Shown here: piece by piece, positions 1 through 64,000 of the stretch
Layout: every line of letters begins with the position of its first letter
Numbering within the stretch: position 1 is the first letter of the stretch
From: Entomortierella parvispora E1425
Taxonomy: Eukaryota > Fungi > Mortierellomycota
Direction of reading: 5' to 3'
Length of the DNA: 64,000 bases
Assembly: GCA_020891255.1 (NCBI GenBank)
Contig: BQFW01000011.1
Location: 930,001-994,000, forward strand
Translations under genes and position numbers: made by a program
Notes under the pieces: generated by a model
The model's database searches: none
Told to the model about the DNA's origin: nothing
Seen by the model: only the letters and a program-made list of their open reading frames with translations

Positions 1-1429
1 TGGCTCCTGGAAGTCTTCCTTGCTTTCGCATCCTTGGAGTAGGGCCGTGTTGATTCGGGAACAGCCTTTCCTGAGGTGGTTCCTGCTGGTCTTTTGCCTC
101 CAATGTCCGGCTTTGAGTTGCGTCTCTGAGCAGTCTTTCGTCTATAAGTAGAGGTCATTGTGTGAGTGCGAGTCGACTTTGTAAATATCATTCATAAACA
201 GTGCAAAAAAAAAAAAAAAACATCCGACTTTACCCAATGCTCTTGCGTTGACGAGAGCTACCGTCTCCATCGCTGGTTGCGACATTTTCAGACTCTGCTT
301 CTGAAGAATCGCTATCCGAGCCAGAGTCTGAGCTGTCATCGCTGCTGCCTCCCAAGTTCAAGGGCACATTAGGCACTTTGCCCGGCTGTTTGCCTCCAGT
401 CACGCTCCTGGCAGGAGTGGGCCAGGGAGGAAGGGTTGGACTTGGCATGGATGGCAATTTTTCAAATTCCTAAGGTTTTTTTTTGGAGCATGGGTGTCAG
501 CGTAAAGTACGAGCGAAAGCCATGGGGGATATCAACATAAACATGTACGTACCTCCAAATATTTGTGAAGTTGAGTGAAAGGTGGACTTGGTGGGCTCTG
601 ATGAAGGACGCCAAAAACAATAACAATGCAAGAACAAAAGGCGTTTCAGTACCATCTTCCAGGTGCATCCGTGAACCACACACACACATCAATTGACCAG
701 AGAACGGGAACTTACATAATAGAAATGGGGTCGGATGTTACCGTTGGGATGCGACGTTGTCACCGGAGTACCCTTTTCACGACTGTGGTGGATGGCCGAA
801 AAGGACAAGAGGATGGTCAAGACAATGGGTCAGTGACGGAAGAAGAGAAAAAGAGGAAAAACAGTAGCAGGGCAAGCCGACTGTGCGCCATGTGCTTGCA
901 GAAATCGAACGTGCGCCAACAAAAGAAGGACACGGACACTCCTGGTTGGTCCTTTGTGTTGCCTTCCTGTCCATGTGGAGGCTCTTTGTGTTCCCTTCCC
1001 TTCCTTCTTGCACCTTGCCACACAAAAAGGCAGGCCACGCTCAGTCTCCATTCTTTGTCAATTGCTCGAGGCACCGACTTTCCGCAAGGCTGACCCCCCC
1101 CCCCCCACATTGACAACGCTTCATTCTTCGCACTGCAGATAATGTCTGTAGAGAATGAATAATATAGCGATATTCTCCTTACAAAAAAGGGGCAAGGGCA
1201 TCAGAGGAGGAAAATCCCCTCCCCAGGCTGTGTGGGGTTTTCCTCTTCCATTACGGTCTGGGCCAATGTTGCACACAAATATGCTTGCAAAGGGGGAGCA
1301 AGGCATGAAAAACAAGAAACCACGCACTCTATAGCTTTTTTTCCTCAGCCAACAGCACGCCCAGACAATCCGAGCAATCGGTTTTGCCTTCCCACCCTCC
1401 CATTCATTCGTGGTATTCAGTTGCCACAT
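1..1429 (-). CDS. Hypothetical multi-exon protein, running off the left window edge; 5' end uncertain
   Basis: GT-AG junctions keep one open frame through exons ~1144-883, ~783-717, 597-553, 469-234 and 141-1 (...FCWRTFDFCKHMAH/REKGTPVTTSHPNGNIRPHFYY/SPPSPPFTQLHKYLE/EFEKLPSMPSP...RKSIG/RKTAQ...). Family not recognised. Confidence 0.45.
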
Positions 1430-2052
1430 GTCATCAAAAGGCGCTTGCGCCTGTAGTCTACCGGTTCACAAGTACTGTCTTGCATGGGCCATCCTGAGGA
1501 CTTGCGCGCGCAGTTTTTTGGGGTCGGAAACGGCGGGTTCAGGGTTGGCGGGGGTGGCGGCGGGAGGGCCAAAAGTCTTCCGTTGCCGCCGCCAAGTCCA
1601 AGGATGAAACTGCTCTTTTGACACCAGCCATTGGGGGATGGTATCGTCTGCCCATCGATTCATGGCGATATCCATCGAGCCCGCTTTACTCGTGTGCCGC
1701 ATGCTTCTTCGCGAAAGCTCTTTTTTTTTTTTTTTTTTTGGTCTTCGTGTGCCTTCATGCACCGATTCTCACGCTGCCCGGCCCCTTCTCTTCCCCTCCT
1801 AAAACCCTTTTTTCCCCTCTTTGTCTGCAGCCAACGATATTCTCGTCATTAACTGCAGTGGACAGATGGGCCATGAAATAGATCCAGATCATTGATCATG
1901 GTACCCATCTCTATCCCTATTCCCTATTTCTCTCTTCCTCTTTCTATTTTGTCCAGATGGCGTCCATAGATACTTTTTTCACGCCAAAAGATGTATTTCC
2001 CAAGAGCGAAGAATAAAAAAAAACATCAGAGGAAGATCTGAGATTGTTTTTG

Positions 2053-2448
2053 TTACCTTGACATGTGTGGGATCTGTGTTCCCGCAGCCCAACCTGTGAT
2101 AGTGGGCGGACATATTGGCACGACCCAGTCGAGTTTCATAGAGTGGATATCGTTGAGGTTGCCTCCGGTGGATGGGGATCGTTCGCGCGCTGGCCGATCC
2201 TTGAGTCCCCACTGTCGAGGGTTGAAGGTGAGGTACTCGTGACAGCCATGCATGGCCTCCGGACCCTGGTGCCCGCTTGCGATCCAGTTCTTTTTGAATT
2301 CAGCAATCTTTAGGTCGATATCGTCGTGGGCGATCGGATGGGCCGAGGTGGGGGTGTTGAGGGAGCTGGCGGTGGAGGAGAAGGCCATGATGGAGCTGGG
2401 ACTAGGGATAGAGGGGCTAGGTGTGGCCTCCTGGTCTTTCTTGCTCAT
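2053..2448 (-). CDS. Hypothetical ORF, possibly a first exon (of the gene at 1-1429 or of a separate gene)
   Basis: 131-aa ORF (MSKKDQEATP...LKIAEFKKNWIASGHQGP...) preceded by a pyrimidine-rich leader on its strand and ending at a possible AG|gtaac donor. I could not place a convincing downstream acceptor. Confidence 0.3.
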   Translation of the reverse strand: MSKKDQEATPSPSIPSPSSIMAFSSTASSLNTPTSAHPIAHDDIDLKIAEFKKNWIASGHQGPEAMHGCHEYLTFNPRQWGLKDRPARERSPSTGGNLNDIHSMKLDWVVPICPPTITGWAAGTQIPHMSR

Positions 2449-2789
2449 GGTCCCAAACAGGAGGAGCGGGACTCTCTTTTTTGTTTGTGTGGATAACGGA
2501 AGAGAGTGAGAAAAGACAAGGGAGGAGAAGGAGGAGGGAGGAAGGAGGCAAAATCACCCACAAAGGCAGGTAGGACGGGTGGGAAATAGAAGGAGGAGGA
2601 GGAGGAGGGAGCCCGGGCGATCGGAGAGGGAGAAAGAGCAACGACAATCAATGGTGGCCAAGGGTCAGTCCATGTGGGGGGTCCCCTTGGGATGGAATGG
2701 AAGGATCAGATTATGATGACGATGGAATGGAATGGACCGACAGACGCGTGTGATTAAGGCAGAGGAGGAGGTGGAGGAGGATGAGAAGG

Positions 2790-3469
2790 AGGATGAGTCG
2801 ATGGATGGATGGATGGATGAGTCGATGGAAGAAGAAAAGAAGAAGAAGAGGGGAAGGAGGAGAAGGAGAGAGGGAGAAGGAATGCGATGAATGGATAGAT
2901 TCCGGTCAAGGAGATGAATGACCTTGCGAAAAGCGACAATGAAAAGAGAAGAGAGAAAAGAGGATGAAGATGGAATTGAATCCAATGAAGACAAGAGAGA
3001 AATGAGAAATGAAATGAAATGAAATGAAATGAAATGAAATGAAGGGATGCAATAAGAGGGAGGGAGGTCGGATTGAAATGAATTGAATTGAATGATGACC
3101 AGCGGAGCAGAAAACAAATATGAAAAAATGGAAGTTTGGTGTGTGTGTATGTATGTACTGTATCATATATCTATCTGCATCTATGACATCTGTCCATCAT
3201 GGCTATTTCTCTGTAGAAGGGAGAAAAGAAGAAGATAGAGAGAGAGAAGAGAGAAGATAGAAGACAGAAAAGATAGAAGAGAGAGAGAGAGAGAACAAGA
3301 GAACAAGAAGAAGAACGGACAGACAACCCCCCGAGGAGGCCGTTTGTGTGGTCCATGGGGAGGGTGGTTCGTGTCCCTGTGGGTGTGGGTGTCCTGGTGT
3401 GTTGCATCCCTCTTCTTCTTTCCTCCTTCACTCGGTCGACTTGACTCTGCCCCACTTTACTTGATAGAA

Positions 3470-3504
<35 letters not shown>

Positions 3505-3590
3505 GACTACCCCGATCTGATCCAGGGGTGTGTGTGCTGTGCTGTGCTGTGCTGTGCTGTGCTGGTTCATTGTTCATTGTTCATTGTTCA
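2790..3590. repeat. Cluster of short tandem repeats: (GATG)n, (GAAAT)7, (GA)n, (GTGCT)n, (TTCATTG)n
   Basis: Read directly, e.g. GAAAT x7 at ~3006-3040, GA run at ~3466-3506, GTGCT run at ~3533-3562. Confidence 0.9.
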
Positions 3591-3983
3591 TGTTCCTGCT
3601 GCTTTGCCTTGTTTCTTTTGCTTTTGCTTCTTTGCTTGCAGGTAAGCTAAAGCACCTGCCCTAGCTAAGTGGCTATTAACTATCATACGTCTAACGTAGT
3701 AGAATAAAAGAAAGAGTCTCTTTTTTAACAACTGATCCGATCATCCATCACATCAGAGCCTCCATCAATTGGCCCGCCCCCTCTTTGCCCTTCTTTCTTG
3801 CACTTTCTTCACTCTCTTCATCGCGCCATCAAATCATCACTACGAGGTCCGACTCGGAGCCAATCGCGCGCATCAATTGGTGGCAAAAATGACTTTGTTT
3901 TTTTTTGTTTTTTGTAGTGTCTCTCTTGTCTCTATCTCTCTTCTCTCTCTTTTGTGGTCTGCCCCTCTCTCTCTCTCTCTGTG

Positions 3984-4125
<142 letters not shown>

Positions 4126-4982
4126 CAGGTCTGTCCTCAGGGCATAGAGTGGATGTCGTGTCCAGGTGTCGCATCAATGACGGACGCAGTGACGGATCTC
4201 CGTGTTTGTGTAAGCGCAGACGACCAGGACCAGGGGAGACAAGACGACTTTTTGACATTAAGGCCAGGGCACATGGATGAGCCAACCTCATCCTCTTGTC
4301 TCGTCCGGGCGACCCATCCAACAATTCCAAAGACCCCGATCCTGGAGAAGGCCAGGGAGGACCAGAGTACACCAACAGTCTCTGGGACACGACATGGGAC
4401 AGACACTCACGTACACACACACACACAAACACACAGAAAGAGAGAGAGAACAGGTCAGATTGATATCGGAATCTACGCACGATATCAACTTCACTGGTTG
4501 TGGTCAACCCGTCCTTCTCTTTACCGCGCCGTGCCGCGCCGTGGCCATATGGGAGCCAACAAAGGTTGTGCGTTTCCGGCTGTTTCCCCCCACAGGCGAC
4601 CTAACCCATCCATGCACTCCATGCAACCTTGTCCCTAATGCATCCACAACAGCAAACTCCTTCTTCTCCTCTTTCAGATCCATAGATCTCTTTGTTGCCG
4701 CGGTTCTTTCTCTTTCTCTCTCTCTCTTTCTTTCCCTCCCCGTTCCCTCCCCCTTCTCTCACTCCTCCACCCTATTCTTGTCCCTCCCGTCTGTCCTTAA
4801 CAGTTGGACGCTTCATCAACAACAGAACCGGCTTCTTTGAACGCCATCCACCCTAATTGCTATAATTCTTATCCTCCACTGTCCTCGTTACGTTTCTTTC
4901 TCCTTCCTAAAAAAAAAAAAAAAAAGAAAAAAAAAAAGCCCGCCTCTTTTTACTTTTGCCATCACTCTTTTTTTTTTTTGTC

Positions 4983-6105
4983 ATGAACACGGCCATCGTC
5001 CAGACCTCAAGGCAGGCGCCCTTGACAGCAGCATCAACAACCTCTCCAGAGTCTGGTCTCTCGACCAAAGTCAGTTTGCACAAATCCAATCAAAATCTGC
5101 AACCACACTCGCACCAGCACCTCCACCCCAATCACCCTCAGCAACAACATCACCATCATACTCAATATCAACAACATCAAAAATCCCTCTCCTCTGTCAG
5201 CGCCAGCTCGGCCACAGCCTCTTCTTCCTCTTCCTCAAATAACAATAACAACAACAGTAATAACGGCAACCATACCAATGGAACAGCACCTCTACAAAAC
5301 CACTTTTCATCTTCTCTCAAGAACAGGTCCTCTGTCTTCTTCAACACGTCCACCTCGTCCTTCTCCAACTACACAAAGTTTGGGTCGAGCTCACGCGATT
5401 TCTTGTATCACAGCAACAGTGCTTCGCGTCTTGCCTTCGCCACCTCGTACGACGGGTTCTTCTCCGACGAAGTGTATAATGTTGGTGGCGGTGGCAGCGA
5501 TGACGCTTTAATCACGGGCAGTGGGAGTGGTGGCATGGGAGGAATCATGGAGTTTGAGGACAGTCGGTACTACGAAGGACGGTATGAAGATCGAGAACAC
5601 GAATATGAGGAAGGCTCTTTTTACCGGCAGCACCAGCAGCAGCACCCATCCCAGCAACAACAACAACAGCAACAGCAGCAGCAACAACCTCACCATCAAA
5701 GTCAACAGCAAGACCATCCATCTTCACATCGGTCCCAACGTCACCTTCCTGGGAGTCAGAGCAAAGAAAACTTGCGGCAGTGGCAATTCCGTCTCTCAGA
5801 GGAACCAGCACCTTCCGAGCCGACCATCTTTGCAGGTCGACAACCTTCTTCCACAAAGGAGCGTCTCCCCTCCATCGATTCATTGTCGACTCTGTTTCGC
5901 GAAAACGAGGATGGTCTCCTCTACACCAGAACCGACAAAGACTACACGCAGCAGGAGCATTGGAGGTCCCCGATGCTCAAGACCCCTTCATCCTTGTCCT
6001 TGTCCTCCTCCTCCTCGCGTTCATCTGTACTCCAACGTGGAGGCCACGAGAGTCAGTCCTTTCGGCAAGAGAGTGGATCTCTGCAAGAATCCAAGGGGCA
6101 GCAGC

Positions 6106-6147
<42 letters not shown>

Positions 6148-8395
6148 TGCATCAACAACATCCACATCAACAGGCTCAGGAGGGTAAGGGGGTCAAGGAG
6201 TCAGGGGGGACTGAACATCTTTACAAGATTAAGCGCAAAAGCTTACAGCTGGAACTTCAGGACGAGTCCGAGAACTTCATGGACCTTGAGAACGAACATG
6301 AGCAGAGTGGGTCACCCGTGTCCCAGAATCAGGACTTTGGTCAGGATGCCATCCCAGATCAGGAGAAACCAAAGCCCAAGAGACGGAAAAGGGCTAGTCT
6401 GGAAGAACGCTCGACTGCAGCCAAAAAAACCACCCCACGAAAACAAAAGGAATCCGGACCTGGAGAGACTGTAGAGTTGGTGCCACAGGACCGCCATCAA
6501 CGACACCACCCGCAACAGCAGCAGTACTTTGGATCTGAATTGTCATCTACTCAGTTTAGTCATCCTGCCACCCTGCACCTGCCACCGGTTCATCCTCAGA
6601 GTCACCATTACGCGCAGCAAAATCCATACTCACAAGCAGCCATTGAACAGATCCCCATGCCACTGCAAACACACTCACACCAAGACCAGCACCCATATCC
6701 ACCCCAATACCAACCACAGTCTCGCCACCGTGCCCACGATCATGTCTCGTCCTCTTCTTCCTCGCTCTCCCTTTCGATTTCCTCTACACATTCAAGTAAT
6801 TTTATTACGGAGGAACAGTTCCTCTTGCTCGCCGAAGACTATTTGTTGTCGCTCTCTCCAAAAAAGAGAGAGAAGGCCCTGCTGTCTAATTCCATGTATC
6901 AAAAGATCCTCATGGTTTTGATCCAGCCAAAGAATACCCAGGTCTCGACCGCCCAGTTTCGGTTCTGGGCCAAAAAGATGTTTACGCTGTCCACCACCCC
7001 TACACACCACGTTGTTTGTCATGGAGGAAAGCCCGTTGCCACCAAAGAATGCCTGTACGATGTCCTTGTTTATTGTCATCGCAAGAGTTCCCATGGTGGT
7101 CGCGACAAGACGTCTGCTGAGGTAACGAGACAGTTCCACGCGGAGGTGGCGCGTCAGTGATTAGCTCATCCATGCTTGTCTAACTTCATGTTTTCATCCC
7201 TGCACTTTTTTTTTTTGTTGTTTGTGAATAGGTCCGACAGCACTATTCGTGGGTACCGAAAGAGTTGATAGCTCGGTTTGTCAAGCACTGCCCTCTTTGT
7301 CTTAGTAGACGAACTACACAGCCACGGTCAGCCTCCGGTGTCAATGCACTCTCTGCCTCGTCATCAGCGTCGTACTATTCGGGATACCGTCGAGGAGGTG
7401 CAGAGGACGAAGGCGATGATTTCGACAAGGATGAAGAACAGCATGGCCCGCCCGGCGAAGAGGAAGAAGGAGGATATGATGCTCAATCGCTACCATTACA
7501 TTACAGTGGGGATACAGTGCACCATCAGCAACAACCCGCCTTGGCCCATCCACAGCAATTACAGGGGCAGTTTTCTCATCCTCAGTCAGTCGCCCGCCCA
7601 GGATATGAGTCTTCACTTGCACATGGCCGGGATCATCACTTGCACCTGCATCCACAGCAGCAATACCATCCCGACCACAATTATTCCAACGGCCAGATGC
7701 AAAGCCCAGTACGAAGTACATCGGGTGAGGAGGAAGACGAAACACAGGAAGAGGCTGTCGACTTTTCGCCGAAGGGACTTGGGGGAGAAGAAGGAAGGAG
7801 AGGGGTGGAGACCCAAGGCGACTTGGCAAGCACTTTCACAGGAGAAGATCGTTCGTCCCAGGGCTTTCGTCCTGTTCTCTATCACCACCAAAAGAGCCAC
7901 TCTTTTTCACAGCATCCTCAGCACCATCACCAGCTTCACCACCACCTCCATCATGAGCCAGCCTCACCCTCTACCCCTATTGCGGTCGTTCATCCCAACG
8001 GCCACATCCTGCATGACCGCCATCCAATCCTGAACAGCGCTCGTCTCTTTGGACTTGATCAAGGTGTTGGCGCTCGAGGAGCTGGTGGAGTCGCGACATT
8101 GTCTGGGTTCCCAATGACCCCTTCACCCTCTTTTCATCACCGACCCCTCTCCTTATCGCCTCTTCATCTGAACACGACGGCATTTCGAACACGGATGATG
8201 CCTCATCTTCACTCTGGACTGACCACCAGTAGCTTGGATTCGCCTGTAGATCTAGAGTCGGATCAGAGCGGCGATGAAGAGGACGAGCGAGCGGAAGGTC
8301 GTCCAGAGAATGTCCATCAGGGCCAAAGCCTAGGAGACGAGGCCGCGGAGGAGAGTGGAGGGGAAGACGAAGACATGGATGCGGACGAGAACTAG
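4983..8395 (+). CDS. Large low-complexity (Q/H/S-rich) protein with an integrase zinc-binding (HHCC, Integrase_H2C2-like) domain; 2 exons
   Basis: Exon 1 4983-7121, intron 7122-7231 (gtaacg...gaatag), exon 2 7232-8395. The splice joins KECLYDVLVYCHRKSSHGGRDKTSAE/VRQHYSWVPKELIARFVKHCPLC, giving an H..H..C..C pattern. Confidence 0.8.
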
Positions 8396-8743
8396 CAAGC
8401 ACAGCGCCTTCCCTCACTCATCCCACTAATAAACGGTGCTGTTGTCTGCTCTCAATTGTGTGCCTGAAAGGGCGAACGAGAAAAAAAAAGAGGGAAGGAA
8501 TGGATTTACACCCTTAACTGAAATGAGAACCCGCGCTCTTTGAACTTCGGTCCATGCATCTCGCGCTCATCACTTTCATCACCACACGCTTACTGGAGTC
8601 AGGACAAGGACAAGGAAGGACAAGGACAGGGACACCGCCACGACCACAGACAAGGAAAACAAGGACCACCCACCGACTACCTGGCCAACACGCGCACAAC
8701 CCATCGTTCTCCAGGAAGCAATAGGCATTCGCCCACCATCATC

Positions 8744-9484
8744 ATGATTTACAACATGTACATCTTTGACAGGCACTGTCAATGCATCTACTACCACGAC
8801 TGGCATCGTGGCCATACCGCCAAGACTGCATTCGAGAACAATGACCCCCTGGCATCTCATCCCAGTGGTGGAGGGTCGACCACGACCACCACGACGATGA
8901 CGGACCCAAGACAGGGTATGAACATGTCCTTGGAGGAAGAGGGCAAGCTCGTCTACGGTGTCGTATACTCTCTCAGGAACTTGGTCAAGAAACTCGGCAG
9001 AAGGTGCGCTTTTTTTTCCCATCTCCCCCTGGAGATTAGAGTCATTTCATGAGGCGGATCAGGAATCTCGTTTTTATTGTAGATCGCTCTTCACAAGGAG
9101 ATGGGGGTGGGGTATTTCTTTGCTAATTCTTGCTAATCTCTCATATTCGTATCATCTGTTTTTCTTTCTTTCTTTCTTTCTTTTACTAACCAATGTAGCC
9201 AAGATGGATTCATTGCATACAAGACTTCACATTACAAGCTACACTATTACGAAACGTTGACGGGACTCAAGTTTGTACTCAACTCGGATCCAGGCGTCGA
9301 ATCCCTTCAGGCGGCTCTCCGTCAGATCTATACCCAAATCTATGTCGAACTCGTGGTCAAGAATCCACTGGCACGGGCGAGTCTCCAACCGGGCCAAATC
9401 AACCCCGAGACTATGGGCGCAGAAGGATTCAGGAATGGGGTGGATCGGTTCGTAAGGTCCTTGACGATGTTTGAGACTCTTTGA
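8744..9484 (+). CDS. BET5: TRAPP complex small subunit Bet5/TRAPPC1 (sybindin-like longin fold); 2 exons
   Basis: MIYNMYIFDRHCQCIYYHDW...EEEGKLVYGVVYSLRNLVKKLG; intron 9004-9198; ...YKTSHYKLHYYETLTGLKFVLNSDP...YVELVVKNPL. Confidence 0.9.
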
Positions 9485-10012
9485 ACAAACAGGCAGACGG
9501 ATTTATTACCATTTATCTCTTTGCTTTCTGGCAACGACAACTAGCGAGGATCGTTTTACTCTTTTGCGACCACTCGATAGTCCCGCACTAGGAAAAGTCA
9601 TAGAAAGCGGAGAAAGACTGGATCGAATCAGCCTGAAAGGAAAAAAAAATGAATAAAAGCGATTCAAAATACAACTATAACAAGCCTCTTGAGGTGACCG
9701 TGACGGAGTTCCTTGAGGCACATATCAACAACAAGTCCCCGAGTGAGGATGATCCTGATACAGGTAGTCTGGAGAAGCAGTGTCAGTCAATGTCAATGAT
9801 ATCGTTGTGCCTATACCACATTAGCTTGTTATTTCTGGCAGACGCCTGGATTTCGCCTCTATGTACCCCCTCACCAATGAGCACAATGCAATGGTGAAAA
9901 TACTGCATAAGTTAGGGGTTCAGACATACCAATCCTTAGAGTGAGCACACCTCGTGTTGCCACCACTTTTGCCACCACAATGCATGGTGGAGGGCCTTCG
10001 AAGAACACACAA

Positions 10013-10043
<31 letters not shown>

Positions 10044-10267
10044 TGCTTGCATGATCCGCATATCTACCCTAGTCTTTCTCGTGTTGGCATCTTTTTGCCA
10101 CCACAGTGCATAGTAACAAAATCGTGAACATACACAGGCATGTTTATTTGACATGGAAACCTCTTTTGTGCAGACCAATATAAATAACATGACAGTAAGT
10201 CAGTTCCAGTGTTTTTTCCTCAACTCCAATACATTTCCTCCTTGGCCCTCGACCCTCTTCCACCGCC

Positions 10268-11305
10268 ATGTCTGACAAAACGATCAAAGTCCCTGAGGAA
10301 GCAGATGCTACCGATGGACTGGTCATTGCCGCTCTTCACCTTGCTGTTCTGACCTATGTTACCCAAGGGGGTGTCCGATCTTACAAGGGTTTATTCGCCA
10401 AACTGATCGAGGCAGGTTTCGGCACCTTCAAAAAAATCGACGGCGTGTTCTGGACAGCCGTCGATGAGCCTTTTGAGCTCATAGCAATAGACAACTGCTA
10501 TCAAGCAACGAGGCAAACCTATTTGCAACTACGACAGACCGTGCTCAAGACGTCTTCCGTGGAGCAGGCGCAAGGCAGTCTCCTAGGAGAGTTTAGCTTG
10601 CCGAATGAAATGGTCCATTTATTCCACGGCAAGAAGATCTCGCGTTCTCTGATGCGCACCCACCACAAGGTGCCTCAAGAAATGACAGACTGCAGGGCTT
10701 CTATTGTGGGATGGTCTGAAGGTCAGGGAGCGATGTGTGATGGTGGGACTTCCTTGGCCAATTTTCTGGATGCCCATATGAACAAAAACTCTCGGCTGGC
10801 GGAGAGCCCCCTGTCTCCGTTCCTCTCCCTTGCAGGATTGGAATCCAACCCTAGTCTTGTTTTTGTTGTCCGCTTCGACAAGCCCGGCTCCACCTCTTTG
10901 GACGCTGCGGCTCCAATCATCTGCCCAGTGCTTGTGCAAACGCGACTGGTGGAAGAACCTGATTGCGAAGAAAGGGACGAGGCGTACAGAGCAATCCACC
11001 GTACCATTCGACAGTCCTGTGGACAGCATGGACATTATATCCATCTGCCCGTGGACCTGGTTGCAATCCCATCTGCGAAAGGCAGCTACTGTGTTAAGAA
11101 GGACTTGGCTTCTGAAGAACACGATGACAAGACATTGATCACGCTTGTGGTCGACACTGACAACATCTTTGACGTTTTCCGTGCACAATACAACATGGCT
11201 CTGGCGATTTTGAAAATGGCAGCCAAGGCTGTGACCGAGACCCAGAAAGAGGTCCAAGAGCTAGAAGATCTGAAGAAAAAAGCCTCGGGCGGAAATGGTT
11301 TATAA
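10268..11305 (+). CDS. Intronless hypothetical protein, 345 aa, globular-looking, family not recognised
   Basis: Single uninterrupted ATG-TAA ORF with normal amino-acid complexity and a predicted coiled C-terminus. Confidence 0.65.
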   Translation: MSDKTIKVPEEADATDGLVIAALHLAVLTYVTQGGVRSYKGLFAKLIEAGFGTFKKIDGVFWTAVDEPFELIAIDNCYQATRQTYLQLRQTVLKTSSVEQAQGSLLGEFSLPNEMVHLFHGKKISRSLMRTHHKVPQEMTDCRASIVGWSEGQGAMCDGGTSLANFLDAHMNKNSRLAESPLSPFLSLAGLESNPSLVFVVRFDKPGSTSLDAAAPIICPVLVQTRLVEEPDCEERDEAYRAIHRTIRQSCGQHGHYIHLPVDLVAIPSAKGSYCVKKDLASEEHDDKTLITLVVDTDNIFDVFRAQYNMALAILKMAAKAVTETQKEVQELEDLKKKASGGNGL

Positions 11306-11388
11306 CAAACTCGGTAGGAGCACACGGCGAGCGATCCCTTCCTATTCCTAGATGTGGCTTGGTCCCCCCTTATGATAATGGCAGGAGG

Positions 11389-11419
<31 letters not shown>

Positions 11420-11512
11420 CCTTTCTGACGCATTGAAGACGCAACCCAAGAGACAACAATAAATTGCCATGATGACATACGGAATACAGTTATTTTATAT
11501 CCAGTTCTAGTT

Positions 11513-11908
11513 CTAATACTTGTTCTCGGCAATAAAGGTCTTGATCTTGTCTTGGATTTCATCCCTGATCTCTCGGGCTTCTTGCAGGGGCTTGTTCTTG
11601 GGGTCAGTGATGCTCCAATCGACCATCTTGACACCAGGGACAAAAGGGCACGTCTCGCCACAGCCCATGGTCACGATCGTGCTGACGGTTTCTGCCAGCT
11701 CGGGTGTCAGTTTCTTGGGCGTGATGTTGGACAGATCAATGCCCACTTCCAACATGATCTCTCGGACAACATCGTGGACCTCGGATGCCGGTTGGGTGCC
11801 GGCAGAAATACCCTTCACAGTGTCTTGGGTTCTGTGCTTGTTGAAGAATGCTGCAGCCATTTGCGATCTTCCTGCGTTATGAACACAGGCAAACATGATG
11901 TCGGTCAT
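11513..11908 (-). CDS. arsC: Bacterial-type arsenate reductase ArsC (LMW-PTP fold, probably thioredoxin-coupled), 131 aa, intronless
   Basis: MTDIMFACVHNAGRSQMAAAFFN (CX5R P-loop), SAGTQP, EVGIDLS, TMGCGETCP (resolving cysteines), DW..TDP. It lies next to ACR3. Confidence 0.88.
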   Translation of the reverse strand: MTDIMFACVHNAGRSQMAAAFFNKHRTQDTVKGISAGTQPASEVHDVVREIMLEVGIDLSNITPKKLTPELAETVSTIVTMGCGETCPFVPGVKMVDWSITDPKNKPLQEAREIRDEIQDKIKTFIAENKY

Positions 11909-12658
11909 TTGGGGAAAATGGATGAGATTAGAAGCAGCAAGGGACTTGAAGTTTAGATGGAGAAGGATTGACTGTTCAATGTAGGCAGACCGACGAGAGT
12001 TGTAAGAGAACCAAAGAAAAATGGAAGGAGGAGAAAGAAGATAAAAAGAGGCCACAAGGGTTCTCCTGAGCTTTTAAAGTAGACCCCCCCCCCCTCCCTC
12101 TCCACGTGTGAGTCAGAGTAGGACGATGTACATGTACTCACAAGGGGCTGGACCTTTTGCTGTCTTTGGACAAGCCATTTCCCAGGTGTAAGACTACGAA
12201 AAGAACAGATTCGCTCCCTTTTTTTGTAGCAAACTTCCCTTTTGGGGAAGGCAAACACCCTCCAGGTTTTTCTGAATTGACAGACCGTGGTCGCACAGGC
12301 CAGCAACCCTTCGGGTTTTTGATTTTTTTGATTTTTTTGATTTTTTTTTTTTAGATTCATAGAGGTTTACGGTGATCCAATCCAGGTCGAATGATATGGT
12401 AGCTGCCGCCATTCTTCTTCTCGCTCTTTCTTTCTTTCTCCTTTTCCCATCTCTCCCTCTCTTCTCCCTTCACCACACTCTCATCCATCCATCTCTCTTT
12501 GCACCTTTGGCGCCCTTGACAGCCCTTCAGAAAACTCGAGGCAAGTTGGCAAATCGTGTGATGGCCAGAATAAACTGATTCGGACTGAAAAGTAAGAAAG
12601 GAATGTTACGCTGACGCTTTCGTATTGGATCCTTCCACTCCCGGTCCACAGGAAAACA
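11909..12658. promoter_or_regulatory. Putative bidirectional promoter shared by arsC and ACR3
   Basis: 750 bp between divergent start codons. Contains abutting CACGTG (12103-12108) and TGAGTCA (12109-12115), and a short (TTTTTTGA)n repeat at ~12316-12350. Confidence 0.5.
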
Positions 12659-13765
12659 ATGTGGGGCCTCTCTCTTATCGATACACTCTTGCCGCTGTGG
12701 ATCATCCTCTGCATGGTGGGGGGAGTGCTGATCGGCTATTATGTACCCAATGTCGAGACGGTCCTTAACGCCGCCAAGTTTGCAGATGTATCGGTCCCTG
12801 TCGCCATCGGCCTGCTCGTGATGATGTACCCGGTCTTTTGTCGCATCAAGTACGAAGAATTGGGGGCGCTCTTCAAGGGCAAGTTCATGAAAGGTCAGCT
12901 CCTCTTTTCCTTGGTGGTCAATTGGATCATCGCTCCTCTCTTGATGGTGGCCTTGGCGTGGATGACCCTGCCCGATCTACCAGACTATAGGAGTGGCGTC
13001 ATCCTGGTCGGTGTGGCCCGCTGCATTGCCATGGTCCTGATTTGGAACCAGCTCGCAGGGGGCAACCAAGAGTTTTGCGCTGTTACAGTGGCTATCAACT
13101 CTCTCTTGCAAATCGTCCTGTACGGTCCGTTGGCCTACTTTTATGTCGTCATCGTCGGCAAAGGGACCACGTTCCATATCGATATGTGGGTCATTGTCAG
13201 GAGCGTCCTCATCTACATGGGGATCCCGCTGTTGGCTGGCTTCCTGACCCGCTGGTGCCTGCGTCGTTTCGAGTGGTACCACAAAACGTTTGTCCCTACC
13301 GTCGGGAAACTCTCCTTGATAGCGTTGCTCTATGTCATCGTTGTCATGTTTGCTCTTCAGGGCCACGAGATTGTGAATGATATTGGGAACGTGTTGCGAA
13401 CAGCCGTGCCGTTGATTCTTTATTTCGTGGTTATTTTTGCTGGTGTCCTGGCATGGTGTTTGATCACTAAGGTCCCCTATGACATTGCTGTGCCACAGTG
13501 TTTTACGGCGGCCTCCAACAACTTTGAGCTTGCCATCGCCATTGCTGTGGGTACATATGGCGTCCAGTCCAAGGAAGCGCTTGCGGCAACGATAGGCCCC
13601 CTGATCGAAGTGCCGATGCTCTTGTCATTGGTATATGTGATCAAGTACGTCCGTGGCCGCTGGTACGCGATCGATCCAGCTGAATCCGAAAAGGGCGAGG
13701 ATGGTTCAAGTGAAGGCATCCCAACACCCCCATCCCAACACAAGTCTGAAGATTACTTGCCATAA
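12659..13765 (+). CDS. ACR3: ACR3-family arsenite efflux transporter (BART superfamily), 368 aa, intronless
   Basis: About 10 hydrophobic segments with the signatures GLLVMMYP, SLVVNWIIAP, GVARCIAMVLIWN, ASNNFELAIA and GPLIEVP. Confidence 0.95.
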   Translation: MWGLSLIDTLLPLWIILCMVGGVLIGYYVPNVETVLNAAKFADVSVPVAIGLLVMMYPVFCRIKYEELGALFKGKFMKGQLLFSLVVNWIIAPLLMVALAWMTLPDLPDYRSGVILVGVARCIAMVLIWNQLAGGNQEFCAVTVAINSLLQIVLYGPLAYFYVVIVGKGTTFHIDMWVIVRSVLIYMGIPLLAGFLTRWCLRRFEWYHKTFVPTVGKLSLIALLYVIVVMFALQGHEIVNDIGNVLRTAVPLILYFVVIFAGVLAWCLITKVPYDIAVPQCFTAASNNFELAIAIAVGTYGVQSKEALAATIGPLIEVPMLLSLVYVIKYVRGRWYAIDPAESEKGEDGSSEGIPTPPSQHKSEDYLP

Positions 13766-14199
13766 AGAGTACGCTGTAATAAAAAGGATTTGAGATGCTC
13801 TCCAATGGGCCTAGCGGCGTACAAACCCTTCAACTTTTCGACTTATGATGTTGTCCTTCGTGTGGACCCGTCCTCTTTTTTGAACTTGAATCTTTAGGCC
13901 TATCCTCCGCAGGCATGTACATGAAACCAATGTAGGTGACGTTGGCTAGGTTAAGAGAAACGAGTAGAGCACGCGTATGTAGACACGCAGTCTGAAAGTC
14001 GATTAGGTTGGTTACACAGATACACAGGCCTCCTGTACTGCGTCAGTGGCCAAAAAAAAAAAAAAGAACCCTTCGTTCTGATCGATTTTGTTACTCAATC
14101 CCATCTTCTGTTGATTCTCCCCGCTCCAGCATCCCATCCTTTCCCCGCGCCATCCCCCCCAAATACCAAGCGGTCAAGACGTCAGGGAAGGAGCCTCTC

Positions 14200-15850
14200 T
14201 CCCTCGCACGCCCATCACCCATTGAGAGCAACGAAGTCCTGCTCCGAATATTTTCGAAGGTCATCGCGAGGCGTCCATGCCGATGATGGAATCTTGTTGC
14301 CATAGAACTGATCCAAAGCAGGGTTCGCTTTGATGTCGGCAATCTTGGAGCATTGAGAAATTTGGAGACCCATGTCGCCATGGCCACGAGCATCACTACT
14401 GGCAAAATCCCTGCACCCAGGGTACACCGAAAAGACTATGATCCAGCGTGGTCCAAAAGCAGTGGCAAAAAGCTGATGGGTGTCTTGGATCAAGTGAACA
14501 GCCGGGACCGCTGTCGTATTCGACTTCGTGTCACAAAGCTTACCATGTATGTCGAAAGCTGGTGGGTCGATGACATTGCATCTCAGACTCTGTTCAATGC
14601 CGTGCACTTGACGAGTCTGACATGTCTTGGCTCGAACTGAGCACGGACTATTATATGTCGAATGGGTATTAGATCAGTGTCCGAACCTGCTGTCGCTTTC
14701 GATGAATGGCTGCAGACTCGGTCTTCCCGAGTTTCATAAACACAGAACGAGGCTCAAAGTACTTGGATCGAGCACCAAGTGCCGCTCAGGCTCCTGACCA
14801 CCACGATCTCTCGGCATCACGAATCTACGAATGTCATCGTGGAAACTCATGGATCTTTTTTCCGAAACTTGGGGAATTGACGAGTATCTCCATGGTCTAT
14901 ATCCAATCTATGCTTTCGACGGAATTGATGACGCATCCTGAGGATGAACACTTTGGCATGACCTTGTCTTTGGGCATGCCGAAGGTTAAAAACACTGCAC
15001 CTCCACCCTATATCATATTTTTGCCAGCTATGAACATTCTTTTTGCCTATCTCGGTCGTGTCTGTCCTGAACTACAGGAGCTATCAGTCATGGTCCATTA
15101 TACAAATCGCTATTTACCCCAGATCCTTTCGCTGTTGGCTCGTCTAATACATTTGCGAACGGCTAGAACTTCGCTGTTGGGTAGACACAGACAATTATCT
15201 CGACATGGATCCAGTTGGACAACATCAAGGGCGAGATACTCCCACTGCACGAAAAAAGTGCAGTCCATTCCATCATCGTCTGTTGTCCCCTTTTCAGTCT
15301 CTCACCATGACTGGACACAAGAAACCAATCAAGGATCTCAGAGATTACATCGAAGCCGCACGGCCAATACGATGGCGCAGGGCAAGAAAAGAGCAGACGA
15401 GTTGAAAATGAAATGGAAGAACATTCAGAATGATCTGAACAGCCAACGCCGGAGAGTGGAACAGCAACAAAAGAAGAACAACTACCGCACAGAGCACAAT
15501 CGAGATATCCCAATGGTGGATGGTCTAGTCGACTTTTAAAGGTCTTGGGATCCAATTTCGATATCGAAGCATGTCTCCAAGCAATGGCCTGGCGGCTCCA
15601 ACAGTGGCAGGGAAGAGGGGACGAAACTTGAGTCGAACCCAAGGACGAGGGCTTGCAGCCATGGAAACACATGGAGCAGTTCATGTTCAACTTTTCTCTC
15701 CACAGCTACCGCAGAAAAGATATAACGATGCTGATGCGCCGTGCTGGCGAAATAGGCAAAAGTCTTGGTCAAATGCGGCCCGATATTGAGTTCATATGTC
15801 GCGTCAAGTATATGTATCTCTATATAGTACCAGAGACGTGTTTATCGCAT
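14200..15850 (+). pseudogene. Decayed F-box/leucine-rich-repeat (RNI-like) gene
   Basis: F-box-like PIESNEVLLRIF is followed by an in-frame TGA (14284-14286) and another stop (14638-14640). LRR-like fragments VEWVLDQCPNLLSLSMNGC, LFAYLGRVCPELQELS and GLQPWKHMEQF...MRPDIEFIC lie in different frames. Confidence 0.55.
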
Positions 15851-16138
15851 GGTTCCTGCAGGAGTCCGGAACGGCAACACGAGGGCACAGGTGACCCCCT
15901 AATGCGAATGATGGATGAATGACCAGAAGCAGATGCAGCAGAATGAAGAATGAAAACAAAGAGGAATTAGGAAAGAAAAAGGGAAGAATCATGAGGACAG
16001 TGCCACAGGCAAAGGAGCGACGATGCAAATAAACAAAAAAAGTGACACCGTTGACACCGCCATTCCTTGTTACTCATTCCCCATTCCTCTTGATTGTGGT
16101 CCTCATTCCTTCCTTCCACCACCTACAAGACCTGCAAA

Positions 16139-17665
16139 ATGACCACATCTGATACTCTCGCCGCTGCTCCTGGCAAACGATTGAAAAGTCTGACCTTGGA
16201 GGTGCCGTCGTTCGAGGTCGGACCAGGAGGAGTACCGATCTTCTACGGGACAGAAGAATCCCCTGTGACGATCCGAGGGCGAGTCGTCTTTCACACGCAG
16301 CACGAGTGCAAGGGCAGTCGAGTCTTGGTCCGCTTCTCGGCCATTGAAGACCTCGAGTGGAGAGGTAGGGTGCCTTTTTTTTATCAATACCTCTCTCTCC
16401 TCTGAGCCATTCACCCCTGGTATGCACTCACCACCCGCCCTTTGTCTCCCTCTCCCTCTCTGTCTTCTCATGCCCATTCTGTCATCTACCTTGCGTATTT
16501 AGTCAGCTCTGGCAATATAGATCGCGTCTACAGAAACAACCACGAGTATAAGGTCCTAGACTTCAAGCTCAAACTGCCTCAACTGCCCGTGACAGAGCAT
16601 GTTGACCCCGTTTCTGGAAAGACCATCATCACAGGGGTCAAGGACAGGGTACCGCCCGGTACCTATTCTCTTGACTTCACCATCCCGATCGACCCCCTTT
16701 TCCCTTCTTCCAATAGAACTAGCTGCGGAAAGATGGTTTACCAGCTACGGGCGACCTTGATTCGACCTTTCCCCAGCGTAAATGTGGTTTACAAACAACC
16801 GCTCTGGGTCTTGAACAGTCGTTTGCCTCCGCCATCGATCCCTTTGGAGCCAATGATAGAACCGTTGACCTGGAGGGTGTATGGAGGTCTCGATGGTGAT
16901 ATCAAGTACAGGTGTTTTCTCCCTTCCTATCCTATTTGCCTAGGGTATCCCTTCCCTCTATGGGTAAGACTCGAGTCGGTTGATCCCCAACACACAAACA
17001 TTGACCCTACCAGTTTCCAGTCCCTCTCGACTTCGACCTCAGCCTCAAACTTTGAACAACAAGCAGCCCACAATCAAAAGAAACGAACCACCAGGAGTGG
17101 ATTGGCAGCAGTTCGACCCTTCAAGGTTTCCAAGGGGACAATGGAGTTGCGGGAGAAGACTTGGTACGTGTCCTCGGGTGGGTATTACCACTCCACTATT
17201 CGAAAAACACTCAAGATGGATGTGATCAAGGAACAAGATCATTACCCGCATGGCCCTTCGGACGGCGACAACATTATCGAAAACAAAGACAAAGGCGAAA
17301 ATGAGGATACAGATGGCGTGATCCAAATAAGGAACAATGATGATGGACAAAAAGGCAAAAACAGCAGGTGTTGGAGCAAGATGGTCATGGTCCAGGTACC
17401 CAATGTGTGGGGCATCAACCCGGATTCGAGAACAGCCATCATCACGACGCAACATGTTTTGATTATCAAACTGGATGTCCGATACGGGTTCTTCAACAAG
17501 CGCACCGTAACGTTTGATGGTAAGAAAGAAGTTGAACCAATTGATTCCTCTGATGACCATTCACCAGGAAACTGAACAGAGGACCTTCCTGGTAAAATGT
17601 ACGATTGTAGTCCCGCTAGTGCTCCGAGTGCCCCGTCCTCCCCCCTGTCCATCAAACCGACATGA
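16139..17665 (+). CDS. Arrestin-fold protein 1 (Arrestin_N/C-like); 3 exons
   Basis: SLTLEVP...IRGRVVF...CKGSRVLVRF; phase-1 intron after EWR (gtaggg); PPGTYSLDFTIPI..PSS...GKMVYQLRATLIRPFP; last phase-1 intron ending 17579; stop at 17663-17665. Confidence 0.75.
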
Positions 17666-19804
17666 CATTGTTCCGTCTGTTCTAGGCTTTTGAACAAGAA
17701 CTCCAAAAGAAAATAATAACGATATTCCCGGCGGCATCAGCGCTTAATGTTTGTTCTTTGGAAGGGAACATTCTTCGCTACGCCATCCTCACGGCAGCGG
17801 TACCGCAACGGTTTCGTGGCTAGGAAAGGGCATTCTTTGTTTCATTTCGGCATTTTCGCCCTTCGGGGCGGCCGTTGTTTAGCCGGACATGTTGGTTTTT
17901 TTGTTTGTTTTTTTGCGGCTGAGTCGCTGTGTGACCTGAATAGAGTAACGCGTTTTATTCCGTTCATCTTCATTGGTAACAACAGCCAACGCGCTCCTGC
18001 CATGAAAAGAATCTGATAACCAGCCCTTTATTCCTTGGCAACCGCCCTTCTTTTCTCTTTTTTGGAAAAAACAGAAAAAAAAGTGGAATATGGACAATGA
18101 CAAAGCCACCCCTCGATCTTCGCTCATTGTTTGTTATCCTCGAAGGTGAAATTTCAGTATGTCAACTCTGCTGTTAAAAAAAATCTTGGCACCGGGCAGG
18201 TGGTGGAAAAATGATCTGCAGCCAGGACATGAACAAGGAAGGGAGGAAAAAAAATGGATTGGCAACAGCCCAGTCAAACGCAGAATAAAAAAAAAGACAC
18301 AAACAGATTTTTACACTTTGGCGACCACGAGCTAGAATACGTGGCTATTCCATGGTTAATAGGAAGAATAATGAGCAGCGTCCGTTTTTGTGGCCGACCT
18401 CCAGAAAGAAAAGAAAAAAGCCCATTAGAAATCTCTATGTCAAGAGATCTTGAACGTTAAAAAAAGGAAGCAGGTCGTCATACAAAAGTCATGGAGAGAC
18501 TTGGCAGTCCATGTGGACCTATGGAAACGCCCATCAGCCGGTCGCCGGAGCGGTCCTTCAGGTCTCGAAGGAAAAGAAGGGGCAATAAGCTGGAGATACC
18601 TTGGCGCTTTCTTTTTATATCTGTTTCAATTGAATGATATGACACGATATGTGGGAGGGGCGACCTGAACGTCTCCAAGGATTATGTTTTATTTCCGTGT
18701 GCCTTACTCACCCACCCCCTTTGGAACCGCAGGGCAGATTTTGTAACGTGATGGGTCAAAGGACAGAGAGATGGAACGGAGACATGCAACGCCGCGTTTG
18801 GAGGGCTAAAAAGGAGACTTTGCTTCCTCTATTTGGACTATTTTGTTCAAGAGTCGATCTCTCTCAGAGCTTCGACTTTTCACTGTCCATGCCTTCCGAA
18901 CCCGCAAGCCCGATTACATTCTAAAGACGCTATGACAAAAAGAAATTTGGCCAAGAATTCGATGCGGCGGTTCTGAAGCGATACAGGTAAGAGCAACGAA
19001 ATAAAAATAAAAAAGCCCTGGTCGATCTCCAACATATCCGTAGCATTCTCAGCAATGTGGGATGATTCGACAACACATGGACACAATAGAAAAAACAGGT
19101 TCTGTCAGCCATAGTGCTTTGGTGCTGTTGCCCAGCCCAGGGGAGAGAGGACAGGGGGGTGGGCTGTCTTGCCTTGTAGTCGTTCGACTGAATTAGTCTG
19201 ATGGGCTTGCATGCAAACGAAGAACCCTTTCTTGGCTCGTTCCAATTGCTCAGGCTCAGCACCTGCGCTTCTTGTGCTGATGTGAACTCAAAAATGGCCC
19301 ATGCCTTCCTCCGTTCGCTGGAACGTTTGTTGCAAAAGGTAAAAAAAAAAAGTGAGGGACTAATGCCCTCGGGCTGCAGATCCGGGGTTGAGGTCGAGAC
19401 TGAGGTGGTGTCCACCGTCGACCTTGCATTCGAAGCTGCATTGACTCTGTTTTGCCTTGAACAGGATATAAATACGAGCCACGTTCGGTGCAATTCACTT
19501 TTCCTGTTTTTTTTTGTTTTTGCTTTTCTTCCTTTTCTGCTCATCTCTTCAGATCCCTTTTTTTTCTCTTTTTTTTCTCTCGTCCCTGGACACGTTGCCT
19601 TGTCCCTTCTTGTTCTCCTTTGGTTCTCTTTGATCCCCTTTCCCGTTCCCTGGATCAATTGCTCCACAGAGCACCCTACAGAGGCAGCAGCGACAACAAC
19701 AATAGCAACGCACACAAACAGCCGACATTCCTCCCTTTTTCTCCTCCTCCTCTTTGATCCTCACCCTTCCCATCCAGTGTGTCTGTTCACGTCATTTCTC
19801 AACA

Positions 19805-22800
19805 ATGGCACCTATCAGCGGCAAAGAAAAGTCGCTCTCGATTCATATTGATACCCCTCATGTGGGACCCAATGGGATGCCACTCATCTACGGCTCAACC
19901 CCCGAGAAGGCTGGATCCTTCAAGGGTGTTGTCCGATTTGCATCCAACTACGACTGCAAAGGGCGGGACATTGTCATCCTCTACGAGGGCAAAGCAGTGG
20001 CTCAATGGACAGGTAACGTTGCCTGACAAACGTCTTTCACTCTCTCATCCTCTTGTTCTCGACTTGCCCGGCCATGCGACTTTTTTTCCTGCATTTTAAG
20101 CTCACACTCCCCATGCTTCGACTCTTTTCTGTCCTACCCATCCCATCCCATCTACCCGCTCCCCAACACTCATCCCACACTTTGCCCCACCCTGTGCCCT
20201 CCATTCCTTGGTGGAAATCATTGACAACCACAACAAACACAACAACAAAAAACCAGCTTTGGAGAACAAAAAAACCGTCAACCATCACACGGAAGAGGTC
20301 TTTGCGCGTCAGCTTTGGTATTTTCCTTTGGTCCACACCAAACGGTCCACGGTCGCTGCTGGCGTGTACGAGAAGGAGTTTCAGGTCGTTTTCGACAATC
20401 CTTCAGATGCCAATGCAGTCAGCATTGGTGCTGGAGCAGGCCTTGCTCCATTACCGCGATCGACGGTCTCGGCCGTGACCCTCCTCCCCTCGAGCAGCTA
20501 CGGAGCGCATGCACGGGTTAAATACACGATCCGTGCCATCCTTCGGAGACCGTTTCCCAGTGTCACAGATGTGGAAACGTCGCAAGAGGTCTGGGTCCTG
20601 CATTCGTGTTTGACCAGCCCAATGACGGTTCGTTCGCTAGCCTTTTCCCCTTCCTTTGTAGAGATTACAACCGGAAACAAGGTCGGCAGTCCTTTGGCTC
20701 CTGTCACCGGGCGAAGCGACCGCCAGGAGGAACGCAAGGACAGGACATCAGCTGAGCGTGCAACGGACTCTTCCTCCTTACCTCCTCTTCCTCCTTCCTC
20801 TTCTTCTCCTCCTCCTCCTCGCTCTCCTTCTCCTCCTCCAGAGCATCAGACGTCAGGCCACTCTTCACTCCCTTCCCCCGATTCTCAGTCACGGTCACTC
20901 TTGTCTCTTTCCACACCCTCCAAGGTCCTCAAGTCTGCCATTTCCTTCCTTCCCTCAATTGATCTCTCTCGCACTCGCCAGTTCCTATCATCACCTTCGT
21001 CCTCCTCCACCCCATCCACACCCCCTTCCTCTCAGACCGCCGATCCGTCTTGTACGTCAGCAGCATCGCAAGACGCCGGGATCGTCCCCAATGCCACCCC
21101 TGCCATCCCTGGCCGTACTGCTGATCCCTCTACCACCGCGCTGTCCTCGATCTTGCCCTCACCCAAATCACACAGGGGCTCTGGCAAAAAGAGTGCACAG
21201 CATGATCCAAAACCTGTTTGGAAGCAACAGCAGCAGCAACAACATGCACCAGAACAGGAATTGATCGAGTATACGGGCGTTTGGGAACCCTTTCAGATCC
21301 CTTACAATTGCTCCATCCCCTCCGAGACTGTGCATTTGGGGCAGTTGGTCCCACTCTCGATCCAATTCGGGCCTTTGCCCCATCGGCCCACCCCCGCTAT
21401 GACCCCTGCCCTTGTGAGCTCGACCTCGATCTTTCACACGGTCATACCGCTTTCGAGAGGGAGCCTGGGCTCTGGCTCTGGCTCTGGTTCGGACCCTGCA
21501 CTAAAGAAGAGGATGGGGCCACAGCGAGGGGCGGGATCTGGAAGAAAGACCGGAACAGGCGGCAGGATCCAAAAGCGTACAAGTCATGGTCGGACTCCAA
21601 CTCCTGGACGCGGCAACGAGGATAACCAGGGTTTCTCGAAATCGACTACAGGTTCTCGATCTCGACCCGAGGTTCTTGTGAATGGCGTTCGAGTGGATCC
21701 TGGGAATGACATGGATAAAGACGACGACGAGGATGACAGCGACAGGAACAATGGCACAGTTTTGGAACTTTGTGAAGAGGAGCCACCTCGATTCGTAGTC
21801 AAGAAGGGTATCTTGAAAGTCATGGAGCACACCGTCTTGAGGGAAGTTACGGTCATGCCGGGGACGACTGCTGGTAGCACCATCGCCGCGTTCTCTCCTA
21901 CACCTCCGACGTCGACGGGACACCGTCAAGGCGCTTCACTGGGCCATCGTCAGTCGAGATCATCCATGTATCAGGAGCAACTGTATAGCACCAGTCATCC
22001 CGCTTTGGACACTTTGTCAAACGCAACAACACCGTCATCATCACCTTCCCTGGCGTCGTTGTCGCCACCATGGTCACCCTCCACCCTTCTTGCCGCTTCT
22101 GGTACCGCGACAACGACAACAGCGGCGGCCGCGTCCCATCGTCCTCCGACGATCAGCGAAAAGTCTAAAAACTTTTTCTTCAAACGTCGCAGTCTGGACC
22201 AGCCCATGGTCGTCGACTCTGTCCATTTCCCTACTGCATCCACTTTAAACAACAGTGGTTCCATCTCTGTCCATGGCAACAACAGCAGCAATAGCAATAG
22301 TAACTGTAACAGCAGCGGCAACGGCAACGGCAACGGCAGCAGCAAGAGCACCAAGGTCATCAGCACGATTGAGGCAAAGTTCAAGACCGAGGTCAAGGTT
22401 ATATCCTTGACCTCGGCCCTTCGGGAACGAGAACTGCACTACCAGGAATGGCTCGCTGCACAAAGCGATAGCAGCATGGACGATTCTAATGAGGAAGAGG
22501 GCAACAATGACAATGACGGTGACGACGAGAAGGAGATTTCTGGAAAACGACCCAACCGCAGCAGAGGCAGTACCAGCAGAGGCAGTACCAGCAGCGGCAG
22601 CAGTGATGGGTCACTCGAGGACAAGGATGCGTCAGATTTCAGTCTGGAGAACGAGCAAGGGATCTGGCGAACGACGGTCTGGGTTCAGTTACCAGACGCG
22701 TCCGAGTTGGCAACCTGTACAGAAACCAAGCACATTCTGAGAACCCACACACTGCAATTGATCCTCCTCTGCGGTGTCCTTGGCCTTCCTACGCAGGCAA

Positions 22801-23203
22801 ACTCTACGCGACCAGGATCAGGAGGCGGAACAAATACAGGACGCCGACCCCTCTTTGGATCGACCTCTTCATCGTCATCATCACCCTCTATACCGCCCAG
22901 ATCGGTCCAATCGATAGGATATGCATCCTCCACCATGCCCAGCGCCAACAAGGAGTTTCGATTGGAGAGTAAGTGCATACCGCTTTGCTACAATTATAGA
23001 GCGAAAAAGACAAGGGGAAAAAATGGGACAGAATAGCCGCGATATTATTGACTACAAAAGAATGATTATGTGTACAGAGAAATGGTATGATGTCCAGGAG
23101 TATCCTAGGCTTTTTCTTGAAACTGACTCGTTGCTGATTCTCCTTGATATTAGTGGATCTTCATGTAACTGGACCTCTGGCCCCCAAAGAGTCTTCTCGA
23201 TAA
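19805..23203 (+). CDS. Arrestin-fold protein 2 with very long Ser/Pro-rich insertions; 3 exons
   Basis: MAPISGKEKSLSIHIDTP...FKGVVRFASNYDCKGRDI; phase-1 intron after QWT; GVYEKEFQV...LPSS...VKYTIRAILRRPFP; IPSETVHLGQLVP; last exon E/MDLHVTGP...TAA at 23201-23203. The acceptor of intron 1 is uncertain (probably 20100). Confidence 0.75.
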
Positions 23204-23233
23204 ACTCCAAAAAATAAATAAAAGACAATTGCA

Positions 23234-24449
23234 TTAGATCGAGTGCAAGCAACCGAGGTATCGCTCCACATCAAAGTATGGGAAAGGGTCTGTCGTGGGT
23301 CTTGGTGCAGTCATGATGATGGGCACTAATGATAAAGAACATATAGGAAAAGTCGAGCGTCAGTCATCTTCGCTCATAGCATGGATCAAACACAGATGAA
23401 AACAAATCAAAAAAAAGGACTTACTCTCCACTCTGAGCTCCCTGGTTCCAGCATTCGGGCTGCTGACTTGCATGATCAACTTTAGCTTGTGTGTTTTTTC
23501 AATCATGGGTGAGACCACAGTTGGGGTCAACTGAGGAGCTCCCGGCATGGCGACCACAATTGTTCGCTGCCAACCTTGTCCGTTGGTGGCATGTGGCCAT
23601 CCATCGTCAACCCTCAAATTCAGAATATCCCTAGAGTCGATCTTGCGATCAGTCTTGACTGTCAGGGTCGTGTATTGCTTCAACTTGATATTGGCGCTCA
23701 CAATCTGCAGGTGCGTGTTCGACACGCCCGAACACTTGAACGTCACGGGAACTTGTTGGCCTAAGTACAGGACCTCGGAGGGGATCACACAGATGTATGG
23801 CACACGGTTCAAGAACGTACCATTGAATCGACTCATCGTCAGAGGTGAGTCGATCAAGGGACGCTGGGGTTTAGGCAAGAGCGAAGTCATGACCCAGATC
23901 TTTTGTTCGTGCACCATGTTGAGGGAAGGGAAACTCCGGACCAAGATGGCTTTAATCTTGTAAGTCATCCAGCCATAGGTACCTTTGGATGAACAGGGAG
24001 TGTCTGGATGAATTGGGATTTCGAAAGAGGAGGTGTAATTGCCGGCGGCGACCGTTCCAACCTTTGGGTGTGTCAACTGGACCTGGAAGGAACGCTCCTG
24101 AAACATGTGTCGTCCATGGTAGTTGTAAGTCGTGTTGCCTCTTTTCTCTATTTGTGTTTGAAATCAAAGTCCAGGATGAGCAAGGTGGGTATGGAGTACG
24201 ATCGACGAGAACAGGTAAAAAATAACCAAAACAGGCAGACTTACTGGACCACTTGACCTGGGCTTGGGCTGTGAAATGGATCGTGATATCATCGCCCTTG
24301 CAATCATAACTGCTGGCAAAATTGACAGTTCCTCGAATCACGGCAGGAGCCTCGGCTGTGCCTGTGATCAAAGGAAGGCCGAAAGGACCTGTGGAAGGAG
24401 TATGGATGGAGAGGACCAAGGACTTTGTCTTTTGTTCTGTGGAAGCCAT
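23234..24449 (-). CDS. Arrestin-fold protein 3 (compact); 3 exons
   Basis: MASTEQKTKSLVLSIHTP...IRGTVNFASSYDCKGDDI; phase-1 intron after KWS; AGNYTSSFEIPIHPDTPCS...YKIKAILVRSFP; IPSEVLYLGQQVP; last exon E/MPIIMTAP...TAA. Confidence 0.8.
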
Positions 24450-25072
24450 TGTTCTTGTTCTATATGACGCTAGGTTTGTCGCGTGCTGTGCTTGTGCTTT
24501 GAATTGGTGCAAGAAACTGGAGGGATAGAGAGCTTGGGGAGGAGGGCTGGAGAGAATTTGTTGATTTGTGAGGCAGGTGCCGACGTTTGAGGGTCGCTAG
24601 CTTTTATAGATTCGACGAATTCAAAGAAAATGAGCAAGATGATGTCGAACGAAAGTGAAACCCCGGCATCCGAAGAATGAGCAAAAAGAAAGCCGAGCGC
24701 AACCAGAAGCGGGGCTCGCAACACACACTGAACCTTCACTCTTCGCCCTGTCGGTCGGTCGTCGAAAAAAGGCGGTGCTCGCAATACAGCGATGATCCTG
24801 GAGGCGTCTCTTTCTCGCTGCTCAAAGGATCATGATCAGAAACCCTGTTTGCACAGCCGATGATGCTCTCTTCCTCCCTTTTCGACGCCTTGATCTTTGT
24901 TTCTTTGTTACAGGGCTTTTTGATAAAAAAAACAGGAAATATATTACAAGTGATAGGGAGAGGCTGGACATGCAAGAAAGAAAGGTAAGAGAATGGCGAG
25001 GCAGGGTATCGGGATTGGGATTTGGATGATGGATCAGTATGTCGAACAAACATGTTCACGATCCAGGGTCAG

Positions 25073-25566
25073 TTAGCCCTTGAACTGCTGCAGGACCATC
25101 TATGAGGAAAGCAAGAGAGGGCAAGTTTAAAGAAGTGCAGGGCGAAGGGGATGAGAGCAAACGAGGGCGTTAATACGTGAACACGTCTGAAATATATCCA
25201 TGCTGCTCCTTGACCACCACAAGAACAAAAGAGAAATGTGGTTACCCTCACTGCGCGGATAACGTGCCGAGACTGGATGATGCTGTCGTGGCTGAGCTGG
25301 GCCTGCCGACTCGCCTCGGCAACGAGCCTTTGAAGGAACAAGAGATAGAGGACGTAGATCTGGAAGGAAAGGATGGAGATGAATGGCAATCATGTCAGTG
25401 TTTATTGTCGCGTAAGAACGCGGGAATAGCGAGCAGGAAAGAGGGCAACCATGAGGAGAGGGCAAACAACACTTACCTTGATGTCGACATTCTTGGCCAT
25501 CTTCAAGGTTGGCTCGTGAGCATGGATGATGCGCTTGAGGGTGGAGCGAGGATAGAGTCGCGTCAT
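25073..25566 (-). CDS. CENP-W/Wip1-like histone-fold kinetochore protein; 3 exons
   Basis: Spliced MTRLYPRSTLKRIIHAHEPTLKMAKNVDIK/IYVLYLLFLQRLVAEASRQAQLSHDSIIQSRHVIRAVR/MVLQQFKG*. The YPRSTLK.II start and VL..FKG end match the CENP-W pattern. Confidence 0.75.
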
Positions 25567-26624
25567 AGTGTTTCTGTGAGGTGTGGGTGCAGTAAGGACA
25601 ATGAATATGGTAGTAGGTAATATGGTGGCGTGAATGGATCGGTTGCATGCATGCCATGAGAGGATTATTATGTTCCACCGAGAAAGAGAGAAAGAGAGAA
25701 GGCCAAAAGAGTGGCAGGATATAGTGATCACGTGTGCGGTTCGTTATTTCCCGTCAGTGATCGCAGACTCGGATTGTCGACTTGACTTCGTCAAGACAAA
25801 GCCCTGGTTTGAGGTGCAATCAGGCACCGAATCAGCGTATCCTTCGTTGTGTAACATCCGCGACTTGCCTGGACTATTTTTACCCTGCTTTTGCTTTCCC
25901 TTCCCTGCCTGTCTTGCTGGTCTTGCTGCTCTCTTCTCTCTCGCTCGCTTCGTGCGCAGACGAGAAAACACAACGGCAGGGCGGCGTGAATGGACACAAC
26001 ACAACAACAACCGATGCTCGACGCCCAGAGCAAAGACCCGACCAGCACGGCCCAACAGGATCAGAGCAACCGCGAGTGCGTGTGAGAACAGTCAAACTCC
26101 CACAGAAGAAGGGGGCCAGACCAGACCAGTGGCAAACCAGGAACAAAACACTGCCTATCTGTCGTCCATGACCCGCCGCAAATACCATCCAAAGACGAGA
26201 CGACAAGAGAGCCGACCAACCTTGCTCTCTCTTCAGGCACCGCCTTGTCCATCCACCCATCCCTCTTGCTTCATTCGCCATCATGTCCATCCATCACCGC
26301 TGACGCCCATTGCTCACTCTTCTCCACTTTTGCCCATTCCCCTCTTTTCTATTTTTTTTTTTCTTTTTTTTTTTTACCTTGTGCCAGCTATTTAAAGCCG
26401 TTGCATTCCTTCTTGCGCCAATCTCCAGCCCTATCGTCAAACCGGATAGCTTTCCTTGCACAACTCCTTTGCTCCTTTGTACAATACGGTGACCTTCTTT
26501 GCCTTTCGAACCCCCGCCCTCGAACTCTTCTTTCTTTTCAACCTAGTCTTTCATCCATTATCCTCTTCTCGCCCTTTTCCCCTTTCTAACGAACCAACTT
26601 TCCCACATTCAACCACAAGCCCAA

Positions 26625-27880
26625 ATGGCTTCCAAGCGGTTCTCGTCGCTTCATACTATACTCTTCCTAGCCTCCTTTGTCGTTTTTTGGCTAGTGTGGA
26701 CCAACGCCCGTCTACGAGGTATATGCATTGCCCAGGAGAGGAAGGAAAATTGCTTTTCTATTTTTTATTTGAGCGTTGTTGTTTGCAGGTCCAAAACTGA
26801 AACTAACAAGCTCGCACGCGCGATATTCGATCGCTCCTTTCAGACAGCACTGCACCATTGAGCAAAACAGGCACGAGACACTATTCTGAAGAAAGACCCG
26901 GATTCCCTAATTCCAATTCCTTCAAGGACAGCAACAGTGGCCAGGATGATAACCTTGAGAGCAACAAAAACAGAGGGCGGCCAGACCCCGAGCGGGATCT
27001 GCCGTTTCTCTCGAACCAGAAAGCATCGCCTCTGGAGACCCTGAAAATGAACTTTACGATCGTGACCGCGGCCTCGTCGAATCACTTCTGCGCGCTCGAG
27101 AGTTTTCTTTACTCCATGTCGGAGCTGATGGAGGGTTTGGAACGGACAGAGAAGAGGCCGACGCTGGTCGTTTACAACCTCGGGGGCATGGATAGTGAAC
27201 AGCAGGCTCGTCTGAACTACCTCAGGGACAACCAGTACATTGATGACTACAAGGATTTTGACTACGCCGCTTACCCGGCCTTTTGGGATATCAATGTCGC
27301 TCGAGGTGAATATGGCTGGAAGGCGGGCATGATCAAGGAGGTCGCAGACAAGTATCGAGGCTTGGTACTCTGGCTGGATTCTGGCAATATGTTCGCGCTG
27401 GATTTCCTGCGCTACTTGCCCGGCTACTTGGAGACATTTGGATTCTGGAGCCCACAAAGTTCAGGATCCTTCCGTCAGTATACCCATGAGGGGCTTCCTC
27501 AGTACTTTAACGACACGATAGACCACTACGCGCAAGAAACGAATTGCAACGGAGCCGCTATTGCCTTTGATACATCCAAGGACAGGGTTTACAAAGGACT
27601 GCTCCAGCAATGGTACGATTGCTCCAGAGTCAAAGACTGCATAGCCCCTCCAGGATCGTCTCGTTCGAACCACCGTCAGGATCAGGCAGCGTTGACATAC
27701 TTGGTCAAGAAACTGCGGTTCATGGATCAATGTCGACACTTTCCAGAGCACTATGGTGTGACGGTGCATCAGGACAAGGTCTGCAAGGAGCGGATAAGGG
27801 CCTTCAAGATCATGAAGGGGCTTGGACAAGAAAACAACGAGGCAAACTTTGCTGGAGATGAAGACGATGCAGATTCATAG
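26625..27880 (+). CDS. Type II membrane DUF1647-like putative glycosyltransferase; 2 exons
   Basis: N-terminal TM helix (TILFLASFVVFWLVW); intron ~26719-26843; FTIVTAASSNHF, LVVYNLG, YGWKAGMIKEV, VLWLDSG, HRQDQAALTYL. Confidence 0.7.
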
Positions 27881-28371
27881 AGTATCGGATCGAACCCATC
27901 TTCTTCCATCTTTTTTGTTTATTTTTGCATTTAGTTCGCCCTCCTTATCTTCATTTACATTTTCCCCTCCGAAACTACCAACAATAACAATGTCAACGTA
28001 ATGAACAACCATCAATAATATTTTTTGCCTTCGAGATACCTCTGCAGGACCAAAGGAACTAAGGTGCACTATACAGCAAATCGCCGCTACGAGCATCAGC
28101 TATTTGACAACCACTACAACAAGGAAGAGATCTACAGCACCATTCACGATTACCATTCTGGCACCAATGGTCTCGAACATGCCAAAGACTGGAGCTCCAC
28201 CATCGCGTGCCTCGTGAAGACACCACTGAATTCCCACTCTGTACTATATCTAAAGATGAATAAAGATAAATAATCCATTTATTTGTGCATGTACGCCAAG
28301 GATCGCTTTATGTTATTTTACATGGCTGTCACATCCATCTCGACCTCTTTCTTGCCTGACCCTTTGTTTTT

Positions 28372-30933
28372 CTATACTACATTGACGGATTCGATAAAAT
28401 CCACGATTGCTCTAGCTGCCGCAGGGCTCTTTGACACTTTGACGGGGTGAATCATGCCCACGCCAGGCACCATGAAGTCGTGCCATTTATCTCGCCCAAA
28501 CCACAGGTACGTTTCCTTCCAGCTCTCCCAGTTCTCCGTTGGCTCCACTGCGATGAGGGCCAATCCAACACCCAACTCCAAAAATACATTGTGCTTGAGG
28601 AATCGCTTAAGAACATCTGTCAGCTCCACGGCAATCCTTCTTGGAACATACACCGCGTCAGCGTACGATTGGACGTCGACTGGTCCATCAACTTTTGTGA
28701 AGGCTGCAATTCGCTTTAGCTGCTCCTCCGTCAACGAAGTTGGGTCGGCATACATTTTCCCTGTCTCTGGCTTGTCCCACATGAACAAACCATACCCTGG
28801 CGGCGCGTTCAGGTGCCACACCTCGGGACGAGGTTTAGAGAGATCGTGAATAGCATACTCGAGACTTGGAACTTCCTTCCACACCTTGTCTTGGTCAAAC
28901 GTTGCAATCTGAAAGACATTCAGGACCGTATCATCGTTGGTGTAGAGGTAACCCTTGTAGTCTGGATACTTTTCCATTGCATCGACAAGAGAACGATATC
29001 CGGTAGCACCTTCGTCGTAGGGATTCTCGGTCACAGTGTCCTTGAGTTCGGCAGGTACTTTGGGACCATAAAACTTGATGTTGGGGAAGTACGGCCCATA
29101 CATGAAAAGGAAAGGCTTGATCGCAGCATAGGTTGGATGGTTGAAGTTGACAACCAAAAGAATATCCTTGAACCGCTCCCGTGTATCCCTCTCCCCAGTC
29201 GCAGTGATCTGTATCCTGGCCATGGTGGGATCGACACTGGCCTGTGCCTGACATTCCTTCAAAGCCAGATTGGAGAGTTGACGAGATTTTTGAGCATTCA
29301 GGCGGGGCTCTTCGGATTCGGTGAGATGGGTCAAGTACGTGGCAGGGTCATAACGTGATACTCTTGGGAAGACGTAGCCCATGTCCTTGAGGTCCTTTAT
29401 CCAACGCTTGGCAAGCTTCACATCGTCCACTCCAATAAACTTGTGTTCAGCCATGGCCATCATCAAGTCGACAATACGAGTTTCAAGGTACCATGACGAG
29501 GATTTCCAAGAAGCAAGAAAATCAATAAAATCTGAAGTCTGACTGTAAAATTGAAGTTCGTCCACGTAGTCGTCAAGGTAATTGTGAGCATTTCGAATTT
29601 GATCCACCGTCGGCTTGGTGAAACCAAGAGATCCGCCCACATCCCAGAGCAAGCGCTGAACCCAGTAGCCACGCCAGATGTCACATACTCGGAAAGACAC
29701 TGAAGAAGGTGATTAGTTTATGAACAAAAAGAGACAGTTGGAATCCCTTGTCAAAGCAACATCGAAAGGGTTTCCTTACCTGTGGTTGGGAGAAGAAGGC
29801 CCCAGAAAGCGTCGTAAGTGAAGAGGGTGTTCTGTTCGATCCAGCAGGAGTGAAGGTGAGAAAGAGTACAGCATTTGATTCGCCCAATTTCCCCTGCTCT
29901 TATTTTTTTTTTTTAAGTTTACCTGGGAATTGAACGGGCTGAATGTTCCTGGCGACAGCCGGATGGAGGGTGACTTTTTACAGAACTTTGCCTTCTTCAG
30001 CTCCTGCCCTTGCGTCAACCGGAAAATGGCATCTACATCAGGATCCAAGTCGGCGAGACCCTGTTGGATCAACATGGGCGGGGCCAACACTCTTCTCGCT
30101 TGCACAGAGAGTGAATCGTACTCGGGAAGGTAGGCAACAGGGCGACGAACGTCAATTTCTTCTAGAGGGAATCCACGAGGCCAGATGTCAGGCCGTCCAA
30201 AGTGTGAATAAATGTTGACGCTCTTTCCTGTGCCGCTGACCTTACGATAACCGACAACACCTTCCGTTGGTGACTCGAGGATGATGTCCTTGCCATTGGG
30301 GAGATTGTCGTCTGTTCAGGGTCAAATTGGTTAGTTTTCTCTTTTTCTGTTGTCAGAATGGCGACAGTACTCTCTCACGCACAGCTTTTGACCTTCATGA
30401 GAATAATTTACCATCGGTGTCAAAGATTTTCTTGGCGCCTTGCTGAATAGCCCAGAGATAACCAATGTTCTTGCGCGTGTATGCCTTGTAAGGAAGGGCT
30501 TTATGGATCTCATAATTAAGGCACGGCTGCTCCTCAACAGACAAGTATACGCATGATCCACACTTCCAATCCTTGGGCGACTTTGTGTCAGCTACAACCA
30601 CCACCTACGATGTCCGAGTAAAATATTGTTTAGAAAAGAGAGAGAGTGTGTCAACAAGAGAGCATGACCCTCGCAACCTACGTTCCATCCTTCGAGGTTG
30701 CAGAGAAGATCCATCGCTTCTGTGGGTTGGTTGATAGTAGTCACCACGATCCAGTTTTCGCCGACAATTTTCTTTTTCTGATCGAGTTCCTTGTTGAGGA
30801 TCGAACATTCGGCGCTGACAACATCACTCTTACCCTTTGGCCAGAAAGAAAATTGGATATAGATGAGAGAGAGTATGAGGAAGAAGTAAATCCCAGGGAG
30901 GATAGCCCGAGCTCGTTTTTTGAGAGTAACCAT
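28372..30933 (-). CDS. STELLO/DUF288-like putative Golgi glycosyltransferase; multi-exon
   Basis: N-terminal TM helix, then WIVVTTINQPT, VVVADTKSP, YTRKNIGYLWAIQQGAKKIFDTDDDN, WPRGFPLE, QQGLADLDPDVDAIFRLT and FRVCDIWRGYWVQRLLW, with a C-terminal ...GYLYTNDD domain. Confidence 0.85.
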
Positions 30934-31534
30934 GGTGCTAATTCTCTTTTTCTTTTTTTTCTTTTTTTTTTTTTTCAAAGGGAGGAGGACAAGGAAGTAG
31001 AAGAAAGAATCATCGATATGAAATTCACTGTATTTGAAGGAGGGCGAGGGGGGCGAGGGGGGCGCTTTGGAGGCGTGTTTTTCGATGGCTTCCCATCGCT
31101 GGTGCTTTCTCCGCTTCAAAAGGTAGCCTCTGTTCTTCAGACACGTTTGCATTGACTGACAGATGCGGGTAACCCCCATAGTGTCCATCAACCAAAAACC
31201 CGTTGCGCACAAATTGCATGTAACTATATTTAGAATCCTTATTTCAGATAACCTTTTGCAAGGTTACATAGGACATGTGCATAGCAAATCGCAGCTACGA
31301 GCCTCTGCTATTAGACAGCTACTGCAACATCGCTTGCCGATACATACACACTTCCTGTCGCGAGGATCTATAGATCAGTTGACAACATGAGATCGATACA
31401 GCAATGGGTGTATTTTTTTAATTGTGCACTACAATTGGGAAGAATCCTGCATAGGGTTTAAAGGGGTATAATGAAGGATCGTTCCGCGTTCTGTTCGAGT
31501 CATGGTAAAGTGGTTCCAATGCTGGTTACCCATT

Positions 31535-32800
31535 TTACTCCTTGGCATCCTCATGGATATCACGAGCGTTGAATCCCTGGAGGTTGACTAAGGCCTTCAG
31601 TTGCGCCAAACCAATAGGGAATGGCCTCTGCATGAGATTCCAGGAAACATGCTCTGAGCAAGGAGGGGTTGTGAGCGAACCTTGGTATTCCCATCGAGGA
31701 GAAAACTTTCCAATAGCCTTGAGCAAAGGAGAAAAGTCGACCGACTTCAACTTGAGGTCGACCATGGTGGCGTCTTTACCAAAGACACGGCCGCCGGTAC
31801 AGGTCAAGTCCTCGGGGTGATGGGGGTGCTTGCATTGACCCTTGTTGTTGTCGGCCGTCAACAAATCATCGCTCACCACAGTCTCAGAAGACTCCTCCGC
31901 GAGATTCCAGTTAATCTCTTGCGACTCAAAATCGGCAATGTTTTGATCCTGGTTCTCTTGATCCTCATCCTGATACTCGTCCTCGTCTTCATCACCACCT
32001 TCGTCCTCTTCATCTTGCTCTTCCTCTCCGTCGTTTTTCTGACTCTCAGTATCCACAGGGGCTGTGGCCTCAGTAGGGCCATCTGCTGGCTCGTCGGCTA
32101 AGGCTAGTGTGAAGGCGGCTGTGGCCTTTTGATTCAGCTGCTCAATGTAGCGGAAGAAGGGCACACTGTCGTACTGAGCGTGGAGCAAGACCCCCACAAC
32201 GGCCAAGGCACCATCGTCAGGACTCCTGTGCACCATGTGTAGCTCTGCGTCAGCATGTCGGTTATTGATACGATGTTCCGAAGGGGTATGGAGATGGAAC
32301 TGAACCAGATTGTACTTCTTGGCCCCGATTGTGATCGAGTTGTTATGAGCCGTGCTGGCATCCGAGGTCCAGTCGACCTCAACCGTGTGGCCATTCCAGT
32401 GAGCGATGGCGTTCTTCAGGGGCTTGTAGTCGTAAATCAAGGCCGTCTTGGCACAGGTGGCGATGGTGCCGACGGTATTCTTGTTGATGTCAATAGGCGA
32501 CTGATGCATACCAGTGTCACAGATGACATAGCTTGGGTCGAGGAGCCCCCAATGAGTCTGTCCGCCAGGATCTCCACCGTACTATTCCAAAGAACAAGAG
32601 CAAAGTAAGCTACGGGGGGAAGAGGGTCTTTTGAGGGCTATAAAAGAGCGTGAACTCTGTCCTTGTAAAAGTGCCATAAATCAGAAAATACTTACATCCC
32701 AATGCGCACCGCTGTGAGTTTCTGCACGTTCGAAGGCATCCTGTGCTTGAATAAGGAGGACCGTTGCTGCAGCAACGATCGTGCTGAGTACGATCTTCAT
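31535..32800 (-). CDS. Secreted alpha-carbonic anhydrase with an acidic insertion; 2 exons
   Basis: Signal peptide MKIVLSTIVAAATVLLIQA; W(D)/YGG; QSPIDI; zinc ligands QFHLHTPSEH and ELHMVH; GSLTTPPCSE. Confidence 0.92.
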
Positions 32801-33454
32801 TGTTTAGTTTCTGAGAGGGGTGGGGGTGGTTTTTTTCTTTTCTCTTAGACTCGAGGATAGGAGAAACAAAAAGTGCAAAGCCTAAGACAGGTGGACGATG
32901 GAAACGGAGAGGAAGGGAGGAGAAAAAGGGTCAAAGTAAGTGGGGCCAAAAGTTTGTGGGGTTAAAAGGGCAGAGGAGGATCAGAAGACGGAGAGAGCAG
33001 AAACAAAACTTGAGATTCTATGTGTTGGCGGGAATAAAGCTTTCCCTTTCCCCCTCTTTTTATTAGCCGCCCTTCCATCTTTCTTTGGCTGGTCTGTCGG
33101 AACAACCCCCTTTTTTTCTCAGGTTAGAACTATGACAACGTGTCCTGACGACAAGTATGCCCTCCTCGCCATGAGAGCAGTGTAAAGAACAGGGGTGGCA
33201 ACAAAAACACCGTTTTCGTGACTGTCTCATGCTCCTTTCGGGAAACGCGTCTGATTTGCGCCACCAATCAACAAACAACAACAACACGTCCCCCTTTGCT
33301 CGCCACCACTCTTCGCGTGTCATTCAACTCTTTACATTCATCTCCACGGTGCATCATCGCTTGGCCGCATTGCCATCCCAACTGCTTCTACTTTTCCGTC
33401 TTCGTCATCCTCAAGCCCAACTCTCTTCCTCTTGCCCCTCTCTTCTTTCCAATA

Positions 33455-35964
33455 ATGTCCACCAAGGCTCGGACAATGGCCATGCGGCGTCAGATGGTCC
33501 GCACCTTCAAGAAGCATCAACTCACGTTGCAGCTCGACGCCACTGAATTCCTCGAGGGAACTCTCATTGCGCAGGATGTGCCGCCCGAGGACTTGAATGA
33601 CACTCTTGAAAATATTGCCGAAGGTTACGTGGCGAGAGAAGGTAAGGACTCTCAATGACCCGTTCTTGAAACAAAAGGCTCCTGTGATGTATTTGTCCAA
33701 AATAGGCTAACTGGGCAAGAATGACTACTAGGATTGAGTATCGTCAACCGTGCCCGACTCGAGGTTGTGCTGGAGAGCATGCAAAAGTGGACCCATCACC
33801 TGCATGAAAAGCCCACTCAAAATCCCCTCGACCCTCACAAATCACAACAACCTGCAATTTCCAGTCGCCATGTCGAGCCTAGATCTCAGCAGCCAGATCG
33901 GCACAGTCCGGAGTTCATAGGAGTTATGGACTCACAGGAGGACGGCGATCGGTTAAGACTGGACTCTATGCGGGATAGGATCAATGAGATGGAAACACAT
34001 GACGGCCCATATTTTGAGCACGAGAACGGTCATCACGATTTCGATATCGATATGAACGGTAATAGTCAAGGATATGGAAACGACATGGCAGAAGAGGACG
34101 ATGTCGATATTACGGAAATGCTGCATGTAGTCGATGCGTTCCAGATGCCCCGTTGGGGTTGGTCTTCAGATATCAAAACTTTTACTCGAGTAGAGTCGGC
34201 GGCGAAGCAACAAAACCTTCAATACGAATCTCATGCCAACACACCAGGACATCAGACGAGCACCAACCAGCTTTTAGGCATGGCGGAGGAAAAGACGGCC
34301 ATGTTCCGAGCTCGTTACCAGATCCTGTTGCAACGTATCATGAGGAACGAAAACTTTGCGCCTCCCGTCTTTACTGGAGGAGCGAAAAAGGATCAGTACT
34401 TGAAACTTACGCCACTCAAGGCACTCAAGGGTCGCTGTGGCGAGAGATTCTTGATGTTTGGAATGTTGGTCCAGATGAGTTCAGGAAAGTACAGTCTCGA
34501 GGATGCGGACGACCGAATCGAGCTGGTCCTGGGAAACAGTGTTAGTACTCAATTTTCATGGAGGATGTTGCTAGAAGGAGGTGGTCCTGGAACATGAAGC
34601 TCACCATACTCTATTTGCATTGTCATAATAGCAAAACTCTGCTGGACTGTTTACAGAGAACTGCTTTGTACTGGTGGAAGGACAATATACGGACGACAAT
34701 GTCATTATCGTAGAAACAATCGGATTGCCTCCACCAGAACTTCGCGAAGAATCAAAGTAAGGAGTCGATTTATGATCTATCCCAACCTCCAATATGGTGA
34801 AAGTTTGTCGTTGACCCAACCCACTCTGCTATTACATTTTCCACCTTTTAGAAAAGTATTTGGAAACATCGATTTTCTTGGCGCACCCAAGGAAATGAGA
34901 AGCGAGGAACAGCTCAAAGTCATTTCGGAAGAGTATGAGGATATTTCCTTTGTAATCCTGTCGGACGTATGGCTGGACCAACCCAAGGTTTGATTTACTC
35001 CACCTTTCATAATGTTTTTTTTTTTTTAAAAAAATCGTTCTCAGTCTAATTTTTTTTTTTTTTTTTTTGGGAACCAAAAGACCTTTGCAACATTACGGAC
35101 AATTTTTGAGGGATACTCCAACTCGACTCTTCCATTGGCATTTATCCTCTGCGGCAACTTCAAATCCAATCCATTCCTTTTCAATGGCCTGGAATCGGGA
35201 CAATATCGGGAAGGATTCAACACACTGGCGGAACTCATTGCCGAGTTTCCAACCATGGCGACATTCAGTTATTTCATCTTTGTGCCTGGACCCAACGACC
35301 CTTGGGGAGGCAGCATTTTGCCGCGCCCCAAGATCCCAGACTTCTATACCGCCAAGATGAGGTCCCTTGTGAAGCGATCCGTCTTTACTTCGAACCCTTG
35401 TCGGTAAGTGAAGTACCCCTACAACCTTTTTCCGGCTTTGTACGCTTTTGTTCGTCAGATCCACTCACACCTCTCCATCGCTGTTAGAATCAAGTACTGT
35501 GATCAAGAAATCGTAATCTTCCGCGAGGACATTCTGAACCGTCTCCTTCGCAACTGTATTGTACCTCCCTGTGGCGATGTCGTGATCCAAAAGCAGCTAG
35601 TCAGGACTATTCTTGACGGCGCTCACCTCTGTCCATTGCCATTGACAACACGGCAGGTCTCGTGGGCCTTTGACCATGCATTGCGTCTGTACCCTATTCC
35701 AGATGCGCTGATCTTGGCCGACAAGTTCGAGGCTTACAACTTCAAATACCAAAACTGTCACTGCATGAACCCTGGCAGTTTCCCAACGAGTGATTATTCT
35801 TGGATGGTGTACTATCCTGCAAGTAGACGTTCAGATATTTGGTAAGTGTTTTTCTCCTTTGACCTCTTTCTTACTAGTTTTTCTTTTTTCGAATTTGTGC
35901 TGACATTTCTCTCGCCATGGCTGTTCTCTTCCCCTTTAGCCAAATACCGAAGCCAGCCCGTTAG
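33455..35964 (+). CDS. DPB2: DNA polymerase epsilon subunit B; multi-exon
   Basis: VRTFKKHQLTL N-domain; [95 protein letters not shown]. Confidence 0.95.
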
Positions 35965-36130
35965 AAGGAGGGGGCTGTCCTGTGTAGCAAAAAATAAACT
36001 GCAATTGTACAGTACCCTCACCATTACCATTCAGTGCGGATTGAACAAATGCTTTATATTTTATAATGAATAGATCATTTCTTTTGACAATGACCTTGTG
36101 CTGTGGCTTTGTTCTGAGAAGGGGGGAGGT

Positions 36131-37415
36131 TTAGACCTCGATACAACCACCAACAACCTTCTTGATTGCGGCACGGCCATAGGGAATATAGGAGGCACTG
36201 TACCAGAACAGGGCCAAGAACTGAATCAAACACAAGATCAAGCAAATGATAGAAGATCCCACCACAAAGGCCATGACGAGGGTCAAGACGATCAATCCCA
36301 AGTAGACGATGGAGGCGACCATGCGGACGGGTGCAAACATAGTCCTGAGCTGCTTGCCAGGTCCGATCAAGAAGGTTGTGCTGAGAAGGGAGATCAAGTT
36401 GCCGAGGGTGAAGAAGACAGCAAAGAGAGCAGCCATGCCTGTCGTCAATGCCAACGTGGACTGAAAGAAAGAGAACCATGTTGAAAAGGTTAGAGAAAGG
36501 AACGAGTCAAAGATAATATTGCTTTCCGGGATTCTAGCTTGCGGAGGTTTTCTTCTTACCAAGATTGAGATAACGAAACCAACAACGAAGCTGATTAGAA
36601 AAAAAAAAAAAGGGCGAAAAAAGAACAGTGAGTTTCTCCTCTTGACCTTGTCCCCAATAAGAATTGCGCCAAGCCCAATTCTCTCTGACCCAGTGACCCC
36701 TGATTGGCTCCTCCCACGCTGGTCGCTTGACAAGAATGAACTTCGTGAGAACAAAGGGAAGGAGGAGAAGGGGGGGGAACTCCACCCTTTGTCCCACACT
36801 CTTGTCGTCTTCCCGGGATCCCAAGCTGGCGCCATGAGCGTGTGTTGCTAGCCAGAATAAGGTTGTGTTTTTGTGTCTCTCGGTTCCCGCGATCTTTGTT
36901 CCTGCTATAAAAAAAAAAGTCTATCTTGTCGCATGGCCCTCTTCTTCTTTTCATTCTTTTTCTTCTTCTTTTGCTCGCCTTTCTTTTTTCCTTCTTCTCC
37001 TTTCGAGTGGGGTTCACTTTCTTCACAGTCTCGGAGGGTTTGTGCTCTTTGTTGTCATGGTTGGTTCCTTTCATTTCCTTTGAACTGATCGGCCATCCTC
37101 TGTCCTGTCCTCCTGTCCTCCTGTCCCTGTCTTTGACAAAAGAGAGTGAGGTGGTCGTACCAAATTCCAAAGCCATAAAGCCGTTGAGTACGGTTGAGTT
37201 CAAAGCAACTGATAGGGTTGGAGTCATCCATGACCTAGAAGAAGACAAGTCAAACAAACAAGAGTTCTCGAGTCAATACAGTTTGGCCGGTCTGGTCTAC
37301 TGAAGGGTATCCTGGTTGCCAAGACTACAGCCACCGCGAACACGAGGGGGCAAGGTAGCAAAGCAGGGGTTGGGACAACATACATCCTCACCGCTGAGGG
37401 TCGAGGTCATTCCCC
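36131..37415 (-). CDS. Got1/Sft2-family vesicle transport protein (SFT2D-like); 4 exons
   Basis: MAIWGMTSTLSGED/VMDDSNPISCFELNRTQRLYGFGI/CFVVGFVISIL/STLAL...FTLGNLISLLSTTFLIGPGKQLRTMF...WYSASYIPYGR. Confidence 0.9.
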
Positions 37416-37751
37416 AGATGGCCATTGTGAATGTATAAAGAAGGGAAAGGTGATGAGGCGAGAGGGAGAGAGAAGGAAGGCAGGGCCTGGATGAGCAGTG
37501 GCGGGAGGGAGGAGGGAGGCGAGGGGGGGGGGGGGGGGGGTAAAGAAAGAAGAAGAGAGAAGAGGAGAGAACAGAGTCAACACAAAAAACAAAAAAAAAG
37601 AAAAGAAAAGCCCGCAAGACGGACAGACACATAGACAGACAGACAGAGAGGGAGGCAGGCACAGCCCTGACTCTCTTTGGAAGAAAGAAAGAGACAGCCA
37701 CCAAAAACACGTCTTCTCTTCGTCTTCTTCATCTCTTTACTCTCAGCAACC

Positions 37752-38450
37752 ATGTGCAAGCACATCCTCAACGTCCAGGTACCCGCCTTACTCTACCACC
37801 CAACTACTCCATCACTCTCGCCTGTTGTCATTCTGGGTCCCTTCTCCGCCCTGGCTGCATGCTCAACATCGTGCCATGTTCCTTTCTTTTTTCTTTTCTT
37901 TTTGGTCCATCTGACACCTTGTTTTTAGGCCTCCATCCGCGCCCCATGCTGCAAGCAATGGTTCGACTGTGCCGAGTGTCACGGTGAGGCCACAGACCAC
38001 CCTCTTCGCAAGACCACCGAAATGGTCTTTGGATGCAAAAAGTGCAAAAAGGTCTTCCGCAAGGACATGGAGTAAGGACAGGCGAATCTCGGTCTTGCAT
38101 GGCTCTCTGAAAAAAGAAAAACATGCCTTAAAAAACACACGAGCTGACGTTGATCTACCTACCGTGATAGACATTTTGAGGAGGAGGACGAGTACTGCCC
38201 ACACTGTGACAACAAGTTCATTGTCGAGGCGAAGACCCCACAGATGGGTATCGCTGTCGAGGGACAGGACGAGAGAATGGGCAACAGGTAAATTGGATAG
38301 GTTTATTTCTCGGGCAGGATCGAAGTAAAACACATAAAGCTGACCATAATCGCTCTTGTATCTAGATTCGAGAAGGATCTTCGTCTCAAGGAGGACAACT
38401 TGAAGTCAGTCTTTGACGAAAAGGCCGATATCTCTCACAGGATGGGTTAA
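37752..38450 (+). CDS. CHY-type zinc finger protein; 4 exons
   Basis: MCKHILNVQ/..IRAPCCKQWFDCAECH...FGCKKCKKVFRKDME/TFEEEDEYCPHCDNKFIVEAKTP. Confidence 0.85.
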
Positions 38451-38747
38451 AAAAAAGGAACAGCATAGGATATCTGTCAGCTAGAGAAACCAGGAAGCCG
38501 AGGATCTTGAAAACATGGGATGGAAATATTCAAGAGCTGCTTGATCCAGCGCAAACCTCTGCGGGAGGGGATTTTTTTTCTTTCAGCCCACTCCTCCCAA
38601 GGATCCTCGATTGTACAACAAATAAACAACAACACCTCCACATCTCTATCTGTCTGGTTCATACAATGATATATTACATGCAAGCGTATGGAGCTATGGA
38701 GCTACCTCCTTCTATGGGCAACGCTGACTTTTTTTCTTCCTCTTATT

Positions 38748-39447
38748 TTAGATCTTGCGATCTCCAGGGCGACCGAAATCGTCCTTGGCCTGGTCAGCAA
38801 ATCCAAAGGCCTTGGGAATAATATAAGTACGCTTCTTGGGCTCTTCTGGGGCCTCCAATTCCTCGTATTTCTCTGGTGCTGGTGCAGCGGCGGCGTTGGG
38901 GTCGACCTTTGTGAATCTGGGAGCAGACTTCAGCTCCTCGTCCTTTTGTGACAGATCAAACTCTGAGGGCATTTCGAATCCCACCATCTTGGCCGTCTTT
39001 TCAACCTGCAATCCCTTTTCCTCGTCCCAGAAGCTAGGGTTGTATCTCTCGACCAATTCCTATTTATAATTGAGAATACAAAGACAAGGGGCAGGGTGAA
39101 TAACGAAGAAAGGATGTACGAACCTTTGCTGGATCAAAGGATACTTGTAGATCGGTGATCGCCAATAGTTTTACCTTGTGCTGACGCTGACTCTCGAGAT
39201 AGACAGCAAGATCCTCACCATCGGTGTAAAGCTTGTTCAATTCAACAGGGTCGGTCTGGTTGGCGTTATTGCGGAAGGCCTCCTTGAGAGCCTCGGTCCA
39301 CACCTTGTTGGCATGGACATTGATGCCGAAATGGCCCTTTCCGGGCTGCAGGTCCTTTGGGTGAGTGTACTGGAGATGAACCTCGCGGAGGATGCGTCTG
39401 AAATGAGTGAGTCCCTGGGACCGTGAAGAAGCAGCGGCAGAGGCCAT
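38748..39447 (-). CDS. FMC1: Mitochondrial ATP synthase assembly factor Fmc1-like (LYR family); 2 exons
   Basis: FRRILREVHLQY (LYR-like)...YLESQRQHK/ELVERYNP...VEKTAKMVGFEMP. Confidence 0.8.
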
Positions 39448-40317
39448 TATATGAATGTGTGAGAAGAGAGAGAGAGAGAGAGTCGTGGTTGAACCAAAGA
39501 GAAGCGAGTTGCATGCATGCTACAATGCCACCATTACGAAGCAGGGCAGGCAGACGGTGCCTGTCAACAGCCAAGCCACACAAGTTCGTCAGTAGAATAG
39601 ATGTGAGGATTTAACGATTCGACAAACCCTGCTGGGAAATAACAGATCAGTCTTCTCCACGCCCCCGGCAAGGCTCCTCGTTCGCTCAGAGCACCCAAAA
39701 AAATCATTTATCCGCTGGCCAGCACCGACTTCGCCAATGGCACCGCGCTCCGGGGGAATACAGTAGGTGGAGTCTTTATGAATGGCATGTACGCCCAGCA
39801 GCCTGCTTGTGTGTGTGCGTGTGCGTGTGCGTGTGTGTGGGCATCGCTTCGTTCATTGTGCAACCCTGTTTGTTTGTCTCTGGAGAAGACACACACACAT
39901 GCACGAGTCCGTGGAAGTTGCAGTCCTGCTCGGCTCCTCGTCCTCTTCGTCTCTCCTCTCCACGTCAGGGCCGCACCTGCCCCCTGTCTCGTCCCTCTCC
40001 GACGAGAGCTCCTCATTCGCCGCGCCTCCCCCCTCCAGAGAGAAAGGAAAGAAAAGGATCCGGCTGGCTGCACCAACGGACATCCACTCCACCCTGTCGA
40101 TGATCTCTCCGGTCCAGCCTGCTCCTCCAAACTCTCTTTCGATCTTCCCTTTCTCCCCCTCTCTTTCTTGACTTGTTCCCTGCCTTCTTTTTCCCCTCTC
40201 TCTCTCTTCTCCATTCCTTTTCTCCATTCCTTTTCTCCATCCCTTCTCTCTCTTCTCCATCTTTTTTTTCTCTTTCCCCACACTTCTCCACTCCGCCCTC
40301 TCACAACTCTTTCGATC

Positions 40318-42914
40318 ATGCCCACCTTCAAGTACTACAACCTCGACAAGCAGAGTGTCGAGGTCCCTGGCACACGCACCACTGGTGCCACCGGTAGGTC
40401 CCTTCATCCTTTTCCTCTACTTCCTCTTCTCTCCTTCAAAGCTCCTTCCCTGAGCCTCCCAGGGTCCAGCAGCCGTCAAATTTGCTCCAGGATGCTTCGA
40501 TCTACTGCCCCTATTGCCCCGCAATTTTGTGATCCGTGGAGTCTGGTTTCAGTCTTCGTGGACCATCTTCCTTCCCTTCTTTCTAACTCTTTGTCTCATT
40601 CTGTTTGACATTGATAGGCCACTACCGCCATGCTGCTTATGCCGATGGCTTGGTCAACTGCATTCGTGAGGCTCCCCAGCTCAAGACCCTTTACGACATC
40701 TGGCAGAACTGTAAGCACTGAAAAGATCGCGGAACAAACTGGACCTCCGAGAAACCCGATCGGGGAAGACCAACAGGCCGGCTTCTGAAAAAAGATATAG
40801 TACCTGATGCTAACTCTCATCTCTACTTTATTACATCCATGGATCGTACGCACAGCTGTCTCCAAGTACGGCGACAATGACTTCTTGGGACACCGCCCTT
40901 TCAACACTGTCGCCCAGACTTATGGAGGATATACTTGGGAGACCTACCGCCAGATCAACCAGCGCGTCAACGCTTTCGGAAGCGGTATCATGCACTTGAA
41001 CGAGGTTATTCTCGGAAACGAGCAGCTCAACAGATGGTCGCTCGGGATTTGGTCTCATGGTCGCCCTGAGTGGTTCATCACGGAGATGAGTTGTAACACG
41101 TAATGCCCTCTCCCTCCTGGTTTTGTCAGCCTCTCTCTTCAGCAAGGTGTTCTCAGGAGTATATGAAAAAGAACCCCCTACCCTGAACTAACAAACAATC
41201 AACTCTTTTTTTTTCCTGTTGATAGTTACAACTTGGTGTCTGTGGCCTTGTACGATACCCTTGGACCTGACGCTGTCGAGTACATTGTCAACCATGCCGA
41301 CGTCCAGATCGTTGTGTCCAGTGGTAAGGTCTTGGATCTGATTCGATCATATTTGATTTGTTCGTGGAGAGTATTTATTTTTCTTCCCACGTGAAATTAT
41401 CCTTTTTTTTTTCCTTTTCCTGCGCAAGTGCCCCGTCCATGCATCTAACATTTCTTTTATTCTGTTTGTTGTCGTTGTTGACGCACATGAACAATGCACC
41501 TAAATAGCCAACCACATCGCCTCCATGCTCGAGAATGCCGATAAGCTCCCCAAGCTCAAGGCCATCGTCAGCATGGACTCTCTTCACGATACCGTCCCTG
41601 TCCCCGGCGCCACCTCGGCCGCTCAGGTCTTGCGTGCCTGGGGTGCCCAGAAGGGCATCAAGGTCTATGACTTCGATGAGATCGAGTCTCTTGGTGCAGA
41701 GTTTCCTCGCAAGCATATGCCCCCTCATGAGGATGAGGTTGCTTCTCTCTGCTACACTTCCGGCACCACTGGTCAGCCCGTAAGTTCTTCTTGTCCCAAG
41801 AAATTTTGTTTTTACAACAATGTAATGCAGGTTGGGATATATTCGATTAACAAGCCCATTGTCTTTACCGAGTATAGAAGGGAGCCATGTTGACCCAGAA
41901 GAACTTTGTCGCCACCGTCGGCACTAACCGTGAGGGCATGAACTTGGGTCAGGACGATGTCTTGATCAGGTATGATAAGGCTCTTGGACGATTCAGTATC
42001 AGAAAAAAGTCATATTTGCCTCGAGTTGACATTTATTCCATTTTTTGTATCTAGTTTCTTGCCTTTGGCACATATCATGGGTCGCGTCGTTGACACCTGC
42101 TCCATGTATGGAGGAGGAAAGATTGGTTACTTCCGTGGAGACATCCTGTTGCTCCTCGAGGATGTTGCTGAGCTCCGCCCCACCTTTTTCCCTGCTGTTC
42201 CCCGACTCTTGAACCGAATTTACGCCAAGTTGGTCGCCTCCACTATTGAGGCCCCCGGCTTGGTCGGTGCTTTGGCTCGTCGCGGTGTAGCTGCCAAGAT
42301 GGCCAACTTGGCTGCTGGCAAGGGTGTGAACCATGCTCTCTGGGATCGCCTTTTGTTCAACAAAGTCAAGATGGCCCTTGGAGGACGCGTCCAGGTCATC
42401 TTGACCGGTTCTGCCCCCATTGCCAAGGAGGTCTTGAGCTTCTTGCGCATTGCCTTTGGGTGTGTTGTCTTGGAGGGATACGGATCCACCGAGGGCATGG
42501 CCACCGCCACCATCACTATGGCTGAGTATGTTTTTTTTTTTTTTTTTTTTTGCTGGCGTTTCATTCAATTGTGACCAATTATTCATCTGAATCATTTCTT
42601 TCACTATCATCAATAGCGAGTATATTCCCGGACACATCGGATGCCCTCGCGCTGGTGTCGAATTGAAGCTTGTGGATGTTCCCGAGATGCAGTACAGATC
42701 TACTGACCAGCCCTTCCCCCGTGGTGAGATCTGGATCCGCGGTGACACTGTCTTCAAGGGATACTTCAAGGATGAGAAGAACACCAAGGAGACCATCGAC
42801 CCTGAGGGATGGCTCGCTACCGGCGATATTGGATTCGTCGACAACCGTGGATGCTTCACCATTATCGATCGCAAGAAGAATATCTTCAAGGTAAAATGGA
42901 GGACATTTCTCGAC

Positions 42915-42947
<33 letters not shown>

Positions 42948-43457
42948 CAAAGTCCATGCACTAACCCATCCTTTTTCGTTTCTACCTTTAACTAACAGTT
43001 GGCCCAGGGTGAATACATTGCCCCTGAGAAGATTGAAAACATTTTTACGGCACGCTGCAACCTCGTGCAGCAAATCTATGTGCACGGTGACTCCTTGGAG
43101 AGCACATTGGTCTGTGTGGTCGTGCCTGAGCCCGAGACTTTCTTGCCCTTTGCCAACGGTTTGACTGGCGCGAACGTGGCCATGGGCGATGCTGAGGGCA
43201 TTGCCAAGCTGTGCTTGGACCCCAAGGTCAAGGCAGGATTCTTGAAGGAGCTCGAGAGGGCCGGTAAGGCCGGTGCCCTTCGTGGCTTTGAGTTTGTCAA
43301 GCGCATCCACCTCACCACCGATGCCTTCTCAGTCGATAACGGTATGATGACCCCTACCTTCAAGGTCCGTCGTCCCCAGGTCGCCGAGTACTTCCGCGGT
43401 CAGATCACGGCCATGTACGAGGATATCCATGCCACGACCCCCGTTGCCAAGTTGTAA
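40318..43457 (+). CDS. Long-chain fatty acyl-CoA synthetase (ACSL/FAA family); multi-exon
   Basis: YTSGTTGQP/KGAMLTQKNF, SFLPLAHIMGR, ILTGSAP, EGYGSTE, FPRGEIWIRG, WLATGDIG, IIDRKKNIFK/LAQGEYIAPEKIE, MTPTFKVRR. C-terminal AKL resembles a PTS1. Confidence 0.95.
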
Positions 43458-43797
43458 AAAATGAGAAACAAGAAAGACCTTAGAAAGCAGCAGGAATAAG
43501 AAATGCAAAACGCATCATTTCATCCGCACTCTCCCTCCTCCTCCCTCGGCATCATATTCCCTTCCTCTCGTTTTTGCCGAGTATAAAAAATCGAGAAAAT
43601 AAATCATAAAGCTATTCCAAAAGACTTGTTTGCATGTGCAGTTCATGTTGATGTATTTGTGGAGTATGCAATAGTTCAATGTGGCTTCTCGATGACGTCT
43701 AGATCCTTCTCTTCTCAATCCTTTTCCTCCCCATCTCTTCCATGTCCTCCTGCAGTTTTCCCTTCAATCGAATTTAACCTTCACTTTTGTCTGGCGC

Positions 43798-43825
<28 letters not shown>

Positions 43826-43830
<5 letters not shown>

Positions 43831-46800
43831 TCCAGCTAGCAGGTTTATGGTCGTCAATGATATTCCAGCCGGAGCGCCATTGACGGTTGGCCATCACCTC
43901 GTTTGTCGAGCCCATGACACCGTAGGTTGCAGGTGCAAACCAAAGGAAGGTCAGGATGACGGTCAAGTACGCCACGGACCAAACGGCCCATCGCGTGAAC
44001 CATCTTATGGTTGACTTCTTCAAGACATGATCCAGCAAGAAGGCGCAGAGGAGGATGGTGAAATACAAGGCTGGGAAATAATGGTGCAGATAGGTTACTC
44101 GACCCATCACACAAAATGGGAGGTAATGCAGGAACCATCCGCCCACCAGAACCTTCCCCGTGAACAGGAAGTCCTCCCATTCGTCTTTGGTCAAGACTGG
44201 GCAAGAGGATACAGGTGGCTGCTGTGGCTGATTTGAGAAAGTCTTGTGGAGGTGATTCTGTCCTCTTTCAGACTCCCCACTTTCTCCTCCTCCCTTCCTT
44301 TGTTCTTGGCGTTCAACCCGAGCCTGATGCTCGTTGAGGTCCCTTTCCAATACCTTGGATGAGGTCTTTGCGGTACGACTGAAAACAATGTAATAGTACG
44401 TCAGGGTGATGGCAAAGAGACCCAAGGACAAAGACCCAGACCACCAGACGGCAGGGTTACCGATCAGCCAGATTTTCCTTTGATTGTTGCTCCAGCCACA
44501 CATACGCATACCCACGGCCAAGAATGGCCATTGACTTGGTAAGGAGGCCAAATGGTCCTCCTTGTCTGGATCTGGGATTAATCCGTTATTGGATGTCATC
44601 ATAGCCACGTTCAAATGCCAAAAGTCCTGCCAAAAGTCGGTCTTGTACTGAGTCGCATCTCCAGGGGGAACTAAGCAAAGAGAAAGGAGATGGAAGGGTG
44701 AGTGTAGGTCGATTGGCGTAACAAGATTTTTTTTTTAAAAAAAAAGCAACCAAACAAACAAGCAGTCAAGAGGGAACCCTTTGAACCCTACGTTTGTCAT
44801 TCCAGTGTTCTTCGATATTCCAGATCGAAAAGGCGCTCGAGGTGAGATTCCTTTGATCACAATAAACCTGCACTTGACTAAAGCCCCATGAGGGGAGAGT
44901 CTTTGTGGACTCTGCGGTCAACAGACAACCCAGGACCCGATGACGAAGTCGAAACCGTGTCGTCAATGACCGTAGGGTGCCATCCATCGGATATTGAGCG
45001 CTTTGGCTCACAATCTCAATAACCCATTCATCATTCTCGTCTCCTTCGTCTGGGTTTCCATAGCCGCTGACTTCCCATTGATCATTGGTGATGGGCGCAC
45101 GGATCCTGTGGCTGTGGAGGTTGCGCCCAGTAGATGGATGCACCAATCGCAGCATCGCACCATCCTTTACAATCTCGATAGGTTCTTCATTCCTTTTGTC
45201 ATTTTGCTGTTCCTCATCGCCTTGTTCTCCTCCTCGTTCTTTCTCTTGCTGCTCTCTTTGCTCTTTCAGTTGGACATAGCCATGAGGCTTCCGGATCACA
45301 AAGTGGTTATTATCATCCTTGTGATGGTACAAGGTCACCTGCTGTTGACGGGATCCTCCCGGGTAGGTCTGCTTGTGTGAATGCAAAATGCCACCGCCAT
45401 GGCCCGTGTTCTTGATGGTCACCTTGGATCCGAACGCTACCTCTGTGTAAATCATTTCCCGAAACAAAAAAAAGTGGCCTTGGAATGAATACCGCTGTTT
45501 TTGCCACAAGAAAAAAAAAAAGGATCCGACACAAAAAAAACTCCCCTTATCAATAGATTACCTAGAGGGTTGTTTTTCAGAGTGCTTCCGTTTAGATTCG
45601 CTTGGAAAAGGGAGCTCATATGGCCATCACCTGGACCAGTGTTGGTCAAGATTCGAAAGTGCATCACAAAACAGCTCACGTAGATGGTCGCTGGAATAAT
45701 GATTAAACAAAAGATACGAGCGATCCAATGTCTAACATATTTTGTCTACAAGCAACGTATCGTTTCAGTTGTAAAGCAACGGTTAGGAAACAATAATAAA
45801 AAAAAAGTTGTGAGGAGAGAACGAGCTTGCCGGACCCGTTCATTTTTACACACCTTGGACAAAGTGAGATCACCAAAAAGATCCCAGAGGTCTTCGATCG
45901 TGTGCTAGACACAAGAGGTCGGGAGGAGAATAAGCCATGAGTCTTTTCCTCGTAGCTCACAGAACAATCAAGTCTTGTGCCCTTGGTAATAATAACTGAA
46001 CTCACCAGTCCGACGAGAGCCGTGACAAACAATCCGACCCATTTTACACTAGACACACACCCGATGCCTAGGCCAGTCAGGGCCAACCATAGCCACCACT
46101 TGGTCGAAAACGCTCTGCAGCAACACAATCATCCAATTCAAGTTTTAGTTTTTTTTTCCCCCATCGGATGCGTGCCTTTTTGCCATGATTCGACTTACTC
46201 GTTTCGCTGGTTTCTAAACTTGACAAGGGCCAAGACCACAAAGATGGTCGAAGACAACAGCATCGAATCCAAGAGGATATAGCGACTGATGGCCAGATAC
46301 GCATTGTCCAGCAAGACCATCGTTGCCGCCAGGGTCGCTCCTGCTCTGGACAGACCCAGTTCCCGAGCAGTCCAAAATGCCATAGGGATCATGACGACGC
46401 CAAAACTGGCGTTGAAGAGTCGCATGAAAGGATAATTGATGTCGGGATAAATCTCTCCTGAAGGGAAATTAAACGATCCGTTGTAACCACCCAGATACCC
46501 AGAGTAGCCCACTAACATCTTGGCCAGTGGAGGATGGACGTCGAAGTAGTGCTCCCCTCGAAGATAGTAGGAACCAAACTGACGGACCACAGAGTTGCAA
46601 GGAAAAAAAAAAGGCGAGAAAAAAAAAGGGAACAACATCGCCATTGTCAGTCTGGTTGTTCCAAGGAAATGAGATTGCGATCAAATAGCCTTCACCCTTC
46701 ATGCTCTGGTAAAAAAACCAACCTTTCCAAAGTGAGCCTAGTGGTTGTAAAAGGGTTGATCCTCCTCTCTGGTGAGCTTATTGCAGGTTATCTGCTTCTT

Positions 46801-47316
46801 TTTGTTTTCCTTTGTAGCTGATAACATTACCTCATCCCAGGTAACATGGATCGTGCCTTGAATATCTCGATACCGCGTCCAAGCAGACAACGATGTAAGT
46901 ACAATGGTCAGCACGGTAGAAGCAACGTGCTCGACGACAGCTGAGATCTGATGCATGGAACGGATCTCAAAACAGAGCTTGATCAGTACAAATGCAGCGC
47001 GTCGTTGGGGAAGATGCAGGGTAAGATGACATATCAAAAGTAGATTTGTTACCTTGCCTGCATCGATCTGGATGTTAATGACTTCACAACTGGGTCCTAA
47101 CGACGTGTCTACAGGTTTACGCTGTTCTTTGATGGCGACAGAAATCGCCGGTTGCTTGACTGGGTAGTAAAACTCGTGGTCGAGGTCGTCACTGTCGATG
47201 AGGTGCAGCTTCTCATTGTCGTATTCCTGTTGTTCATCATGTTGGTGGTGGTGGGGCCGCTGCTGCAGTAAAAAGTCACCGTAGTCCAACCGTGCGTGCT
47301 CTTGGTGCCCAGACAT
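43826..47316 (-). CDS. PMT2: Dolichyl-phosphate-mannose:protein O-mannosyltransferase (GT39), PMT2-like; multi-exon
   Basis: VTWDE/..FGSYYL...FDVHPPLAKML, ILLDSML, SVKWVGLF, TIEDLW, MIR domains (LHSH, LRLVH, FRLRH), WPFLAVGMRMCGW, HHYFPALYF. The subfamily assignment is less certain than the family. Confidence 0.9.
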
Positions 47317-47839
47317 TCGCCTTGCTGTGTGTCTAGGGAAGGGTGGGTGAAATGGAGCAGAGGGTCTAGAAGAATATCTATGAAAGGATGGCCTGGTAGT
47401 GGAGGGGCGAGAGTGAGCGAGTCAGAGTAAAGAAAAGAGACGAGGAAAAAGAAGGGAGGGGATGCAATCAGGACAGACCCCCGGGAAGAGAAGTGAGGGG
47501 AATAGGAGTGGAATGTGCCGCTCCAGAAGGCACGAGAGGTGTGCAGCGCACAGACCCGTGCCACAGAGACAGAAAGAGAGGAATGGACGCAAAAAAGGGG
47601 GAGTGAATAGAGAGGAGCAGGATGAACGTACTGCCCTACTACGTTCTCGGCCTGTTGTATCACGCACATGGAATCTCGAGTCGATCTTCACTGTGCAACA
47701 ACACGGCAGGATGCCCATCCACTTCGAGAAATATGTCAAGTGCGAATAAGATCCCACTCACAATTGATCAGACTGCCGGACCTCGGCTATGGTCCTTATT
47801 TCCTGAGGGATGATGCTCTATCTCAGCAGCGGATTGAAA

Positions 47840-47875
47840 GATCGACGACAGACATGCGATCGACGACAGACATGC
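47840..47875. repeat. Perfect 18-bp tandem duplication (GATCGACGACAGACATGC x2)
   Basis: Read directly in the PMT/methyltransferase divergent intergenic region. Confidence 0.9.
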
Positions 47876-48349
47876 GGGGGTTGGCTGATCTTACCTGACG
47901 AGAGGAGCATAGCACACTTGGTCCCACGTGGCGAAGCTAGCCAACTCTTTTTTTCTTGCCACAGACTCAACTGATTCATTTCCTCCAAGCTGGTACATAC
48001 TGCTCCTTGCAGTCGGACAAGAATCAGCAAAGAGAAAAAAAGCTTTTCTGCCTTCAAAGAACGTGTCCTCCGCCAACGTTACACGGAAGATCACAACCAG
48101 GATCTTTCCTGCCCCTTTGGCAAAAAATGAGGTTTCTCGTCATATCCGCACTCCAAGTGGCAATAAAGAATGTGCCCCATTAGAAAGAATGAGCCCCTTT
48201 CCCCCTATCGCTTCCTAAATTCCTTCGCGTTGTCAATAAAAGTCTTTTGTTTCTTACAATTACATACATCTTTTCTTGTTTCTCTCTTGCTCCCTCCAAT
48301 CCCCTCACCCCTCCCTCACCCTTCCCTCCCCCATTATTGATCTTTTATA

Positions 48350-49470
48350 ATGGTTGTTTCATCATCACCTCTAGAGACAGGCCGCCAACTCTTGCGCCCT
48401 CGTTTTATTGTTGCTGTAGCCTTTGTTCTTTCACTCTCTTGGATCATGTTCGCGCATCATGAGGAATCTGGACTGCCTTCCTTCAGAATGCCTACTCGAC
48501 AAACGCGGAAGACTGTAGCGGAGAGCCTTGTCCTTCACGAGAAAATCTATCAAAAAAGTGTCAAAAGTCGAAACGAACGGTTGGTCGGCTTTCGCAAAGG
48601 CGAGAGGTAAATTACATTCCCGCCACTGCGAAATGTGCGATTAGAGAACCCAAGCATATTTAACCCCCTTCATCCCCGCTATGTCTCTTGCAGCTTTAAC
48701 GCGTGGGACGGTTGGATGCCATGGTGGTGGTACTTCCAGGCTGCCTTCACTTGCCCCCACGAAATCGAGCGGATCGGGTCTTACAGCGATGGCGGCAAAT
48801 GGGTTTGTGGATTCAGCAAGCTAGAGGAAGAGAATGAGGGCAGAAAGTGTGTTGTCTATTCTTTAGGAGTCTTTGGCGACAGTTCGTTCGAAACCGAAGT
48901 GACAGCACGAACAAACTGTGAAATCTGGGCCTATGATGCCTCTGTGAGCCAAATGGCAGGCGGTACGTGGATAGAGTCATGATTTACAGTCTTTACTGCC
49001 CTCCTTTGCAAAATGCCTAACAATTATCAAACGACCATCGTCCAACAGAGGCCGCAAACAATCCTCGGATCCATTTCAACAAGGTCTTCATTGGCGACCA
49101 AGACAAGGTCGATGAAAATGGCGCCGTCTGGAAGACTTTGAAGACGATCATGAAAGAAAACGGACATGAGTGGATCGACATTCTTAAGATGGACATTGAA
49201 ACGTCCGAGTATGCATCTCTTGATGCAATGATGAACGGCTTTGAAGTCCTGCCGTTCTCTCAAATCCAAATCGAACTCCATCTGGTTGACGACAAGAACC
49301 CCGAGTCATTTCGTAAATTTTTGGCATGGTTCGAAAGACTGGAGAAGTTCCATCTACGTCCGTTCTGGAACGAATTCAACCTTGTCGCACTCCTGGCTCA
49401 TAACCTCATGACTGTATGCGAGTTCAGTTTTATCAACCTCGCTGGGGATCACTACCTCCTCAGAGACTAA
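48350..49470 (+). CDS. Type II membrane SAM-dependent methyltransferase (Methyltransf_22/METTL24-like); 3 exons
   Basis: N-terminal TM helix FIVAVAFVLSLSWIMF; FTCPHEIERIG...DGGKWVCG; VVYSLGVFGDSSFE; CEIWAYD; IDILKMDIETSEY. Confidence 0.85.
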
Positions 49471-52124
49471 AGGGCACATCGAAATTGAAGAGTCGTAAAG
49501 AAATAAAGTACATGTACATATTACTGATAGTCATTGCCATCTTTCAGCATTTCGGTGGTCTCCACCTTCTCCTCGACTTGACTGATCTTTTGATGCCAAT
49601 AGCACCAAAAATTAACATCGCAAACAAAACTATAAAAAAATAAACCAGAGACAAGAAAGAGACATGGTTGCTCGGCAGGCTGTTTGTCTAAAGACGACGA
49701 TGACTGATATGTCCCAACATGAAAATGGATTCGTGGAAGAGCAAAAAGGGAGATGGCTGTTTTTGTCACGACTGAAGGAGAAATAGAACAGTGGAAGGAC
49801 GCCTTTGCACAGACCTCGCTCAAAACTGGACCGATGGACCTTTACTCAAAAATGAGAGATCAATTCCAGATTACCCCAGTGGAAAAGAAATTGTTCTTCG
49901 GGCTGTACTGTTTCCTGCTGTAGCCCCCGGTAAGTCAGCACCTGTAGTCGCCAAGAAGGAAGAGTATCGTCTTGATAGCTCCTCGGGGAAACAGTCTCTG
50001 CTGCTCTTTGGATATCTGGAAAGGAACAGCCTACCAACCTTTTGATCATGTCTTTTTTGCGATCCCACTCGCACTTGCAGCGGAAGAGCAAGATCTTCTC
50101 CGTTGTCCCCTCCCTCTCTTCCACAAAAAGGGCAATATCCCGCCCTGCAAAACGTTCCTCCGCATGGGAGGAATCTGTCGTCTTTGTTCGTGTCTTGGTA
50201 TCTGCTTACAGAGTTGACCTTCTGTGTCTACTTGTTCCACGTCTAAAAATCAACAATGAGCATCGGAGATGCACTTGCCAGCTTGCAAAACGGCACAACT
50301 TTCTCCCTACGCAGCGAGCTAGGAAATTCTTGTCTTTTGCATAGCGACCACATCCGTCAACAGGGTCAACAGGGTTGAGCTCTGCAGATGATTTTTTTCC
50401 ACCTTTTGAATGAAGTTTCTACTGTATAAGGGGGTCAAGGAACAATGAGGAAGAAAGTGTCTCCGAAAGCGCGCTTTCTTTTTTACGTTTCCCAAGGGTC
50501 CTAGGTTGTTCCTCCGTTCCACCCCTTGAAAAATCACCGCCACTCGAACTTTGGAGAGCGGCTCAATGATCGAAGACACGAAATACCAGTTTCGCGCAAT
50601 TTATTTGCGCCACATTTGGGTCTCATTCGATTTTCTTTTTTATCTTTCGGTCTTTCCCCTCTCCTTCTCTCCGAAAGCTTTTCCATATGGGAGTCTTTTT
50701 AGAAGCACAGCGACCCCTCTTCCCTTGCCTGCGGGAAGCAAGCGCGCTACAGCTCGGTTGGCGGTGACTGCTCTCGTTTGTCTGAGTGATTTTCTTGGCA
50801 TTTCATTTTTGCTTGGCAACAGACCCCGCCTCGGATGATTTTCTTGGCACTGCCAAGACTTCTTCCCTCTGCCCTGACCTTGCGCTCTTCCGGGACTACT
50901 TGTGTTGGATATTTCCAGGGTTTATTTTCTTTCCGGGCTGCTCACACACTTATCCCACGTTCCACAACCAATCCTGTGTGAGATTTCTTTTTTTATGTTT
51001 TTTTTTTTGTTCGAGTCTCTCATACCGCAACAGAGACATGGATAGCTCAGGAGAAAAGAGCGTCGATCCTCCAGCCAGTGCTAAAGTGCGCTTTTGGACA
51101 TCGAATTTTTTTTACGCCTTCCACCAACGCCACGCCAAGAGAATGCTCGGTGCCGCCAAGCAAAGAGCCAAGGAAGCCAAGAAAGCATCAATAAACAATA
51201 CCATGGCGGTTCTACTGTATCTACGATATCGAGTTCTACTCACTGCAATTGCTGTGCATTGCTCTCGATCCAAAATAAATGAGGTGAATAGAACAGGGGC
51301 GTGAGTAATGATAATACGACACAGTGGAGAACAGAGACAAACATGCCATGAGTGTGCCTGGTTGTAGTGGGAGCAATTGGGGTGACAGGAGAGAGGTGAA
51401 AGTTGATCCTGAGAATGCGGACGGACCTTAGAAGGATGTTGCTTAGAAAGAGCGGTGATGGCATGATCCTAGGGGCATGGTTTGGTTACAGGAGAGAGGG
51501 GAGGTTTAACGGAAGAGAACAGCCGGGGTTTGACCGGCAGGAGCAGTGCACACGCGTCCGTGGCCTGATGACAGAGAAGGGGCAAAAAAAAATAGGAACG
51601 ACAACCAAAAAACAAAAAAAAAAAAGACTGAATGAGACCGATTGAATGCAGAGTCCGTCGTACTATTTCCATTGCTGGAGGGCAATTGCGCGCGCAGATC
51701 AACAAAAAATACAGAGCAAACTGCAAAAGGCCAAGACATCGTACCGCCCGGAAGGACTTTGAAGCGTCGCAAAAAAGGAAGCGACATGAGATAACTGGAT
51801 AACGGAGAATTGTATAAAAGACAAGCCCATCATCCTCTCCTCCCCGGACTTTTAGTTGAACCCTCATTCTCTCTTTGGTTTTCTGCTTGACAATCAACAA
51901 CAACCCAAGTGAATCTTCCATTCACCTCTCACTCTCACTCATCCACTCCCTTCTCATACGCACACTCGCTCTCTCCTTCTTTCGGCACTCTGTCTCACGA
52001 TCGCTCCATTGGTCTCTGCCTACAACAAACATTTCTCAGATATACCCTTCCTGTTTGTGCTTGCTCCCTCGCCCTCTCTCTCCAGAACGATCAGATATCC
52101 TTTTTCGAAAAACTATATCCTCTC

Positions 52125-53912
52125 ATGCAAGTCTACAGAAACACGCCTTTCCCTCACCCTCCGGCTTCTTACAACATGTTTCTCTCTCACGAACAACGGC
52201 TCGAGCACCAATACAAGCACCAACAGCAACAACATCATCAATACTCTCAGCTGCCCTACAACCCATACCCCCATCAAAAGTATCCTCAGGAACCTCAATA
52301 TACCCTTCGCGACGAGGCTTTGGCTGCTCCAGAGTTCACCACCCCGAGCTCAACTATGAACACCAGGACAGGGACAACAACAGCAACAACGACGACCGAA
52401 CACCCTAGTGCTAGCACAGCCGATGCTCCCTCGTCAACTACAGCCCCTAGCAGCAGTGGTGGCACTGCTCCCACTCCAGAGATGTTCTTCGAGCTGGAGC
52501 GACTCTTGATGGGCATCACTCCTTTCCCTCCTTCTATCCCAACGATTGCAAAGCCTACTTGTCCGTCTATGGATGATCAAAGCATGGCTGAGCTCTCCTC
52601 ACCTTCGTCCTCGCCTTCTTCGACATCATCTTCAGTCCCCTCTTTGATTTTGAACGAGCAATCGATGGATGTCCTCAAGGAATTCTACCAGAACCAGCAG
52701 CACAATCGACCCAGTCGAATCAGCAAGCATTATCAGTCCAACACTTCATATCACCAGCACCAACAGCAGCAGCGCTCAGCAGCCGACAATTGCTCCACTG
52801 GTTCCATGACCCCGCCACACTCGCCCTACAGTTACGCCTCTTCATCCTCACCAACACTCCCCTTTGACAACTCGACCGATCTACCTTACTGGAGTCCCTC
52901 CACGCCAAACATGCAGGTCGAGCCTCATTGGAGCAATCACTCCAGCCCATTGATTCAGCAACAGCAATCACCGCCACAGCCACAGCCCTCGCACCCACAG
53001 CAACAACAACAGCCTGGTACATCTTGGGGTTCACTCTTTGACCCCCTGAACAGCATGTCCGATCTTGGTCGCTATATCGCCCCTGCGGACAGTCAATTCT
53101 CTCAAGAACAGCCCTCGCACCGGTCCTCGTCCGCGTCCTTGCAGCATCAGACCGCCAAGCCTTCGGCTTATTCTTACTACAGTTCGACATCCCCGCTGCC
53201 TTCGGCAAAGACGATGGCGTCATCTTTGGCGGCCAAGAGAGCTGCTAGAACTCATCAGCGAAACCTGAACTTGCCTGGAGGTGTTCGAGAGTACGAGTCC
53301 AACGCTCGAGAACATCATTCGTATATGTACTATTCTCAGCCATCAGCTCATCAACACCATCCACGGTCCATGACCACCCAGTCTACCTCTGCTCCCTCGT
53401 CGTCGTCCTCTCAATCCACCTCGGGTAGTCAACAACCCTCTTCCTATCGGTCTGACAACAACCATTCCAATTGGACAAGTGGTTCCAGCTCTGGCAGTGG
53501 TGGCAACAGCGGTCGTACTGCCTCTAACGGTGGGAGCAGCAGCAGTAGTAGCAGCAGCAGTGGCAACGGCAATAACAACAACAACAACAACAATTCGCGT
53601 GTCAAATCCTACCCCTGCCCGACCTGCACCAAACCTTTCCCAACCCGGACACAACTTAAATCTCATATGGCGATTCATGTAGATCACTTTCCTTTCCCTT
53701 GCCTCTATTCTGGTTGTGATCTTCACTTCAAGCGGAAACACGATTTGAGACGCCATGTCGACGCCAAACATGCACTGATCAAAAAATATCTTTGCTCAGG
53801 AGGTTGTGGCGAGGGCTTTGGTCGTCGGGACCAGATGATGCGCCATCTGCGAAGGGGCACTTGTGGTCACAGCTTTAGTCAAGTCCAGACAACAACAACC
53901 AACAGCATGTAG
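52125..53912 (+). CDS. C2H2 zinc-finger transcription factor with a long Q/S/P-rich N-terminus; intronless; start codon uncertain
   Basis: YPCPTCTKPFPTRTQLKSHMAIH, FPCLYSGCDLHFKRKHDLRRHVDAKH, YLCSGGCGEGFGRRDQMMRHLRRGTC. Confidence 0.88.
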   Translation: MQVYRNTPFPHPPASYNMFLSHEQRLEHQYKHQQQQHHQYSQLPYNPYPHQKYPQEPQYTLRDEALAAPEFTTPSSTMNTRTGTTTATTTTEHPSASTADAPSSTTAPSSSGGTAPTPEMFFELERLLMGITPFPPSIPTIAKPTCPSMDDQSMAELSSPSSSPSSTSSSVPSLILNEQSMDVLKEFYQNQQHNRPSRISKHYQSNTSYHQHQQQQRSAADNCSTGSMTPPHSPYSYASSSSPTLPFDNSTDLPYWSPSTPNMQVEPHWSNHSSPLIQQQQSPPQPQPSHPQQQQQPGTSWGSLFDPLNSMSDLGRYIAPADSQFSQEQPSHRSSSASLQHQTAKPSAYSYYSSTSPLPSAKTMASSLAAKRAARTHQRNLNLPGGVREYESNAREHHSYMYYSQPSAHQHHPRSMTTQSTSAPSSSSSQSTSGSQQPSSYRSDNNHSNWTSGSSSGSGGNSGRTASNGGSSSSSSSSSGNGNNNNNNNNSRVKSYPCPTCTKPFPTRTQLKSHMAIHVDHFPFPCLYSGCDLHFKRKHDLRRHVDAKHALIKKYLCSGGCGEGFGRRDQMMRHLRRGTCGHSFSQVQTTTTNSM

Positions 53913-54069
53913 TTGGCTTTTTGAAAATAAAACTCTGGAAAAAAAAAAAACTTGCAAAAAACAAAGGATTTCACTCTTTTTTTTAAAAAAAGTATTATTG
54001 TTATTGAGGAGGCTCCTTTCTGCACTGACTTTCGAGAGAAGGAGATCACGTTCCTAAAGTCCAGGATAC

Positions 54070-56248
54070 TTAGACACGACGGCCATTCGGATTAATCTTG
54101 TTAGGGATCTTGAGCATCTCACAAAATGCCTCTGTTTGAGGGTTCAAGAATGGGAGAACTATTTGGGAGAAAAAATGCGTAGTGGTTAGAACCTTTGATT
54201 TTTTTTTTCCTACCTCCCACTCATGAACGCAAAATCAGCAAACCCGGCAGTGCTCCACTTACGGAGGGTTTCTTTCTCTTTAGAGCTCAAAGTATGGACT
54301 GGATCATGTGCAGGCGCCGTCTTTTGAAAATTCATGGGGATGTCCAGACCTTGCTTCAATGTCACATTGTTCCTGACCCACTCTCGGTTGACTTTGAGGG
54401 CACTATGTTGTCGAGCAGAAAAAAGTCAGCTCACTGCAGATATTGATTGTCCTCCTTGAATTCTTCCAAAAAGCAAGAAACCTACTGCTCCAAGGCAGGG
54501 CCTTCCATGGGAGGGGTTTGCCTATAGCCGACCGTCAGGAACGAATCCAAGGTGCGAACAATCGAAAGCCATTCCTCGTCATATTTGAACTCCACAGGTC
54601 CAGAAAACTCTGGTAGGTCAATGATTTCAAGGAATTGGCGGTGAGGTTGACACTTGTCTAAAGCAAGAAATTGAGTACTCTTCGGGTGGGGTTTCACGCT
54701 CGACTTTGCTTCTATCGTCGATGTTCCTGAAGCCTGATGCTGAATCAGTGACGAAGCTTGACCAGGAAGTGAAGATGATGATGACGATACGCCCTGAGTG
54801 GAGGCAGCTGTTGTATCACTCTTGCCCCTGTCCTCCTCGTCCATATCCTCATCCTCGAAAGAAACATCAATTTCGTCTGGATTCTTGGCCGGCAGTGGAG
54901 CTGATGTCCCTGCTGTTCCCGGTACATCCTTGCCAGCTGGGGCAGTTTCATCGTCGTCTTCATCGTCATCAAAAGCAATATCAATTTCGTCAGGATTCTT
55001 TGTCACCACCAAAGTTTCCACCTTTCCAATTATTGTCGCATCCCCTGCTTCCCCATCTCCACCATCGTCATCCTCAAAGTCAATCTTAATCTCATCAGGA
55101 TTCTCCACAGCCACGGGAGTCTGAACTGACACAGCATTGGCAGTTGATCCTGAACCTTGTGCAGTCTCTGGAGATCCCCACCGAACTTCAGCCGTAAATC
55201 GAACGTGTAAATGGGCCGAGAACCAACGAGCAGGTTTCATGGACACCATCACATGCTCAAAGGCCAGACTTCCCAATGAGTTTGACTGAATCTATGGACA
55301 AAGATCAATTATCATTCGGGTCAGCTACCGTCAGCCCAATGATGCTAACATAGAGATATTTCCGTTGATCCTCTTTTTTTTTCTTACCTCCTTTTCAAAA
55401 AACCTCTTCTTACTGATCAAGGCTCTTGTATTACCGTATTGTTCAATACCAAGGGGCCAGTCGTGGGAGAGAAAGACATCTACCGGCTCCTTGACCTGCA
55501 ACATCTTGTAGACATCGAATTTCCGAATGTGATAGGCCGACTTTTTGGACTTATCGCTATAGGGGGAGACTTCATGGTGTCCTAGCTCATAGTCAAAGCT
55601 CTTGTAGATTCCAGACATGCCTCCAATCCGCATCCCACCCACGTTGATTACGCCTCCATAACCTAGAAAGTAGATTCCCGGGCATGCCCAACCTCCATGG
55701 TATCTAAACAAAGAGTTGCAAAAAGCTGTCCGCATTAGTAACAAATAGCCTGCCATCCTGTATCCTGGACACACAATCGCTTTCAACCGACGCTTACAGC
55801 TCCCACAGGTGATTCATGGCCTCGTGGTTTCCTCCGATAAATATGGTGGGCACTGGAACTTGACATTCTCCCGAGTAATACTTGTGAAAAGTTCCCAAGT
55901 TCAGATACTTCCTTGGACATGAGATCGCCTCTAGATCAGCTTCGTTCCTAATAGACTGAAAGGGATAACAGGTTCAATCGGATGTACTCTTTTCTTTCCT
56001 CCCTCTCTCTCCAGTGGCACATGAAAGGCGAATTTATCTCCCCTAGACTACACTCTTTTACCTGAAAATCACCACAGATCAACAATAAGTCGACTTTGTA
56101 TCCATGCTGCTGTTCACGTTGCGCAATGGCACCGTAAATGGCATCAAGTTCTCCATGACAACATCCTTCAATAGCAATCTAATTAATGAGTAATCAAGAG
56201 CATGAGAACCATGGACAACGGTACGTCTGGGCACTCTTGTAGCGTCAT
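54070..56248 (-). CDS. DBR1: RNA lariat debranching enzyme; multi-exon
   Basis: [78 protein letters not shown]. Confidence 0.95.
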
Positions 56249-56426
56249 GTCGTTACCCTCATGACTGTACAGAGCTTTGTTCTCGTCGGTCGAAATGGAT
56301 GAAAGGCTGAAGGGAGGAATGTAAAGAGATTAGTCGCAGTCGCGCGTCGACAACGCGAGCCTTTAGAAGTGGCTTTGAAAAATATTACATGGAATTTTTA
56401 TTTTGTCTATGATCGATCAAGTTGCA

Positions 56427-59400
56427 TTATCCACCTCTCTTGAACTCAAAGAGTGGGCGGAGGGACTGCAATGGCCCCGCTTTCCTCAAGAACTCGTGCT
56501 AAAAAAACAAAGGAAAAGAGTGGGTATAAGTGACTTGGTTCACAATCATCTAGAAGTATTGTTCTTTCACAAAGAGATTTCGGATTTTACCTCCAACAGC
56601 TCCAAAGAGGTGGCACGACTCTTGACATCGACACAGAGACAGACCGCCAAAAAGTTCTTAAGTTCTGAACTGAGAGTCTCGGGTTTCTTGAGGGTAGGCG
56701 TACCGTTGGTGGCGATCAAGTATAAGGCCTTGAGTGGCTCTTCATCCAGGTATGGAGGCTCCTGTTCAATCATCTCAATGGCCATGATACCAAGAGACCA
56801 AATATCAACCTTGGCGCCATACTCCTTTTGCTTGACAACTTCAGGCGCCATCCAGTATGGGGTTCCGACCATAGTGGCGCGCTTGTTCTTTTGGTCTGTC
56901 AATTTTGCGCAGAATCCGAAGTCAGCTGTGGAAGAGAAGTCGTCATTAAAGGTGGGTTAGCTAATGATGATCCCTTTTTCGAATGGTCCGCTTCTCACCC
57001 CTTGCAATGAGAATTGTCCTGATATCACTTACTAATCTTGACATGACCATAGGAGTCCATAAGAACATTATCAGACTTGATATCTCTGTGGATAATGTTC
57101 TGGCTGTGTAAATGCTGGAGACCCTTGCATGTCTATCAAAGTGAGTGAAAAGACTGTTGTGTTAGCTATTATAACAAATTGGCCAAAGTTTTATCTTCAA
57201 CCTCGCTCTTTCGCGCATACCTCCAAGCAAATGCATGCGATCTGGCTCTCTGACAGCTTGTTGTTATCAATGACATCTGTCAAAGCGCCACCTTCCATGT
57301 ACTCCATGACAACCCAAAGCTCCTGGCCCTTGACCAAGAACGAGTCGAGATAGTTGACGATATTGGGGTTCGTCGACTCCTTCATGACCAAGATCTCGTT
57401 AACGACCAGTTCCTTTCGTGGCTGCATGGACAGATCCATCTGCTTAATGGCAACCTTGGTGTTGGTGGTGAGATGCTTGGCCACATATACCGATCCAGAA
57501 GCACTAAGCATCGACAGAGGAAACATATAAGTACATTCGATCCAAGGTGACAAGTATTGGCCATTTTGTAAAATTCACGTACCCTTGTCCCACTTTCTTG
57601 ATCTTGCTATACAGTGTGCTTGGGTCACCAGATGACACCACGCTTCTCAGCTTCTCCATGACCTGCGCCTCCGTCATAGTCGAAATACGACGCTCCACAA
57701 CAACCTTGGGCGCGCTCAAAGCTGCTGCAGCATCAGCCACCGCGGGTCGGACGGCAACAGGAGGTCGAACAGCAATTGGTGCAGTGCTGCTGGAAGGAGC
57801 ACCAAAAGGAGCAGCCGGACGTGTTCCCAAGGGTGATGCAGAAGGAGTTGGCGGCTGTGGAGGAGGAGCATTGTAGTTGGATGGAGAGGTGGAGAACTGT
57901 TGGTTGGGCGTACGAGGAGACTATATGAGAGAGAGTCAGAGAGCAAATTGCCGTATAAATAGGAGCAACAGTTAATATCGGAGAAGTCAAAGACACCATA
58001 AAGCCCTCAAGTGCCAGTGCTCATCACAACTTACGGTAGGAGATGGAGGGGCGTAATCTGGACGAAGGGTATTAGGAGGTCTTGGAGACATAATGGGTCT
58101 TGCGCCAGCCTGCTGATTGCCCTAATGAGCAATACGTATGGTGATGGTATTAGAACTGTGCGATATCTGATGGCATCATGCCACGGCGAGGAAAGCGCAT
58201 TTACCCTATCATCATAGAGGTTGAGACTGGACATGCGTTGCGTAACCTGCACATTGTCGACACTCTGCGAACGTTCTGGGATCGAGGGTCGCAGCTGATC
58301 TTCTGGTCGATCTGGTCTATCGGGTCTCTGTGGGCGCTCAGGGCGATTGCTGGAGGGGGGGGAGGGGGGTTGTCTGGGCATGAGATTAGCCCAGCGATCG
58401 CCCTCGCTATCACTTGGAATAAGGGGAAGGCTGAGAGGGACTAGAGTAGCTGTGCCGTATTCCTCCTCATTGCGTTTTGTCTGATCGGTGTAGAACTCAA
58501 GAACCTCCAGAACAGCCTGAGGGTTGTTGGCATAGTCTTCCTTTGTAATGGCTGATCCAGTGAGCAGCTTGGTCCACGTCTCAGGGAGTCCCTAAAGACA
58601 ATACCAGATCAATTAGGAGATGAAGAGATGTATGATGATTAAGTAACAATGACGGCAGCTCGAGCGGACTGATCCAGGAGAGTAGCGGAGCCACTTACAG
58701 TGAAATTGCCAGTATTGGGGTCGAAGCCAACATGGACCTTGTGAACAAAGTTGGTGGGGTTGGAGACACCCATGAGCGGGGATCGGGAGTAGATCTCGTG
58801 CATCCAAGAGTAGAGCTCTTCGTCGTTCTTGCACGAAAGGAAGTAGCTTCGGTCCTTTGTAACAAGCTCGAAGCAGTATGCCTTCAGATCGGTGCGTGTC
58901 ACGGCCGTGATGTCTTTGAGGAAGATCAGGACAACGGCCTGGGGCGTGGACTGGCACCGCACAGCGCATATGTTCATACAATTAAGGAGAAAGAGCGAGG
59001 GAGAGAAGGCAAGAAAGAGAAACAACAGAGTGTCGTCTATAGTTAGCGTCGTATGCCTCGTTTTCCTGTCAAGTAGACACAAAGGGAGCGGGGTGGCTCA
59101 TGGTGGTGGTGGTGGTGTTGATGGTGAGGATGCATGCACAGAGCAAGAAACAGACCAAGAGAAGGATGGCATGTCCGAAGTGCAGATCTGAAACCCGGTC
59201 GAGACACGTCCGCCATTAAACCCCACTCTCTCCCTCTTTCTCTCATTCTCGTTGTTGTTCCTTCTCCTGTTCAGTCCTACGTCTCTCTGTCCAGCTCTAT
59301 CGCTCCTTCCCACACCATATGCTGGGTCTGTTGGCTCGCATGCTCATGGCATGAGCGGAGTCGGGCGTGGGATGGAGCAGAGTGAATAGAGCAGAGCAAA

Positions 59401-59940
59401 GCGAAAAAGAGCAGCAACACCCCGACGACGGGCTGTCGAGCGGGACAGAGCCTCTTTCTGCTGGACTGATCCACCTGTCAACTTTGCATGATGATGAGAC
59501 CTTGCCGGGATGCCCATGCGCCTGTGTTGTCTGTTGCATCCCGCTGCCTTTTGCTTCTGTGTCCTGCCCTGGATGCTCCCCCCTTTGCCATTGCGCGCGC
59601 TCACTCTTTTTACTCATATGCGCCAAGAAAGAAGACCCCAGGCCGTAATATATCATCCAAAACAGAAATCTATTCCAAGGAACGGGGACAGACCAAGCAA
59701 ATAAAAAAGTGACTGAAATAAGAAAAAGCGACTCACCTCGTTCCTGTGGAAGCTCAGGGTCAGTTCCCGCAGAGTCATGTATCGCTTGGTCCAGAGAAAG
59801 GCCTTGAGGCCCTCCTCTTTGACCGAGATGTAGCCGTGCTTCAGGACCCCAGAGACGTTGCCCGAGTTCTGATCCCGAGCTGACTGGATAGGCGTCAGGT
59901 CCTTGTATCTAGCCAACGGGTTCGAGTGGTCTTCGGCCAT
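56427..59940 (-). CDS. CLA4: PH-CRIB PAK kinase (Cla4/Shk2 type); multi-exon
   Basis: PH domain ([21 protein letters not shown]...), [21 protein letters not shown], kinase [40 protein letters not shown]. Confidence 0.95.
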
Positions 59941-60149
59941 GATTCAATTGTACGAGCGAGGAAAAGGAAAGGGGTTCTGCGGTGTGTCAGTCAGAAAAGA
60001 GAATAGGAAGAGAGAAAGAGAGAGAGAAAGAGAAAAGGATGGAAAAGGGTGGGGAGACAAAAAGGCGATGGTCGATGGAACGAGATGAACAATAAAAAGG
60101 AGAAAGAGCTTTTTTCAACGGCCAAAACTTCCAGAATTAGCAAGACACG

Positions 60150-60325
60150 ATGTCGAGTCTGTGTAGAAGTAGGACAGAACAATAGCCGCGGGAGATGACG
60201 TGAAGAGGAAAGGAAGGAGGGAGGGGCGGTGAAGAAGGAAAGGAAGGAAGGAGGGAAACAACGAATTGAACAAGACACGACAGGGCAGGGCAGGACAGGA
60301 CAGGACAGGACAGGACAGGACGTGC
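60150..60325. repeat. Purine-rich microsatellites (GGAA)n and (GACAG)n in the CLA4/ING divergent intergenic region
   Basis: Read directly at ~60205-60255 and ~60275-60320. Confidence 0.8.
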
Positions 60326-60806
60326 CCGCAAAGTGGCCTCGTCCTCGGTTGGTTCTTGTTGAAAGTCAAAAATTGAAAATTGGCCATCATGCAGCACGTT
60401 CTTGCCGCTCTCCTTCAGCTACAGTATGTACTGTATGTATCGCCGTCTTGCTCCTTATGGCACCGCACCATGGCCTTGTACAGCACCGGTACATGGAGTC
60501 TGGACTCTGCAATCTTCACTCTCCAGAGCCATAGGCTCGGTGTTCCAGGAAACTCCAGGCACACTGGTGAAGGAAGAGAACCCTGATCAATCCAATCAAA
60601 CGGCGACCTCTAATTGACCACCCCATGTAATTGAAAGTATGATCACGTGTATAAATTCTGGCTCTTTTTGTGTTGCCCTTCCACACTTTGCATGCAACAT
60701 TCATTCAGCTCCCTCTCCATCTAGCCCCCTTTCAAGAAGCACGGACCACCCTCGTTGATAACTGCAGCAACAACAAACCAGGCAGTCGCGAGCAACCACA
60801 GTAGCC

Positions 60807-62149
60807 ATGACCACCAACAATCCGATCCTCTCTGCCGGAGAGTTCCTCGACGAATATATTGAGAGTAAGTATTCCATCCACTGCGCCGTTATTTCAAGCG
60901 CAAAGTGCCGCGCATTTGACCAAAATGAAATCAAAGCCACTGACGATCCCCTCCTATAGGTCTCGAAAACTTACCATCAGAGGTTCAGCAAGGTTTACAG
61001 GAACTTGGGAAGGCAGACGAGCAATACTTTGGTAATCAGGAAGAGGCCGTTTCCAGTCTTCAGTTGTTTCCGTTTCCGATGTTTAGTTGTTTCCCTTCAC
61101 TCATTGACTTTCTCTTTTCTTTTTTTTTCTTTAACTAACTAGATCTTCGAGAACAGTACAGAGCTGACTGGAAGGCGTACAATAAGGCATCAAAACGATC
61201 CACAGTTCCCGTAGAGGAAAACCAAGCATTGGTTCAAGACCGTCTCAATATCGAGGTAGATGTCCTTATTCATAATGCTTTTTGGGACTCTTGTGAACGA
61301 TTTGACCTGACCAAACCTTCACGTATCTGTCTTTATCTGAAGAAACAATACACTGCGGCCATCCGGAAAGTGGACCAAAAGATCGAATACAGTCTAAAGC
61401 TTTACGACTTGGTACGGACTATTACACCCAATCCTTTCACCAACGGGGAGTTATATACAGGGTATCGATATTAATATGGAAGGGGTTTCTTTCTTCTTTA
61501 TAGATTAATCGTCAGATTGTTCGCTTGGACGAAGAGACACAGCGTCTTGGGATTGATCTTCAGGATTCACTGGAAGTCAAGAAAGGTACCAGTCAGTTTA
61601 ACAGGAAGGAGACATTCATGCTATAATCTACTTTACTTACACCTTCGCTGTCTCTCTGCTTATTTTACCAGTTGTACATTTGGAACCTGCTTCCGCCAAC
61701 AGAGGTACTTTTTCATGGAAACGAGGACTTGCTGATTTGGTCCGCACCTTCTAAACGTTGCCCTGTCAACCCTCCTTTTTTTCTTTCTTTGATAGATCGC
61801 AAAAGTCAAAAAGGCCCCATGTCTGCACCACGGAGTAGCCCCTCGGGACGGAAGCGAAGCAGCACCATTGCCATGGATATTGATCCCAATGAACCACTTT
61901 ATTGCTTTTGTCAACAGGTGTCATTCGGCGATATGGTTGGATGCGATAATGACTCTGTAAGTCTCCAAAATGTTTGAATTCAATGCAGCCCAATGAGTTT
62001 TATTGACTAACAGGATCGCCTTACTATTCTTCTGTTGTGACCAGTGCGACAAGGAGTGGTTCCATTATGGCTGTGTTGGTTTGGCAGAGCCCCCGGTCGG
62101 AAAATGGTATTGTGCTACCTGCCTTGCCAACATGAAAGGTCGAAAATAA
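60807..62149 (+). CDS. ING-family PHD-finger chromatin reader (Yng1/Yng2/ING4-5-like); multi-exon
   Basis: [17 protein letters not shown]-terminal ING domain; [38 protein letters not shown]...KWYCATC. Confidence 0.93.
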
Positions 62150-62566
62150 GACACCACCTCTTACTTCGGTTTCGAGAGACACACCGCTACCCTGTACATT
62201 TATTAATAAAAAAAAAGCGTTGAACAAAAAAACCCTCCAGCAAAGAGAGCGAGAGAAGAGCCTTAATCGTAAATGCTGCAGAACGATGGAGAGAGAGGAA
62301 TGCCATTCATGTGCCTGTGAGAATGAAGGAAAGAGAAAAGAAGGGACAGAGAAGAAGGTCGGACGCACAGCCCCATGTCCCAATGCCACGCTCGCTTCTC
62401 GTTCGTCCCTGGTCCTGTCTCTCTTTCCTGCCTTCTGTGAGTGGGTCGTTGTCAGTCCACCAGGTCCCGCCGCTTTCTCCTCTCTTGACCTCTTTACTTC
62501 CCTTGGTCCCATCTCATCTTTCCTCTCCTTATCCTTCTCATTCCCCACCCCCATCTGGCCATCAGA

Positions 62567-64000
62567 ATGTACCCGGGCAACTACCAGCCCCCGCAGCAAT
62601 ACAATGCGCCTCCAGGCAACCCACCCCCTGGGGCTCCTGTCGTCTATACCCCTCCTGTTCCCTATCCACCTCCACAACAGCCTTATGGCGCCTATCCTCC
62701 GAGACCGCAGTATGCCCCTCCTGGCTCCTACCCACCCCCTGCCGCCTCACCTTATGCTCCACCGGCTTACCCTCCCCCTGGAGCCTCGCCTTATCCACCA
62801 GCTGCTGGTCCGTACGGCGCTCCTCCTCCTCCTTCGCCCTATGGTGCTCCTCCTGGTCCTCCTCCACCTGTGCGCTACCAGGCCCCGCCCTATGGTCCTC
62901 CTCCTCCAGGGCCCCCTGTTAGCTATGCACCACCCCAATATCATCCCCCTGCTCCAATTCCACAGCAAATGGTAGGTTGTGCCTCTTTTTTCTTCTTATT
63001 ATTATATTTTTTTTGGATGGTTGACTTTGCCCAATGTTCGAGCATCACTTCCTCCTCCTGGGTGTACGGTGCTAATTGTTTTTACTCTTCCAACGTCTAA
63101 CCTTATATTAAGATGGCCCCTATGAATGTGCCACCGCCACCTCAGGGCTGGGCCATGCACCAGAGTCCTTACATGGCCGCACCCGTGAACTTTCAGCTGT
63201 CGAACTGTCAAGGACGAAAACGTGCCCTCTTCATTGGCATCAACTACTTTAACCAGAGAAATGAATTGAGGTCAGTGTCGTAACTAGATCATTGACCAAA
63301 GATATCAGTGGTTGAACCAAGCCGTCCTACTCACGCTGTTTAATTCTATACAACAGGGGCTGTATCAATGATGTGAGGAATATCAAGGCGTTCGTGATCC
63401 GCCAGTTTGGATTCCGGGACGAGGACACAATTTCTTTGACGGACGATCAGCGGGACCCGACAAGGATCCCGACAAGGGCCAATATCCTTGCGGCCATGCA
63501 GTGGTTGGTGCGGGATGCTCGACCGAACGATTCCTTCTTTTTCCATTACAGTGGCCATGGAGGACAGACCGAGGATTTGGACGGGGATGAGGATGACGGA
63601 TATGATGAGACGATTTACCCTGTGGACCATGAACGCGCAGGCGTGATCATTGATGACATTATGCATGATATCATGGTCCGACCCTTGCCTCCCGGCTGCC
63701 GGTTGACTGCCATTATGGACTGTTGCCACTCTGGATCTGCATTGGATCTGCCATTCGTCTACAGCACAACAGGTCAGCTCAAGGAGAGCACGGTCTTGGG
63801 CGAGGTTGGCAGTGGAGTGATGAATGCCGGTATGTCATATCTGAGAGGCGATGTTATGGGCATGTTCAAGGGTCTGGGCGGCATTGGTCGCCGACTTGGC
63901 AATGGTGGCAACAGGGAACAAGTGATCCGTAACAAGTCCAGTCCTGCAGATTGTATCATGTTCAGTGGGTAAGTTACAGTGGTTGTCTGTTCATGTATTG
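62567..64000 (+). CDS. MCA1: Type I metacaspase with a Pro/Tyr-rich prodomain, running off the right window edge
   Basis: RKRALFIGINYF, GCINDV, FFHYSGHGGQ (catalytic His), IYPVDH, LTAIMDCCHSGSALDLP (catalytic Cys), IMFSG. Confidence 0.95.

What the first reader, a model, noticed from the sequence alone, without database searches (positions are those of the whole stretch)
11513..13765. Head-to-head arsC-ACR3 detoxification module, convergent with the yeast ACR2/ACR3 layout
A reductase (As(V) to As(III)) and an exporter share a 750-bp divergent promoter, making a complete two-step resistance pathway. S. cerevisiae has the same head-to-head layout for ACR2/ACR3 (established), but with a non-homologous reductase. 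Here a fungal-looking ACR3 is paired with a bacterial-fold ArsC and no regulator gene is adjacent. Inference: an independently assembled chimeric arsenic cluster, and possibly a precursor or alternative to ACR3-ArsC fusions. This is my best candidate for an undescribed system in the window.
Basis: partly seen in the sequence, partly recalled or inferred. Interest (0 to 1): 0.75.

Follow-up and report, generated by a model that had tools for sequence, protein, structure and literature searches.

The report
Fungal ArsC–ACR3 arsenic resistance gene pair
A soil fungus of the Mortierella family carries, back to back, a bacterial-type arsenate reductase gene and a eukaryote-type arsenite pump gene; this is a rearranged, slimmed-down copy of an arsenic-resistance cluster shared by many related fungi, so it is real but mechanistically ordinary.

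Summary
A 131-aa LMW-phosphatase-type ArsC (11513-11908, minus strand) and a 368-aa ACR3 arsenite pump (12659-13765, plus strand) are divergent, with exactly 750 bp between their start codons. The window lies on a 2.1-Mb contig of a 38.9-Mb Mortierellaceae genome, and each gene is single-copy there.

- **Chimeric origin holds.** ArsC nests among bacterial ArsCs, and ACR3 nests among eukaryotic ACR3s.
- **Not assembled here.** ArsC and ACR3 lie within 3.5 kb of each other in 9 of 11 ArsC loci examined (Mortierellaceae genera plus one Mucorales-like contig). An ArsH gene, or in L. elongata only its remnant, joins them in five of the nine.
- **Head-to-head is a minority layout.** Only the window and Podila verticillata have it. 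The layout fits an inversion, and in this genome ArsH sits on another contig.
- **The link to fusions is supported.** Both proteins are sister to the matching halves of ACR3-ArsC fusion proteins in Smittium and dictyostelids (99/96 and 100/99 support). Which state came first is unresolved.

Both genes are under strong purifying selection (dN/dS 0.05-0.10) and keep their catalytic residues. Co-regulation is untested: a promoter motif shared by relatives is absent from this intergenic region.

A similar three-gene cluster is already published for green algae. I found nothing published for Mucoromycota. I rate it a new member of a known kind, of moderate interest.

The parts
11513..11908 (-). ArsC: 131-aa LMW-PTP-fold arsenate reductase with a single exon. 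The stop codon is at 11513-11515 and the start ATG at 11906-11908.
   Evidence: Pfam LMWPc 7.4e-18. It is identical to P0001. C8-X5-R14-S15, C83, C87 and D102-P103 are invariant in 28 relatives. The best solved relatives are 3t38 (6.4e-29) and 3rh0. dN/dS against relatives is 0.08-0.10.
12659..13765 (+). ACR3 arsenite efflux permease: 368 aa, with an uninterrupted coding region.
   Evidence: TIGR00832 380 bits against a cut-off of 282.8. Pfam SBF 1.2e-49. Cys122 in the RCIAMV motif is in 91/91 aligned sequences and Glu317 in IEVP is in 89/91. dN/dS is 0.05-0.06.
11909..12658 (.). The 750-bp region between the two start codons, a putative bidirectional control region. GC is 0.457 against 0.491 for the window.
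   Evidence: Sequence and composition. That it acts as a shared promoter is an inference.
12541..12651 (+). Predicted 5'UTR intron of ACR3. It runs from a GC donor at 12541 (an alternative GT donor lies at 12592), through a CTGAC branch site, to an AG acceptor at 12650-12651, 7 nt before the ATG.
   Evidence: Alignment A2 of ACR3 upstream regions from 8 Mortierellaceae. Donor (GTAAGT in relatives), CTAAC-like branch site and acceptor are conserved just upstream of the ATG, while the surrounding intergenic DNA is not. No transcript evidence was available.
12420..12500 (+). Pyrimidine-rich (CT, CCATCCATC) tract, probably the core promoter and first non-coding exon region of ACR3.
   Evidence: It is alignable across relatives. 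The k-mer GATGGATGGA is present in 6 of 9 ACR3 upstream regions, against a shuffle maximum of 3.
12103..12115 (.). CACGTG E-box abutting a TGAGTCA AP-1-like site, about 200 bp upstream of the ArsC ATG. This is a weak candidate regulatory site.
   Evidence: AP-1-like sites also lie 181 bp and 336 bp upstream of ArsC in P. verticillata and Mortierella sp. AM989. There are 4 sites in 17.3 kb of ars intergenic DNA (0.23/kb) against 0.07/kb over whole loci. The numbers are small.
12053..12146 (.). Two copies of CACAAGGG, at 12053 and 12139. They are degenerate relatives of a motif found upstream of ArsC in Gamsiella, P. verticillata and L. exigua.
   Evidence: Chance expectation is about 0.02 per copy in 750 bp. 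Function is unknown.

Best explanation
This is a working two-step arsenate detoxification pair in a Mortierellaceae fungus. ArsC is a bacterial-origin LMW-phosphatase-fold reductase with a three-cysteine relay. It most resembles the thioredoxin-coupled Corynebacterium ArsC1' class. It reduces cytosolic As(V) to As(III). ACR3 is a eukaryote-type permease that keeps the invariant Cys in the RCIAMV motif and the near-invariant Glu in IEVP, the two positions I recall as essential in Acr3. It exports As(III).

The pair was not built in this genome. It is a reduced, rearranged descendant of an older zygomycete ars cluster (ArsC, ArsH, ACR3). The head-to-head orientation fits an inversion involving ArsC, shared with or paralleled in Podila verticillata. 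ArsH now lies on another chromosome.

The same ArsC and ACR3 lineages occur fused into one protein in Smittium and in dictyostelids, so the functional coupling is ancient.

Shown here: gene identity, intact catalytic residues, purifying selection, conserved linkage, and concordant phylogenies. Inferred: enzymatic activity, thioredoxin as the reductant, the inversion scenario, and co-regulation from the 750-bp region.
For: - **Family assignment:**
- **Catalytic residues:** invariant.
- **Purifying selection:** dN/dS is 0.08-0.10 for ArsC and 0.05-0.06 for ACR3, with saturated dS.
- **Host-like genes:** composition matches the host, ACR3 has a conserved 5'UTR intron, and the contig is 2.1 Mb in a 20-contig genome.
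- **Linkage in relatives**:
  - A. ambigua and M. alpina: tandem ArsC>ACR3>.
  - L. elongata: tandem, with an ArsH pseudogene remnant between the genes.
  - Dissophora and a Mucorales-like contig: ArsC> <ArsH ACR3>.
  - L. gamsii: <ArsH ArsC> ACR3>.
  - Mortierella sp. AM989: <ArsH ArsC> <SPX ACR3>.
  - P. verticillata: divergent, like the window.
- **No flank synteny** with any relative, so the linkage persists through rearrangement.
- **ArsC tree:** Mortierellaceae 95/92; plus Mucorales-like 96/85; plus the fusion domains of Smittium and dictyostelids 99/96; all nested in bacterial ArsC 95/94.
- **ACR3 tree:** Mortierellaceae plus the same fusions 100/99, inside a eukaryote clade separated 100/100 from the sampled bacterial ACR3.
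- **ArsH in this genome:** on contig C6, at 347 bits against a cut-off of 292.
- **Trx class:** Cg_ArsC1' and the mycobacterial ACR3-ArsC fusions are assigned to the thioredoxin class in PMC6514093.
Against: - There are no expression or activity data.
- The bipartite motif RYAACC-N5-GGTACTCRTT recurs in ars promoters of eight relatives, but it is absent from the window's intergenic region. Shared arsenic-responsive control is therefore not supported by that footprint.
- ArsC scores far below the curated cut-offs of the named NCBIfam ArsC equivalogs (55-65 bits against 157-215). Its reductant is inferred from similarity to 3t38 and from cysteine spacing only.
- The bacterial ACR3 sample was chosen by neighbourhood to ArsC relatives, not by ACR3 similarity. 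In its favour, all named proteins among the top 120 ACR3 hits are eukaryotic.
- The inversion scenario is a parsimony argument with no close outgroup.
Confidence: 0.8

Rival explanations
1. One reading: the two genes were brought together independently in this lineage. On this view the cluster is a de novo chimeric assembly convergent with yeast ACR2/ACR3, and head-to-head orientation is its defining design.
For: The layout in the window is divergent, as in yeast. The two genes have different deep origins, bacterial for ArsC and eukaryotic for ACR3.
Against: ArsC-ACR3 linkage is present in at least eight other Mortierellaceae loci and in a Mucorales-like contig, mostly in other orientations. 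Both gene trees show the same clade, including fused versions, so the association predates this lineage.
Confidence: 0.05
2. The pair is a fission product. An ancestral ACR3-ArsC fusion gene, as in Smittium, dictyostelids, Ramicandelaber and many bacteria, was split in Mucoromycota and the pieces were then rearranged. This is a sub-hypothesis about polarity and is compatible with the functional reading.
For: Fused forms are the sister group in both trees. Further out lie a Ramicandelaber fusion and a bacterial Koribacter fusion.
Against: In all split loci ArsC lies upstream of ACR3, or on the other strand. It is never directly downstream, as a simple split would leave it. The Mucorales-like and Dissophora clusters have ArsH between the genes. 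Standalone metagenomic ArsCs also sit among the outgroups. Polarity is therefore unresolved.
Confidence: 0.35
3. The genes are linked only by descent. Each has its own promoter and the head-to-head arrangement is an incidental by-product of an inversion, with no shared regulation.
For: - The relatives' conserved promoter motif is missing from the window.
- Orientation varies freely among genera.
- The predicted ACR3 5'UTR exon and intron occupy the proximal ~240 bp, so the control regions could be separate.
- The related Cg_ArsC1' is reported as constitutive (PMC6514093).
Against: Linkage survives complete loss of flank synteny and several rearrangements, which suggests selection for proximity. 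Weak AP-1-like sites recur upstream of ArsC in the three closest loci.
Confidence: 0.4
4. The ArsC-like gene is a protein tyrosine phosphatase or has some other role unrelated to arsenic, and sits next to ACR3 by chance.
For: The Pfam family is the LMW phosphotyrosine phosphatase family. Scores lie below the NCBIfam ArsC equivalog cut-offs.
Against: - The extra Cys pair C83/C87, typical of disulfide-relay ArsCs, is invariant.
- The nearest solved structures are all arsenate reductases.
- The gene is repeatedly linked to ACR3 and ArsH, and is fused to ACR3 in sister lineages.
Confidence: 0.04
5. Recent bacterial transfer of an ars operon fragment, or bacterial contamination of the assembly.
For: ArsC's closest non-eukaryotic relatives are bacterial at 50-60% identity, and bacterial loci often have ACR3 next to or fused with ArsC.
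Against: - ACR3 is only 41-50% identical to those bacterial neighbours, against 52-68% to other eukaryotes.
- The contig is 2.1 Mb and the flanking ORFs match eukaryotic families: sybindin and arrestin by Pfam, and eukaryote-only clusters for the ORF at 10268-11305 in the protein atlas.
- Composition is host-like and ACR3 has a conserved spliceosomal 5'UTR intron.
- Orthologues occur in more than 25 Mortierellaceae assemblies.
Confidence: 0.01

Closest known systems
Green-algal arsBHC-type arsenic neighbourhood (ACR3 + ArsH + ArsC) in Chromochloris, Coccomyxa and Klebsormidium (Foflonker & Blaby-Haas 2020, PMC7826186)
   Same: It is a eukaryotic cluster of the same three families. ACR3 is of the eukaryote type and ArsC is bacterial-like. 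Gene content varies between species, including two-gene versions.
   Different: It is in fungi, not algae. In my tree the algal and plant ACR3 form a separate clade from the Mortierellaceae ACR3. The paper reports algal ArsCs as closer to assorted bacteria than to each other, whereas the fungal ArsCs are monophyletic. The window itself lacks ArsH at the locus.
Saccharomyces cerevisiae ACR1(YAP8)-ACR2-ACR3 cluster
   Same: The reductase and ACR3 are transcribed divergently from a shared intergenic region (PMC9041338). The two-step logic is the same: reduce As(V), then export As(III).
   Different: The yeast reductase Acr2 is a Cdc25/rhodanese-type enzyme (from my own knowledge), not LMW-PTP-fold. 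Yeast has the Yap8 regulator next door and a Yap8 element in the promoter. Neither was found here. Head-to-head orientation is not conserved in the fungal family studied here.
Bacterial ars operons with LMWP ArsC and Acr3, and ACR3-ArsC fusion proteins of Mycobacterium/Mycolicibacterium (PMC6514093)
   Same: ArsC belongs to the same LMWP three-cysteine lineage as the thioredoxin-dependent Cg_ArsC1' class. ArsC is adjacent to or fused with ACR3 in many bacterial loci.
   Different: There is no ArsR repressor and no operon. The ACR3 partner is of eukaryotic descent, is 41-50% identical to the bacterial neighbours, and has a spliceosomal 5'UTR intron.
Eukaryotic ACR3-LMWP fusion proteins (Smittium culicis/angustum, Acytostelium, Heterostelium, Ramicandelaber)
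   Same: The Smittium and dictyostelid fusions are the closest non-Mucoromycota relatives of both window proteins. Their ACR3 halves are 61-68% identical and their ArsC halves 56-64%, and they are sister in both trees. The Ramicandelaber halves are more distant, at 55% and 42%, and lie further out in both trees.
   Different: Here there are two separate genes on opposite strands rather than one polypeptide.

Membership tests
ACR3 family arsenite efflux transporter (TIGR00832 / Pfam SBF) | Whole-protein HMM score above the curated cut-off | tested here: met
   380 bits against a cut-off of 282.8. Pfam SBF 1.2e-49.
ACR3 family arsenite efflux transporter (TIGR00832 / Pfam SBF) | Conserved Cys (R-C-I-A-M-V motif) and conserved Glu (I-E-V-P motif). 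I recall from the literature that these are essential in Acr3. | tested here: met
   Cys122 is in 91/91 and Glu317 in 89/91 aligned ACR3 sequences. That they are essential is from memory, not tested.
ACR3 family arsenite efflux transporter (TIGR00832 / Pfam SBF) | As(III) export activity and ten-helix topology | not tested
   No solved ACR3 relative was found by sequence. No structure prediction was run. Activity needs an experiment.
LMW-PTP-fold arsenate reductase, thioredoxin-coupled three-cysteine class (Cg_ArsC1'-like) | LMWPc fold with a C-X5-R-(S/T) P-loop and an Asp-Pro general acid | tested here: met
   Pfam LMWPc 7.4e-18. C8, R14, S15, D102 and P103 are invariant in 28 sequences.
LMW-PTP-fold arsenate reductase, thioredoxin-coupled three-cysteine class (Cg_ArsC1'-like) | Two further cysteines for the disulfide relay, aligned with those of a characterised Trx-coupled enzyme | tested here: met
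   C83 and C87 are invariant. They align with the GCGDVCP cysteines of 3t38, and C8 aligns with its P-loop Cys. That 3t38 is Cg_ArsC1' is from memory. The Trx class assignment of Cg_ArsC1' is from PMC6514093.
LMW-PTP-fold arsenate reductase, thioredoxin-coupled three-cysteine class (Cg_ArsC1'-like) | Arsenate reduction with Trx/TrxR/NADPH | not testable with these tools
   Needs an enzyme assay.
NCBIfam equivalogs TIGR02691 (pI258-type Trx ArsC) and TIGR02689 (Grx-type LMWP ArsC) | Score above the curated equivalog cut-off | tested here: not met
   55.7 against 174.3 and 64.6 against 157.6 bits. It is therefore not a member of those two named subfamilies, only of the wider LMWP ArsC group.
Yeast-type ACR cluster (Yap8-Acr2-Acr3) | Divergent reductase/ACR3 genes with a shared intergenic region | tested here: met
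   The genes are on opposite strands with 750 bp between the ATGs. The yeast layout is given in PMC9041338.
Yeast-type ACR cluster (Yap8-Acr2-Acr3) | Cdc25/rhodanese-type Acr2 reductase | tested here: not met
   The reductase here is LMWPc.
Yeast-type ACR cluster (Yap8-Acr2-Acr3) | Adjacent bZIP regulator and a Yap8 response element in the promoter | tested here: not met
   No transcription-factor domain was found in the large ORFs between about 3.8 and 24 kb of the window. There is no TGATTAAT/TTAATAA-type site, only one generic TGAGTCA. The ORF-based search could miss spliced genes.
arsBHC-type three-gene cluster (Synechocystis, green algae; here also Mucoromycota relatives) | ACR3, ArsH and ArsC adjacent | tested here: not met
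   In the window ArsH is absent from the locus, and the genome's ArsH is on contig C6. The feature is met in the relatives L005, L093, L094 and L100, and as a remnant in L092.
ACR3-ArsC fusion proteins | Both domains in one polypeptide | tested here: not met
   There are two genes on opposite strands. Each is sister to the corresponding fusion half.

The most novel reading that the evidence does not exclude
The ArsC-ACR3 (with or without ArsH) unit is a cohesive eukaryotic 'ars module'. On this reading it has moved horizontally among early-diverging fungi (Mortierellomycotina, Mucorales, Kickxellomycotina) and into dictyostelid amoebae. It switches repeatedly between a fused protein and separate clustered genes. 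Even when split, ArsC works in physical partnership with ACR3 to hand As(III) directly to the pump.
Probability: 0.2. Interest if true: 0.55.

Novelty: new member of a known kind. Interest (0 to 1): 0.35.

Why it matters
The finding documents a non-metabolic, stress-resistance gene cluster in early-diverging fungi. The cluster combines a bacterial-origin enzyme with a eukaryotic transporter and has stayed linked through many rearrangements.

Together with the fused versions in Smittium and dictyostelids, it gives a natural series (fused, tandem, divergent, unlinked). That series could be used to study why functionally coupled genes cluster or fuse in eukaryotes.

Practically, it predicts that Mortierellaceae, which are common soil and rhizosphere fungi, reduce arsenate and export arsenite. 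That bears on arsenic speciation in soils. Mechanistically it adds nothing new to known ars systems.

Tried and rejected
- **ArsH remnant in the window.** I found only a 35-aa, E~0.01 hit at about 14675-14779 (minus strand), downstream of ACR3. It is not convincing.
- **Flank synteny.** There is none between the 64-kb window and any relative locus, so the inversion cannot be anchored by neighbours.
- **Promoter motif search.** RYAACC-N5-GGTACTCRTT is clear in relatives but absent from the window's intergenic region. Yap8/Yap1-type sites are absent too. AP-1 and E-box enrichment rests on small numbers.
- **SPX-domain neighbours.** SPX genes lie next to the cluster in M. alpina and Mortierella sp. 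AM989, but they share no detectable homology with each other, so this is probably coincidence.
- **Other arsenic genes nearby.** The genome's ArsB/CitMHS-like gene and its ArsH are both on contig C6, unlinked to the window on C11 and about 1.3 Mb apart from each other.
- **Neighbouring ORF 10268-11305.** It has no Pfam hit. The protein atlas gives only fungal hypothetical proteins and low-confidence nuclease-like folds, so it is not a recognisable regulator.
- **PDB sequence search for ACR3.** No hit.
- **Literature.** Four searches found no description of a Mucoromycota ars cluster or of the eukaryotic ACR3-LMWP fusions. A further search for PDB code 3T38 found nothing, so the identity of that entry as Cg_ArsC1' rests on my memory.
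- **Earlier scan notes.** A word search found nothing.
Full report
**What is there**

The window is part of a 2.1-Mb contig (G000:C11) of a 38.9-Mb, 20-contig genome.

On the minus strand, 11513-11908 encodes a 131-aa protein. It is identical to P0001 and starts at the ATG at 11908, not at the upstream GTG of the raw ORF. It matches Pfam LMWPc at 7.4e-18.

On the plus strand, 12659-13765 encodes a 368-aa protein. It scores 380 bits on the ACR3 equivalog TIGR00832, whose cut-off is 282.8.

The genes are divergent, and their start codons are exactly 750 bp apart. Each is single-copy in the genome.

**Whose genome**

The best hits of both proteins are from Mortierellaceae: Podila, Linnemannia, Mortierella, Dissophora, Haplosporangium and others. 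Identities are 69-87% for ArsC and 72-90% for ACR3.

Several results rule out contamination or a recent transfer:
- Flanking ORFs match eukaryotic families. Sybindin and arrestin are found by Pfam, and the ORF at 10268-11305 matches eukaryote-only clusters in the protein atlas.
- GC and GC3 of the two genes match the host.
- ACR3 carries a predicted spliceosomal intron in its 5'UTR. Its donor, branch site and acceptor are conserved across eight genera just upstream of the ATG, while the surrounding intergenic DNA is not conserved.

**Are the proteins competent?**

ArsC has the C8-X5-R14-S15 phosphate loop, the D102-P103 acid, and two further cysteines, C83 and C87. All are invariant in an alignment of 28 fungal and bacterial relatives.

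Its closest solved relatives are all arsenate reductases, the best being 3t38 at 6.4e-29. The three cysteines align with those of that chain. From memory, 3t38 is Corynebacterium glutamicum ArsC1'. PMC6514093 assigns that enzyme to the thioredoxin/thioredoxin-reductase class, together with the mycobacterial ACR3-ArsC fusions.

ArsC does not reach the cut-offs of the NCBIfam pI258-type or glutaredoxin-type equivalogs. I therefore file it only in the wider LMWP ArsC group, with thioredoxin as the inferred reductant.

ACR3 keeps Cys122 in the RCIAMV motif (91/91 sequences) and Glu317 in IEVP (89/91).

Against orthologues, dN/dS is 0.08-0.10 for ArsC and 0.05-0.06 for ACR3, with dS above 1. Both genes are under strong purifying selection, and the compared lineages are old.

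**Is the linkage particular to this genome? No.**

I fetched loci around orthologues and mapped the genes by tblastn. The arrows below show gene direction.

| Locus | Organism | Layout |
|---|---|---|
| L001 | Actinomortierella ambigua | ArsC> ACR3> (tandem) |
| L002 | Mortierella alpina | ArsC> ACR3> (tandem) |
| L092 | Linnemannia elongata | ArsC> ACR3> (tandem), with a frameshifted ArsH remnant between them |
| L093 | Dissophora globulifera | ArsC> <ArsH ACR3> |
| L094 | Linnemannia gamsii | <ArsH ArsC> ACR3> |
| L005 | Mortierella sp. AM989 | <ArsH ArsC> <SPX ACR3> |
| L006/L007 | Podila verticillata | Divergent, like the window |
| L003 | Gamsiella | ArsC with ArsH and an ArsB-like permease; no ACR3 nearby |
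| L008 | L. exigua | ArsC alone |
| L095 | Benniella | ACR3 alone |
| L100 | Logan contig, Mucorales-like | ArsC> <ArsH ACR3>, with gaps of only 3 and 85 bp |

The ACR3 on L100 is 90% identical to that of the Mucorales fungus Halteromyces.

ArsC and ACR3 therefore lie within 3.5 kb of each other in 9 of 11 ArsC loci. ArsH, or its remnant, is part of the cluster in five of these nine. Head-to-head ArsC/ACR3 is the minority state.

None of the relatives' flanking genes has a match anywhere in the 64-kb window. The module has stayed together while everything around it changed.

In this genome ArsH (347 bits, above its cut-off) is on contig C6, and an ArsB-like gene is 1.3 Mb further along C6.

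A single inversion of the ArsC-ArsH block of the Dissophora/Mucorales-type cluster, followed by relocation of ArsH, would give the window's layout. This is a parsimony inference, not a demonstration.

**Origins**

*ArsC tree* (careful; the quick tree agrees):
- Mortierellaceae form a clade (95/92).
- That clade joins the Mucorales-like sequences (96/85).
- It then joins the C-terminal LMWP domains of the ACR3-ArsC fusion proteins of Smittium and of the dictyostelids Acytostelium and Heterostelium (99/96).
- The whole group is nested among bacterial ArsCs, including a Koribacter fusion (95/94).

*ACR3 tree* (careful; quick):
- Mortierellaceae plus the N-terminal halves of the same Smittium and dictyostelid fusions form a clade (100/99).
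- Its sister holds Halteromyces, the Logan contig, and Kickxellomycotina including the Ramicandelaber fusion (99/95).
- All of this sits inside a eukaryote clade with chytrids, plants and algae, separated 100/100 from the bacterial ACR3s that neighbour ArsC relatives.

All named proteins among the top 120 ACR3 hits are eukaryotic. The bacterial ACR3s are only 41-50% identical.

The two genes have also travelled together, fused or split, since before Mortierellaceae diversified.

Whether fusion or clustering came first is unresolved. Fusions dominate the near outgroups. However, in split loci ArsC never lies directly downstream of ACR3, as a simple fission would leave it.

Dictyostelid sequences nested in a fungal clade point to eukaryote-to-eukaryote transfer.

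**Regulation**

Nothing here tests co-regulation directly.

The ACR3-proximal ~240 bp of the 750-bp region holds a CT-rich tract and the predicted 5'UTR intron. The intron runs from 12541 (a GC donor) or 12592 (a GT donor) to 12651. About 500 bp are left as possible shared control DNA.

A bipartite element, RYAACC-N5-GGTACTCRTT, recurs in ars promoters of eight relatives. It is about 490-530 bp upstream of ACR3 in four genera. The window's intergenic region has no copy.

The window has instead:
- two CACAAGGG copies, at 12053 and 12139;
- a CACGTG-TGAGTCA pair at 12103-12115.

AP-1-like sites also occur upstream of ArsC in the two closest loci, but the counts are small.

No Yap8-type element was found, and no transcription-factor domain was found in neighbouring large ORFs.

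**Comparison with what is known**

- *Yeast.* ACR2 and ACR3 are divergently transcribed from a shared Yap8-bound promoter (PMC9041338). The layout resemblance is real, but the reductase family, the regulator and the promoter element all differ.
- *Green algae.* A three-gene ACR3/ArsH/ArsC neighbourhood has been described in Chromochloris, Coccomyxa and Klebsormidium (PMC7826186). The Mucoromycota cluster is the fungal counterpart, apparently of separate descent.
- *Bacteria.* Operons with LMWP ArsC and Acr3, and mycobacterial ACR3-ArsC fusions, are well known (PMC6514093).
- *Gaps in the literature.* Four literature searches found no description of the Mucoromycota cluster or of the eukaryotic fusions.

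**Verdict**

This is a real, conserved and almost certainly functional arsenate-detoxification pair. It is a reduced and inverted member of a fungal ars cluster, not a novel system and not a local invention.

I rate it a new member of a known kind. Its interest is moderate and lies mainly in the evolutionary series from fused to split to unlinked.

Noticed in passing
L101:455-7425 (Smittium angustum): The ACR3-ArsC fusion gene (6001-7425, plus strand) sits head-to-head with a 1575-aa ABCC-type transporter that has a TMD0 domain (455-5281, minus strand). This is the kind of transporter that includes yeast Ycf1. It may be a second arsenic-related pairing.
   Followed up: no
L003:4725-9184 (Gamsiella multidivaricata; same in L004): Here ArsC is flanked by a divergent 627-aa ArsB/CitMHS-family permease and a convergent ArsH, with no ACR3 within 8 kb. 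The cluster appears to have a different transporter partner.
   Followed up: partly
L092:6793-7086 (Linnemannia elongata): A frameshifted ArsH pseudogene remnant lies between ArsC and ACR3. It shows that at least this 'tandem two-gene' locus derives from a three-gene cluster.
   Followed up: yes
L100:2041-4345 (Logan run SRR33086945, GC 39%): A very compact ArsC> <ArsH ACR3> cluster, with intergenic gaps of 3 and 85 bp. Its ACR3 is 90% identical to that of Halteromyces radiatus (Mucorales), so the cluster extends beyond Mortierellaceae.
   Followed up: partly
L002:9004, L005:7406/10919/11020, L092:7469, L093:7375/7618, L094:5938/7512, L003:9387, L008:7766, L095:7722: The bipartite motif RYAACC-N5-GGTACTCRTT recurs in the promoters of ars genes in eight Mortierellaceae. 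The exact core occurs at about 1 per kb in ars intergenic DNA against about 0.07 per kb elsewhere in the loci. It is a candidate arsenic-responsive element and is absent from the window's own intergenic region.
   Followed up: partly
P0158, P0160 (Acytostelium, Heterostelium): Dictyostelid ACR3-ArsC fusion proteins nest inside a fungal clade in both domain trees. This suggests fungus-to-amoeba gene transfer.
   Followed up: partly
P0300 (Chaetothyriales sp., partial): An ascomycete-labelled ACR3-ArsC fusion whose ArsC half groups with Actinomycetota and whose ACR3 half sits on a very long branch. It is either an independent transfer or assembly contamination.
   Followed up: no
L093:2918-6391 (Dissophora globulifera): The public gene model merges an Rrn7-like gene with the ArsC ORF into one 689-aa product. 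tblastn shows a normal 131-aa ArsC at 5996-6388, so this is probably an annotation artefact.
   Followed up: partly
window 10268-11305 (+): A 345-aa intronless ORF lies tail-to-tail with ArsC. It has no Pfam hit. The protein atlas places it with fungal hypothetical proteins and gives low-confidence PD-(D/E)XK or Rpn-nuclease-like structural neighbours.
   Followed up: partly
window 14675-14779 (-): A weak 35-aa similarity to ArsH residues 65-96 (E about 0.01 in a 7-kb search space) lies about 0.9 kb downstream of ACR3. It could be a decayed ArsH trace or chance.
   Followed up: no
window 11384-11416 and 12318-12352: There is a long poly(A) run about 100 bp beyond the ArsC stop codon, and a GATTTTTTT x3 repeat plus a poly(T) run inside the intergenic region. 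These low-complexity tracts may mark nucleosome-free promoter or terminator regions.
   Followed up: no
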